DNA from: Schizochytrium sp. TIO01
Lineage: Eukaryota; Protista; Bigyra: Labyrinthulomycetes
DNA length: 64,000 bases
Assembly (NCBI GenBank): GCA_004764695.1
Contig: SMSO01000032.1
Span: forward strand, 2,480,001 to 2,544,000
Direction of reading: 5' to 3'
Shown: piece after piece, positions 1 to 64,000 of the stretch
How the letters are laid out: each line of letters opens with the position of its first letter
How positions within the stretch are numbered: the first letter of the stretch is position 1
Translations under genes and position numbers: made by a program
The notes under the pieces: generated by a model
Databases searched by the model: none
The model's input: the letters and a program-made list of their open reading frames with translations, nothing else
What the model was told of the DNA's origin: nothing

Positions 1-3000
1 ACCATCATGGTGATACTGTGCGTCAAAGAGGTCCTGCAGTGCTAGTTGAGAAGAGTGGCGAGCTGAAGACAATAGGATAGATGCGAAAAGTACGTGGCCA
101 AGAAGCATACTATGCGTCCAAAGTGCGGTGACCCAGACCAGACCTTGAACTGCTGCTTGGCTGTGTTCTGATGGCACGGATGGAAACGAAGCGAAGGAGA
201 AGGCTGGTGGGCTTCCCAGCTGATGGTGCGAAGCTGAGGAAAGCAGATGAGCATAAGAAAGGGAAACGACTCTTGTGTGCCGAGTCTATCAGCCTGACAC
301 TTCAAGAAAAGGAGAATCCAGAAGACTGAGCATGTCTCTCTTGTACGGCCCTCTGTCTTGCGCCACGCTATGCCTGCACTCGCTGGCTCACTTGACCATT
401 CTTGCTCTATATTAGGCGATTAGCTTAATAGCGGCACCTATCTACTGTTATTCATAGGTATCAGCGAGGACGGGTTCCCTATGAGTTCATTGTGCCAAAG
501 TCGCACACCTGCTCTTATTGCTAACAAAGGAATTAGCAAGGAACGAGCAGCGTGGAGGCAAGATAAAGTAAGATACGGGTTAAGGAGCCAGTTTTTTTTA
601 AATTTCTCATGGCCAAACTTTGAGGAAGCAACTATTTTCTACTTCTGTATGAAATGTATATAAGTAGTATTATAACATTTAGGCAAAGGATTGTACTCAT
701 CTCCAGATTACAGTATATCATCCTAGGAAACTATGACCTGGATCAAGTAATGTCTTCTTCATCAAGTATCGAACAGGTTTGAATCATCTGGACTTTGTTC
801 ATCGGTGCTAGCTGGAAACCCAAATGCTTGGCTGAATTTAGTTAATGTAAGGGTACTAACTGGTTTGGCAGCGAAGGGACCCTGCTTCATATAGATGTGA
901 AAATAAAGATTTAGCTCAAGCATTTTGGAGTAGCTAAGATGTTCTCTGCGTAACTTACTTTTGACTTTGAACCTACGCAAGGGTGATTGAACCTAGAGTA
1001 GAGATAGAATTTCATTGCATTAAAACTTATTCTTTAGAAATCCTCTGGCTTGACTATAAACTTAATGATTAGTCTTCATGTAGAATCAATCCACATTACC
1101 GTAAATTACAACCTGTAAAATTGAGAAAGAAAATATTGCTATGCATAACGTAATTATAATTGCCCAGTGTTCAGTTGAACTAACTTAATTTGAGTCATTT
1201 TCGTAATTCAATGTTTCATTTATTTTAAAAACCTTACATGGTAACAATTTAGAAGAGAATTGTGTGATTTAGTTTAATAAAACTATTTGCGAAAGAGAAC
1301 TGGAAGTGAGAATTAACATTACCAATTTAAAAAAAAGAAAGTTTTTTTTTGTCTATTTTTCCTCGCGTCATATTATTTTAACTTAAAAAATATGTTCTGG
1401 TAGTAGTATCACCACCAAACTTAGTTCAATATTCTACGAAATGATGGTTGATAACAGTTGAATAGAATTGTATAAGACAGGTGTGTACTATTCTGGGTAC
1501 AATCTCTAAGGGTCTTCACCTCTTTGTAGTCTCAGTGTGCATCGAAGGCAACTCTATGTCTTATGTGGCAGTTTGTAGCAATGTCCACGATTCAATAAGG
1601 CCCGCATTCCACATGGCCAAAACAATGCTCAGGAACTGTGGTCGCGTGTTTGAGGTTTGGCCAACTTAATAAATCAGTGAAACGAAGTTTAATATAAAAT
1701 AATAATTTGAGTTTCTTTTGAGAAATAAATTCTATGAAATAAAATTGTCTTTTCTTTTGTCTTTTTTTAAAGTTTTATTTTTTGTTCAAGATTTTTGTTC
1801 ATGTTGCCGATTTTCAACTCGTACAGTGGAAACGCGAAAAAAACGTTGAAAAAAAGTTCAAAGAAGGCGGGAGGCAAGAAGAAAAAGAGATGGCAATGAA
1901 ACAAAAAGAAAGGCAAAGGGAAAAAAGGCAGATTGAAACCAAGGAAAAGAGAAAGTATGAACAGTGAGTTAAACATGCATGTATTAGAGCATTTGTCAAC
2001 CATGGTCATTTTATAACATCCTGCGAGGCAGCTCTACCTCCCAATATGCGCTCTCTTTCGCCTCTCTATCTCAGAATCAATCCCACGCAAGTGATCATCG
2101 TGTTCACCCTTTTTTTCGCCAAGTATGGTGCAGTGTTGCACGCATCTGCTGTCACAGAATAGTACTGATTTTGATCCGGCTGGGGAGATAAGGATGAGAA
2201 CTCCCATCTGATTCGCGAGGTCTCTTTCTACCGTGAGCACTAGAAAAAAAGGAAAAAAAAGGGCATTTCAAAGAAGAGATTATTTATTTCCAGAAAATGG
2301 TAGAGATATGCGTTTGCACTTATACGTCACGCACGATGTGGTAAATTAGGTTATGACTATACTTAAGTTCTTTCTGATAATTCTTACATTACAGATCTCT
2401 ACACGCTCCAATTACCCTGGTTTTGTATTGTTCAAGTTTGTCTTCATAGGTAAATGCAAAAAGGGTGATAATCACGTTTGTTTTTTCTCTCTTTTTTCCC
2501 CCCTGCTTTTAATAGGTACTAGTTGTAGAACTAAACCGAAAAGTCTGTCTGTCTCTCTCTGTTTCAGCATTCTTCAACGAGAATAAATAAACGAAAACAA
2601 AAAAGTCATTCACTCCAGTGACATGAAAAAAATGCTAAATTTGAATGAATGCTTCGAAGAAGTTTAACATCGCAGAAGACAAATGAAACTAAGACGAAAC
2701 GAAAGACAAACTAAAAGATGGAAAGAAAGACCAAATTTTGCATCAAGAAAGACAGACCCAAACAAAAAAGGCCAACACAGCAGAGATGTGGCCTTGTTAT
2801 CTGTGACCGGACATGCCTATCTGTGCAATGACGAGACAAAGGTAACGCCATGAGGAGGCTTTCTGACTTCCTCTCCTCACTTCAGCGCTTGGACGAATGC
2901 ATACATAGATACGCAAATAGATGCTTCTCTTCTCAAAGAAGCCGAGGCGGCGCTTCCCTTGCCGCATACAGCCGTCGCTTGGCATCTCTTTCCATTCGCT

Positions 3001-6000
3001 TCACTCTCGCGTCAATTCGTCCTCGAGACTTTGCGAACAGGCAGACAATCAAGGGACAACAACATCAACTGATGGCCGGCAAGTGCATCTAATCGGAGGA
3101 TCTATAAACCTCTGAACGCTCTGATCTAAGCATGATTTGGATGTTCTGTTGACGTTTACCACCACTCGAGCCTTTGAGCAAGGAATGGCTTGTGTTCAGG
3201 TATGTCCTCGCTCTTACTCAGTATTCTACTCAGTCTCCGGTCAAATGCAAAGGCACGTGCACCGAGGGGACCACCTGCTTACATCATCGCGCATCTAAAC
3301 ATACATACATCAATCTACTGTGGCGCAAATAACCCTGTCTCAGCAGAGTTGCTAGGGTGCGTATTTGCAAGAGTTGAGACAGCTGAGCTAGAGAGAGCAA
3401 AGGCCTGGGAGGTTGAGAGGTGCTAGAAGAAAGCAACGTTGATGATGATTAGTTGAATATTATTATTTTATTTTGAAGAGTTTTTGATGCTGGAGATTGA
3501 AAATCATGAAATTTGATTTAGAAGGATAATTTTGAAATTTCAATTTTCAAGGAGGTAACATTTCTTTTGTTTTCTTTTTTCACTATGAATTTTTTGGTTA
3601 ATATTGAATATACTTTGAATTACATCAATGAAATCAATAATATATTAAATAAAGTTCGTAATTTGAAGAAGGGGAAAAAAAAGGAGGAAAAAAGAGAGGA
3701 GAAAGCTTCGGTAAGCCTAGCTAGTCTTCCCTATGGAAAACACAGTAGCTTGTTAATGCTTTGAGAGGAAAAGAGGTTCTCAACAGAACAAGTTTCTGTA
3801 AGAAGCATGAAACTCATACAAACTAACTCTTAAAGAAAAAAGTAATTAATTGTTAGGGATAGAGATATTTAAAAATGAACAATGTTCCCACTAACCCCTA
3901 TAGTAATATACTAAGTAATAAGTCTAAAGAATAGTCTTCAGAATTGAATGAGTGAAGTACGATACATGCGAACAACTGCACGTATGATGGAGTTATTTAT
4001 CTAGGCATGGATAATTACAGGCTATATGTTCCCTTTTTTTGAACACAAGTTGCGGTGTTAAATTGAAATTCATAATCTGCATCATAAAAAATCAAGTGAA
4101 AAGAAAATTCCACTTTTTTGTAGGGAAAAGAGAAAAAAGTCATGAAAAACTATTTTGAAATTTCACGGAGACATTTTGATAAATTTATCAAATAAAAGTT
4201 GAAAAAAGAAATCCTCAAAATAAATTAAGAGGAATTGAAGTAACCCTGATGGGAAATGAAATTTGATCATGGCTATTTGAGCAGGAAAATGTTTACGTTC
4301 ATGGCAATAATAGAGCGAAATGTGTTGTTGTGTCATAATAGTTATACAAAATGCGCCAGAAATCTAGAAAGTAAAGCAACTTCACCAGAGATTGGCCCAA
4401 CGATAAGTGAATGTAAGCTATTTGAGGTCAAACTCAGTACTTAGATACGTTTAAAAAAAGATCGACACGATATCCTGCAAGCATATTAAATTTGACTATA
4501 TGTCATGTAAGATTTCGAGATAACTCATTCCCAATTTAGGCAGTTTAGCTCATACTCAACATTGCTACATGCAATGTTCCTAGGCCTCGGGATGCAATCT
4601 TACTTGGTAATTTACATACCCGCAAGATCTTTGCTTCAATAAGTCCATCTTCATTCTGATGTGTGATCCAAACAAATTTCTATCTGCATAATTTAGATTC
4701 AGAAGAGTTTAAGCCACCAACATTCGGAAATTGAAAAGTATAAATGCAGTTTACCTTCGAAAGCTAGTTTGAGCAGAAGCTAGACTATCTCTTCATTCAT
4801 GAACACTTCTGCAGGTACATCATCAAAATTCTCTGATTGTACATTTTTTTCTTCTAGCTTGTAAACTCACACAAGTATTCATATTTAAAAATCTGAAATG
4901 AATTGAAGCAGATTTTGATGATGAATATTACTTAACATTTAATTTGAACTGCCACATGCTTTCAACCCTTTTTCATCGTGAATGAATCAAATAATTTTTT
5001 TTTGTTAACTTTTTGACATTTGTGTTGCTCAGGCTAGTATTATTATTTCACTTATTTTGAGATTTAGTCATTCTGGTTGTTCATTCTCCCTTTAAACAGA
5101 AGTTCTTAGCTCCCTCTTTCTCTCTTTCTCTCTCTCGGATTCGTCTTTCCCCGTCTTGGTTAATTTCTTATTTTTCCCAACACTGCTCCTTCTTCGCCTT
5201 CTCCCCTTCTTCTTCTCTAATAATTCAATTCATTTCATCCTCGCTCTTTCCTTTCTTCTCTATTTTTACTATTCTCTATTTGTCATTCATTCATTCATTC
5301 ATTCATTCATTCATTCGTTCATTCGTTCGCCCCTTTGAAATCTCAGTACTTCCTATCGCTTAATACTATAGCTACTCTTCTTTCATTCTTCCTCTTCTTC
5401 TCTCACCGTCATTACTCTCCTCAAAAACTTCAACGAGTCGAACAACAAAGTTTTTCAACTAAACAAAGAAACAAACAAACAAAGAAACAAACAAACATTT
5501 CATTCATTCAATCATTCTTTTTTCCCCAAGCTTTTCTTTTAGCGCTCCCAAAGCCGCGCAGACGCCGCGTACGGCCTTCTCGCGAGCGCTTCGGCAGTGA
5601 AATGCTGCGGCATAAGCGCCGCGGGGACCATTTGGAGACCCGAAGGCAGCTCATTTAGGCTTCTCGGAGTATATAGCCGACCACCACCCATTCATTCCAA
5701 AGCACAGCACAAAGGTCACACACGCAAGGAGAGGCGATCTTGCCGGGCCTGACGATTTTTCCCAAGGGGTACCTCCTTAATCCATAGACAAGGTGCATAG
5801 ATTTGGTTTAGGATATTAAGGATAAATGATTGTTTTTTTTTTTCTCAATGGGCGCGTCAACATAAGGAGGCGGGCAGGCGCTGTGCTTTAAAAGAAAATG
5901 TTTCAACCCTCGTTTTTATAAAGAGGGATCAATCAATCAAGCTATCGATTTTTCCCCCTCCTTTTTAACGGCGTCCTCAACGACAAAAGAACTGAAAGAG

Positions 6001-6670
6001 AAAAGCGCGGGAAGAGTAAAAGAAAAGACAAGGGTGATGTTTATTTATTAATTGCATTTTAACTCTAAGCTATTAACTAAAAGAATGTTAATGAAATAAC
6101 AAATAGAAATTTCCAAATTCCCTCCACTGGCAGTTCGCGTGTATCATTTGAGTGCAGAAAACATACACAGGCTCCAGTGGCACAGAGGAGGCAAGTTTTC
6201 ACTTAATGCTCATTGCAGGAGGAAGGGGAAAAAACCTAGGCTGTTAAATGCATGTCGCCCACTAGTATCTATTTTGTGTCTGAAGGTGTCTCAACTAATC
6301 TTTTATCGCCAGTGCTGGCCAACAACTCTTGAGGGGATCTTCTCAAAGTCGCTTAATTAAGTTATCTCCTGCTCTTTCTCTCTCTTGCGCTTCATCGGTC
6401 AGTCAATTGATTCTTTAGTGAGTGAGCTAATTAAAAGACCCAAGGCGCCTCCTTCCCTGCGACTAACCACCTCTCCATGGCGGAAAGAAGAGCAATGTTT
6501 CAAGCAGAAAGAAGAACTCTCCTCCTTTGGCAACCCTACTTTCCCTCAAAGAAAGTCGTGAAACAAATGGACTTCTTTTTTTCTCCATTCGGCCGCTACT
6601 CAAACAGAAAGTGCTTTCAAAAAACTTAAACCATCACACAATATTCAATAAACAATGAAAAAAGCCATAA

Positions 6671-6766
6671 AAACAAACAAACAAACAAACAAACAAACAA
6701 ACAAACAAACAAACAAACAAACAAACAAACAAACAAACAAACAAACAAACAAACAAACAAACAAAC
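6671..6766. repeat. (AAAC)24 microsatellite grading into GAAC/GAAT units
   Basis: Perfect AAAC tandem array read directly; it explains the spurious FVCL-repeat ORFs on the minus strand. Confidence 0.97.
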
Positions 6767-8345
6767 GAACGAACGAATAAGCCCTGTGCCAATCCTTCGG
6801 CCAGAAAGCTTAGCAGAAGCACGCTTAAACGAGACCTTTGGCGAACGAAGGTGCCGCTTCGAAGGCGTTTCCGCCTTCATCAGCCAGGCTCTCGGTGGTA
6901 CACATACATATATACATATATAATCAATAGGTGTTTTTATTTTAGCAGCCGGTTATAGAAGTGTTATATTCGTCGATTTGTTTATCGATCCAGGCGTAGG
7001 AGCAGTAAGTATGTCGTAGGTGCGGATCTCCTCATCAGAGAGGAGGCCGAAAAGACCGCGTATCTTGAAGGCGAAGGCGCGAAGGAGAGAGGCGCGAGGG
7101 AAGAGGGGCTCAGACGCAGCAGCAGAGGGCGGCGCGAAGGAGATCCTCAGCGAAGAAGAAGACCTCGAAGAAGCGGAGGCGGCAGAAGAGCCTGCCGAGC
7201 GAAGGAACGGAGGAATGAATCTCTGGGATTCGTGAAGAAGAAGAAAGAAAAGGCCTTTCTTTTCCATCTCTTTTAGGTGCAATTGAATGAAAGTTCTTTG
7301 GCCACTCATTTTCAAAGTTAACACTTTGCTGCCTTTTAGACTAACTTTTGGTAAGTTAAACTTTGTTTGTTTGTTTGTTTGTTTCAAAGTCGGCGTGGGG
7401 CTAGGTTTTGTGGTAGACGCGGACTATCCCCTAAGTACTGTCCGTCTGAAAAATAAAATAAAAATATGTATGTGTGAAAAGAGCATTTTAGACTGAAAGA
7501 AGAGGAACAAAAGGATCCGCATCGGCGGCCAGCCAACTTATAAGACCCAGCTAATAAAAAAGGTAATTAAAAAATATTCTTCTCTTTTCAGCCTGCATTT
7601 TTATTTGGCCCTCTTTCATTTGAAGCAAACACTTATTTCAAAAGACTGATAAAATTTAATAAAAGCAACGATCCATTGCCTCAGGGTAATGCGTTCCTCT
7701 TAGCAGCACTACCACTTAAAAGGCCTTCAGTGGGTCAGAGGAGGTCAGAGGAGAGGGAAAATTCGAACTTCGCTAAACCAGCTTCATAAAGAGCATTTCC
7801 TTTAAGTTAAGAGGAGGTCTTTTAGTCGCAGTGGTGATGAGAGGAACATTTTTTCCTGACCCTTCCTTTTGAAAGGGAAAACAAAAGAAACGATGAAAAC
7901 TTTCTCCTTCACAATTCCATGCTGCAGAGGAATTACTTACCTGCTAATAGAAACTAAAGGAAAACGTTAACGCGACGACTGCTTTAATGAAAAAGAAGGA
8001 CAAGGAGAAGAAGAAGAAGAAATAGAAAGGAAAGTTAACCGCAGCATTAAGTCGATGGTAGCTTTACTCCTAATAAGTCGTTCATTGATTGATTGATTTC
8101 TCAAAGCTTAAAAGGAAGTCTGCGCGATTACATAAGTTCCGAATAAGCAGGCTATCAAGTTGCGCCTTCCTTTCTCGAGTTTCGAGTTGGCTTCGCGCGG
8201 GTTTTGTTTTTTTGATAACCACCACGAAATACGCGCCCAAAAGACTCTCTGAGGACCCATAACGACGGCTTTCGCGAGCTTTGACAGGCCACTGATACAT
8301 ACATACGCCAAGGGAGGAAAAGCGGGTTCCTGAGCGAGGAAAAAG

Positions 8346-8462
8346 AACGAAAGAAACAAAGAAACAAAGAAACAAAGAAACAAAGAAAAGAATGAATGAA
8401 TGAATGAATGAGTGAATGAATGAACTGAAGAGCAAAGAAGAAGAAGAAGAAGAAGAAGAAGA
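8346..8462. repeat. Compound microsatellite (AAAGAAAC)n-(GAAT)n-(GAA)n
   Basis: Consecutive 8-, 4- and 3-nt tandem units visible in the sequence. Confidence 0.9.
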
Positions 8463-9980
8463 CAAGAAAAGAACCTTCTTATTTCCTTTCTTTCCCCCTC
8501 TTTCACTATTTATCTCTGTTTGCGCCTTTTTTATTATTGTTATTGTTGTTTGCTTTTCGTGAAAGAAAAAAGCAGCGTTGATCGAATGAGCAATCGCTCG
8601 ATGCGCTGTTGATCTCCGTATAAAGGCGTGGGAAAAACCTGGGAAGCAGCTGATGAGGAGGCTGCAACAGTGCGGAGGCCCGTTGAGACAGTTGGCTCCT
8701 CAAGATGTATGGGTCTTAAAGCATAGTATAGTTCACTGGTGGAGGTGGCGATGTTCAATGCTGCTACTGCGAAACTCATTTTTGCTGTGACAGATAAACA
8801 CATCGTGAATGAATGAATATTAAAATCATTTAATGAAAAGAATAATTATAAGTTGTTTATTCTCCCTTCTTCTTCTTCCTCTTTTTAAATTTCACACGGC
8901 GCAGGAATGATCGCGTGCCAAACGCGGAGGGGGAAAAAGAAAGGCGCAGAAAAAGAAGAAAAGAAGGAAAAGAAGAAATGAAAGAATGGAAAAGAAAAAA
9001 AAAGAGGGGCTGTGACCTGGGTTTGAAAGAAATATACAGAAAACCAGTTTTCTTTTTGTGAGGGACACACTCAAGGCTACGGGAAATGAGAGGGGCGGGC
9101 AAAAAATTAAAGGCGAAGAGGGGATGTGAGGAGGCTGAGCGTTGGTGTGAGGGGGAGGTAAAAAGTCGCGCTGTGAGGGGGAAAAGGCCCCTCCACTGCG
9201 AAGTTTCCATGGTGCAGTTGAGAGGCGCAAAGAGGCTGTGAATGAAGGGAACTTAGTTATTTATTTATTTTTGCTGCTCGTGTTGACGCGGGAAAAGAAA
9301 GGGATGAACAAACGAATTTTCCACCGTCGTTCGCTTCCTTTGGAATGAATTGCTGGCTTTCCTTAGTCTGTCTGCTCTATCCGTGAAATGGAGCGATGAA
9401 ACAATCGATTTTCTTCTCGGGTGGCAGGCCGGTAAGAGGGTGGAGTGAAAACATAGCCAAAACCCTCTTTTTCCTGTTGAATATATAGTGATATAAATAT
9501 ACATGTGTTTATTTAAAAACTTTTCATTTGTAAATTTTTATTTTAAGCGTGTGTGGAGCGTAGAATGGTAAGTAGCATTAAAAGAAAGTTTCGACTCCTG
9601 AGGACGGTAAAACAAAGAGAAAGTTTGAGTGGGGATAGAAAGAAAAAACTAAAGTTTTAGACTGAAGAGAGGGAGGACTTCAGAGGGAGAGAAAATGAGA
9701 GGAGAGTCGAAAAGAAAGGTAGATGAAAAGAAAAGGTCAGCCTGTTTAAAAGGAAGCTGTAATAGAAAAACATACTCAAGATAAAGAATCTTTTAGTTTT
9801 AAAAAGTGAATTAAAAATTCTGAAGAATCGAGCAATCAAAAACTTGATCAAACAAAGAAAACAAACACTTAATCATCCTGATCCCAGCGCAAAGGAACGA
9901 ACCCAAGCGCAGCAAACCCGAAGTTCGCTGCAGCGTATCCTCGCAGACCACCAAACTTTAAAGACAGAAACACCGGAGAT

Positions 9981-10733
9981 ATGCCGCGCAAGAGCAACAT
10001 TGGAGACGAAGTTGGTAAGACCGGCCCTCGCGGAGGCAAGCGCAAGAAGGCTCAAATGGACATGGTGCCCGGTATGGCCATGCCCAACAACAGCTTCGTG
10101 CCCCTCTTCGCCCAGGGTGCCACTCCCTCTGATGTCGCCAAGGCTCTCGGCATTGGTCTCGACGATGTTCCTGTCCCCCACGACAGCAGCGCCCACGAGA
10201 TCGAGGCCCTCCGCATCTTCACCGCCCGTGTGAGCAAGCGTCTCCTCGACATCATCTCCCCGACCCTCGCTGATGTCATCATGGGCTACAACCCCCACAT
10301 GGTCCCCATGCAGCAGCAGGCACCTCCCCAGAAGAAGCCCAGCAAGAAGAAGCGCGCTTCCCAGCCTCTTTACCCTGATGCCCCGGACCACGTCGCCTAC
10401 GGTGCCAACACTCTCCAGCGCCCCATGGACCCGAACATGATGCACCACCAGCACCACCAGCATCAGCAGCACCACATGGACATGGGCCTCACCGAGGAGG
10501 AGAAGAAGGCTCGCGCCAAGTTCCCCCACGAGTACGGTGAGCTCTTGCGTGCTGAGATCAACAAGAACCCGCAGACCAAGCCCAAGGACCTTCAGACCTG
10601 GCTCAAGACCTACCTTCTTGAGAAGCACGGCGGCCGTCTTCCTGCTGACTTCCCCGATGACAAGAAGATCGCCACCAAGATCGCCAACCTCAAAACCTCC
10701 CTCCGCAAGCGCACTGAGCCTGGTGCCCGCTAA
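9981..10733 (+). CDS. 250-aa basic protein of unknown function; NLS-like clusters, His/Gln tract and a possible C-terminal three-helix (HTH-like) domain
   Basis: ATG..TAA ORF with very strong C/G-ending codon bias (AAG, GCC, CTC, ATC) that mirrors into an antisense ORF. Contains GGKRKK and KKPSKKKR basic clusters, HHQHHQHQQHH, and C-terminal KFPHEYGELLRAEINKNPQTKPKDLQTWLK...FPDDKKIATKIANLK. Preceded by a CA-rich 5'UTR-like leader. Confidence 0.9.
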   Translation: MPRKSNIGDEVGKTGPRGGKRKKAQMDMVPGMAMPNNSFVPLFAQGATPSDVAKALGIGLDDVPVPHDSSAHEIEALRIFTARVSKRLLDIISPTLADVIMGYNPHMVPMQQQAPPQKKPSKKKRASQPLYPDAPDHVAYGANTLQRPMDPNMMHHQHHQHQQHHMDMGLTEEEKKARAKFPHEYGELLRAEINKNPQTKPKDLQTWLKTYLLEKHGGRLPADFPDDKKIATKIANLKTSLRKRTEPGAR

Positions 10734-12852
10734 TTAGGAGTTGCCAATCGATGTTACGATTCAACTCTTGTTGCTGTTGCACCAATTGCACGGGCAGTCT
10801 AGTGTCGCATCAGATTATGCCAGCAGGCCTGTGAACTACACAGACTCTCAGGCTCTTCTTGCATAGTTCGATTCGGGCATTCGGGCTGTCACTGTATGCT
10901 TCTTCACACGAGTAGGAGTTGCTAGCTGGCATACCTGCCCTCGTGCGCGCGTAATGACCTTGCCATTGCCCACCTGTTCGTTTCTATATACCTAACTACC
11001 TACCAACCTCACACGGTCTTTCGCCCCCTTTCCGCATTCCTCAACTTACACTCTTACTTATTCACATTCATTGCGTTCTACGGCAGCTGTTGGCTCCTTC
11101 TTTCTCTCGCACAAACTCACGTGGCCAGTATCTTTGCTTCATATGATCGCATTGCCTGGCCAGTTTTGTTGCCGTTGTAGTCTTCCTTTCCCCACCACAC
11201 GCGTCGCTGTTGAATGTGATCAATTACCGTGTTTGTTGTCTCGCATGTTGTTGTGTTGTTGTTTCTCCCGAGTCGCTTTGGCGGTGCGTGGCCCAGGCAC
11301 CTGCAATGACGCCTGTCAACCCACCACCTCTTCTAACCACCTGAGACACAACCATTACAATACAAACTTACATACACTCAGATTTATAACGCGTTAACCA
11401 AATACATTCAACAAGTTAAACTTTCTTTACGCACCGTTTACTCTTGTCTTTCCTCCATTTTCTTGTGAACTCTGTACATTGTGACCCGTTCTATTCGTTT
11501 GTTAAGTTTTAACATGCTTGATATTGTTGCCAGAAGAAGAAATATAAAAGAAACATCCTTTCCTTCCTCATTTTATTTATCTTGATTTTGAAAAAAGAAT
11601 CAACTTGGAAAGTAAAAGTCACTAATTAGGGTGGGTGCTCATTTCATCATTTCTTTTTCTTATCTCAAGCACAGTTTGCCTGTTGATCATGTCGCGTCCT
11701 GAATTGTCTCAGACTGCAAGCCCCAGGACATTGATTACAGTTATATGTTTGCTTTCACCAGACGCCCGGGTCTAAACTAACAAGCTCGACCGTATCAAGT
11801 ATCGATTGTCAGAGAACACGTATATATCAGTCATTAATGACTTTCAGCGAAACAGTCAAGATAAACCCAAGTCCCCGCTCCTGCACGAAAGCAAGGATTA
11901 TCAAACCAGCTTAATACACATGAACTGGAATAGTGAGAGCTAGTCCTCTGTTACGGAGTTCATGGATACCAAGAACTTAATCATAGGAGCTGCTCCATTG
12001 GCTTAATTAATTCCTAAGGTTAACGATCTGGTCCTACCAAAGATCTCTTTGTTTTGTTCATTTGGTTCGCAAATCGTGATTAAACATGTGCTTTTATTCT
12101 AAATCTTGGAAAATGTTTGGAATACTCGAGTTATGTCAAAAGTAAATGAATAATACAATAATAAATAATAATAATAATAATCATTCATTCATTCTAATAA
12201 TGAAAAATAGAAAATAGAAATAGGAAAAAAAATAAAATAAAAAGTAATTGAAGAAAAATAAAATAAAAGAATAAATCATTCAAATCAAAGAAATTGAACT
12301 TTCGTAAAGAAAAGATCATTTAATCTTTTTTTCACATTTTGTTTGTTTAAGAAGGATGATTATCGAGAGTGCATCGTCCATAACAAAGGTACCAAGAATG
12401 GAAGGCAGAATTATAAACAAGACGCGTTTTAGCAAACACTATGCTTATGAAATGACACTCCAAAAAGGTCACCGGGTGCAATTGTAGAGTTTATGAGCAA
12501 AAATATATTTCTAGTATTTCGAAATAAGAATGTTTCAATCTGTACAGACATGTATATTCATGAGAGGTCTATATCATTATTTCATTCAAGTAATCAATAG
12601 CCATCCTATCCAGCCTGAGTATGCATGAATTCATGAAACCAGGGAAATATACAATTTTTCGCTTTTATTTTTGTTCTTTTCGCAACAATCAATGAATCTA
12701 TTTTTGGAAAATGGATTATATCATCTATACTCGAACTCGCATAGCAGTCTAGATCAATCTTATTTCTATTTTACTTTTCTTTGGGGGTAACCCAGAATGA
12801 TAAAATACAGATTCGTAGATGTCATGGTACAACTCAAAATGCTAAATTACAG

Positions 12853-14391
12853 CTAATTTTTGGTGAAAGTGGGTGAAGATCTAAACATGCGAAGAAAACT
12901 TAAGTAAGCAGGAGACTCCTCACAGAGAAGATCGTGGTGCGATGCAAGACTTTGCAAATAAGCCTCAAGTTCTACTCGACGGCGTTCGACGCCAACATTT
13001 GATAGTTTGTGGCCAAGAAAAGTTTTATCTGGAAATTCCAATAATTTGAGCCGGCAATAGTTTGACAACTGTTGGTCGATCTCTTTGTGCCAAACGCGCA
13101 GCTCACTATAGCGGAGATGGAGAGCATGCGTATGATTATATACAACACAATAACGGACAATGCTACGATCATCGATGTCACGCGTTGCATGGGTGATCTT
13201 AAAGTGGGCCCTTGGAACATGCTGGTCGAGTTCAAAAGGCAATTTATTGCGGCGAAAAGGTTGCTTTAGTGGTGGCAACCCATGAATTTCTTCTGGTGAG
13301 ACACCTGCTGTGAGAAGACGATGTTTCAAGTTGGGATGCGGCATCGCTGGAATTACTTTCGCGACAGTTGGCAGTTGCTTGCAAATAAAGCGAGAATACA
13401 GCACACCACTTTGGTCCACAACAGGAAGAAGAGAGATTAATGGTACAAGGTTGTCAAGAACTTTTAATGTCGCTCCAATGTCCATATATGGGAGATACTT
13501 GACTAGAATATGGAGATGTGGCAGCAAGATATCCAAATGTACTGCTATCTTTTCTATATGAGGAGCAATCTCAGGGAGAAAAGGCAGGATGTCCTCCACA
13601 TAGTTGAGTGATGCGTCCCAACCACGCACTCGCAAAATAAGAATTAACTTGTCTATATATGGGGCCATCTCGTCCACATGGGCCAAGAGCATATCTGCAT
13701 GAGCCAATAAAATCCTGGAGTGGGGTGCAAGTTCGTGAATATACGGCGCCAATAGATCCAAATGGCGACAGAGTTCTTTGTTGTACGGAAGCAGCTCGGG
13801 AAGTACCGGTAGCAGGTACTCCTTCTCTTTCATGATGGAGTCCACCAAAGGCACGAGACGATTAATCTCCGGAAGTAGGTCAAACGTGTACGGCAACATT
13901 GTTGGAGCATAAGGCAGAAGGTCTGGAAAGTACGGCCAAACCCGTTGAACATTTCGAAGCTGTTTCCGAGCCCATTTTATAATTTTCGGCCATGGCGCAT
14001 TCCATAAAATCCAGGTGCAGAGAATTGCTGCTGAGGCCCAGGCGAAGTTATGTATAAATTGGATACCCAGTCTCCAGTATCTCTTGCTCGATGTCAATTT
14101 GCATAAGCTCCCATACAAGCTTTCATCTACAGTATATTCTTCAACAACTCCTTTGCATGCATCTGCACCGAGTCCAACGTTGTGCGGGTGGTGTTGGTCA
14201 GCAGCAGAATCACAAAAGTACAGAGAGACGTAATACTGCTGTTCTCCACTGTTGTCTTCCTCGTCATCGGTCCTGAGTTGCCCAATCGCAAGCCCTAGGG
14301 CCGCCATCAAAGCCGCAGCGAGAGCTGCATTCTCGAGTGGGCGCACAAGCTTGGTCTTGAGGTGGCACAAGCCGCAGTCGCTCTGCAGCAT
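12853..14391 (-). CDS. PX-domain membrane protein with two N-terminal hydrophobic segments and a central Leu-Pro heptad repeat
   Basis: 512-aa ORF. The C-terminal PX signature is LRYSELRVWHKEI...LEFPDKTFLG...VERRRVELEAYLQSL...YLSFL. Hydrophobic stretches are AALAAALMAALGLAIG and FAWASAAILCTWILW. Confidence 0.85.
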   Translation of the reverse strand: MLQSDCGLCHLKTKLVRPLENAALAAALMAALGLAIGQLRTDDEEDNSGEQQYYVSLYFCDSAADQHHPHNVGLGADACKGVVEEYTVDESLYGSLCKLTSSKRYWRLGIQFIHNFAWASAAILCTWILWNAPWPKIIKWARKQLRNVQRVWPYFPDLLPYAPTMLPYTFDLLPEINRLVPLVDSIMKEKEYLLPVLPELLPYNKELCRHLDLLAPYIHELAPHSRILLAHADMLLAHVDEMAPYIDKLILILRVRGWDASLNYVEDILPFLPEIAPHIEKIAVHLDILLPHLHILVKYLPYMDIGATLKVLDNLVPLISLLPVVDQSGVLYSRFICKQLPTVAKVIPAMPHPNLKHRLLTAGVSPEEIHGLPPLKQPFRRNKLPFELDQHVPRAHFKITHATRDIDDRSIVRYCVVYNHTHALHLRYSELRVWHKEIDQQLSNYCRLKLLEFPDKTFLGHKLSNVGVERRRVELEAYLQSLASHHDLLCEESPAYLSFLRMFRSSPTFTKN

Positions 14392-15387
14392 GGCTCCAGC
14401 GAACCAGTCTATCTGTAGCGAACTGAGCTTCGAAGAAACTACAAAACACTAACGAATCAGGGAAAAGCACGACTTGAACAAAAGAAGCGCAACAAAAACA
14501 AAACACCCAAGAATAACACAAACAGAGATTATGGAAAGGGACCAGGGCGGACTTGTCTTGTTGCCCACGAGCACTCCCTCGATAGGATATATGTTTCACA
14601 GATTTAGGCCAACCTTGAGGTTATTCAAAGTTGGTCGAACTAGGAACTGAGACTGCGACGAATATGAGAAGCTATAGCAGAGAGTCAGCGAAGCGGTGCT
14701 GGCGTTCCCTAAGGACTCTTCGAAGAAGGCCCCACGAGGAACAATTACAATTCCATGCACAGAAAACTGAACGAGAGAGAAACAAACCCACGGGCCTCTC
14801 CCAGCTTGGGCCTCAGGACATCAAGAAAGACACCATGATCACGATGGACTCGCAATACAAAAGAGCACGAGGAGTCTTTCCATCGTGGTAGGGCACTAGG
14901 TGCTTAGCTACCTATCTACCTACCTATCTATATAGATGCCTTCATCAGAGCTATTGAAGAGGAAATGAAAGAACTTAGGACCTATCGAGGTATAGCCAAC
15001 TCGAAAGAGCATAGTTTGAGTCCATGAACTTGAACGCTGGTGCCCACATTCGATTTATCGATGGATAGTTCACGATATGCGAAGACAGTGAGTACGCGTG
15101 TACTGTGAAGGATCACAAACCTGTTGCGAAGCAAAGGACGTATTGAATAAGAAAGCAGTGAGATGACAAAAGGCTGGCTTTCCGATTGAGAAAGTCATTG
15201 AGAAAAGCAAGCACAGCCAAAGTTCGCAGTGTCCTTTCAACTTGATATCAAGGCACCTCGACGGTTCGAGGTGTTACGAGCTAGAAACAAAACCCTCTGG
15301 AGGCGCGTTGGAGCTCACAGCGCTTTACTTGAAAAATATTCTTTCGAGCAGCGTAGAGAGAGCTGACGAAAGCTTTTCGTAGTCAAG

Positions 15388-16110
15388 ATGGGCGTCTTTC
15401 AGCTGGTCTCAGAGTCCGCGATGGTGCGCTTTGTAGCGGCTGTTGTGGGCGGGGCTCTACTTGGCCTGATTCTCTCTTTTGTAGTGAACTGCACCCTCGT
15501 GGAAATCAGCTTGAACCCTCTATTTGCTTGGTACTTTGGGTTCCTCTTTTTAGTGGTTGGAGGGGTAATTATTTTCAGGGTCAGCAGGCATGTTCAAACT
15601 TGGCGTCGCATAGTACTTTACGCCTTTTCAGGCACCGTGGTCACTGCAGGTATTCTGTGCCTTATGTTTAGTCCTCGATGGATTTTCACGCTGCCGAAGT
15701 TTGCCAAGATTCTGGTCTATGGCGTGCTAGGAATCTCTTCATGTTTTGCAATAACCTTTTCCTTGCTGGACCTTCTTAACTTTTGCTTTTTGCATTGCAT
15801 GAACCCTGATACCCCTGCGCTTATTGAGTCTATACAGCAAGTGAACCTAATTATGGCCACCTCGGCTGTCATGGGCCTGGGCTACGGCGTTTTCTTTGGC
15901 CTCTTGGATGTTGGCAAGCGAGCCGATACTTCTTCGGATCTACGGCACCAACTTCTTCACGAGGAGATGTTCTGCGTCCCACTTGGAATCGTCGTTGGAG
16001 CTCTAGGTGCTGCAGCGAATGAGTACATTCGTAACCGTGAGATCACACGTGCTGACTATAAGTACAGCCCAATCTTCAATGATGATGAAGATGATGACAA
16101 CCTTATATGA
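15388..16110 (+). CDS. Multipass (about 6 TM) membrane protein of unknown function with C-terminal endolysosomal sorting signals
   Basis: 240-aa ORF with repeated ~20-aa hydrophobic helices and a VNCTLVEISL segment. The tail YSPIFNDDEDDDNLI contains YxxPhi and acidic dileucine-type motifs. Confidence 0.85.
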   Translation: MGVFQLVSESAMVRFVAAVVGGALLGLILSFVVNCTLVEISLNPLFAWYFGFLFLVVGGVIIFRVSRHVQTWRRIVLYAFSGTVVTAGILCLMFSPRWIFTLPKFAKILVYGVLGISSCFAITFSLLDLLNFCFLHCMNPDTPALIESIQQVNLIMATSAVMGLGYGVFFGLLDVGKRADTSSDLRHQLLHEEMFCVPLGIVVGALGAAANEYIRNREITRADYKYSPIFNDDEDDDNLI

Positions 16111-17554
16111 ATATAATGAGCCCATCTTGTGTTGTCACCTGATTTCTTTGTCAGCCTAGAGAATAGGCATTCTTAGATAGTATTGAAGCTGTAAAATATT
16201 TACTCGTTGAACTTCCCTTTCTTGATATTTCTTTTCAATATGAGACCTCACCCTTTTACATGGCTTCGTGGATTAAATTGCTTGACACGAGGAAATCAAA
16301 GATGGCTGTATAGGCGGTTTGCAGTCAACGAACCCAGTAGTACTCGAAACGTTCTGTGTCTGAAACGCATACATCATTAAGTGTCATGATCCAAATTTAT
16401 ATTCCCGACGAGGCGCACCGTCCATCTGACGACTTCTCGCACCTGTCGTGCTGGAATGCTTTTTTGTTTTGTTTTTCTAACACTAACTTTTACTTTGAAC
16501 TTCAGCAGACTGTGCAATTTCAAATGAAGCTTAGTTTCATAGATGGTGAAGAATTGCACCCGCGAAGATGGCGACACCTTCAGACCAATGCTATAAGTCT
16601 GATCTTTGAAAGCATGTTTGATAACTATTCAAGAAATCATATAACTGTGTTTTCGAGGTTTTGTACCCAGGAGAAGAAGGAGAAAGCAGCAGTTTGCAGA
16701 GACGACAGAAGCTAATTTTGTTTTTCTTAGCAGAGGAAAGATACCCACAAATTCAACAAGCTAGCACAAACACGAACAAAACTGCGTGCTCCCACCGAGA
16801 CGGTCTGTCACATAGTCTCATTCCTATTGAGAAGCCCTCAAGTGAGCCATGTCTGCATATTTTTTTCGCCAAAGCTAGACGGGAGTTGTGTGCGATAAAG
16901 AGTTGACAGAAAAGTCTCCGTATGGACTTGAGTAAACTTGTTTATCCCACTTTCTCAAATACTCTGAAACATCAGGCCATATGAAGCTTTCGTGGAACTA
17001 AGTTAAACTTACTGCACGACACCTGTTCATCAGTTTCTTTTCCATTTTAGCTTCTTGGAAATAGATACATGAATCTTTCTTTATAATAAGTTGTACGTAA
17101 TTGTTTGACAAGGCTTTTGCATAGTTAGCTAGCATTTTATATGGAGGGTTGAACAACGCAAGAACTTATAATTTGATTTCCGCCCGCAACTTTTTGAACC
17201 TCCTATACGACAAAATATAATGATCTATGCGAGGTATAATGCAACAGGCAAAAAAACGATATTAAGCCAAGGAACCCAAATGTATCACTAAAAATATGAT
17301 GTAGCAAGCTAAAGACTGATACTACCTTAAACATATCTCAGCAGGTTCAGCAACAACATAACTTAGCAAGCGAAATATCGAAACAAAGGTAAGGACATTG
17401 GCTGGTTAGCCGATAGTATTCTCCAATGGCTACAGCACATGAATACAGAAAGAAATAAAATAAAAGAGAATTGGAAAAATAGCATGGGATCTATTCCTAT
17501 TTATATGTCATTCATACGCTACCTCACGAGGGAAGTAGTCTAATATATCACAGG

Positions 17555-18250
17555 TTACAATGAAATATGGAAGCATCGAGTAAATTTTTGCAAGATCTTA
17601 CGATCCTTGCGCCTGCCTTTGCTGTTTGAGCCCCAGCAAGGAGGAACATTTAAATCTACATCGTTATATGTGGAGGGATCATCTTGGGCAAGCATGTGGG
17701 CCCGAGAGCCCCCGGAAAGACGCCGGGTCTGACGCACACGGAGCGCAGCCTCTCTCTCTGGTGCGAGATACAACAGGGTTTGTTTGCCCGAGTCTTCAAT
17801 AAAAGTCTTTGAGCGGGGGATCGCGACGGACCTCCTGGATGACATCATCATTTCTGATTCTGTGTATCCTGGAGATGACGCTGACCTTGAAGCCGAAACT
17901 GTGGGCGCACGCCATGTGCGATCAACACCCGGCGAAAGCACGTCATCAGACTCGACTTGAGGGTACCGCCGGCACACACCAGGGTAACCACGGCTCGAAG
18001 ACGAGTGCATACCAGAATCAACACAACCTGAACGGTAAGCAAGCTGCTGTTTGCGGCTTACAATGTTGTAGTTCTCGTACATTTGATCAGCGTTAGAGGT
18101 AGCATGCGCCCTTCCCTGCCTCAAGCGGTCAAGTTTGCTCGAGCTGATACGGCTACCACGACTGCAATCGCTGTCGCTGCTTTCTCTTGTCTGCAGCGTC
18201 GCTTCCCAGCTGTGCAAAAGCTCTGGGCGCTCATCGATTGTGGCTAACAT
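17555..18250 (-). CDS. Hypothetical Ser/Arg-rich, probably disordered protein (~231 aa)
   Basis: GC-richer open frame flanked by AT-rich DNA. The first true ATG (MLATIDERP) is at 18250; the track start is a GTG. No recognisable domain. Confidence 0.6.
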   Translation of the reverse strand: MLATIDERPELLHSWEATLQTRESSDSDCSRGSRISSSKLDRLRQGRAHATSNADQMYENYNIVSRKQQLAYRSGCVDSGMHSSSSRGYPGVCRRYPQVESDDVLSPGVDRTWRAPTVSASRSASSPGYTESEMMMSSRRSVAIPRSKTFIEDSGKQTLLYLAPEREAALRVRQTRRLSGGSRAHMLAQDDPSTYNDVDLNVPPCWGSNSKGRRKDRKILQKFTRCFHISL

Positions 18251-19851
18251 CCTGCACACGAAGCAACAACAAGAACTCTTGTTGTTTGGACTTCTGGAGT
18301 CTATCTAGTTGTCAAAGATAATAGGCGCAGTCCTCTTCAGGTCCAAGCGCGTGCCGCGAATCTTTCGCAGCAGCTGCAGGCGCTGGAGCCTCGACGTCCA
18401 CTCTCCTCAATGGCGTGCTAGTTGTATTTGGCAGTAACACCGTATGCAAGGTATGTATAATTCCTGGGGACTCTATTGATATTGACGGGACCGACCTGTG
18501 TGGACTAAATTAATTAACTGTGCTGAGCTTATATATGTATGATGACAAACGACCACAGCCTTATGCCGAAGTCTTGTACTGCCGGGGCACAGCGAGTAGC
18601 AGTTGTCGGTGGGCTAGAGCACGACTCGTTCGTATGCAAGTCTTCAGTTGCTTCAATCCACCGCTCACACGAACTCGGGGGGGGGGGGGTTCTATCTACA
18701 ACACGCTGCGATAAAGTTGGTATGTGTACTATTGCAAGCAGCAGCAGCTGGGCACGGCGAGATCGGCGACCACGACCCGAGCTTGGCAGAGGTAAGCAGA
18801 CCGACCTTGGCCAACTACACGGGCTGCAGCGAGGTGCTAGCTCGACCTGGCAGCTGGTTACGTTTCGAGAGAGTTGAGCCGGCAGTGCCTAGACAGTATA
18901 TGAACGAGTTGGCCTTCGCGGGCGGGAGCGGCGCCTCGCGGTTGCCTGTTCTGGGTTTGGCTGCGACTCGAGTTGCGAAGAAACCAAGAAAGGAAGAAGA
19001 AAGTATGAAAGAAGGAAAGAGAGAAAACCAGGATAAAATTACTTTTTGGATGCAGTAACAGGTACCTACGCATTTGTAGTAGTCAATCGACATGCTTCGA
19101 ACATGGGTGATTCGCCACAGTAATCATCCTACTGATTAAGCTAGATGGTCCTACCAGAACTTCCAGTTTTACTTTATTTAATTTAAGAACTACTTTTATT
19201 AAATAAAAAAATAATTTATTGTGTTCTTTAGTACTCTCAAACATTTAGTATCATTAAAGAAGGAAACAATTAATTATTATAAATCCCATAAAGTTGGAAG
19301 CCAAAGTGCTACTGTAAAAGGTAGTGGAGGTTACTAGGGGAGAAGGAAGCAGTCGGAACTTGGCATGGTAAATAGGCGATTAGGAGATGTCGATCTGAAG
19401 GATTAAGGAGACCTTTTCATGCTTGGACGACAGCAGCATTAATCACCTCCACAGACGCATCACAAACGCTGATTGACATCCTCCGACCCCGTTTACAGCG
19501 CGTCAGTCATCGTCAAACGATAAAGGGTCAACTTCAATTGCTGTCTCAGTTCACTCTTTTATAAAACCAATTTTCTCTTTTTTTTAACCTTTGCTCTTAT
19601 TTCATGAAAAGAAATAAATAATATCCCACGAGGGCCTCTACCGTTTAAGCTAAGTGCCACGTAGGACTTCACCGGAAGGGGACCAGCGCGAAGGGTGCCC
19701 TTCAGTAGCAGTTAGATAGCTTGTACTAGGAGGAGCAGGCGTCGATCAATGGAAAAGCAGCGAAAGTAAAGGAATGAGAGAGATTGATCAATTAATTCAC
19801 TCTTTTCATTCTTTCTTTCTCAAGTTTGTTTCGCTTTCGTTCGTTCGATCG

Positions 19852-19875
19852 ATCGATCGATCGCGATCGATCGAT
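19852..19875. repeat. 24-bp perfect palindrome ATCGATCGATCGCGATCGATCGAT within a (GATC)n tract
   Basis: Base-by-base self-complementarity centred on 19863/19864. Confidence 0.9.
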
Positions 19876-21879
19876 TCCATGTTTCTTTCTTCGCGGAGAA
19901 CACGAACGCCGCTTCGGAAGCAAGAAACCCACTCGATAAGACTCGGAGGAGGAGCCAAGGAAGCGAAGGGTCCACAGCCGCATCCGTTTGGAGAGAGGGA
20001 TGAGCTAAGTCGAAGAAGCATGAAGAACAAACTAAAGCAAAAGCACGAACGAGAGAATCAATGAGCGAGTGAATCATTCATTCTTTTCTCTTTCCCCTCT
20101 CCTCTTTGGCTTTTCATTCATTGCTATTTTATTCTTTATTCTTTATTCTCTTTTCTTTTCTTTTCTTTTTTAATCATGTATGAACCATAGCTTGAAAGGT
20201 CATCACAGATTTTTAGAAGTAAACGAAGTTCTACTCGCATAAAGAAGAGAGAAAGTCCACAATGGTCCGTCTGTCTGTCTATCTGACTCTCGCGTCTGTC
20301 TATCTTTTGAGACGTGTCCGTCTGTATGGAGACTGAGCTTCGACCATGGAGAAATCGCGAAATGGCAACTCCAGGGACCTGTGAAAAGGAGGGATTGTTG
20401 GAGGCGCCGGGTAAACTTGTGGGCGTCGGGTAACTCCGAGAGGACGCGACCAGTGCAGGTGTGGATGTGCCGAAGCTGGGCAAGAAGCTGCCAGCTTGTG
20501 TAGCTAAGTCGAGGGCAGGTCGGAGTTGGGCTCTCAGCTTTAAACTGCGGGCAAGACTACCCTGAAGAGAGGGCGGCCGCTGTGGGCCTAGCTTCACCGA
20601 TAGCCATAGGCACGGCTACTGTAAACAAGAGGAGTTTCGGTAGGCATCTGCGGGGCACACAATCGTGGCCGCCTCTCGAAGCAGTGAGGGTATTGAGTGC
20701 CTCCTATGTATTAAGGTAGTAGTCGAGGTCAGCGTCGAATTAAACTTTCTTCTCTTCGGGAGACTGCGGGAAGAGAGAAAGAGGGGGGAAGAGAAGGGTT
20801 CTTTCAGAAAATGAGAGAAAAGGATCTGACTTCGCCAGGCCTCGAAAAGTCACGGTTCTCGCGAGAAACCCAAACTCAGCACATAAATAATACATAACGC
20901 AAATAAGAATTCGAGCAGAACCTGTGTCGCTGCGAACCCTTTGCCTCTCCAGGCCTTCTTGAGCTTTCTTCGTGTTCCGCGCGCAGCGCCTCCGTCGAAA
21001 CAGAGACAGTTCAGGCTCCTGCCAGCATCACGAGATTGCCTTTGGTTATCCCAGCGTGGCTCTTGAGATATAGAGATATACATACATATATTTGCCATCG
21101 ATCAATTTGCAAAATACTTCCATTTCATTTGCCTCGGACTGAGAAAGAAATGCAAACCGAAAAAAAAGTATTATTAATTAAAATAATAATAATAATAATA
21201 ATAAATAATAATAAACAGTGCGAGGATAAGACTCTCAAAAGAAGCTTGGAGCAAAGAAGCCCAAAATGAGAAGAAGCCGCCTCAACTCTCTGGACACTGC
21301 ACCCAGGATCGGGAGAGTGCGGCAAAGAGCCGCGATGTACACAAAGACTGCGGTGGGTCGTGGCAGCGGAGAGAGCCCATTAGTCACATGGCCGTGGCCT
21401 GCCAGTATCGATGGATTTAGAATGTCCAGCTTCGGGGACTCTTGGTTTCTTTCTCTTTTCTTCTGCGGTAAGTGCAGTTTACTCATCTACAAATAATTTT
21501 ATGATTTGTTTTGATTAAAATTAAGAAGAATAGGTCATAGTAATGCAATGCTGCGAATGAATGAATGAATGAATGACTGTATTACGTTCACTCCCTCCAT
21601 CGATCTCTCTATGGTCATTTCTTCATCTCTGGTCTATCGACAGAGATAGATTTTAAGGCAGTAGAGTCCATCAGTTTGTAAATCAAAGGCAGCTCTACGT
21701 TTCGCCGGGTTGGTCGCTGAAAATCGCGAGAGCGAGAACAGCACAGCTTTGATTGGTGGATTGATTGATTGATGGATGGATGGATTGGCTGAATGGCTTG
21801 ACTGGCTTACCTTCTCGCGAGATCGATCAGAGCAAGCCAGTCTCGAGAGTCAGAAGGGCAGACTCACGGACTCAAAAGG

Positions 21880-21935
<56 letters not shown>
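21880..21935. repeat. (CAAT)14 microsatellite
   Basis: Perfect tandem array read directly. Confidence 0.95.
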
Positions 21936-21936
<1 letters not shown>

Positions 21937-22178
21937 TGGCATCGGCCTAACCTGAATACATAGGTAGGTATCTACGTGCCTATTGCAAGCATGCCACTCA
22001 CTCACTCGAGTTCTCCTCACTCGTTGTTGCTGTTGTTGCCGCTGCTGTAGATAAATAATTCCGAAGTCCGTCCATCCCCAGAAGAATGGAAATCGAAATG
22101 CAGCTGCACGTTCTTAGCCATGGTGTTGGCCTCCATGAGCAAGCGACACGTTGGAGTTGTTGAAGAAGAAGCAGCTCA

Positions 22179-22226
22179 GAATGAATGAATGAATGAATGA
22201 ATGAATGAATGAATGAATGAATGAAT
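22179..22226. repeat. (GAAT)12 microsatellite
   Basis: Perfect tandem array read directly. Confidence 0.95.
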
Positions 22227-25200
22227 GTCTGTCTTCACTTCGTTCGTGAACCAATGCTGAGCGAGCACACGGACAGATGCCCGGGTAGAAGAAGGTGCCT
22301 ACCGTTGATTTCCTCAGACCTGCAGGTCGTCCGTCGTTTTCTGTGCGGTCTTCATCTCACTTGTGACGGCGATATCGCCTGAGTTGCCTCACTTCGGCAG
22401 AACTGCGACTGAGAATGGCTCAGGTTTGCGGTGCTGCACCTCCTCCATGTTCTCGCTGTGCAACTTGCCAATGCATACAAGACATACACAGAAAAGCAAA
22501 AGTAGGCCCTTGTTTAGGTCACATTTCATGCATCGATTATGCATTGATTGCAAAAGGTGTTGCGCAGTTTTAGGAGACGCGAGGGTTTCAGAGGAGTTCA
22601 CTGCCGAAAGGACCACTGTGACTGTTTTTAAGATAAGCTCGCTCCATCAGCATCGATTTGCTTGCATTGATCGATTGATTATTCATTCATGCGGGTGGGT
22701 TTACAAGACGCCGAGGTCCCAGGAGCTGGGATGGATGGATGGACGTTGGAGCCAGGTCTCGCGAGTCGATTGGAATCAAAGAGCGCACAGGCTAGCTAGC
22801 TGCTGCAAGTCCACCTTCCTGCTGAAGTACCTGCAAAGTCGCAGCTGCGCTGACGTTCTCTCGTCAACAGCTTTTGCAAGCTAGCCTCCGTTTATTCATT
22901 CGCTTCGAGGTTCATCATGACTTGACTTTGAGCGAGTCGTCGATTTATTGATGCCAATGACTACTTCTGGCCACGCACCGAACTAGGCACTAGCACCCAA
23001 ATAGCGCTCCAGGTAGCACCACAGTTCCTCTGTAAAACGAGGGCTGTGAGCCAAAGCAAAGCAGCGGAGATCGATCGCATGATCTCCTTTCGTGAAACTC
23101 CACTGATCGCTCTGAGCTGATGAAAGCTCCCGAATCTTTAAGCCCCGGACCGTCTCGACCACCGGGACCACCAATAAACAGCTCAGCGCAAACCAGAGCC
23201 ACCATCCATGTTTCTGAAAACGCACGAACTGAGCCGGAGAAACCCTCTACTGTAGTATTACTAATACTGCCTCAGCATCTTTAGGCTCTGCTGCCTAATA
23301 CATAGGTACCTGTTTTATGAGCACATTATTATTTTAGTACTTTTTATTAGTTGAAAGCTTGAAGAACTTGAAGGTCTGAACATAAGTTTTATAATGATAT
23401 TTATAAGCAAAGAAAATGTGCAAAACAAAAAACGAAAGCCGCGTCTCGTTCGTGGTTTTCAATCATTTGAGAATCTCCTCCAAACTAGGTTTTCCTTACC
23501 TTCTGGCAGAGCACAACAAAGGGCCAGAACCGCCCGACTCTGTACTCCTGATCAATATAGGTAATATGATAGTGACTTTTATACATAGTTGAGAATTGTT
23601 GTTGGAAATGATGAATATGGAGGGGTAAGAGGCAGTAGGCAGGTGCTACTAGGTCTACCACTACTAATACTACTACTCATACTACTACTACAACAAAAGC
23701 TGGGAGTCGCGCTTAAGTTCATTTGGCGCGATTTCATCGTGGTCGCTGGTCACGCAGTGGACACTGGAGATGCGCGGAGCTGGAGAGGACTGGAGCCCAG
23801 CTAGGCGGTGGCTGGAGCAGGAGTGGACTGGAGCCGTGCAGCCGTGGCATAACTAACGGTCACTGCGATGGGGAAGAAGACTTCGCAAAGCAAGATGGAA
23901 CCTGCGCAGAGCGACTTGTGCACAACTAGTTGACGCATCCATGTATGTATTATGAGATTGTGCACGTGACGGGACAATGAAATGCCCGCTGCTGCGAGCT
24001 AGAAACCTCCTAGGGGAAACTAGCATAAACTTCCGGCACTTGCATTGTACGCGCTAGGAGAGATAGAGCGATCAATAGGCTGATCAACCATCGATGTGAT
24101 CTGAAGGAGGACCTCGAGCTGAGTAACTCAATAACTAACTCAACGACCAATCAACCAAATTCGCCCCTCCAGCACTAGAGCTGAGATTCGCCTGTGCACA
24201 AGCCCCTCCAGATGCCCCACCGAAAGCTTCCAAGCTCCAAATCCAGAGCAGGGCTTGAACGAAGGCGCATGATGAGCTAGTGGGCAAGCAAGTGCTCCTG
24301 GTGGTAATCCGCCTGTTTACGAAAGCCGTCAGCGGCCTTTGCAATCGTGGTCCTTTTGCTTTTGCTTTTGCTTTGTTTGTCATGAATACTTGCTTAAATA
24401 CTGAAAACTGTGACACGATGGAGAGAGTTAGAAAGCGAGAGAGATTTGGAGGGCCATACTCATTAAATTGAATGCCTAGGGGCAATTGGTCTCCACTCTG
24501 TCTGTAATCACGAACACCAACCGCCGAGAAGCTGAGCAGGCATGCTTGTCGAAGAAGCATAGGCGCCACGGCCTGGACGAGGACGTACCGGCCAAGCATA
24601 GGGTACATATATACACCTACATATGCATTAAGCATTATCGACGGCTCGAATCGATCGCCAATTTATTTGTTGACTTTGTTCATTTATTCATTAGTTTGAG
24701 GATGGATTGATTGTCTCCTTGCACGTGCGAACGCGAAGATATATGAAGAGGAGGAGAAAAGAACGCGGTCGAAGAACGGGAAACTATGGATTACCAGGAA
24801 GCGAAGAGCGACGTCACGCGCAGGAAAGAACGAAAGAACGAAAGAATGAAAGACAGGAAACAAACTCTTTGAGGGCAATCTCAACTTCACTTGAGAGAGC
24901 GGACCCTCAAAGCAGTCAGTTCCTGCGGCGCAGCGCGCGTCGTCCTCTCCTCTTCCTGCCAACAGAGGGTCCCCGCTGCCAACCCAGTGTGGGCCCGCAC
25001 CTGTTCAACACTGTGGGCACCTATGCTTGGGCACCTATAGTTTTCCCGAAAGTCTTTGCGGCATGTTTTTATTTAAAAATCAATTTTTTATTTTATTTTT
25101 TTAATTAACTTTAAAATATAGATAATAGTATAAATTCATTCGCTTTTAATGAAACATGTTGCAAAGATCAGAGCAGACGATATCTTCTTCATACCGTATA

Positions 25201-26146
25201 TAGCGCATCCCATACGACATAGCTAGCAGTACCCACTCCAAAGTCCCCTTTTCTGTTATTGCTCTTCTAATTCAATTTTAATAGAAAGAAAGTAAAACAT
25301 CATCCTTATTCTATTTTTCTTTTAATAGTATATTAATACATCAGAAAAGTAAGCTGCGACCTCGATTTGGAAGAAAGCGGACCCAACGTCACAACAACGA
25401 GAGCTCGAAATTACTGCTAAGGCGCTGGCTACCCTTTTGCGTAAGAGGTCAATAGGCTCTGGAAGCGAGGAGGAGGAGACAAGATGCAATAGTATACTGC
25501 TATCATTTACATTAGCAAGGCCTTTACCAGGAGGGGCCTAGTAGGCCCTATGTATTGCCTAGCGGTGCTAGAGATAGATGCGGTTTGAGCAAGAGCGAAT
25601 AAATATCTTCGGAACAAATGAGCTCAGTCAATAAAGGGCGCAGTGGGGAACCGGGAAGAACGAGCCCTGCTATAGAGTAGCCTAAGGGGAGCTTAGCAGA
25701 AAGAAAAGGAGAAGAATCGTCGCCGCGGGAGCTTTTGTTATACTTGGGTAACTGAAAGGAATAGGGGGATGGATAGGGAAGTGGGGTGTAAAGCTATGAA
25801 AAGGTAACAGAGGGGAAAGAAAGGAGGGATGCGCAGCGCAGAAAGGCCGTGGAAAAGGGCGGAGGAGCTGACGGGCGAGCGAGGGTGGGCGAGAATGGAT
25901 GGCCGCAAAGACGCAGGCGAAGCGAGTGGAGGGCGAGGAAAGAGAGGAGAAACAGGCCTCGGGACGGCGCCACGAGGCACCACAACTATTTGGCGAAGGC
26001 AGAGGGGCAAAGATCGAGAGGAGTGGTCGAGAGCGGACCACAAAGGCGGCGGATCGCCATCTTGGGAAAGAAAGAAAGAAAGAGCGAAAGATGAGGGAAA
26101 AGAAATAACAACAGAAACATTAAAGAGAGCACAAAAAGAAATAAAT

Positions 26147-26251
26147 AAAAGAGAAACAATCAAAAGAGAAACAATCGAAAGAGAAACAATCAAAAGAGAA
26201 ACAATCAAAAGAGAAACAATCAAAAGAGAAACAATCGAAAGAGAAACAATC
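26147..26251. repeat. 15-bp minisatellite (RAAAGAGAAACAATC) x7
   Basis: Seven tandem copies with first-base pattern A,A,G,A,A,A,G. No spacers, so not a CRISPR. Confidence 0.95.
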
Positions 26252-26275
26252 AACAGAAGGGGAGAGAAAGAGGGC

Positions 26276-26320
26276 TTTTCTTTTCTTTTCTTTTCTTTTC
26301 TTTTCTTTTCTTTTCTTTTC
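26276..26320. repeat. (TTTTC)9 microsatellite
   Basis: Perfect pentamer array immediately after the purine-rich minisatellite. Confidence 0.95.
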
Positions 26321-29300
26321 TTTTTCTTTCTTTTCTTTATTTCCTTTTCTTTTTTCTTTTTCTCCCCTTATTTTTTCGTTTCTTCTCTTCTCAGATTGGA
26401 GGGAATGATTTTCGAGCAGCATCGATCATATGTGGGCAAAGCCCGGATGCAATGGCTCGGAAGAAGAGCAAAAGAGGAAAGGCAACGACCCCGAGGGCCT
26501 CGAAGACGCGGAGGCTGTGTCCAACTTCACTTGGCCGAGACAGATCGCAAAAACGAGAATGAAAAGTTAGCAGAGAGGTCGTCTCAGTCTCAGTTTATAA
26601 AAGCTCTTCTTGGCAGCTCCTTTTCTGTGGAAGGTACCTACCTCCTGATACGACCCAGTGTACCCCCGTCAGTCGGCCTTCAAGGGGCATAACAAGGCAC
26701 TTAAGGGGGTATAGTGGGAAATTAGGGACATGAGTGACAAATTTGCACACGCACGAACGCCTTAATTTACACTCTGTGCAAAAGCATGGCCTGGGAAAGC
26801 TGTGCTTAGTTAATACTTTGCAGGAATCCATAAACCCACCTTAAAATACCGACTGCGAGCCGCTGCGAAGGAGAAGATCGCGGTCCAAGAACTGCGCTTG
26901 GTCACGAATATAAAAACGTGCTCCTCTTCTTCCTTCGTTTGCTTTCTCCAGGTAATACCTAATCATTTGGGTAGAGTGTACCTGCGAGACTGAGAATATA
27001 GACGAAAGAAGATGATGCATTTATATATTCCAAGCTTGATTTTGGATTATAAAGCTAATTTTAGTTTCCATAACTTTTTAAGGGACCTGGAAAAGCTGCG
27101 AAAAGCACCCGCAGAAAAGACAAAAGATCACAGGATCCGCCTTCACTGCACACTCCATCATCATGCCGAGCAGTAAAGCCAACTTAATTATGCCAATAGG
27201 AATAGATCGAACCCTCGTGAAGAGCCTAAGCAGTCCGATTGCTTCGGTCCAGGCCGCCTCCGGCGTGTCTGTGATAGCTTGTATCTTTTGTTGGGCTATG
27301 AATTGCAAATTAAAAAGGAACCCTCTTTTCATGACTTCCTATCTTAATTTTTATAGAAAAAAATATACAAACAATTATTAAAAAATTATTATTATTATTT
27401 GTGAACATCATTCCAAAGACGATGAGGCGTCCTGAGACGAGAATAGCTCGGGAATAGCCCGACGCCACTCCACAACCACCCTCCCTGCGTGGCTGGAAAA
27501 AGCATAGCCCACCTCCTGTGAGACCTTTTACTTTCGAGTGGACTGCCATAAATAGTTGCGATGAAGTTCTAATCAAAGGCAAACCTTGCACGTGCAGCTC
27601 CGCCCTTTGTCTTATATGAGGGCTGCACGTGCTCAGCTAAGGTAAACTATAGCACTGACAGAAGCATCAGGCCGAAGGTACGTAGTGAAATTAATTACTG
27701 CTGTGCATGATCCTTTTCGATGCAGATTGAAGGTTGAGCTTGCGCAAATTGCGCCGACCAATCCCTTGCTCGAAATAAATAACAGAGCACTCCAGGTTTC
27801 CCCACTGCAGACGCAGCTGGCTGGCCTGCATAATGAATCAGCGGCGCCAAGATCCTGCCCAGGTGGCTGCGCAAAATTGGCAACTACTCAAAAATGTGCC
27901 TAGGTAGGTAAGGTACCTATGGTATCCATCATTTTTTGTGTAGAAGCAAAGTGACATCCATTGTTGCCATTCGCTCTCGGGCTACTGCCCCTTTATCGTC
28001 GTGCTCTTGATTCGTAATACTTTGCACTGTAGAATCCTCCGCCAGCCAGCCAAGTTACGTCCTCCCGAGTCGTCTCGCTTACATCGAGTAACTTGGATTT
28101 GATGTGCGTACGTACCTGCACTAGGTGAAATTGTGACTGCATCGATATCATTAGCTCGAGTTTGTTTATTACCTTCAAGTTCTTGGCAAAACTTGGAAAG
28201 CGAATGAAGATCATGGATCTAAGAATCTGAAGATTAATGGTCGCGAGAGAGGAGAGCTTAGTAGCAGCTATATGAAGTAACTTAGGTAGGTACCTGCCTG
28301 CGGATGAAATAGCCTAGTATAACAAATTATAGAAAGAGAATCAAACCGAGGAAAGCTAAACTGTCAGCCAATTTTGGTGGGCCCAGGGTCGTCCCAAAGC
28401 TCGCGAGACTCCTATAAAGTCGGAAAATTTGAATCGAGCAATCGTTCAGGGTTCGCAACCACTTATGAAATCTGAAATATATAGGCTCAGCCTTTTCAAT
28501 CTACGTTGGTTCTGTTTTATCATTTCTTCTGTACCTCCTCTATTCAGAGGTACTGAGTTGAATCCCTTTTTCTTTTACCAGCTTCGGTAAAAACCCCAAA
28601 TCAAAAGAATTACTCAATCCGTGATACCTCCCCTTTCAGTACTTCACCTCAAGATATGCGCTTAATTATGAGTATTGGAGCACATGTACGCGAGGGAGAT
28701 CGACATTAAGACCCAACAGACGTGAAGAAGAGTCGTCGTCCCACTGAGATAACTATTGATGCTTCGTTGCGTCTGATGGCCTCGTGGGAGTAAGTTCAAT
28801 TCTTAGTACCTTCTAGGTACTAGTACTACATTCAAGTTGAGTAATTGTCCTCGGAAGTGGCTGATAAGATAAAACCTCAAGGTTAGAAAGTATGACATTA
28901 TGAGGTTAAGAACACCCAATGAGTGGAGTTCGAGTCATGAAGATCCTTAGGTCTGTCGATTCTAGTCGAGAACTTTACAATTAAAATTAAAAGTAAGACA
29001 ACGTTTGTATCGAACTACCGTGATATGATCCCACGGGCCATTCTTGCAGAGCTTGCACAGAGAAGAATCCATATGCAGCAGTCTCGCGAGCAATAGGAGT
29101 CACTGATTGGCAATGCTGCTAAGCATAAGCTGTGCAATTCACATGAAGACACGACTGTATGAGTCGCGCTGCAGACTTTGCACACGGGACTCCAGTGTGG
29201 CTGATTAGTCTGAATTCTTTCAACATGTGCTCCTCCTTCAAGTTGATTAATTAGTTTCTTGATTCGCTCACCTTTTACGGCTGGCGCGGAATCAGCTACT

Positions 29301-31509
29301 ATTCACGAGTTTTAACATCCCACCGTTCAGGAATGAACTTTCTATTCATCATATTTCTGCAAAAGAAAATAGAGAGCTTTATAGCAGCATTTTAGTTTTT
29401 ATCATTTCGTACTGCAGAATTTCGTACTTGCAGCACGTGCAGGTAAAGAAAGGCTCAGTCCTACAAGAGAGAGGGAGGAATGTAAAAAGATTGCAGTGAG
29501 TTCCTTCTCTTCAGACACGAATTTGGGAGGTGGTGATGATGAGCAGCAGGAGGAGGAGGAGGAGGAGGAGGAGGAGAAGGATAAATCATCACGTTTCTTC
29601 GTTCTTAGGGCACATCGGTGTTGCTGCTCGAGCTGCTCAATTCTTATTCCCTCCTGCTACCGTAGGTACTTCCTTATTACCCCATCACTACGATTGTAAA
29701 GCGGCCCTGACTTCTTTCGAGCAACCGCTGAGCTTTTCTAATCGAGTCATCGCGAAGCACTCGTACAGCCATGAAAGCAAAAGTTTCACGAAACTTGACG
29801 CAGCTCTCAGCAGCCTTTACTTCTTGAATGCACACCCGCTGATACCATGCTGTATCATAACAAAGCATCCTTCAAGTTGATCTGCAATTTATCCGAGACC
29901 ATCGGACTCCCCATCCTCACCCGTGTTACACGCTTCTGCGAGCGCGCGTTTCTATATTTATCTTGAAGGCCCATATTCTGCTTTTAAAATCCGGGCGAAA
30001 TGACTGATCCTATAATTGAGTGCCTTTGAAGTTTCTACTAATAGTTGTGGTTGCTCTAGTAGACGCTCTTGTCCTGCAGGTTTCAGCCAATGCCTCGGTG
30101 TGCACACATTGCAGGGCTAATGCTCTTGCTAAAGCAAGTTTCCAAGAGTAGTGAATAAGACAGTTGATCGCCTTTCTTGTCTACTACTCTTCTCCCTTCA
30201 GGGCTGGTGGGAGAAGACACAGTTGGGCTTCCTTACCCAACCCAGTTGGCCTCGAGACTTGTGAATGGACGGTGGCGGGCGATCTTGTTGACGATCATGA
30301 TAGCCCTACACACCAGCAGAACACTGTTCTGTTGGTTGCAGAACGTAAGGTGATCGGGAGTTGAGCAAGAACTGGTCGGCCTCAATCTGCAATCGAGCAG
30401 CAGACTCTACCAGGAGGCTATAAATGTTTGAGTTGCAACCACCCAAGAAAGATACAAAACAAAAGTAGGAACCTTCCTTCTTTTTTAAAACTATTATTTG
30501 TCAGAATGTAGCACTCCCAAGACTCAGGCGCGAGCATACATTGATACTACGATTGATTCTGTGCATGCCTCATTCCTGTCAGTACTTTCACATGGGCACA
30601 TGGGCGAAATCTCAAGTCAAAGTACATGACTACCCTAGGTAGGAATATGATGTTGAAGTGATTGGTCTGTAAGTATAAACACAATAGTTACAGCAAAAAT
30701 TCACGATTTAACTTAAACTTAACCCAAGCAAACGTATGGTTAGGTTTAGAATAATGAGAGTGCGAAGGACAAACCGACGAGTTTAATAACTCTTGAAGGT
30801 TTTGGAAAGGTATGGTGCTAAGATAGCATTTGGCGGAAGACTTTCATGAGTAGTTCTTTGCTTTTTTGCTCCTGTTCTTACCTATGTGAAAAGATACACT
30901 TAGCTTTCGACAGTGAGCAAATGACTCTTGCTAGAGTACACTAATTTACTAAATCTTACTTGTGGAGGTTAGTTAGCTAAAAATCCTGCTGTTGCAATAA
31001 GTGCAAATGCAAGTTAAGGCATAGATTTACAAACATCAGCGATGCTCGTACTTAATGGTGAGCACAGTCCACTCTTGTTATTTCACTTCAAGTTCGTTGA
31101 TACAAAAGGAACATCCTTGCAAACGGCTACCTTCAAGTCACTCATACTCTCCTGTTCAGCCCCGACGCATCTGCCAACTGATCATGTCAATATAGCCTAG
31201 CTCTTTCATTTGGAATAGATTTTTTCGGTAGCCCAGTGCCATTGGAAATACTTACCTTCTGCATATTATTTTATTTCAGATCATTACTTTCAATATGGTC
31301 GTGATATAGAAACAAGAGGCGGCCCTCAGACATCTCTCTCGTCTTTGTTCTAACAAAAATGTAAAGGATGATGACATCAGTGCCATAGTCAACCGAATAA
31401 AAATGATGTCGCGTATGATGTGTGATGCTCGAATTTCATTAATACTGGGTATTGGTTCAAGTTTTTAGATAATAAAGTGTGAGTTTATGGATTTAAAGAT
31501 TGGTAAGTA

Positions 31510-32667
31510 CTAGCGCTTGCTTACAGAGGAACCGTCCACGTCAGAAAAGTAAGACGAATCGGAGTCTACGTCATCATCAGTTGAGAAATCAGTAAAGTCT
31601 CGGGTCGCGCGCTCTGCGGGAGATCCCCCCCAAAGGATTCGATACAAGAGAGCGGAAATCTTGGTGAACCAAAAAAGATTCAAGCAGACAATGACAGCAA
31701 GCAGGCCAAGCACAACCATGTACAGCGTTTCTCCAATGACAGGACGACCATCATTTAACAAAGTTGGTACCAAGCCTGTGGCTACCCTGTATAAACGCGC
31801 ATAAGCCCAAGAACCAGCAAAACCTACGAAGAGAGTGTCAGCGATTCCCTTCCAGCGAAAGCTGCTTGCTAGTTTAGATGCCTCCACGAAAATATCTGTA
31901 ACATCGTGTAAAATGAGACCAACCATGCCAATGCGAACAAAGTTGCCCAGGTAGATGATGGCCAGCAGCATGAGAACAGTGGAATGATGCAACGTCATCT
32001 CCCACATGTCCCGAGCCTGGCGTCCATCAACAACTTGAGAAATAAGAAGAACCACATAGAGTGGGATCTCTAGTGCGACATAAAACCACTTGAGAGACTC
32101 CTCGTTGCGCTGAAGAGGCAGGTCTTCCCAGGTTCTCGCGAGGTCTCGGCTCCAAACCTGGCCCCGTGAAATATAAAAATTGGCCAAAAGAAACACCGAG
32201 TACATGAGTAGACGCCACAGGCAGTCCGAGGATACACGAACCTTGACAGCATCCCGATCTAGACGCTGACGAGCTCGAAACCACGCATTGAGATCTTCCA
32301 CTGGTTTGTCAATCGCCTTAGAAACCGACTTGATCTCATTCATGTCCGGCAAAAGTGGCTTGTGTTTTTCGTATATGGCCTCGAGTTTGGGCTCCTGGAA
32401 AGGCACCGGCTGCAACTTCATGCGAAGACCCGCACGGACAACAGGCCGTAATATCGCACGTTCTAGTACAAACTTCGAGACGGCCATAACTGCTGCAGCA
32501 GCAGGGACCACTGTGAGCAGGTCCCTAGCAAGAGGATAATCTCCGGACGCAGCAGCGACCTTGAAGTCAGCAAATGATCCACCTCCAAGTTTTAGAAGAG
32601 CAGCCTCGACTGCACTCGAAGACCACATAAACGGCGCAAAGCCGTCCAGATCAGCAGCGAGGTCCAT
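31510..32667 (-). CDS. LAG1: Ceramide synthase (TLC/Lag1 family) with homeobox-like domain
   Basis: Lag1p motif RDMWEMTLHHSTVLMLLAIIYLGNFVRIGMVGLILHDVTDIFVEASK (HH and HD..D residues), multiple TM helices, FW..KI near the end, and an acidic Ser-rich tail. Hox-like segment LEAIYEKHKPLLPDMNEIKSVSKAIDKPVEDLNAWFRARQ. Confidence 0.92.
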   Translation of the reverse strand: MDLAADLDGFAPFMWSSSAVEAALLKLGGGSFADFKVAAASGDYPLARDLLTVVPAAAAVMAVSKFVLERAILRPVVRAGLRMKLQPVPFQEPKLEAIYEKHKPLLPDMNEIKSVSKAIDKPVEDLNAWFRARQRLDRDAVKVRVSSDCLWRLLMYSVFLLANFYISRGQVWSRDLARTWEDLPLQRNEESLKWFYVALEIPLYVVLLISQVVDGRQARDMWEMTLHHSTVLMLLAIIYLGNFVRIGMVGLILHDVTDIFVEASKLASSFRWKGIADTLFVGFAGSWAYARLYRVATGLVPTLLNDGRPVIGETLYMVVLGLLAVIVCLNLFWFTKISALLYRILWGGSPAERATRDFTDFSTDDDVDSDSSYFSDVDGSSVSKR

Positions 32668-33868
32668 GGCAACAAAGAGGTTGTTTGCTCACTTTTCGAA
32701 AGCCAACGATGACTATCTTTCAGAACGTGCTTTGCTCTAACAGCGTCGCTAAGGGCCTCAGTTGACTATTCAAACAATAAGCCAAAAGCGAACACCAATG
32801 CACGAACCTGCTCGAGCACCTCGCGGGCAGAGTTGCACGCGACGGTGGTCGAAAAGGTTGTGATTCTGTCCAAACTGTCCAAGGATAATCGAACACTTAA
32901 CTTTATTTTATAATGTCAGTGTAATGATTCAAGCACTCATGAAGTAACAGCTTCTTACTAGAAGATAGTAGTCATACTGTAGTAGGTACTAATGCGAGAT
33001 ACAAATTATGCACCATCTCGACAAGAGATTTTGTAGTACCTACCTAGTTGCACCAAAGAAAGCTTTGTAAACTCAACCAACTGGAGAAAGGCACATGTCT
33101 AGCACCTAGCAATAGTAACCTATAAAAACCTGGACTGGGTGATGTTAATTTTGATGTCCAGAGCCTATCACTTTACAATCGATGAGAAAAGAAAATGTGA
33201 TTCTCTTTTCCTTTTCCATCATTGAAACCTTTTTTATTTTTTAAAATTTGATAAATTGTGGAAAGAATCTTCTAAATCAAGAGCCTCTCTTTTAAGAGGT
33301 GAAAGAAACTTACATGACAAAGACGCGACAATAAACAGGGATAACTTTCTGCCATGATAAAACTGCCTGAAGGAAGGAAAGCCAACCTACGCTTCTAACT
33401 AGAGTTGAATTCTTGATGTTTGCAGCTTGGGTGTGTGCAACCTACAAAGTACCTAAACCATAGTGTTCCACAGACATCACTCTCACTATTCTCACTGATC
33501 AGATTTGGAGGTATTCCTATCAATCATTTCACTTAGGTAAACCTCAAGTAAACACAGACTCCCCAAAAGTATATGCACACATACCGAGGAGCATATTTGA
33601 AGTATATTTTCGTAGCGTGACATTCGCAAATCAATTGGGTCTGATTATAAAGCTGGCAACATCTGAAAAACGCAATGCAAACAAGATTTTTACGTAGCCA
33701 GCAAGGAGGTCAGTAAGGTATCATACAAGCATGAACCAATACCTGAAGGTAAAGTAAGATCACAAGACCTAGGATGTTCTCCGTTTATAAGAATTATTTT
33801 TATAGGAACAACAGAATAACAAACGTGTTGATTCTTTCGGCCACTCGAATAAGCTGGCGAAAATAGTT

Positions 33869-35947
33869 TTAAGTGCGCCGCTGTGTACGGCGTGCTTTCT
33901 CGTCGAGCAAGCTCGGCTCAGGAAAGGTGTAACAAGGAGAAAATGGGTTTCCATGATACTTTTCCTCGAGCTCGTTGTAAATTAGTGACCACTTGCCGTG
34001 CTGGAACTTGTCTTTCACGGTAAGGTTCGTGGGCAGTTCATGCGGGGTAACATGAACCTTCAATACAAGGTCCATCATATCCTCCCACACCTGAGGAGTC
34101 AAATCATCAACTGGATAATCTGTCACCAACGGGTATCCATTGCCCTCCAGCAGGTGAATCGAGCCTTCCTGGTCAATTAGCCAGTCAATTGCAAACACAT
34201 GAAAACGTCCCGGAAAACGAGAAAGCTTCTTGTCTTGCACATCAGTAGTCTTGAACACATACAGTGAAACACGCTTCATGTACTCCCGCGCACGCTCAAT
34301 GTAGGAAGTAGGAAAACCCAGTTCCCGCGTTAATTCGGATGCAATCTCTGCAAAGTTGAAAAAGTGATTGTCTTTCTTCTGCAGCACACTGTTTGTCACA
34401 TGCACGGTGGTGCGCTTGTCATCGGGATTGTAGACGGTATCCGACTTGCGTGCAAATCCATCAGCATAGAACACAAGCTGAGGATCAAGACTTGCCACTA
34501 GCAAATAGCTTCGCAAGTCAAACTTGTATCCACCTTGCATCGTAGCAGGCTTCGCTACATACTCCATAATGATGGCCGCCAGGTTTCCACTGCATGCGCC
34601 AACCTTTGCCTTGAGTTCAGAGTAACCACGGATGACCTTGATTCCCTGACCATGAAAAGTGTTGCTTGGTTTCCACAACCACAGCTTGTCCACATGCTCG
34701 GGGCGCGCTGCGGCCTCCATAAGAGCTTCGCATGAAGAGCGATCATTCATGTTGTACTGGGCAGGCTGAATTTTCAAGTCTTCATACGTGCAGCCATGGT
34801 GGGAAGCCAGCAATTGGCGGCAAGCCAGCTGAGTTAGCTTAGCACCACCAATGCAACCGGAAACGCCGATGCTGTTGAGCATTTGTTTGCCTTTCTTTAA
34901 ATAGGGCACTCTGCCACGTGACATCAGCATGCTTGCACGAGAATCAGGGAATGCAGGATCCGTGGGGTGGCCCCAACCACGCTTCTTGAGGATGCGGTAG
35001 AGCGGCCAAAAGTTCTGTCCGCTATTGTATGCTTTGACATACGGCTTGCGCGGTAAAGTAATTTGAGGGGCAAGGACCATGTGTATGCCGTCATAGTAAG
35101 TGGCATTTCGAGGAATAGAGCTGGCACTACCAGAGGAAGATGACGAAGAAAAGCCACTTCCGCTGTTACTGGAGATGTCGTTGTTACTCGCGTCATTGAG
35201 TTCACTACGCCAGTCGCTGCTCGATTCCTCATCTAAGCTTTCCTGCGCGAGATCCGTCATTGCTGCCTGGTCGTCTTCACTGAGCTCTGCATCAGCACCT
35301 GAATCGGAGTCATCCAATTTTGAGGCTGCCCCTCCTGTGGAAATGGTGTTCTCAAGGTGCTTTATGTGTGCAATACCAAGCAGCCCACTTCCGTCAGCTC
35401 CAGAACTATCATGGGTTTGATGCTGTTGCTGCTCCAGCTTCTTTTTGTCACGATTGAGGATAAGATTGTCGAGGGTACTGTCCGACCGAGGCCAAGTATT
35501 AGAGCCGGGCTTCTGAGCTGCCTGCTCTTGACTAGGTTTATTGAGGTCATCTCCGTAGTCCTCATCAGCCGCATTGTCGCCGTCAGTTTCTGAGTTGCCA
35601 TCTCGGGTGGACTCATCGAGATAGTCAGGCGATGATTTTCCAGAAGCAACCAGCTTATCCTCACTAGTCATTTCCTGCTCCGGCAAGCCATATGCTTCAT
35701 CGATAGAGGATTCTACCTGTGCAGGGTAGTTGGCCATGTATCTCTCCAATCGGTCACCACTCTTGATAGACACATCAACCTTGAAAAGATCTGTCAAGGA
35801 TGCTACTTGGATGCACAACAGCAACAGTCCAGCGCAGAAGCACGTTGGAGCAAGACGTTGCATTAGCTTTGCACGAAGTGACATCCTAGTTCTGCCAAAA
35901 TGGGCTCCTGCGCCCATTTGGCGAGAATTTGTTGGCAAGAAACTCAT
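33869..35947 (-). CDS. Tubulin-tyrosine-ligase-like (TTL/TTLL) ATP-grasp ligase with N-terminal signal anchor and acidic stem
   Basis: TTL motifs WLWKPSNTFHGQGIKV, IMEYVAKP, KFDLRSYLLV, HVTN and FAIDWLID...HLLEGN. A basic N-terminus is followed by hydrophobic LAPTCFCAGLLLLCIQVASL and a long D/S-rich linker. Confidence 0.88.
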   Translation of the reverse strand: MSFLPTNSRQMGAGAHFGRTRMSLRAKLMQRLAPTCFCAGLLLLCIQVASLTDLFKVDVSIKSGDRLERYMANYPAQVESSIDEAYGLPEQEMTSEDKLVASGKSSPDYLDESTRDGNSETDGDNAADEDYGDDLNKPSQEQAAQKPGSNTWPRSDSTLDNLILNRDKKKLEQQQHQTHDSSGADGSGLLGIAHIKHLENTISTGGAASKLDDSDSGADAELSEDDQAAMTDLAQESLDEESSSDWRSELNDASNNDISSNSGSGFSSSSSSGSASSIPRNATYYDGIHMVLAPQITLPRKPYVKAYNSGQNFWPLYRILKKRGWGHPTDPAFPDSRASMLMSRGRVPYLKKGKQMLNSIGVSGCIGGAKLTQLACRQLLASHHGCTYEDLKIQPAQYNMNDRSSCEALMEAAARPEHVDKLWLWKPSNTFHGQGIKVIRGYSELKAKVGACSGNLAAIIMEYVAKPATMQGGYKFDLRSYLLVASLDPQLVFYADGFARKSDTVYNPDDKRTTVHVTNSVLQKKDNHFFNFAEIASELTRELGFPTSYIERAREYMKRVSLYVFKTTDVQDKKLSRFPGRFHVFAIDWLIDQEGSIHLLEGNGYPLVTDYPVDDLTPQVWEDMMDLVLKVHVTPHELPTNLTVKDKFQHGKWSLIYNELEEKYHGNPFSPCYTFPEPSLLDEKARRTQRRT

Positions 35948-35992
35948 TATCTCCCAATCTCACTTCAAACGATTCTAAGTATTTGAAGTAAA

Positions 35993-36303
35993 CTATGAAA
36001 CGGGCAAGCACATAAAAAAGGTTAGTCTGAAATCCTTGCACGGCAGTCCACAGGGAAGTTTGACAGCAAAGTAAAAGCACCAAGATGCCGTGCAGATCCA
36101 CAAATCCTCGAGGTGAGTTCATTCGTTACCAGCCTTGCACCAACAACAAGATTGTGGTCCACGCTTTCCAGAAAGCTAATTTAGCATGGAACACCGTTTT
36201 TAGAGCCTCGATAGCGAAGAACCCTCGATATCAATTTACAGGTCTTCACGCTGGGAAATAATAAATCTCAGGGTCCGCGGAAACTTCGAGTATTTTTACT
36301 TAC
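35993..36303 (-). other. Putative 5'UTR intron of the TTL-like gene
   Basis: Minus-strand AG|GTAAGT donor at 36303, CTAAC branch point at 36025-36021, T-rich tract, and CATAG acceptor at 35993, about 45 nt upstream of the ATG. Confidence 0.45.
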
Positions 36304-36897
36304 CTTCGATTTGGCAACTAGAGCCGGCGAGCCTCGTTGAGGACCCAAGCCGAGCCGCACGAGTCTACTACAGACTTCACACCCGGCCCCTCTACCTCGG
36401 AGGTGCTCCGATCGCACCACCACGAGTGTCCCGGCGCTACACAGCGCAAGAGACCACCGGAGTCCCGAAGGTTTGCTGTACGAAGTCTGGGAATTGATAG
36501 AAGCAAACGTCGATCTTCAATACGCCAACGAAAATGAAATATCAAAGAAAAAAAATAGATTGGTCAATCAAACAACCTATAGGTACCTTAACTACCTCCT
36601 ATACTACTGTTAGCCAAGTAAAATGCCTATTTTACCCAGATGATAAGTCAACTTTGCTTCTCTAATTGTTGGGGGTCTTTCAATATCTTCAAACCAAAGT
36701 TCTCTTTCACCAATTGCACCCTGAGCTACAAGCTCTTCTACATACACATTTTGCCCACCAGGTTGAAACTCGCAACACTTTGACTAATCTTCCGCAGCTC
36801 CAGGTCCTCCTCCTCATTCATTCCTCAGCAGCTTCGTGGAGACCGGCAGAAAGAATCCGACGCCTCGTGACGGTCTATTCTAAAACGCGTTGCGCTG

Positions 36898-37221
36898 TTG
36901 GGCCTCTTCTCGGTCGACGGAGAACCCCCTTCATTGCGTTCCGCAGACCATACTGTGATAGGGAGTTATGCCTTTTCAAGTGTGCCTTCTCTCGATTTTG
37001 TGCAAAATGTTCTCTCGAACTCTCTAGGGATTCCACACGGAGATCTGGGACGGCCAAATGTTAATCGCAACAATTTAAATAGCAAAAAGAGACCAATGAT
37101 CATTGACTTCGGTATGACAAAACGCAAGGAAGATATGGATCCAGACGTTTTTAATATGTGTGCTGACCAGGAAATCAGGGATCTTCGCATCGAATTACTG
37201 ACAACTTGCGCTGGCCATTAG
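36898..37221 (+). pseudogene. Protein kinase-like C-lobe fragment (degenerate)
   Basis: LGIPHGDLGRPNV catalytic-loop-like motif (His at 37036) followed by RPMIIDFGMT (DFG at 37105). No ATG before the motifs and no intact N-lobe. Confidence 0.6.
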
Positions 37222-37439
37222 AAATTGAACCCGAACGCAACTAGCTCTGACAACTAGCCTGTAACTAGCTCTGGCAACTGTCCCTGTCAACTATCCTCAG
37301 CACTCGCACTCTCTTCCTGTTCAGTCTTCTCTATACTCTACATTCTATTCTTGTTCTGATTATTATTGTTAGATTATTATCATCATATTAATAAATTATT
37401 TTATTTTTTTGGAATACTACGTCTTATTGCTCATCGCAA

Positions 37440-37708
37440 GATCAATTTCCTCCTGGCGTAAAGCTTGTCCTTTTCCCGATTTTAATAGATTCGCATTGGT
37501 GTCTTATGACTGTGGATTTTGTGCAAAGACGTATACTCGCGTATGATCCGATGAAAAACTCTTCTTGGTCATATTTCGAGGATTGTCAAAGGTCGCTTGA
37601 TGAAGTTCTGCACATCAAAACGGACCTGGGCGAGTGGAAATTGAATGTGCTGCTGGCAACCAATAAAACTCTTATAATTGTGGGATTTACGTGATGAAAT
37701 GGCAATGA
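37440..37708 (+). pseudogene. Ulp1/C48 (SUMO-protease-like) peptidase pseudogene
   Basis: One frame gives KLVLFPILIDSHWCLMTVDFVQRRILAYDPM (catalytic His-Trp at 37494 and downstream Asp). After a frameshift the frame at 37661 gives Q*NSYNCGIYVMKW, the QxNxxDCG-type catalytic Cys motif with an in-frame stop. Confidence 0.75.
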
Positions 37709-38417
37709 TGGGCGGTCTCTTCTCTGGAGGGGACACCCATGAGCCTGTTAAGAAAATTGAGCTCTCTTCTACCCCCAGTTGCGCATCTCATTCGATGGCC
37801 AAGTTACTGATGACAGGCATTGCAGCGACCTACGCCTGCAAATGTTACGTTTTGAAGGTGCATTACACGATACTGTCAACTTCTCTAAAAAAATGAAGAT
37901 GCAAAGTCCTAAGAATAGATTCTCTAGAGCTTCATTCACTATCGAGCTTGAGGTTTGGCAAACTTCAAGCCTTCAAGAAGATAGATATCAACAGCTCTCT
38001 CACATTGTCCAGTGACTCTGACTCTGAGTCTGGCCTTCTAATAACATAATTGTAGTGCTCTCTTTGTCCCATAGCTATGTACTAGTACCATAAACTATAG
38101 ACCAGTTACCTAGTTCTTCCGAGTTCCCTACTAAGTAAGTAATATGTATACCAAAACCCTGAAATGACTTAAGCAAGGCTGCCGAAAGCTGGTCAGTTCG
38201 CTTTCCGGCGCTGTGGCGCGAGCTCCCAAAAGGTTTTCTCACTCTTCGGCGCGTTTTTTGGCGCCGGATCGTTGACGATCATTCGATTCCCTCTTTCCTT
38301 CCTTTCTCCTTTTTTTCATTTGTTCATTCGTTCGCTCGCTCGTTCGTTCTTTATCGAGGTATGCTTGAGAAGAGAACACAGTTGGCGTGTAATTGATAGC
38401 AGCGCAACTGTATGTGT

Positions 38418-38461
<44 letters not shown>

Positions 38462-38462
38462 T
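38418..38462. repeat. (TTTC)n microsatellite
   Basis: Tandem TTTC array; a similar degenerate array lies at about 39100-39160. Confidence 0.9.
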
Positions 38463-39612
38463 CCTTTTTACTTTTTAATAATTTCACTTTTAATGTTTAA
38501 AAAATAGATTTGATATTAATAAACATGACAAATTGAAATTATAAAATATAAATAAGAGTTATCGGTGCAGAATGGCAGAAATGTGGACGGAGGATGAGAA
38601 CCTTCACTGATTCATGATTGCTCGCAACGCGGTCGATCGAAGACTGTGGCTCTCTTTCTAGGCACCAAAATAGCTCTGGTTATATGATACCCAACAACAC
38701 AGGCACCTAGGCAGGAGACTGACTGCATTTGTGTGCAAGCAAGAAAAGATGATTTGATCTGAGTCATCGTAGTCCCAGAACCCCTTTTGTGTACTTTCCT
38801 GATAACCCCCTGCAGCTCTTGTTTGTCGACAGAGTACCTGGCACGGAGGGGTTATGATGGGAGTACCTAATAGGACAGATGAGGTGTAAGGCACCAGGTA
38901 CGTACGCCTAACCGACACTTATGAGTAACGGTAGGATAGCGCTGTGGTTAGTCCGATTTTGTGACTAAGAAAACAGAAAATCGAAGCAAAGAACTTCTTT
39001 AGCACAAAGATTGAGATGAAAGGATGATTGATGATCATAGATGATTGATAGATTCTCTTTTCTGTCTGCTTTGGAAGGTCAGTTTAGTTTACGTATTTAC
39101 TTTCTTTCTTTCTTCTTTCTTACTTTCTTTCTTCTTTCTTTCTTTCTTTCTTTCTTTCTTAGGAAAGAAAGGCAAAAGCTCAAGCGAAGGATGTACAACG
39201 ATCACTTTTGATGATGTTGTTTGCATTGCGAAATGATTGGCACCTGCATGTGAAGTGAAGGTACGGGGGCAGTGGGCTTCGCTGGCAGCAGACACGAGCA
39301 AGTGCGCTGGAGCTTCCTGGGCAATGAGGGAGTCAAATGCGAGTGAATTGAGCAAAGAAAAAGGAGAAGGAGTAAGAAAGAGAAGAAAAGAGCAAGATTA
39401 AAGTTTTTAGTGTTTTTTTAAAAAGCGAGTTCGAGTTATTTAGTTGAAACGCGCTAGTGGTAGAGAAAATGGTAGATGGTGTTAGCAGTGGTTTAGCAGA
39501 GAGGCGAAGCAGAATAATTGATCAAAAGCGCATCATCTCTCGAACTCGCAATCAAAGCGATTTGGTTGTGCTGGTTCGCCGAGGCCCGAGCGGCAATCAG
39601 GGCTGCTGCAGA

Positions 39613-40995
39613 ATGCGGTGGGGTGCTGCACGAAGGCTGCTAGTAGCGCTGGCTGCAGCATTGGCGCTGGCGACTCCTGCGGCTGCGCAAGAGACGGTTG
39701 TGCGCAGGCCACGCGCAGGCGGCCTGGGCGGTGGCAATGGCGGAGCGAGGTTTGCACAAGGGCAGCTCGGTGGAGTACGCACGAACAACCACCCACTGAG
39801 GAACACAAGCCCGACATTCGGAGACATCGGGTTCCCAACGACCGTGCTCAAAGATGTGGACGCATCGGGAGAGGCACAGAAGCGAGACGCAGAGATTGTG
39901 CTCAGGGCGTTCGACAGCTTCTTTAACTCGCCCAGAGTCTGTTCCAACCCGGAGAACTCGCTCAGCTTTCGTAACAGAGGTGCAGGAGAAGGACTCGGGT
40001 CGCTGCTTAACGGGTATGTAATTACATTTGCACGTGCGCTGACAGGTGGACAAAGACTATGCTCGCACGAAGCAACGACAAATTATGTGAACTCCTCGTC
40101 ATGCCCTGCACAATCGTGGGAATGCCTGTTCGAGCCAATTAGTACAGAGTGCCCGTGTGCTGATAATTTACCAGGATCGATGAAACCGAGACATGCTGAC
40201 AGGTGCTTCGACATGTCTGACCGTGAGTCTTACTCAAGTAATGGCCTCCGGACTTACATCTATGAAGCGATTAAATCGTTCTTTGACGAGCCGCTGCCAA
40301 TGCGGGATGATCACTGGTACATGGCACTTCTCTACCATTATGTGCTACGACCGAATGAGAAATTGCGCAACTTTCGCGATGCGCTGCGGACTTCCTTATT
40401 TCCTGATATCAACTTTAAAGATGCAATCGCCTGCCACGTGCGCCGTGGAGACCACTGGATGGGCCAGCATCATGAAGATCAGTCCTTCGTCGAAACTATC
40501 AAGGCAGTGGCTAATGCAACCAGTTCTACGACAGTTCTTCTGGCCTCGGATGATTTTACGGCCTTGAAAACCTTTCCTGATAAACTCAAACCGCTTCGTG
40601 TAATTTCTATTCCTGGAAATTACTCAATCCTCCATGAGCTAGAGAATGTTTGTAATGGCAGGTCGCGGAAATGCCAAGCAGCCAAATTTCTCCGCTCCAA
40701 GGGCTCAAGTGATGAAGGTCTGCTTCTTATGTCGCAGATTCTTCTTATGGCTGAAACAAAAGTCACTATCGGTAGTATAGGATCGAACTTTGCACGTTTG
40801 ATTCATCAATTACAGTGGGCACGCTCTATTCTCCAGGGAGAAGGAATGCCGCACCCTATGTTAAGTTTTATGGAAATGTCAGGCGCACAATATTTTGCCT
40901 GCGGATGGCGTCGCTCCACCCATCTTATGCGTAGTAGCGCGGTTGCGCGTAAGGAATGGGTTGCACGATATAAGTTCTACAAATCAATCGAATAA
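39613..40995 (+). CDS. GT23-family (FUT8/NodZ-like) fucosyltransferase with signal peptide
   Basis: The first true ATG at 39613 gives signal peptide MRWGAARRLLVALAAALALATPAAA. Motifs: GLGSLLN, WECLFEPIS, YVLRPN, ACHVRRGD (GDP-fucose motif I), VLLASDD (motif II) and GSIGSNFARL (motif III). Confidence 0.85.
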   Translation: MRWGAARRLLVALAAALALATPAAAQETVVRRPRAGGLGGGNGGARFAQGQLGGVRTNNHPLRNTSPTFGDIGFPTTVLKDVDASGEAQKRDAEIVLRAFDSFFNSPRVCSNPENSLSFRNRGAGEGLGSLLNGYVITFARALTGGQRLCSHEATTNYVNSSSCPAQSWECLFEPISTECPCADNLPGSMKPRHADRCFDMSDRESYSSNGLRTYIYEAIKSFFDEPLPMRDDHWYMALLYHYVLRPNEKLRNFRDALRTSLFPDINFKDAIACHVRRGDHWMGQHHEDQSFVETIKAVANATSSTTVLLASDDFTALKTFPDKLKPLRVISIPGNYSILHELENVCNGRSRKCQAAKFLRSKGSSDEGLLLMSQILLMAETKVTIGSIGSNFARLIHQLQWARSILQGEGMPHPMLSFMEMSGAQYFACGWRRSTHLMRSSAVARKEWVARYKFYKSIE

Positions 40996-43900
40996 AAACT
41001 TCTCCGCCCTCCACCATGCACATGGACATGCGTGTATTCACCAGTAGCGTCATTGGCTTCTAAATTTGCTGTTGTTTCTGGCAAACTATTTTCAGCTTGA
41101 GCGGCGTCAACAATTTCACCTCCGTCGCCTGTTGCCTCGCTTCCCCATTGCGCGTACGAATACGGGAGATAGCCTTCAGCTGGAGGTTCCCACTGCGACT
41201 CACCCGTAACTACGTGCTGATAGTACATGTACCCACTCGTCTCGTCGTAAACTTCATACCAAACGAGTTCTTCACCATTTGCACTGTATCCACTAGCCTG
41301 TAGTTGTTTTGCCATATCTTCACGGCTAGGTAACCGAGACCCACCTGCTGAAGGCGGCAATGCCGACCTTGGTGGACTTGGTGGCTTTTTCACTGGCACC
41401 TCCTGACCTTGTTTAGTACCTTCATCATAGTCTCCTTGTTCATCTGACTCTCTTGTTGTCGTTCTTTCTGTTTCTATTGTTGGTAGTTCTGCTGGTTCTC
41501 TATTTCCATGTTCTTCATGGAAATCGCCTTCATCATAGACTCCTTCCACTTCTGTTTCTGCCGTATCACCTCTCCCCGCGTTGTAAGATCCCTCCTCTAT
41601 ATACCCGTCTTCCTCGCCTTCAGGCCTCACAGAATTGTCTTGTTCCTCAATTGGTAATCCTTGAAGATATCGGTCTCCCGCGTCTTGTTCCTCTTGGTAG
41701 TATGGTTCTTCTACTATTGTCTCTGTTTTGCCTTCTGCTTGTTGGTCATATGCTCCCGCGTCTTGTTCCTCTTGGTAGTATGGTTCTTCTACTATTGTCT
41801 CTGTGTTGTCTTCTACTTGTTGGTCATAAGGTTCTTCTGTATACTCCTCTGACTCACCTTCAGGCCTCACAGAATTGTTTGGTTCCTCACTTGTTAACTC
41901 TTGAAGATCTGCATCTTCCGCGTCTTGTTCGGGCCAAACAGATTTGTTTTGTTCCTCAATTGATAGCTCTTGAAGATCTCTGTCTCTCACGTCTTGTTCC
42001 TCTCGATTGTATGATTCTTCTACGAATGTCTCTGCCTCGCCTTCTGGCCATGTAGCTCTGTCAGGCTTATCAGAATCTATTGGTATATCCTCTTTGCCGT
42101 TGGCTTCTTCAGTGTCTCCAAGTGGCCCCTCTCTCATATTTTCATATGTGTCACCGGTCTCCTTTGTTTCTGCATTAGCTTCTGCACCAGGATAAATACT
42201 TTCGTGAATGACACTCACCTCCTGTACATTCAGATTTTCCAGAGCAGAATTCTCAGGGCTATTAGCCTGTATTTTCTCAGCCTCGCTCGGTTCAAATTCA
42301 GAGTTTATTGATTGTTTGGAAGCTACGCTAGAACTTGGAGGACCATGTGGATGCACTTCACTCATATCTTGATTGATATCACGAATGCCGACACCCTCTC
42401 CTAGACTGCTGCCCAAGTCCTGAACGATAGTCTGATCCCTACGTTCGTGCCCCTCTGTTTCATGTTTGTTTGTCAAGTCTTGACCCGCTTCTTCATTAGT
42501 CAAATCTTCATATGAGTTGACGATATTAGAAAGGCCATGTGGCACATTACTACTACTATTTTTGTCAAAATCTGCCTCAGTATCTTTGTCAGCCTCCTTG
42601 ATATTAACCTCGCCCTCATGATCGGTAGCTTCCTCAGGGAGTCTAACTGGATCAGCATTGCTTATCATATCTTCATTACATTCTGCTATAGAAGCTGAAA
42701 GTTGCGTTTCTGCCTGCTGGGTCTCAATATTGGAATTCCCCAAAGCTCTTTCGGCATCTCCCTCGATTTCAACATAGGGTCCACCAGAACCTTGCGCAGG
42801 TTTGCTACTTTCGATTTTATTATTAAATGTAACATTTGTCTCATTCATATGATTGCCCTCATCAAGAGCCAAGATACTTTGATTTTCGTCATATCCGCTA
42901 GAGTCTTCTGCATAGACAGGAGGAAAGGAATTCACATTCTCACCCGGAATAGAAATATCCTTCAAAGCGGCGTGGTGTAAAATGTCTCCCTCATTGCTCT
43001 TGTCAGTAACTTGTGCTTCAGTCCTGTCGCCCACAACCTCAGCTTCTTCGGTTTTTACCTTAACTTCGTTAGTTATAGAAGAAATGGCAGGATCTGCACT
43101 TATTTTAGGACCGCTTGTTGGCTTTGGAAGGGATGCAGAATCCTCCTCAGAAGTTGATTGTACATTGCTACTATCGTGTGGAAGGGCTATTGTCTCTATC
43201 ACGTTTTCTGTGGCATGGACTACTGTGGATAAAGTTGAGTGAAGTGTTCCTGTCTCTACATTATTCTTGACGGCATCCTTCGACTGGGTCAATCTATTAT
43301 TTTCATCTTCACTCAATGATTCAGTGGATTCAGATCCCTCCCTTTTGAAACTAGTAGATTTACGCGGGATTGAGTCCGTTCCAATATCGCGTGCAGATTG
43401 ATTTGGCATTGTGAATTCATTTTGTATCGGATGTTCATACATTTTAGTGCTCATTTGCAGCAAATTTGAAGCCGCATTTAAAGATGTGTCAGAAGTTCCT
43501 TCTGCTGGAGTTTGACTAGAAATGAAATCCGCATTTAAAGGTGCAGGGAGTATGTCCAGGGGCTTGTCAGAAATGTTGCCATTCAAATTTTCCTCAGAAG
43601 AAACCAGCGACAATTCGAGGGGTTCTGATTTAGAGTTTTCAAGCAATTGGTAAGAATCGTCGCTCTGACCTAAGACAAGATCCATTTCCACCAGCCTTTC
43701 TTTTTTAACTTGATCGTGCGTCATTAAATGACTCTTTTTGCCATCAAGTAGCGCGGCATCGCTGCTGTCGTATGATGGGGCTATGAGACTTTCCTGTTTG
43801 GCTTCATGAGCCTGTAGTACATCAAAACTTTGATCACTTCTACGGATATCACGGTCTTGGTTTAGAGGTGGGTCTAAATAAGGACTGCCCGCATGCTCGT

Positions 43901-44396
43901 TGTCCACTATGACTTGAGAAGTTTTACGATCAGTTGTTTCACTTGTGTTTCGCTGATCGTCTTTTGAGTCATCAGAATTTTTCTCCACGTCTGGAACCAA
44001 AGCATGAGTCTCCTTAACTGCGATTGCAGATTCTTCGTGTTCCTCAATTCTTGGTGGATGGGTTGGCGTTGTTGACTCTTGACGTGAAGAAAGAGGTCCT
44101 GTAGAAAGCGATCTTTGCGAAGGTGGTTTTCCTGCGGGCGAAGGTGGTGGTGCTGGCCTTGCTGGTGGTGGAGGTGGATTTCCTCGACCCATAGGAGAAC
44201 CTAATGGGGGCTGAACCTTTGGCCCTGCTTGCGTTGTGCTGATACTCAGAGATGGTGAACCAATCAGACCAGAAAAACAATCACTGGTAATTTCTTGGGC
44301 CTGTTGCTGCTGAGAATTTGAAGGGGTATTCGTAGGGGGAGGGGGGGGAGATCGATACGAGCTAGAGCTAGGAGATACCCTTTCAAATGATGCCAT
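40977..44396 (-). CDS. Large acidic low-complexity protein with Pro-rich tracts and C-terminal WW domain (probably the 3' part of a gene starting at about 45750)
   Basis: 1139-aa ORF with WW domain WYEVYDETSGYMYYQHVVTGESQWEPP (41261-41181) and internal duplicated EEPYYQEEQDAG blocks. The frame is open upstream of its ATG, overlapping the end of the 44407-45750 ORF. Confidence 0.8.
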   Translation of the reverse strand: MASFERVSPSSSSYRSPPPPPTNTPSNSQQQQAQEITSDCFSGLIGSPSLSISTTQAGPKVQPPLGSPMGRGNPPPPPARPAPPPSPAGKPPSQRSLSTGPLSSRQESTTPTHPPRIEEHEESAIAVKETHALVPDVEKNSDDSKDDQRNTSETTDRKTSQVIVDNEHAGSPYLDPPLNQDRDIRRSDQSFDVLQAHEAKQESLIAPSYDSSDAALLDGKKSHLMTHDQVKKERLVEMDLVLGQSDDSYQLLENSKSEPLELSLVSSEENLNGNISDKPLDILPAPLNADFISSQTPAEGTSDTSLNAASNLLQMSTKMYEHPIQNEFTMPNQSARDIGTDSIPRKSTSFKREGSESTESLSEDENNRLTQSKDAVKNNVETGTLHSTLSTVVHATENVIETIALPHDSSNVQSTSEEDSASLPKPTSGPKISADPAISSITNEVKVKTEEAEVVGDRTEAQVTDKSNEGDILHHAALKDISIPGENVNSFPPVYAEDSSGYDENQSILALDEGNHMNETNVTFNNKIESSKPAQGSGGPYVEIEGDAERALGNSNIETQQAETQLSASIAECNEDMISNADPVRLPEEATDHEGEVNIKEADKDTEADFDKNSSSNVPHGLSNIVNSYEDLTNEEAGQDLTNKHETEGHERRDQTIVQDLGSSLGEGVGIRDINQDMSEVHPHGPPSSSVASKQSINSEFEPSEAEKIQANSPENSALENLNVQEVSVIHESIYPGAEANAETKETGDTYENMREGPLGDTEEANGKEDIPIDSDKPDRATWPEGEAETFVEESYNREEQDVRDRDLQELSIEEQNKSVWPEQDAEDADLQELTSEEPNNSVRPEGESEEYTEEPYDQQVEDNTETIVEEPYYQEEQDAGAYDQQAEGKTETIVEEPYYQEEQDAGDRYLQGLPIEEQDNSVRPEGEEDGYIEEGSYNAGRGDTAETEVEGVYDEGDFHEEHGNREPAELPTIETERTTTRESDEQGDYDEGTKQGQEVPVKKPPSPPRSALPPSAGGSRLPSREDMAKQLQASGYSANGEELVWYEVYDETSGYMYYQHVVTGESQWEPPAEGYLPYSYAQWGSEATGDGGEIVDAAQAENSLPETTANLEANDATGEYTHVHVHGGGRRSFYSIDL
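41620..42050. repeat. Coding segmental repeats in the acidic WW protein
   Basis: Identical TCTTGTTCCTCTTGGTAGTATGGTTCTTCTACTATTGTCTCTGT at about 41683 and 41761 (78-nt spacing), plus recurring DLQEL..EE..NSV.PE motifs. Confidence 0.8.
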
Positions 44397-44406
44397 TTGA
44401 GTATCC

Positions 44407-45750
44407 TTATTTTGCGGAGTTGGCGCCCCCTGCGGTGGAAGGTGGATAAAGAGGTTGAGCTGGAGGCGTTGGTATTGGCTTTTGGCTTTGCTCGGTAACG
44501 CTTGTGTCGATAGCCCCTGGACGAAATCTGAATGGCCCCTGAGAAGATGTCTTAGCCTTGGGAGATGGTTTCGCCTTCGATTTGGGGCTCTCGGCCGCTA
44601 ATACGTTCCTCCTTGACTTACTTGACCCATGACTTGATGAAATATTATTAGCTTTGCTGTGTGTAGCTTTCGATGGTTTTTCGTATGAGTGTTTCGGACT
44701 GAAAGTGTCGATTTCTGTGATAGGTTTAGGAGACACCATTTGCATAGATGGTGGTTTGGGTAGCGGTTTATATTTGGGTTTAAAAGACATTGGTTCAAGA
44801 GGTTCCTGTAATAAATCAAGTTCTCGGTGGCTTTCTGCAGAAATGGCGCGGCTGGACCATGAATGTTCTTCGAAATTTGCTTTTCGAGGCGGCTGAAGCT
44901 GTGGTTGTGGATGAATAACTCGTTTAAGGCGCGACGGAGATGATTTGACTGGGCTCAAACTTCTGACCTCCTTCATTCTTTGTTGCCTCTCAGCTTCGCG
45001 ATCTTGAATTCTCTTTTGTGCCTCACGGAAGGCTCTGCGAGCCCTTGCGCGTTCCCTCTTTCTTTCATGTAATTTCTTTTGCTCGCGCTGCTCCAGAAGT
45101 TCATCCATTTCGGCATCTTTTTGAGCTATCATCAAACGTATTGCGCGACGACGGCGAGCTTCAGCACGTGTCTTTTCTCGCTCTATGTCCAGTTCTTGTA
45201 ATCTCCGCTTTTCTGGTCTCCTCGCCATTGATAAGGACTTATTATAGCCTGGCATCTCTTCATCCTGGTCTTTCTCTTTGACAGCACGATTTGCCCATTG
45301 AATTACCTCATATGGAGAAACGTACGGTTTCGCAAGTGCTACCGCCCGTTCTTCAAGTTGACAAACACCTGGCTCTGGTATATTGCTCGAGTACCATGCA
45401 TCATCGGCGGTGTTGATTGATATAATACGGAGATTCTTTTGCTTGCGCTCCTGAAATGTAATAAAGAATTTCTCAAGGAAAGCGTCGTCAGTCACGCCAG
45501 GGTGACGTTTCACAGCTTCCATCCACACACTGCGCGCAAAGCCACTTTCATCCTTTAAGAAGTTACGAAGGTACTCTTGTCGTCGCTGAGTTCCTTGTGT
45601 TCGAAGCAACTCGCGCAACAAGTGAAGATCCTCTTCAAAGTTCCGCGGATATACGTGCGATGGTGGCGGATCATACGATTCCCCCTTCTTCAAGTGCGAG
45701 TTACCCGAACCCTGTTTTTGCGAGGCCCGAGTTGTCAAGTGATGTGTCAT
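44407..45750 (-). CDS. Charged coiled-coil / Pro-Ser-rich protein; likely 5' part of the WW-domain gene, broken by a +1 frame break
   Basis: Long ORF with first ATG (MTHHL) at 45750 and an E/R/K-rich coiled coil. The stop lies only 10 nt before the next same-strand ATG, whose frame is already open. Confidence 0.7.
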   Translation of the reverse strand: MTHHLTTRASQKQGSGNSHLKKGESYDPPPSHVYPRNFEEDLHLLRELLRTQGTQRRQEYLRNFLKDESGFARSVWMEAVKRHPGVTDDAFLEKFFITFQERKQKNLRIISINTADDAWYSSNIPEPGVCQLEERAVALAKPYVSPYEVIQWANRAVKEKDQDEEMPGYNKSLSMARRPEKRRLQELDIEREKTRAEARRRRAIRLMIAQKDAEMDELLEQREQKKLHERKRERARARRAFREAQKRIQDREAERQQRMKEVRSLSPVKSSPSRLKRVIHPQPQLQPPRKANFEEHSWSSRAISAESHRELDLLQEPLEPMSFKPKYKPLPKPPSMQMVSPKPITEIDTFSPKHSYEKPSKATHSKANNISSSHGSSKSRRNVLAAESPKSKAKPSPKAKTSSQGPFRFRPGAIDTSVTEQSQKPIPTPPAQPLYPPSTAGGANSAK

Positions 45751-46586
45751 AGTTCCCAGTGATGCAATGACAGCAATGGCTGCCAGCAAGAACTTTGCCT
45801 TGCAATTGGACTCACTCCCTGGTGCTTTTTAATCGAGCATCACAAGCGCCAGAGCAGACCTGGTCGCCCTTTCATCAGAAGATACTCAACAGGAGAAAGA
45901 ATGTGACACAAATGAATTCTCAGCGGCGCGGACTCATACGGCCGTTCTCGCAAGTGCTGCTCTCAAGACCGCAGAACTCAGAAGGTGTGCACTCACCTTC
46001 ATTTGGTCTCACGTGACCAAGCGACGGTTAAATTAGTATCCTAATTTTGGCAAACGAAAGTAACTTACATATGCTTTACTGTTGAACAGTACGTCACGAA
46101 GTTTGAACCTTGATAGGAGCACAATCGACACTCTTCTTGGTAAGCTATGTATCTTTAAAGAGCCAGACCCCGTAACCTCAAGTGTGAAGCTCTAACTTTC
46201 TTCATAAGTATCGTCTGCGCGTACCAAAAGAAATGTTTTTCTACTCCCAGAAATAACCAACCACAAAATCGCACGTTGCAATACCCATCTTCAGTTCGGA
46301 ATTAGTAGACACGATCCTTCTACCCCCACGTGGTAGCGGAGACCAACAGAGTCCAGGTCACCTCAGAGGGAGCTCGAAGCAGTTCTTGTGCAAGATTGCT
46401 TGAACGAAGCTTTGGCTCTATTGGATAAAATAAAAATCAGGTATTAAAAAAGAAAATAAAAATTAGTATTAAAAAAGCACCACTGCGATTGTCTCTTTTT
46501 AATTGAACTAAAATGACCTCGGGGAAGGGATGAAAGAAGCTCATTTTCAATCATTGGAAATCTTCACACAAACCTTGAACGACGGC

Positions 46587-48586
46587 ATGGCCTCTGCGCG
46601 TGCGACGTCCCTGGCGCTGTCCATCCTGTGGGCGCTATTAGCGCCTCAGGCTGTGACGGCCACCTCAGCTCGTCCTTGCGTCCTTGCCCTCGACGCCGGC
46701 GATGCTCTTCGTCAGGGGTGCGGGCATGCCAGCATCGTGGACCTCTCCGGTAGAGGCCGCGAAGGCCTTTTTCGCGTGCTGTCCTGATCCGCACTGGGCC
46801 ACACTCACGGTCAGCGAGGGGGCATCTCGGGGACCAGTATGCACATGCGAAGAGGGCGCTGCAAGGTTCAGATGTGCGCCCGGTGAAGATGCGCATTTCG
46901 TGGCGCTGGAGCATGTAAATGATGATTACTGCGACTGCGAGTCTGGGTCTGACGAGATTGGAACAAGCGCTTGCTCAGGTGTAAGCGATGGAGACAATCT
47001 TGAGAAAGGATTCTGGTGTGCGAACCACGGGTTTGAGGCAAAATGGATTCCAGCGTCCAGGGTGGATGATGGTGTCTGTGACTGCTGTGATGGAAGTGAT
47101 GAGAGTGCTCGACGTGGGGGAACTGAGTGTCGAGATACGTGCTTGGATTTAAGAGCTGCGAGGGAGCTGAAGAAAGCTGAAGTGCAGAAGGTGATTGAGG
47201 AAGGCAAAAAGACAGCTGCAGATGCATGGGGACAGTTCGAAGAAAAGAAAAAATTGGAAAATCAGAAGCTTGAGAAGATTGAAAAATTTGCTGACTCTGT
47301 TGAGTTGGGCCTTCAGACGCGTCTTGGAGCAGTATATGCACTTGAGGAGAAAAAGTATTATCGATCTGTGCGCAAAGAACAACTTGCCTGGGCTCGTGTC
47401 CAAGCCCGTCGATGGCGTCTTCGCTCTCGAAGCGGGAAACTGCCTACAGAAGAGGACGTGCCAGCTACAGTGGACAGTATTGACATTGATGTCGAAACAG
47501 AAAAAACCGAAACCAGCCGAGGCCAAGGTATCCGAGTCGGTGGATGATGAGGAAGTGAAACTTAGTGATATCGAGGTTCATAAGATCAGAACTCTTGAGG
47601 ATGCGCAGCGTGCTTTGGCACAATTGAAAAAAATTCGTCTTCGGCTAGAGGACAGTCCTGATACTGAGATCGTCCCTCTGCAGCGCTACTTGCAAATAAA
47701 GGAGGACACGGAAGCAGCAACACACAAACCTATTTCAAAGAAAACAACGTCACAACGTCGCAAGCAAACTCTCCTAGCACCGCTATTAGATGGAAACATG
47801 GACGAGTGGCGCAAGGTGGCAAGACTTTTAGCCGAAAGCCTTGGAGTCTTGTGCTCCCCTGTAAGAGGAATTTTTGAGCTATACAGCCTTGCCGCTCCAG
47901 CAAGTGCGTTGTGGTGGATTGATGAGAAAGTCCGAAAGAGTATGAGCCATATCGGACCTGCTCGTATTTGGTTTGTTCAGACTGGTCTATATGACCTTTG
48001 GCTCCGTTTTTGGGATGCTGGCCCGACCCTTTATTTCTATCTGTTCTATACGCGTGCTTTTGAAGAAGAAATGGTAACAACCTCAGCTCACCTGCAGCCC
48101 TTGCGGGAAATCAGAGACTTAGTAGAACGTATCATTACAAAGACACGGCAAGTTGCAACAAACTCTGGCTCCTTTAAATTTAAAGATGAAGTTACGGCCG
48201 AAGCCCGACGCTTGGGTGTCGAACCTCTTCTGGGTGAATGCCTTGAACGAAACCTTGCTGGATACAAATACTCTTTATGCCTTTTCCAGTCCGCAAAGCA
48301 AGGTCCGACATCTCTCGGAAAATTTGAGAGTTGGTCCTCGGACTCAGCTGCTCTGTGTGTTCAGAACCCTCAAACTGGCGAGTTTTATGAGGGCTGTGCT
48401 GCAATGAAATTCACCAATGGACAAAAGTGTTGGAGCGGACCAAAACGAGAACTTACTGTTTTATTTTCCTGTGCCGTAGAAACTCAAATTTTAGAAGTGG
48501 ATGAACCAAGCACATGCTCATATACAATGTTGGTGAGCACACCACTGGCATGTGGACACCTTGAAGAGTACATTAAAAAGCTATAG
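46587..48586 (+). CDS. PRKCSH: Glucosidase II beta subunit-like (PRKCSH family) protein, split over three frames
   Basis: Signal peptide MASARATSLALSILWALLAPQAVTA (frame 1). LDLa-like VNDDYCDCESGSDEIGTSAC and SRVDDGVCDCCDGSDE (frame 2). MRH domain YKYSLCLFQSAKQ...LGKF...NGQKCWSGPKR...EPSTCSY...TPLAC (frame 3). Frame breaks near 46770-46787 and 47501-47547. Confidence 0.85.
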
Positions 48587-48734
48587 TAGCCCAGTCTCCT
48601 TTGAAATGATAAACACATAATTTCTTTTTAACCTAGCTCCTTGATTGAATTCTTTCAAGAAGCATAGTGATTGAACAATCTCCCATTAGAGAGAGGAAAA
48701 GGGAAAATATCAGACTTCAAGATGTTATCAGTTA

Positions 48735-51700
48735 TTAAAGGTTGGCAGACTCAAGAGACTTATGAATGATCTCCGCCACATCCTTGGACAGATCCTTCTT
48801 TGCCGCGATACGCTCAAGCTCAGCGCGCATCTTTGTGGACCAAGGCGCTGCAAAAGTACGCCAGGTAGAAAATTGCTTTGCAAGGCGGCTGGCAACCTGC
48901 GGGTTAATCTCGTCAATCTCGAGAATACGGTCAGCAACGTAAGCGTATCCGCTGCCATCAGAAGCGTGGAAGCCGGTAAAGTTGCCGCCAGCAAAAGCAT
49001 TGAAAAGAGAGTAGCAGCAATTCGGGTTCTTAATGTCAAAAACCTCGGTCATGCCAGAAATTTTTGTGATAGTATCGATCACAGACGGAATGCGAGACTG
49101 AGATTGGGCACGAAACCACTTCTGGACTACAAGCTTGTCATTCTTGTACATGTCATAAAAGTCTTGCATAAGACGAGTGCGCTCAGGACAATCAATGTCA
49201 CGTACAGCCAGGAGAGCGCCGTAACGGTCAGTCATGTTCTCGGGAGCCTCAAATTGATGCACAGCCTTACGTAATGCCTCCTCGCGAAGGGCAGAGTTCT
49301 TGAGCATGAACGAAAGGCATGAGTTTTTGAGCTGTCGACGAGCAACAGCTTCGCCGGGGGTCTCGCCCTTTACAGGGTCGCGGTTGGCTTCGTAGCTCTT
49401 GACAAAAACCTCGCCGAGGCCCTCAGCAACACGGCGACGAACAGCCTTGCAGGCACTGGAGATGTGGTCAACGTTAGCCGCGCCCTTGCCAATGTCATTA
49501 GCCATGGTACTCTCGTTAGGGAGTGCCAAGGAAAGAGCCACAAGAGCACGATCCAGAGATGTGTCACGCAAGGTATGCTCGAGGCAGGAGAGCAGCAAAG
49601 GGATATGCTCGTGGTCAAGCGAGTCAGCATTCTCCCCGGAACCAGCCTTGGCAATCATCTCATGGAGGATTTGCTTGCACAGCTCCTGACCACTCTCATA
49701 GCGTACAAAGGAGTCCGTGTCATGAGCAGCAAGGAAGACGAGATCTTCACGGGTCAACTCAGGGCACGAAAGCTTGACCGGGGCAGAAAAGCCACGCAAA
49801 AGAGACGGAACCGGACGCTCCTGGACGTTGTGAAGCTCAAAAGACTGTTCCGATTCCACAACACGAAGCACGGCAGAATCAACCTCTTCACCATCAGCTC
49901 CGACCTTAAAGGTAATGGGACCATTGGAGACAGTACCAATAAGGCCAAGAGCGAGGGGGATGTCAAAGGGGTTCTTCTCAGTTTGGCCAGGTGTAGGCGG
50001 GCAAGATTGTTCCACGTTGATGGTGTACACCTTGGTTGCCTCGTCGTATGAAGTATTGACCTTGAGCTCGGGAGTACCAGCCTGTGAGTACCAGGTATCA
50101 CGGAATTGAGTAAGGTCGACATTGTTGGCATCTTCCATAGCCTTCACAAAGTCATCACAGGTGACGGCATTACCGTCGTGGCGCTCGAAGTACAAGTTGA
50201 GACCCTTGCGAAAACCTTCAGGTGTAACGATAGTCTGAATCATACGAATGATTTCAGCTCCCTTTTCGTACACGGTGAGAGAATAGAAGTTATCAATGGC
50301 TTCGTAGGCGTCAGGGCGAATGGGGTGGGCCATAGGACCAGCATCCTCCTCGAATTGATAGTCACGAAGCAACTGGACATCGGCGATTCGCTTACTCGCG
50401 CGAGAGTTAAGGTCACTGCTAAACTCCTGGTCGCGGAAAACGGTAAGACCTTCCTTGAGCGTAAGCTGAAACCAGTCACGGCAGGTAACGCGGTTTCCAG
50501 ACCAGTTGTGGAAGTATTCGTGGCCAATAATACCTTCAATGTTGAGAAAATCAGTATCAGTGGCAGTGTCATTATCAGCAAGAACATACTTGGAGTTAAA
50601 GACATTGAGACTCTTGTTCTCCATTGCACCCATGGTAAAATCGCTCACTGCGACAATGTTGAACTGACCAAGGTCATACTCACGATCGAAGCGCTCCTCA
50701 TCCCACTTAAACGAACGCTTGAGGCATTCCATTGCATGCGGGGTCTTGCTGAGGTTACCCTTCTCAACATAAATTCCAAGATGTACATTCTTACCAGAGC
50801 ATGTGGTAAAGCTATCTGTGAGCACGTCAAAGTCACCACCAACCAGGGCAAACAAGTAGCAAGGCTTGGGGAACGGGTCCTCCCAAAGAACGTAGTGGCG
50901 GCCATCCTCAAGCTCACCACGCTCAACATCGTTACCATTGGAAAGCAGGTGAGGGTATGACTTCTTTGCAATGACCTTAGTCGTGTAAATGGACATGTTG
51001 TCCGGGCGATCCACAAAGAATGTCATGTTGCGAAAACCTTCTGCCTCCATCTGGGTGCAAAAGTTGCCTCCAGTTTTGTACAAGCCGTTAAGCGATGTGT
51101 TCTTTTCAGGCACTACAGTAACATCAATCTCGAGCGTGAACTCCTTGCCCGGCAAGAGAGCGCTGGGAATGGTCATAGTCTCATCATCAACCGTGTAGGC
51201 ATCGGCAGCAATTTCCTCGCCATTGACCTTGACAAATTTGATCTCCATATGCGCAGGCTTACGTTCGCCGTTGAGAACAAGATCCGCCCCGTCCTTCTGA
51301 CGCTCGTACAAAACTTTGCTGGAAACCAAGGAGACATCGTCAAGCTCCACCGTCAAGTCAACCTTGCGGGCCAGGAAGGCAGGCGCCTGGTACTCTAGTC
51401 GTAGCACCTGCTTCGACTCCGTTGTCGAAGAAGCTTCCGCAGTCATCGTACCCTCTAAGCTAGATGTCGTCTTGGTCGGACTACTGCCTGCACTCAACGT
51501 TCGAGCTACTTGCCAAAGGTGTTGCTGCTTCTTTAAGCCCGACGAGCCAAATCTCAGCTTACTATCCTCGCTTCTCCGAGTGATCGCCGACGAAGACTTG
51601 AAAGCTTTCGAAGAGCTGCTCCCAATTCGAGAACTGCCGGCGCCCCGAGAGCCGCGGTGAGAGAAGTTCTTAGTATAAGAGGAGGTTTGTCTAAGAAGGT

Positions 51701-51899
51701 TGTTAGAGATTAAGGAGGTGTTGCGGGTTGCCGAAGAAGACGATGAAGAAAGAGCTCGGGCGTTGATTGAAAGCGAGAAACCGCTGATGCAGCCCAGAGA
51801 GGAGGTCTGGGAAGAAGGAAGGAGGTAACGCCGAGAGGCGTACATTTTCGGAAGCGAAAGGCCCGACGAACGCAGGAAGCGTTGTGTGCCGGCAGGCAT
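48735..51899 (-). CDS. pepN: Aminopeptidase N (M1 family, bacterial PepN type) with N-terminal Ser/Arg-rich extension
   Basis: GAMENKSLN, HEYFHNWSGNRVTCRDWFQLTLKEG (HExxH...E), TVYEKGAE, PSLLRGFSAPV and NPQVASRL. In-frame ATGs at 51899, 51845 and 51446. Confidence 0.95.
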   Translation of the reverse strand: MPAGTQRFLRSSGLSLPKMYASRRYLLPSSQTSSLGCISGFSLSINARALSSSSSSATRNTSLISNNLLRQTSSYTKNFSHRGSRGAGSSRIGSSSSKAFKSSSAITRRSEDSKLRFGSSGLKKQQHLWQVARTLSAGSSPTKTTSSLEGTMTAEASSTTESKQVLRLEYQAPAFLARKVDLTVELDDVSLVSSKVLYERQKDGADLVLNGERKPAHMEIKFVKVNGEEIAADAYTVDDETMTIPSALLPGKEFTLEIDVTVVPEKNTSLNGLYKTGGNFCTQMEAEGFRNMTFFVDRPDNMSIYTTKVIAKKSYPHLLSNGNDVERGELEDGRHYVLWEDPFPKPCYLFALVGGDFDVLTDSFTTCSGKNVHLGIYVEKGNLSKTPHAMECLKRSFKWDEERFDREYDLGQFNIVAVSDFTMGAMENKSLNVFNSKYVLADNDTATDTDFLNIEGIIGHEYFHNWSGNRVTCRDWFQLTLKEGLTVFRDQEFSSDLNSRASKRIADVQLLRDYQFEEDAGPMAHPIRPDAYEAIDNFYSLTVYEKGAEIIRMIQTIVTPEGFRKGLNLYFERHDGNAVTCDDFVKAMEDANNVDLTQFRDTWYSQAGTPELKVNTSYDEATKVYTINVEQSCPPTPGQTEKNPFDIPLALGLIGTVSNGPITFKVGADGEEVDSAVLRVVESEQSFELHNVQERPVPSLLRGFSAPVKLSCPELTREDLVFLAAHDTDSFVRYESGQELCKQILHEMIAKAGSGENADSLDHEHIPLLLSCLEHTLRDTSLDRALVALSLALPNESTMANDIGKGAANVDHISSACKAVRRRVAEGLGEVFVKSYEANRDPVKGETPGEAVARRQLKNSCLSFMLKNSALREEALRKAVHQFEAPENMTDRYGALLAVRDIDCPERTRLMQDFYDMYKNDKLVVQKWFRAQSQSRIPSVIDTITKISGMTEVFDIKNPNCCYSLFNAFAGGNFTGFHASDGSGYAYVADRILEIDEINPQVASRLAKQFSTWRTFAAPWSTKMRAELERIAAKKDLSKDVAEIIHKSLESANL

Positions 51900-53159
51900 G
51901 AGCTTGAAGATTGTTTTGCAAAGTGTTTTTTTTTCTTTTGTTTTTTGGGCAGAAACTCTTATAGAGCGCTTATTATATATTAGCACCCTTCGCTCTTTAT
52001 ACTTGTAACTAAGGAGTTGTTGGTGACAGATAATATTTTTTTAATGCTTTCTTCTTCTTCTTTTTCGCTTTATTTCAAAGTTCACAGAGGATCATCGTCT
52101 GAGTCATGAATAAGGACAGATGTTGTGTACTTTCTTTCAACTTCCCTTCAACTTTGAGCCTTGGCTTGTCGTTGGAGAAGTAAAAAATTTACGGGCTGAC
52201 GCTCTTTTCATAATTTGGATTAAAAACGGGGTTAGTCACCACTAATGCAAGAGTAAATTGAAGAGAGAAGCGAGAGGAACGAGAGTGTAGGAGCGAAATA
52301 AAGCTCGTTACCACCACGAAAAGAGAGCATTAGCTACAAATTTAGGCAATTGAGCAAAAGCAATGGTGGAGAGTGATGGAAACATACTCAGCCAGTTTGA
52401 GAAACTTGCAATCTTAGTGGTGCTAGTACTAGTAGCACGCATTGCAAGCTCTGAGAGCTTTCAGTGCGAACAACCAATTTGAGCGCAACCCGATTTTCCT
52501 TTATTCAAGTTAAAAATAGAAAAAAAGGAATCAAGATACATTCAACCCTGTTCTCTTCCCTCACGTCTGGAGTTGTTGACGCAGGCAGCGAAATTTTCTC
52601 AAAGCGTACGAGTTTTGCTTTAGCTTTGAGAAGTAGAAGGAGTAGAAGGAGTGCAGATGAATGTCAAATATACCACGCCAAACACTCGAGGCATAGTAGG
52701 TAGCACCTTCCTGCAATTTCACAAGGGATCACAATTCGAGATGCTTGGCAGCCCCTTCAGCGGACCAGAGACACGCGAATTAATGAATTAATAGTTTTGG
52801 AAGAATGGGTCAGAAGCTAACTATGCCTAACTATGCATAAGAGTGACTAGAGCTTACTAGCATTGAACCGAACAAAGGTGGCAAAAGGCGGAGCATGAGA
52901 TATGTACAAATATGGCACCGCGTGCCTGGCACGCGAGAAAAGCTACAGGTTGCGATGATCTCCATACGTTTAATCAAATTTGTGTCTGCTTGAGACCGAA
53001 GAATAAACTCGTAGGCATACGATATACTATATCGAAGTGATGCCCTCAACTCTTGAAATGAATCACCCAGTGATTCACTCTCTTTTATAAATCTCGGCGA
53101 AAATCGTATCCCATGCTATATTTTCAATTCAGAGTCTATTAGTCAATAAAACGTGCAAC

Positions 53160-53729
53160 CTAGAGGCAATTCTTCGCTAAAGTTTCTTTCGAAGACTTTC
53201 CAGATCGCTCTTTAAACGTACCAGGGTGATCAGGATCTGCAATGATGGACTCATCAGGATACACCTCCAAGTCTCGTAATGTATCCTTACATTCGTTTTG
53301 GCTGCTATGGCTGTTCTGCAAGAAGGTCCAGGTAGCATTGCGCCTTTGAAATATTGCGTTGTTGTTTTCAACCTCTTCAAAGCTTGCAAAATCATCATGC
53401 GAGAAGCTTTTCCCCGGAGGTTTTTGCAAAGTACAAATAGTACCATCTTTAGTCCACCAAAGGTTTTGGAGCTGACGGAAGATCGAATAAACAAGACAGC
53501 CTAGAAGAAAGATGGTTCCCGAAAGAAAAAAGAAGGAGGGAGCAGATGGCAATACTATGTTTGGAAGTAGTGTCCGTTGTAAAGTCAAACACCATTCGAT
53601 AATTTCTTTTTGAAAATTGATGATCAAAGATGTATGATCATCGTGACTGTAATCTTGGCTCTGCTGGGCCATGTCGATTGCGATTTGGGCGCTACATTCT
53701 TCGTCGCTCGTCTGGTCTATCTTAGGCAT
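53160..53729 (-). CDS. Hypothetical single-TM protein (189 aa)
   Basis: ATG-initiated ORF with one hydrophobic segment (SFFFLSGTIFLLGCLVYSIF); no recognisable domain. Confidence 0.45.
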   Translation of the reverse strand: MPKIDQTSDEECSAQIAIDMAQQSQDYSHDDHTSLIINFQKEIIEWCLTLQRTLLPNIVLPSAPSFFFLSGTIFLLGCLVYSIFRQLQNLWWTKDGTICTLQKPPGKSFSHDDFASFEEVENNNAIFQRRNATWTFLQNSHSSQNECKDTLRDLEVYPDESIIADPDHPGTFKERSGKSSKETLAKNCL

Positions 53730-53879
53730 GACTGCTAATACTCGAAATGTTCCTACTTATCGATAGTGAAGAAACAGTTTTTTCATCCAGACAAATTTGA
53801 AATTTGAAAATTTGCATTTGTGGGACCAAACTCATGCATATCAAGCCGGCCCATCGCCAGACAAGTCAGGACTTCTATT

Positions 53880-54287
53880 TTAGAAACGCACACTGATCTG
53901 AACTGACATCAATACTATCGACTTACCTGCGTCCCAAAGTTCTCGTTGCTGAAATGATTGTAATAGTGAGCATTGCTGTTGCGGAGATACTCGCCAGGTT
54001 ATTTTTTCATCACCTCCACTAACACAGAGAACCGAGACACACCAGTTCCTTGGGTTTAGAACCGACGCAACAGCTGAGACCAAGATGTGAGATCTCCTTG
54101 CTTGCAAATCTGAGAGGCTGCCGCGAACCTGCGCAATAATTTGAGCGGATTTCCCCAGTTCTGTCACTTGAATTCGACACCATGTCGAATCATCCTCTTC
54201 TCGTAGCCGAAAGGACTCGTGTATCCTGTTATCTGAGCTAACCCGTGCAACCTGAAGACCCAAAAGTACCCCTCGCTTGGACCCCAT
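53880..54287 (-). CDS. Hypothetical protein (~135 aa)
   Basis: Open frame with globular-looking composition from the ATG at 54287 (MGSKRGVLLG); no recognisable motif. Confidence 0.4.
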   Translation of the reverse strand: MGSKRGVLLGLQVARVSSDNRIHESFRLREEDDSTWCRIQVTELGKSAQIIAQVRGSLSDLQARRSHILVSAVASVLNPRNWCVSVLCVSGGDEKITWRVSPQQQCSLLQSFQQRELWDAGKSIVLMSVQISVRF

Positions 54288-54623
54288 CGCGTCAAGGCTA
54301 ATCAATGTAGACGTAGTTGCCTTGCTATTCTTGGTCTGCTGCAAATCATATAAACAAAAAATTCAAATCTTGTAACAACCTGAAGAGGCACACATATTGC
54401 ATTTGAGAGAAAAATGGCATCATTAGATCAGGAATTTAGAACGCTGTACTTCTAGATCAAGGGCATATGGGAGAACTGTGTTGCATTCGTTTTTTGAGCT
54501 GGCATCGAAACGAAACGAGAGGTATCATTTTATTTATAGATGTATTAAAAATAAGAGATCAAACATCCACGAAGTCAGGGTTCATAACTAAAAAGTATCA
54601 TTATCAACATGTATTGGGTGACT

Positions 54624-57600
54624 TTAGGCTACGGCAGAACTTGGTGTTGGGCAATCTTGAAGACCTTCAAGTTGAATTGGCGTTTCACATAAATGAGCAA
54701 GGCGCTCCTGAGCAGCTTTCATGACTGCGGCTCCAGCAGCGCCCTTACCAACAAACTCAGCTTGCATCTTAGCTAGTTGCTCGCGACGCTTTTTTAGAGC
54801 CTTTGAAGCGGAAGTAAGATTCTGGAAAGCCTCGCGACGCTGGACAGGACTCCGGAACCAAAGAATTAAATTTTCTACACGAGGTGCGAGGTTCTCATGG
54901 CGGACTACCTTTCGTTTTTTGGGCCCCCCGCTCGCATTTTGTAATAACCTAATTGCAAGACTGGTATGCCCTGTGTTGGCCATACCCCCAGCCATTGAAA
55001 TATAGACAATTTGAAGAGGATAAACGCGCTCGTTTCGATCGTTAAGAGCTTCTTCAAATTGTTCGCGGACCTGGGTGGTTTTTTGACTGCCTGAAGTGAT
55101 ATGGGAAGCATCAACCCAAATTTTACTCAAATCAATCCACATGCGCAAATCGTATTTCCGATTCGCGACCTTTTTGGATATCACCAGCACGTCTGAAAAC
55201 AGGAAAAATGCACGAGCCTTTGGTTTAACATCTTGATGGCGCCCTTCGTCCAGTTTTCTCTCGCTTACACTCAAGGGAGCCACCCACTCGCAAAGAAACT
55301 GACGACCTGGTACCAATATATGGCTTTGTGGAGCCGAGTTCAGATCAGATCCGTCGCTGCTACTATCAGCATGGTGTAAGCTCAGACTTTGATGCTGACC
55401 AGGTACTGCAGCTGCCGCAGCTGAAAGGTCAAGCAATGAGTGGTGACTCCTAGCTTTGTTCACATTGCTCAGTAGCTGGGTCTTTCCTTTGCGAACCCAA
55501 GCTGACTTGCCTACACCTTCAAGCTCACTGGCAATTTCATAAGCCCGTATTCGGAGGCGAGAAAGTCGACGTTCGTTCTCTAGTTCTCGTTTAATTCCTT
55601 CAATTTTCCGTCCCACTTCTCGAAGTTCTTTATAGTCCCTATTATCTGGATGCATGCATGAAAGCAACATGTTTAGAAACTCATTGTATCGTGCCATCTG
55701 ATTGAGGGGAATTTTCAAAAGATCTCGTAGGTCAGTTCCGTAGCTAGGTAACGTCTTGTTTTCAGCAGTTATGCGAAGAAACTTAGCAAACCGGGGTACT
55801 TCTGAGCGAGCTTGCCCTAAGATACGAAGGCTTGTTGAGTTTTGCTTCACATAAACTAGGTATACCGTACGAAGGTATGGGAGAGAATCTTGGAATTGCG
55901 CAAGAAATCGCGTTGTGAGTGGATAAGTCATGTCTTGTTTGTGTTTTGCAAGTTCCTCTTCAATACTCGTGAGCATTTGCATGTGAATTTGCAAAAGTTG
56001 CGGCAGGTTAGAGAATATTCCTTCCGTATCTTGGCGTGAAATCCCCTTGGTGGAGCTTATGTCATCATTCAACACACTCTGCAGTGTTGGCTGATAGTAG
56101 TTGCCATTGATAATACTTAGTGCATCCACGTAAGACTTTTCTTCTTGGCGGAGGCGCAAAAAAATAGTTCGTTGCTTCTTCTGCTCTTGTTCTTCAGTAT
56201 TTCTTCCACTCTGACCGCGACGGGCGTAGAGCCGCTGCTTTCGCTCAGACATCCGGGCTCCACCTGTACCCATGGAAACTTTGGCTTTCTCGCTGGCCAC
56301 GTTTCCTTTATTTTTACGGCTTGATGATGACGAGCTATTTTTACTTTTCCCTGATGACGACGACCCTGATTCTGTTGACTTACGTAAGTTTGACGAAATT
56401 TCGACTTTATCCCCCATTGATGCACTTCGTCGCTTCATGTCCTCGGCTAACCCTTCATCCGAGACTATAGAGCTGGCACTCTGCCCTCGTGCCCTTACGC
56501 TCTGACGCTTGAGTGTTCTGTCACTCTTTGGTGGCGGTGGTGGGGGGGGCTTGTTTACATCAGCATACTTTTGAGCAATATCTCTTCCTGACCTGGGCCG
56601 TTCATGCGTTGTGCTCTCAGATTGAGTACTCTCTTTGCTTTCACCATCTGTTATTTCATGTGATAAGTTTTCAGCTTTGGACACGTTGTCTTTCGAAAGA
56701 ACAGGATTCTCTAGTTCAGAAGCTTGCAAAGACAGACCTCTTTTATGTACTGGCTTTGGCGGAAGCGGCGGTGGTTCAGCCCGTGCAGAGGCAGACTCTT
56801 CGTTGCTATCTTTGGCACTGCTAGAGACTGACTCTGAGACAGAAGGCGGCACGAAAGTACCGGAAATGTGTCGTGATTTCCAAGACGACTCTTCTTCCTC
56901 CTCCTGGATAGTGCTCATACCCGCAGATGAGTTGACGCGGTCGAGACTTTCATTATGAGCAATAAGTGCATCTTTCATCATCTGCAATTGCATTTGCTGC
57001 TGAGCACGAAGTGCTTGCTCCCGAAGACGTTCAGCTTCATTCTCTTCTTCTCGCAGTCGTTCTTCTTCTTTAGCATTTGCAATGGCTTCTGCTTCTGCTT
57101 GTTTTTGCTTGTTTCTGGCAATTTCGAGCTTGACTTTAAATGCTTGACGGGTTGAACACATGCGCCAGAAGCTTTGAGCAACAAGCACTGCCTGAAAGAC
57201 AACACGGAAGCGATCCATAGCGAGTGCCATTCTCCAAATAGATTGAATTTGAATTGCCGCAAGTTTTTCTTGCTGTTTTCGTCTACGATCAGCCACCTCT
57301 CGAGCGGTCTGAAGTACTGCTAGAAATCGATTTGCAGCAATAACTTTTGTACAGCACGACCTCCAAGCAGATCTTGCACAGTGTCTTTTAAATCGTGCAA
57401 GGTGTTCTTGGTTTGTCCCACTCTGAGTACCTGAGTTTTTTAGCATGGCATCAACTTTTTGCAAAGCACCAGGCTTAAAGAATACCTTGGTAAGACCACA
57501 GCGATATGTATCTTGAGGAATGTCGAATGCCCAAAATAGAGCACGAATAAACCGGGCGTTGCGGCGTCGTTGCCGCGCAATTTCATCGAGACCAGCTGCC

Positions 57601-59900
57601 GATCCAACGTCCAAAAGTTTGGTGCAGGCTTGGAAGTGGTCACCAGGAATTTGTTCACGGAAATTCTCCATGACATCTTTATAATCAATACGTGTTGGAA
57701 AACCACCGCCTCGTAGAGCTTGTGCAGTTTGAGCAATTCCTAAACATCGAAGTTGGTCAAGTACGTATCTGTCATCGAACCATTTGCCATCTTGATGATC
57801 ACGACTCAATGAAAGATTCGGTTTAATGCAGCGGACAAAAGAGCACTGGGTGGCATTGAGATCATCAACCAGAGATTCTATTTGACGAGAAAAATTTGAT
57901 GCGATAGTTTGCTGGCGCTTGAGGGTTCCAGATCTTGGGGCTGTAGATGCTGCGGTGCTCGCGACCAACATATCTATGACAAAATTGCTCTCAGATTGAC
58001 CTAACACGGCCTGTGCATCCTTCGGAAGCCTATCAAGATTCTTTTGAGTAAAGTTCCCAACTGTATAAGTAACACATGACGCATAATGAGAGATAATAAA
58101 CGTCGATTGTCGATCCTTTGGGTGAGGCGGAACAAATAGTGGATGTGAAGTAAATGTACTATGTAGAGTAGCAACAAACTTTTCGTCTTTAGGATTTGGG
58201 CATTCACTTTCCGCAGCTAGCTTGTATAAGATACCTTGCATTTTTTTAGTACCTTTCAACAAGGCAATGCAAGAAAGCTCCACATTATCACATCCAGCAG
58301 CATTCGACATTTCGTTTTGATGAGCAGAAGATGAGCCGCAATCAAGTACTAGTCCTTCTTGTCGATACAGCATTGCTTCAGCTACTAGCACCTTTTCACG
58401 GAAGGTTTCTTGAAGAGCTTCATTTGCAAAGTTGATTAGTAGCTGCTCGAAATCGTTTATAGCAAATGTTTCAAATCCGAAAATATCAAGCACTCCAACA
58501 TACGAATGCTCAAACTGCTTTGCAGCAGTAGCATCTGGTGCTAGCATATTATTGATACGTTCGATAAGCCAATCGAACAAAGCACTATAAAGGCTTTTAG
58601 CCAAAGCATTGCGAGCTTCAATGGCTTCAGATAGCTTCCTTCGAACATTGACAACCTCGCTACCCGGCAAATTCACTGTACGCTCACATATTAGCTCCTC
58701 AAGAGTACCTGGCAAAAGCCCAAGTAGTTTCGACGTTGTTGCCTCAGCCTCCTTGCTCTTGCTATCAATGTACGCCACGCGCCCTTGCTCACTCTCTTCT
58801 TCAGCAATATTGAGGTTCCCTAGATGTAAAATACATGCAACCATGAGGAAAATTGAATCAAGGCTGTCTCCGAGCCCCACAGTGACGAGAGCCTGCACAA
58901 GTTGTTCGAATGCCTCCTTGTCATCTGCAAGCTGATCCTTTGAGTCAAAATCCCCTTGATCCTCCGCCTTGATAAAATTGAAGTTATACCCTTTTAAGCC
59001 TTGCTGTATGTCGCCGAGATTTGCTTTAGCTCGAAGCTCTTCATCAGCTCCATTAATTAACTCATAAAACACCCGGAAAGATCGTTCTCCCGGACTGTGA
59101 AACACTATCCGAGATCGCTCCAAAAGATACGAACAAATAGATGCATGCACAAGTGCAACGCCACTGCCAACATCAGAAGAAGCATTCCCAGTAGTGTTGC
59201 AGTCAAAGTGAAGCTTTGTAAATTTTCCGAAACGAGAAGAATTATGGTTACGCAAAGTCGCGGCGTTGCCGAAAGACTCTAGGATTGGGTTGACACCAAG
59301 TAGCTGCTGTTCAAGCGCTAATGCGGATTCATTACTACTTGAGGATGCTGAAGAACGCTTGATGAGATGCTGGAGTACGCGTTTGCCTACTTCAGTTTTA
59401 CCGGCACCACTTTCACCGGCAATCACAATTGACTGTGCACTTACACAACTTCTGTCTTGATTCTTGGTTGCGAAACACAACTGTTGAAATGCAGTCTCTG
59501 CAAGCGCATATGGATGCGGGGGTACGAAAGCACCTGGCGCAGCTTTAAAACCAGCTTCGAGAGATTCCTCAAGTTTAATTAAAGGGTTCACGCTCACAAG
59601 AATCCCACTAAGATAAGTATATGGGCAATCAGCGTACGAACGCCCTTCTAAAATATGAAGGATCGCTGGCTCATGAAGATGACGGAGGCTTGTCAAGTCT
59701 TGCAAATCACTAAAGTTTGATGTCTCAGGGTTCATTTCAAAGACATCCTCTCGACTTATTGGGATGGTCACCCCAAGTGTTTCGACACAAACATCCACGA
59801 AGTCTTCATCTTTTTCATCAAACACAATTTCACCTCTTAGGAAAGATCCCTCCACCAAGACCCAGACTGGGCGGCGTACCGCTTTAATTGATCGTCCCAT
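54624..59900 (-). CDS. Unconventional myosin heavy chain with IQ motifs, coiled coil and C-terminal RhoGEF (DH)-PH tail
   Basis: Motor: P-loop GESGAGKT, LESFGNA.T.RNHNSSRFGKF, LDIFGFE, FVRCIKPN. IQ: IQIQSIWRMALA and AQSFWRM. DH-like: LRQEEKSYVDAL...IFSNLPQLLQIH...LRDLLKIPLNQMARY..FL..LL. PH-like: RAFFLFSDVLVISKK. Confidence 0.93.
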   Translation of the reverse strand: MGRSIKAVRRPVWVLVEGSFLRGEIVFDEKDEDFVDVCVETLGVTIPISREDVFEMNPETSNFSDLQDLTSLRHLHEPAILHILEGRSYADCPYTYLSGILVSVNPLIKLEESLEAGFKAAPGAFVPPHPYALAETAFQQLCFATKNQDRSCVSAQSIVIAGESGAGKTEVGKRVLQHLIKRSSASSSSNESALALEQQLLGVNPILESFGNAATLRNHNSSRFGKFTKLHFDCNTTGNASSDVGSGVALVHASICSYLLERSRIVFHSPGERSFRVFYELINGADEELRAKANLGDIQQGLKGYNFNFIKAEDQGDFDSKDQLADDKEAFEQLVQALVTVGLGDSLDSIFLMVACILHLGNLNIAEEESEQGRVAYIDSKSKEAEATTSKLLGLLPGTLEELICERTVNLPGSEVVNVRRKLSEAIEARNALAKSLYSALFDWLIERINNMLAPDATAAKQFEHSYVGVLDIFGFETFAINDFEQLLINFANEALQETFREKVLVAEAMLYRQEGLVLDCGSSSAHQNEMSNAAGCDNVELSCIALLKGTKKMQGILYKLAAESECPNPKDEKFVATLHSTFTSHPLFVPPHPKDRQSTFIISHYASCVTYTVGNFTQKNLDRLPKDAQAVLGQSESNFVIDMLVASTAASTAPRSGTLKRQQTIASNFSRQIESLVDDLNATQCSFVRCIKPNLSLSRDHQDGKWFDDRYVLDQLRCLGIAQTAQALRGGGFPTRIDYKDVMENFREQIPGDHFQACTKLLDVGSAAGLDEIARQRRRNARFIRALFWAFDIPQDTYRCGLTKVFFKPGALQKVDAMLKNSGTQSGTNQEHLARFKRHCARSAWRSCCTKVIAANRFLAVLQTAREVADRRRKQQEKLAAIQIQSIWRMALAMDRFRVVFQAVLVAQSFWRMCSTRQAFKVKLEIARNKQKQAEAEAIANAKEEERLREEENEAERLREQALRAQQQMQLQMMKDALIAHNESLDRVNSSAGMSTIQEEEEESSWKSRHISGTFVPPSVSESVSSSAKDSNEESASARAEPPPLPPKPVHKRGLSLQASELENPVLSKDNVSKAENLSHEITDGESKESTQSESTTHERPRSGRDIAQKYADVNKPPPPPPPKSDRTLKRQSVRARGQSASSIVSDEGLAEDMKRRSASMGDKVEISSNLRKSTESGSSSSGKSKNSSSSSSRKNKGNVASEKAKVSMGTGGARMSERKQRLYARRGQSGRNTEEQEQKKQRTIFLRLRQEEKSYVDALSIINGNYYQPTLQSVLNDDISSTKGISRQDTEGIFSNLPQLLQIHMQMLTSIEEELAKHKQDMTYPLTTRFLAQFQDSLPYLRTVYLVYVKQNSTSLRILGQARSEVPRFAKFLRITAENKTLPSYGTDLRDLLKIPLNQMARYNEFLNMLLSCMHPDNRDYKELREVGRKIEGIKRELENERRLSRLRIRAYEIASELEGVGKSAWVRKGKTQLLSNVNKARSHHSLLDLSAAAAAVPGQHQSLSLHHADSSSDGSDLNSAPQSHILVPGRQFLCEWVAPLSVSERKLDEGRHQDVKPKARAFFLFSDVLVISKKVANRKYDLRMWIDLSKIWVDASHITSGSQKTTQVREQFEEALNDRNERVYPLQIVYISMAGGMANTGHTSLAIRLLQNASGGPKKRKVVRHENLAPRVENLILWFRSPVQRREAFQNLTSASKALKKRREQLAKMQAEFVGKGAAGAAVMKAAQERLAHLCETPIQLEGLQDCPTPSSAVA

Positions 59901-62114
59901 GAGGATACAGGATACCGTACAGTTTGGTTTGAGGTTTCAACAGGGCGTTCAAGGAGATTGTATTTTAACGAGAATAATGAAGAAGTAGGTTTAAGTGAGA
60001 GACCGGAGTCTGTACACTAAAATGCAATAGACCTCAATCTATTACGTAACTGTTCTCAAAAAGGTCTGAGAGACTATATTCGCTCAATCTGCAGGAATTC
60101 ACAGCTGTAGAGCAAAGACTTTACACGACTAACCAATATCAATCTAATACAAACAAAGTTCCTCGCAAATCTAGATCTGCTCTTGCTGAGCAGTCTTCTT
60201 GCTCAACAGGTATTAATAAAACTAGCAGTCAATCTAAATGCCTGACCCCGTGCGACTGCAAGTACAAGTCACACGCTGATGCTTTCTTCAGACTCTCTAT
60301 TACTGGACGCTGGAGTGCCGTAATTGTCAAAGCTCGCACGCTCAGCAGCCACACTCGCAGCCGCGAGGTGGTCTGCTTGTCTCAGACTCGCCCAAACAGC
60401 AAAAACAGATTGGATTGTGTTCCTGCTACGTATTGGTCGGTCTGATTTGAAAGACGGGAGTGCTGATGATGTTACGTTCAAATTTCTGTTGCCCTAGAAA
60501 CTTTGTTTACTTATTTGAACTTACTTAGAAATGAAGCACTAGATGATTTACAGGGACTGTCACTTGTTCCCTCTCTTTAAGTTGGCTTCAACCCAATGGG
60601 ACTTAGTCAATATGACTAATACCAGGCTGGCTTACATCATGTTGCACAATGGAAAGAAAGACATGCAAATTGATTAATCGAAGAATGTCTCAGTAATTAA
60701 GCTGTATTCTGTGCTGAAAAGTACAGCATGAAAGGAAGAAAGGAAGGTGAGCTATTTCATTTGACGAACTTTGCGCAATATACTTTAAAATGCAAGTATA
60801 GTGTGCCCTTTGGGCCGCTGATTAATCTCCCCGATCTTACAGCACTATAGCAACTCTCTGATAGCTGTGAGAATGAGGGCCAAATACCTCATAAATTTTT
60901 AGAAAATTATAACTTATTTATTATTTTTCAAAGAAGAAGATGAAAGGAGCATTGCTCCTTCCGGGACCCCATTACGCCCGTCTGGACTACTTTCTCACAC
61001 CACTTCATCCAAAGAAAGTTAACGTGCTTTGATGCTCCGAAAAGGTCCCATACTCTTCGTGGCAACCAAGGTCGCACAGCCAAGACCACCTAGTGGTGGT
61101 CAAAAGTGTTTTCCTATAACTAAAGGAAGTTCAATGCGAGACTAAAAGACAAATTTACAAAAGAGCTCGTTGGTGCACTTCATAATATTAAACAAACACA
61201 ATGGACAGTGCGTCTTCCTCGGCCAATCACCATGGTCGCCGCACTTTCGTTACACAGCTTGAGCACGCCCTAATCGCCTACACAAGAGCAGAACTCTTTT
61301 ATTTGAGACGAAGATAGTCTCAGAAAAGTATTCCAGCTATCATCACAGAAATCCAAGACCGCATGCCCAGCTCCATGAGCCGTATTTGGGCACCCCAAGA
61401 GCTACTTTGGGGTCTAATTTCTGACCTAGAGTCTAAGGTATCGACCGCTGTCGAGGAATAACTCTGATGTTGAGATGCTATGAAGAGCTTCATACTAGGG
61501 AAACGGCACTGTAAGAAATTGGACCAAAACGAAAATTCGCTAGCAAAAGAAGCAAGATGTAAACTGATTTATAAGTCCTTTCTATAATAAATAAGTCACT
61601 TAACTAAAGCCCCCTCCGCCGACTTGGCTTTTTTGGGCGCTGCACTCTCGCTCTTCGTAATGAGGCTCCTGCACCTGCTGACCCAAACCCTTCCTGGTAG
61701 CGGTGACGATTTTTCTCGGCCAGAGCCACTTACTCTGCTTAGACCCGAGCGATCGTTTATGATTGCTGAGCACCGCTGAGCACGTTCGACTCCCAATCAC
61801 AGACCCTTTGTCAACTCGGAACCGAGGAACTTGCGTATACAGGGAAAAGAAGCCCGCATCGACTTTTGCTTGTATTGTACAAAGACTTATTGTGGCCGTT
61901 GTGCGCTTCTGTTTCTATCAAATAATTTTGGGTTCGTTCGAGCTTCTAACCGAGCTTAGCTACGCAGATTCTGGCACCTACTAGACTCTGTAGAAGAAAA
62001 GGAAAAAGAACAAAAGAAAGTTGAGCTGTGATCTGTCCGAGAAGAGTTCTTGTAGAGCCTGCTGTAAAATTCCTTTTGTGTAATTATTAAGCAAAGGCAA
62101 ACGACTCGATTATC

Positions 62115-63335
62115 ATGGGCCAGTCTGGGTCTGTGAGTGAATATGCTACGGTTCGAGTTGCTCTAGATCAAACTTTGGCTGTGCCTGGGGATGTAGTTGA
62201 AGGTCATATTTCTGCTGTGGTTATTGCAAGGACTAAGCTTTCTGAGGTAATCGCACGACTCAGATGCACAGTGGTTACAGGTGCTGATACAGATCAAGGC
62301 AAAGCTGTCTTAGTTGATCAACTGATAACATGCAAAAAGTATCCCCAAGGCTACCTCGACCCTGGAACTTATCACTTTCCTTTTAGGTTTCACCTGCCAC
62401 GAGATGCACCACCATCAGTCAACTTTGAGCACCTCGATCGGAGCTCCGGGGATCTTGTAAAGCTGTGCGTTGCATACAGTGTAAACGCTGAGATACGAAT
62501 TCCTTCCTGGTTTGGAGGAAAACAAGTTCTGCATAAGCAACCACTCGAAGTGAATGCGACTCCAGCCATTGCTCCAATTTCAACGAGTAGAATGATTGCC
62601 AAGGTCGATAGTGGCTTTGCGTTTCTTCGAACTCATGGGGGTATCCATGTCAATGCCTTTTGTATCCCTTCATGTGTGCGCCCAGGTGAAACATGCGCAG
62701 TAACTGTACACATGTACAACAATACCAATGCTGCGTTCGTGCTACGCCAAACAAAGTTGGAACAAACCATTCGAGTTCAGACAAGGCTGTTATCCAAAGA
62801 ACACACACAAAAGTGGACATTACACCAAAGCACGACTGTTGAGACTGAAGAAGAGTATAAGGACCCGAATGATGACAGTGAAGTCAAGGTTCAGAGAGTA
62901 CCTCCAAAAGAAACTGAGTTTGGAGCTCAGGGAAAAAAAACATGCGCAAGGTTCACGATTACTGTGCCTTTAAATATTCCTCACCAGAGTTTTTCGATAA
63001 AGCAGGCAAGTATTAACCACGCAGTTGTGTTTACTTTGCAACCCTGTGCCTTGCTGGGGAGCACCTACAACTTGCGACTTCCTTTGCAGATTGCACACTC
63101 CGGAGGAAACAGCCATGCGAGCCGTTCGGCTACTGTTGGTGCATCTTCGCAGGTTGCCCGTGCTGTGCATGCAAGTGATTTCTATGGAGATGATGCAGAT
63201 GTCCCTCTCGCTATGCCAGTTCCTGCTCCATCTGCACCACCATTACCAAATGCCGATTCCGGATCATCCCTCACTTCCTCGCTCCGTGCAGACTTAACTG
63301 CTAATACAGTGTCCTCTTCAGGAAGCAAAATGTAA
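62115..63335 (+). CDS. Arrestin-domain (alpha-arrestin/ARRDC-like) protein
   Basis: Arrestin_N-like PGDVVEGHI and LDPGTYHFPFRFHLPRDAPPS, plus a second sandwich PGETCAVTVHMYNNT. N-terminal MGQSGS and C-terminal PSAP. Confidence 0.85.
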   Translation: MGQSGSVSEYATVRVALDQTLAVPGDVVEGHISAVVIARTKLSEVIARLRCTVVTGADTDQGKAVLVDQLITCKKYPQGYLDPGTYHFPFRFHLPRDAPPSVNFEHLDRSSGDLVKLCVAYSVNAEIRIPSWFGGKQVLHKQPLEVNATPAIAPISTSRMIAKVDSGFAFLRTHGGIHVNAFCIPSCVRPGETCAVTVHMYNNTNAAFVLRQTKLEQTIRVQTRLLSKEHTQKWTLHQSTTVETEEEYKDPNDDSEVKVQRVPPKETEFGAQGKKTCARFTITVPLNIPHQSFSIKQASINHAVVFTLQPCALLGSTYNLRLPLQIAHSGGNSHASRSATVGASSQVARAVHASDFYGDDADVPLAMPVPAPSAPPLPNADSGSSLTSSLRADLTANTVSSSGSKM

Positions 63336-63507
63336 ATTTTCTTAGTTATAAACCTTCTCAAATACCAGAGATGTGACGCTTCCTAGTTGTCTCATTGCTG
63401 ATTTAACAGAAAAACGCAAAAAAAATATTACTTTGCTTATCTTTCTTTTTAAGTTGGACACACATGACCCAAACAGTTTTTTTATTTCTGAATTGTGCCA
63501 TACACAT

Positions 63508-64000
63508 TTATTTAGCTATATCCATGCTGCTTTCTTTTTTTTTGTGCATTTCTACAAAGTAAGGCTGGAAGGCTCGGTTATGATCAGTACGAATTGCATC
63601 CAAAAAGGCAATCTCTTCTGTAGATTTTCGAACGTGGAAACGAGACTCGGCACGGGCAATGAAAAGATCAAGCGACTTGTATCGGGGTGGTGACACTACT
63701 ATACAGCGTGAACTCTCATCCTTAAGCAAGTAGAAGATTGCATTGAGAAGATCAGGATGTAACTTATTCAAGTACAAACAATCAGAAATGAGAATTATAT
63801 CGTACTTCTCCTCATCAGCATAGTCTGCCTTTCTATCCCAAAAAATTTGTCTTGTGCTAATCGGTAGATTTTGAAGGTGATTCACTTGTAAGTGCTCGCA
63901 AGCAAGTTTCAGACATGCCTGACTCCCATCGCTTAGGCAAATAGATGCGCCAGTAGGTAAACAACGAGCAAGCAAAAGACCTGCTAGACCGCAAAATCCA
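63508..64000 (-). CDS. CAMKMT: Lysine methyltransferase (Methyltransf_16), calmodulin-lysine N-methyltransferase-like; 5' end lies beyond the window
   Basis: The frame is open to the window end: GFCGLAGLLLA, ICLSDG, W...YDIILISDCLY...H..L..AI..LLK, and VVSPPR..SL..F. Confidence 0.7.
   Translation of the reverse strand, partial: GFCGLAGLLLARCLPTGASICLSDGSQACLKLACEHLQVNHLQNLPISTRQIFWDRKADYADEEKYDIILISDCLYLNKLHPDLLNAIFYLLKDESSRCIVVSPPRYKSLDLFIARAESRFHVRKSTEEIAFLDAIRTDHNRAFQPYFVEMHKKKESSMDIAK

Follow-up and report, generated by a model that had tools for sequence, protein, structure and literature searches.

Ceramide synthases (CerS) that carry a homeodomain-like (Hox-like) domain are treated in homeobox reviews as an animal class, CERS, found mainly in bilaterians; the gain of this homeodomain via exon shuffling or translocation has been suggested, and its history was said to need more analysis (PMC2211742, PMC4901127, PMC6125248). 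A preliminary description of the window, which is the whole 64,000-nucleotide stretch of DNA analysed here, placed a gene for such an enzyme in an apparently stramenopile genome. The locus thus raises the question of whether the insert is a genuine relative of the animal domain, what it may do in the protein, and where the fusion of homeodomain and catalytic domain originated.

The gene and the predicted enzyme

The features of the locus are the following:

31510..32667, reverse strand: Hox-type ceramide synthase (sphingoid base N-acyltransferase), predicted from the ORF listing and from the match to CerS6 in sequence and fold
32428..32667, reverse strand: N-terminal segment, probably lumenal, and first transmembrane helix (TM1), aa 1-80, with the helix at about 53-80 (AF2, pLDDT about 90)
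32254..32391, reverse strand: Hox-like three-helix domain, predicted to be cytosolic, aa 93-138 (translation, AF2, HMM, Foldseek)
32236..32256, reverse strand: R138/R144, basic residues located where helix 3 ends and in the linker (alignment to human CerS6)
31657..32226, reverse strand: TLC (TRAM-LAG1-CLN8) catalytic membrane domain, aa 148-337 (Pfam PF03798)
31894..31989, reverse strand: core of the Lag1p motif, H227-H228 ... H254-D255 ... D258 (translation)
31513..31602, reverse strand: acidic, Ser-rich disordered C-terminal tail, aa 356-385, containing TDFSTDDDVDSDSSY (pLDDT below 50 over aa 355-385)

The first interval is occupied in the ORF listing by one uninterrupted frame, ATG to stop, coding for 385 aa plus the stop, in agreement with the preliminary description. 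That the gene is intronless, as also proposed there, is borne out by the product of a MMETSP0958 transcript, which has 385 aa as well and is colinear with the window protein, with 2 substitutions; the absence of introns is uninformative here, because the neighbour genes are likewise long unbroken ORFs. This transcript, which we take to be from Aurantiochytrium limacinum, together with the Hondaea fermentalgiana protein "Ceramide synthase 4" (P0002), 75% identical to the window protein, confirms that the DNA belongs to a non-animal stramenopile, a thraustochytrid, the source being most likely A. limacinum. The taxon identifier in the transcript header, 87120, stands for the fungus Rhizopogon burlinghamii; this assignment was rejected as a probable digit swap of 87102 (A. 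limacinum), given that Hondaea, a thraustochytrid, is the closest relative with a name. The neighbours are ordinary eukaryotic genes (TTL, PX, WW, arrestin, M1 peptidase), and the GC3 of the gene (0.51) falls inside their range of 0.34-0.56. A contaminant or human contig was considered and rejected: nothing in the window looks human, and a spliced gene model is unneeded.

Its sequence identifies the gene product as a ceramide synthase that carries a Hox-like insert of the CerS2-6 type and has a predicted acyltransferase activity, and the enzyme identity first read from the letters stands. The Pfam search for the TRAM_LAG1_CLN8 domain located it at aa 148-337 (E=4e-29; 102.4 bits vs a cutoff of 24.6; profile positions 4-196 of 198). 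In the PDB, phmmer ranked human CerS6 first (E=6e-29), in one unbroken alignment over aa 32-374 that passes through the Hox-like region; the match to yeast Lac1 (E=6e-10) covers aa 206-372. A full-length AF2 model, built on an MSA of thraustochytrid sequences only (pTM 0.68), retrieved the CerS6 structures 8qz7 and 8qz6 at the top of a Foldseek search (E~3e-11, 305-311 columns), followed by yeast Lac1/Lag1 with about 220 aligned columns, and the predicted structure has the seven-TM fold of CerS. H227, H228, H254 and D255 are invariant in a 17-sequence alignment (A2), and the His and Asp residues of the Lag1p motif align with the catalytic ones of CerS6 and Lac1 in the phmmer alignment.

Outside the catalytic domain, conservation is uneven. 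The N-terminal segment with TM1 is the least conserved part within the clade of the window protein (mean pairwise identity 0.25). Its N-terminus has one Trp (W15), and the 385-aa protein has no N-x-S/T sequon anywhere, so that the N-terminal Trp cluster with an adjacent N-glycosylation sequon described for animal Hox-CerS (PMC11742613) is missing; this feature is not necessarily defining. The C-terminal tail is strongly conserved across the clade. Here TDFSTDDDVDSDSSY represents a variant of the DxRSDxE motif defined for CerS (PMC8789539), aligned as D-F-S-T-D-D-D (R to S, S to T, E to D), while other protists in the set retain D-x-R-S.

The Hox-like segment and its possible role

The interval 32254-32391 translates on the reverse strand to PKLEAIYEKHKPLLPDMNEIKSVSKAIDKPVEDLNAWFRARQRLDR, and the DCLWRLLMY stretch is found downstream at aa 148-156. 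With the TLC domain at aa 148-337 according to Pfam and the TM helix at aa 53-80 according to AF2, the segment is flanked by TM1 on one side and the TLC domain on the other, where it had been located originally. Its likeness to CerS2-6 is above chance. A segment-only HMM built from the animal-containing clade gives 28.9 bits to aa 90-138 of the window protein, the highest of 2,250 composition-matched shuffles reaching 5.8 bits; moreover, a 67-aa segment searched alone with phmmer has as its two best PDB matches the NMR structures of the mouse LASS5/LASS6 homeodomains (E=0.015 for 2cqx, and 0.16). The general Pfam Homeodomain model (PF00046) is blind to it, with no match at E<=10 for either the whole protein or the isolated segment, while the vertebrate-like CerS5/6 used as positive controls (P0021, P0025, P0049) score 25-32 bits.

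The segment is predicted to form a three-helix bundle, as expected for a homeodomain. Helix 1 is modelled by AF2 at aa 93-102, helix 2 at 109-119 and helix 3 from 123 (123-167), merging into TM2, and the three helices appear in two independent runs, on the full-length protein and on the isolated segment (pLDDT 78). Foldseek with the isolated 61-aa segment returned homeodomains at all of the top 50 PDB positions, including CerS6, LASS5 and LASS6, with TM scores of 0.56-0.77 and weak E-values (0.4 or higher); the isolated model could lean to a homeodomain because its MSA held animal CerS sequences. Residues of the hydrophobic core (L, Y, V/L, L, W48, F49) are retained, and the segment is as constrained as the catalytic domain, with conservation of 0.42 vs 0.39 for the TLC domain in the clade and 0.61 vs 0.54 among the thraustochytrid types. 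By sequence comparison, the insert shares ancestry and position with the animal CerS Hox-like domain, it folds like a homeodomain in the models, and it is genuine yet degenerate.

The residues used by homeodomains to contact DNA are missing. Position HD51 is Ala in the window protein (A/V/I across the clade) in place of Asn, and HD53 is Gln (Q/E across the clade) in place of Arg; the sequence before helix 1, LQPVPFQEPK, lacks the basic N-terminal arm with Arg5, and no NLS-like basic cluster occurs anywhere in the protein. By contrast with these positions, the two basic residues that flank the end of the Hox-like domain in human CerS6, K125 and R131, have aligned counterparts in R138 and R144, the former invariant in 14 of 14 rows of the clade and the latter among the six thraustochytrid-type sequences. 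The CerS6 residues are located where the acyl-CoA cavity opens to the cytoplasm, and CerS5/6 function depends to an important degree on them (PMC11919693), most of the mammalian Hox-like domain being dispensable for catalysis (PMC4901127, PMC11919693).

Two other readings of the segment have to be weighed against this evidence. That it is an amphipathic helical linker resembling the WFR.R motif by chance or convergence is barely credible: the failure of the general Pfam model would fit such a linker, and convergence has been raised for the CerS homeodomain generally by Holland et al. (PMC2211742), but the gap between 28.9 bits and the shuffles (5.8 or below), the shared position between TM1 and TLC within a continuous CerS6 alignment, the fold search returning homeodomains only, and the graded series of intermediates towards PF00046 (Lapot gusevi, 22.2; P0041, 19.8; Cercozoa sp. 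M6MM, 19.7; the clade members P0012/P0011, 13-14 bits) speak against it, and for the comparison of CerS with CerS a chance likeness is effectively refuted. The second reading, put forward in the preliminary description, is a membrane-tethered, lipid-responsive transcriptional regulator analogous to Drosophila Schlank, a Hox-CerS with a reportedly nuclear, transcription-related role. The predicted homeodomain fold and the constraint on the segment are in its favour; that it is constrained no less than the catalytic domain suggests that it does more than serve as a passive linker, and the dispensability of most of the domain for mammalian catalysis leaves room for a second function. The missing canonical contacts are no strict bar to DNA binding either, because Schlank, also without Asn51, has been reported to be active in the nucleus. 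On the other side stand the complete lack of Pfam Homeodomain signal, the replacement of the universal Asn at HD51 by Ala, with hydrophobic residues throughout the clade, and of Arg at HD53 by Gln or Glu, and the absence of basic arm and NLS-like cluster; the best-conserved basic residues are those which catalysis needs in CerS5/6, and helix 3, modelled as continuous with TM2, would thereby be pinned to the membrane surface. A regulatory role of this kind is thus without support in the window protein, and we consider it very unlikely.

The reading preferred here is that of an ER-membrane Hox-CerS with a non-DNA-binding insert, inherited vertically from a fusion older than animals, which is held with good, though not full, confidence. 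The insert probably does not act as a DNA-binding domain, and its role may be read, by analogy, from the work on human CerS5/6. The N-terminus and TM1 would be followed by the cytosolic homeodomain-like module, a six-TM TLC barrel with the Lag1p site, and the acidic tail. Helix 3 is predicted to run directly into TM2, and this stretch would, as in human CerS6, bring conserved basic residues (R131, R133, R138, R144) to the opening of the acyl-CoA cavity on the cytosolic side, while the remainder of the bundle may form a conserved cytosolic cap with a possibly stabilising or protein-interaction role. A homeodomain fold conserved for so long in the absence of DNA-contact residues suggests a structural or regulatory role at this cytosolic opening of the enzyme. 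Thraustochytrids are tractable oleaginous organisms, in which deletions of the Hox-CerS domain would be straightforward.

Distribution and origin of the fusion

The insert is present in all 13 representatives of the deep, labyrinthulomycete-type clade to which the window protein belongs, and homeodomain-like segments could be aligned in almost every one of the top 150 representatives. The named non-animal carriers are Cercozoa sp. M6MM and Lapot gusevi, both Rhizaria, and one MMETSP protist; most of the protist-like homologues are unnamed environmental eukaryote sequences (Logan, ENA, JGI), and 9 of the 30 representatives queried were usefully named. Word-index protein searches with the window protein, with the 17-sequence profile A2 and with region 60-345 of P0041 gave 4-7 matches each and hardly any new names. 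Full-text literature searching brought up neither work on the ceramide synthases of thraustochytrids nor a description of Hox-like CerS in non-animals. In the sequence databases Hox-CerS appear to be already widespread in protists, a finding that the preliminary description had named as counting against its interpretation; the gene is therefore an unexceptional representative of a large protist assemblage. The window gene itself is most likely a vertically inherited, ordinary housekeeping enzyme.

In the CerS tree, which is unrooted because it lacks a non-Hox CerS outgroup, the clade of the window protein has 100% SH-aLRT support and lies outside the animal-containing clade, an 83-row group with few named members. 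Its stem is long (0.6) and its 13 representatives are each under 50% identical. Grouping this clade with animals was not rejected by the AU test (p-AU 0.574); the tree tested separates the clade plus the named animals from seven protist sequences, and scores 5.5 lnL units better than the quick free tree.

The preliminary description had left the choice between a much older origin of the fusion and a horizontal transfer; an older origin fits better than a recent transfer, while the AU test leaves an ancient one unrejected. According to the latter scenario, a labyrinthulomycete ancestor gained its Hox-CerS from an animal or another holozoan, and the fusion remains a holozoan invention. The unrejected AU topology is consistent with this, as are the greater closeness of the protein, among solved structures, to human CerS6 than to yeast Lag1/Lac1, and the weak placement of Lapot gusevi inside the animal-containing polytomy in one tree. 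However, in no tree do named animals enclose the clade, and the stem of 0.6, the full support and the divergence of the 13 representatives imply that any transfer was ancient. The gene composition matches that of the neighbours, the loop between helices 1 and 2 exceeds that of vertebrate CerS by two residues, and the form of the tail motif is peculiar to the clade. Since two rhizarian taxa and several deep unnamed clades share the architecture, several independent transfers would be required, and this scenario is regarded as unlikely, although less so than the two readings of the segment discussed above.

That the insert is shared by Rhizaria and, through the labyrinthulomycete-type clade, by Stramenopiles indicates that the HD-TLC fusion is most likely not an animal invention and predates animals. 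As the AU test does not decide the topology, vertical descent is favoured by the distribution and not proven by the tree; furthermore, an insert that is degenerate, occurs in multiple lineages and bears no sign of DNA binding speaks for a fusion of greater age rather than for a new transcription factor. With clear enzymes of the Hox type in Rhizaria as well as in a stramenopile, the fusion would be placed outside animals. More tentative, with the chances a little below even, is the proposal that SAR protists and opisthokonts both inherited it from their common ancestor, which would date it close to the last eukaryotic common ancestor. If so, the "CERS homeobox class" would not be an animal one, the Hox-less enzymes (yeast Lag1/Lac1, plant LOH, CerS1 and nematode HYL) would represent a separate ancient paralogue or secondary losses, and the strong conservation in thraustochytrids would point to a conserved non-DNA function of the homeodomain fold at the ER surface.

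Comparison with known ceramide synthases

Mammalian CerS2-CerS6 (8qz6/8qz7; 2cqx/1x2m) are built in the same way, from TM1 through the cytosolic Hox-like three-helix domain and the TLC barrel to the acidic tail. In common with the window protein, at about 25-29% identity, they have W-F-R-x-R in helix 3, the basic pair K125/R131 or its counterparts, and the catalytic HH and HD..D residues. In contrast to the vertebrate-like CerS5/6, which score 25-32 bits, the window segment falls under all Pfam Homeodomain thresholds. Instead of an N-terminal Trp cluster with an N-glycosylation sequon (PMC11742613), the window protein has a single N-terminal Trp without sequon. At HD53 the mammalian enzymes have Arg and the window protein Gln; "RQRLDRD" replaces the mammalian run "RRNQDRP", the loop between helices 1 and 2 has the two additional residues noted above with respect to vertebrate CerS, and the tail motif reads DxSTDDD instead of DxRSDxE.

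Drosophila Schlank shows the same domain architecture as the window protein, and the canonical Asn51 is missing in both; for the CERS class, Burglin and Affolter list R at position 50 (PMC4901127). An arginine-rich, NLS-like run in helix 3, presumably present in Schlank, is absent from the window protein, as is any other basic cluster. Yeast Lag1/Lac1, plant LOH/ASC1 and mammalian CerS1 have the TLC domain and the Lag1p motif like the window protein, but lack the insert; indeed, the alignments with the yeast enzymes reach the TLC part only (about 220 columns vs 305-311 for CerS6).

Among protists, P0002 of Hondaea fermentalgiana has the same architecture, its gene model being N-terminally truncated and beginning inside the Hox-like domain. 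In the proteins of Cercozoa sp. M6MM (MES1907569.1, P0037) and Lapot gusevi (EP00455, P0027) the segment is present in the alignment and scores close to the PF00046 threshold (19.7 and 22.2 bits, respectively); these rhizarian proteins keep Arg at HD53 and have only about 24% overall identity to the window protein.

The ceramide synthase gene and its host

The ceramide synthase (CerS) gene is defined by two features:

31510-32667, minus strand: uninterrupted open reading frame (ORF listing), ATG to stop, 385 aa
aa 148-337 of its product, minus strand: TLC/TRAM_LAG1_CLN8, the sole Pfam domain detected (E=4e-29)

Among solved structures, human ceramide synthase 6 (CerS6) is the top sequence match, unbroken over aa 32-374 (E=6e-29); the matches to yeast Lac1 and Lag1 are confined to the TLC part (E=6e-10 and weaker). 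The full-length AlphaFold2 model (mean pLDDT 72, pTM 0.68), which drew on an alignment restricted to thraustochytrids (A1), contains a transmembrane helix (53-80), short helices spanning 93-102 and 109-119 and, from 123, a further helix that is long and enters the membrane. Its nearest structures by Foldseek are those of human CerS6 (8qz7/8qz6, E~3e-11, 305-311 aligned columns), followed by the yeast enzymes, with about 220 columns. The catalytic Lag1p residues H227, H228, H254, D255 and D258 are all found in the window protein, the first four being invariant in a 17-sequence alignment (A2). Because of this architecture and these residues, the protein is predicted to be an ER-membrane enzyme, an acyl-CoA-dependent sphingoid base N-acyltransferase; of the features that define a ceramide synthase it has the TLC domain, the Lag1p motif and the predicted fold.

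The contig is not holozoan, a point on which the preliminary description had asked for confirmation. The product of an MMETSP0958 transcript, from what we take to be Aurantiochytrium limacinum, has the same length as the window protein and differs at two residues; a Logan assembly member differs at one, and 'Ceramide synthase 4' of the thraustochytrid Hondaea fermentalgiana is 75% identical. The neighbouring ORFs are long, uninterrupted and ordinary eukaryotic (tubulin-tyrosine ligase, PX, WW, arrestin, M1 aminopeptidase), and the GC3 of the gene (0.51) lies inside their range (0.34-0.56). A contaminant or human contig was rejected, the window having no human-looking content. The ORF is indeed intronless, but the neighbouring ORFs are equally uninterrupted: this state is typical here and speaks neither for nor against a transfer.

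The MMETSP0958 header carries TAXON_ID=87120, which in the NCBI taxonomy is the basidiomycete Rhizopogon burlinghamii, while 87102 is the number of A. limacinum; two digits were probably swapped in the metadata, an error that could mislead automated taxonomy. The public Hondaea gene model (272 aa, compared with window protein aa 109-385) begins at the equivalent of M109, inside the Hox-like domain, and therefore lacks TM1 and helix 1; the start was probably mis-called, rather than the protein being really truncated. Elsewhere in the window, two ORFs of about 250 aa each, 9873..10628 (minus strand) and 9981..10733 (plus strand), overlap almost fully at 9873-10733, beside a 10-12 kb bin that is locally GC-rich and of skewed composition (GC 0.50, GC skew -0.19). 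Over 40001-46000 the AT skew stays negative, at about -0.17 to -0.20, across two long minus-strand ORFs:

40977..44396, minus strand: ORF of 1139 aa with a WW domain
44407..45789, minus strand: ORF of 460 aa without a Pfam match

These two ORFs are only 10 bases apart and may be one gene.

The homeodomain-like segment

Translation locates the peptide likened to the Hox-like domain of CerS2-6 where it had been placed, and the resemblance is real. When the 67-aa segment alone was compared with the PDB, the two best matches were the homeodomain NMR structures of mouse LASS5 (2cqx, E=0.015) and LASS6 (1x2m, E=0.16). A segment-only HMM was made from the corresponding region in the 77 usable sequences of the clade that contains the animals, and was run on the remaining sequences, each accompanied by 50 shuffled versions. 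It gave the window protein 28.9 bits at aa 90-138, against a maximum of 5.8 among 2,250 shuffled decoys. Modelled in isolation (aa 86-146, alignment A3), the segment forms three helices (pLDDT 78), and homeodomains fill all of the top 50 places in a fold search of the PDB, among them CRX, OTX2, ALX4, POU homeodomains, the CerS6 Hox-like domain, LASS5 and LASS6 (TM-scores 0.56-0.77, rmsd 1-2.5 Å). Owing to the shortness of the domain these matches have weak E-values (0.4 or higher), and this fold is consistent rather than independent evidence, since the alignment included animal CerS sequences; the full-length model predicts the same helices from thraustochytrid sequences alone. The Pfam Homeodomain profile (PF00046), proposed as a check, is silent on the window protein even at E<=10. 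Vertebrate-like CerS5/6 controls from the same match list score 25-32 bits, Lapot gusevi (22.2), P0041 (19.8), Cercozoa sp. M6MM (19.7) and P0017 (15.3) are intermediate, and two members of the window protein's own clade reach 13-14 bits. Taken together, PDB search, segment-only HMM, fold and Pfam scores identify the segment as a genuine, strongly diverged CerS-type homeodomain-like module.

What the segment may do

Within the clade the segment is no less conserved than the TLC domain (pairwise identity averages 0.42 vs 0.39; 0.61 vs 0.54 in six thraustochytrid-type sequences), and its conserved residues lie mainly in helices 2 and 3 and in the linker after them. Invariant in A1 are N110, K113, S116, V123, E124, N127, W129, F130, R131, R133, Q134, D137, R138, V141, K142 and R144. 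R138 and R144 align with K125 and R131 of CerS6, which are situated where the acyl-CoA cavity opens to the cytoplasm and have an important part in the function of CerS5/6 (PMC11919693); the remainder of the Hox-like domain is reported as flexible and non-essential (PMC11919693; PMC4901127). The insert would thus be a cytosolic cap, whose last helix helps to form or position the CoA-binding mouth, while its three-helix bundle may contribute stability or a protein-interaction surface.

The preliminary description had hinted that the insert makes the protein a lipid-sensing transcription regulator, a role suggested by its homeodomain likeness; this now appears very improbable, since the residues for DNA reading are gone. 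HD51, universally Asn in homeodomains, is Ala in the window protein and hydrophobic across the clade; HD53, where homeodomains have Arg, is Gln or Glu in the clade. Neither a basic N-terminal arm nor an NLS-like basic cluster was found in the protein, and in the AlphaFold2 model helix 3 runs unbroken into TM2, which pins it to the membrane surface. The protein thus lacks what was tested for in a DNA-binding homeodomain.

Distribution, origin and relation to animal Hox-CerS

Searched with a profile, a set of 1.84 billion representative proteins yielded 3,514 matches at E<=1e-3, the best 150 of which were aligned to the profile. Nearly all of these 150 carry an aligned segment LE..Y...P....L.K......V..W[FL]R.RR..DRP between TM1 and TLC. 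The few nameable matches include animals (Solemya, Patella, Macrostomum) and non-animals, namely Cercozoa sp. M6MM (MAG, NCBI), Lapot gusevi (EukProt, Rhizaria) and MMETSP marine-protist transcripts, so that the insert is confined neither to animals nor to this gene. P0020, a 764-aa homologue, has two Homeodomain and two TLC units (PF00046 52 bits, TLC 291 bits), its gene model probably joining tandem CerS genes; two others, P0054 (657 aa) and P0145 (549 aa), bear N-terminal extensions of about 300 aa without a Pfam match.

In trees without a Hox-less outgroup, and hence unrooted, the window protein falls in a clade of 13-14 representatives (100% support), each less than 50% identical to the others and all with the segment; this clade is not nested inside the 83-row clade to which all named animals belong. 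The position of Lapot gusevi shifts between analyses. As judged from these sequences, the HD-TLC fusion occurs outside animals in at least two lineages of SAR, and therefore it is most probably older than animals. Of the two origins proposed, much older fusion or transfer, the former is thus favoured; an ancient horizontal transfer is less probable, but a tree grouping the clade of the window protein with the named animals against seven protist sequences is not rejected by the AU test (p=0.574).

The homeobox literature consulted treats CERS as an animal class, whose history is said to need more analysis (PMC2211742; PMC4901127; PMC6125248), and no paper reporting a Hox-like CerS in protists was found in the literature searched. 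The protist sequences are openly in public databases, and 'Ceramide synthase 4' is already the NCBI name of the Hondaea protein; the evolutionary implication is modestly interesting. An entry in Supplementary Table S1 of PMC8789539, which probably reflects eukaryotic contamination of a MAG, is possibly another protist CerS.

An acidic, Ser-rich tail, TD.STDDD.DSDSSY.SD, is highly conserved in the clade (31513-31602, minus strand; aa 356-385; alignments A1 and A3) and may serve as a signal for phosphorylation or sorting. In most of these proteins the C-terminus is K-[RK]-H-E-D; in the window protein it is SSVSKR and in Hondaea DKQ.

The window protein shares with animal Hox-CerS the tested features of that subclass: insert position, homology, fold and flanking basic residues. 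Unlike the animal enzymes, it has a single N-terminal Trp, no N-glycosylation sequon, a helix 1-2 loop longer by two residues, Gln at HD53, and DxSTDDD in place of the tail motif DxRSDxE.
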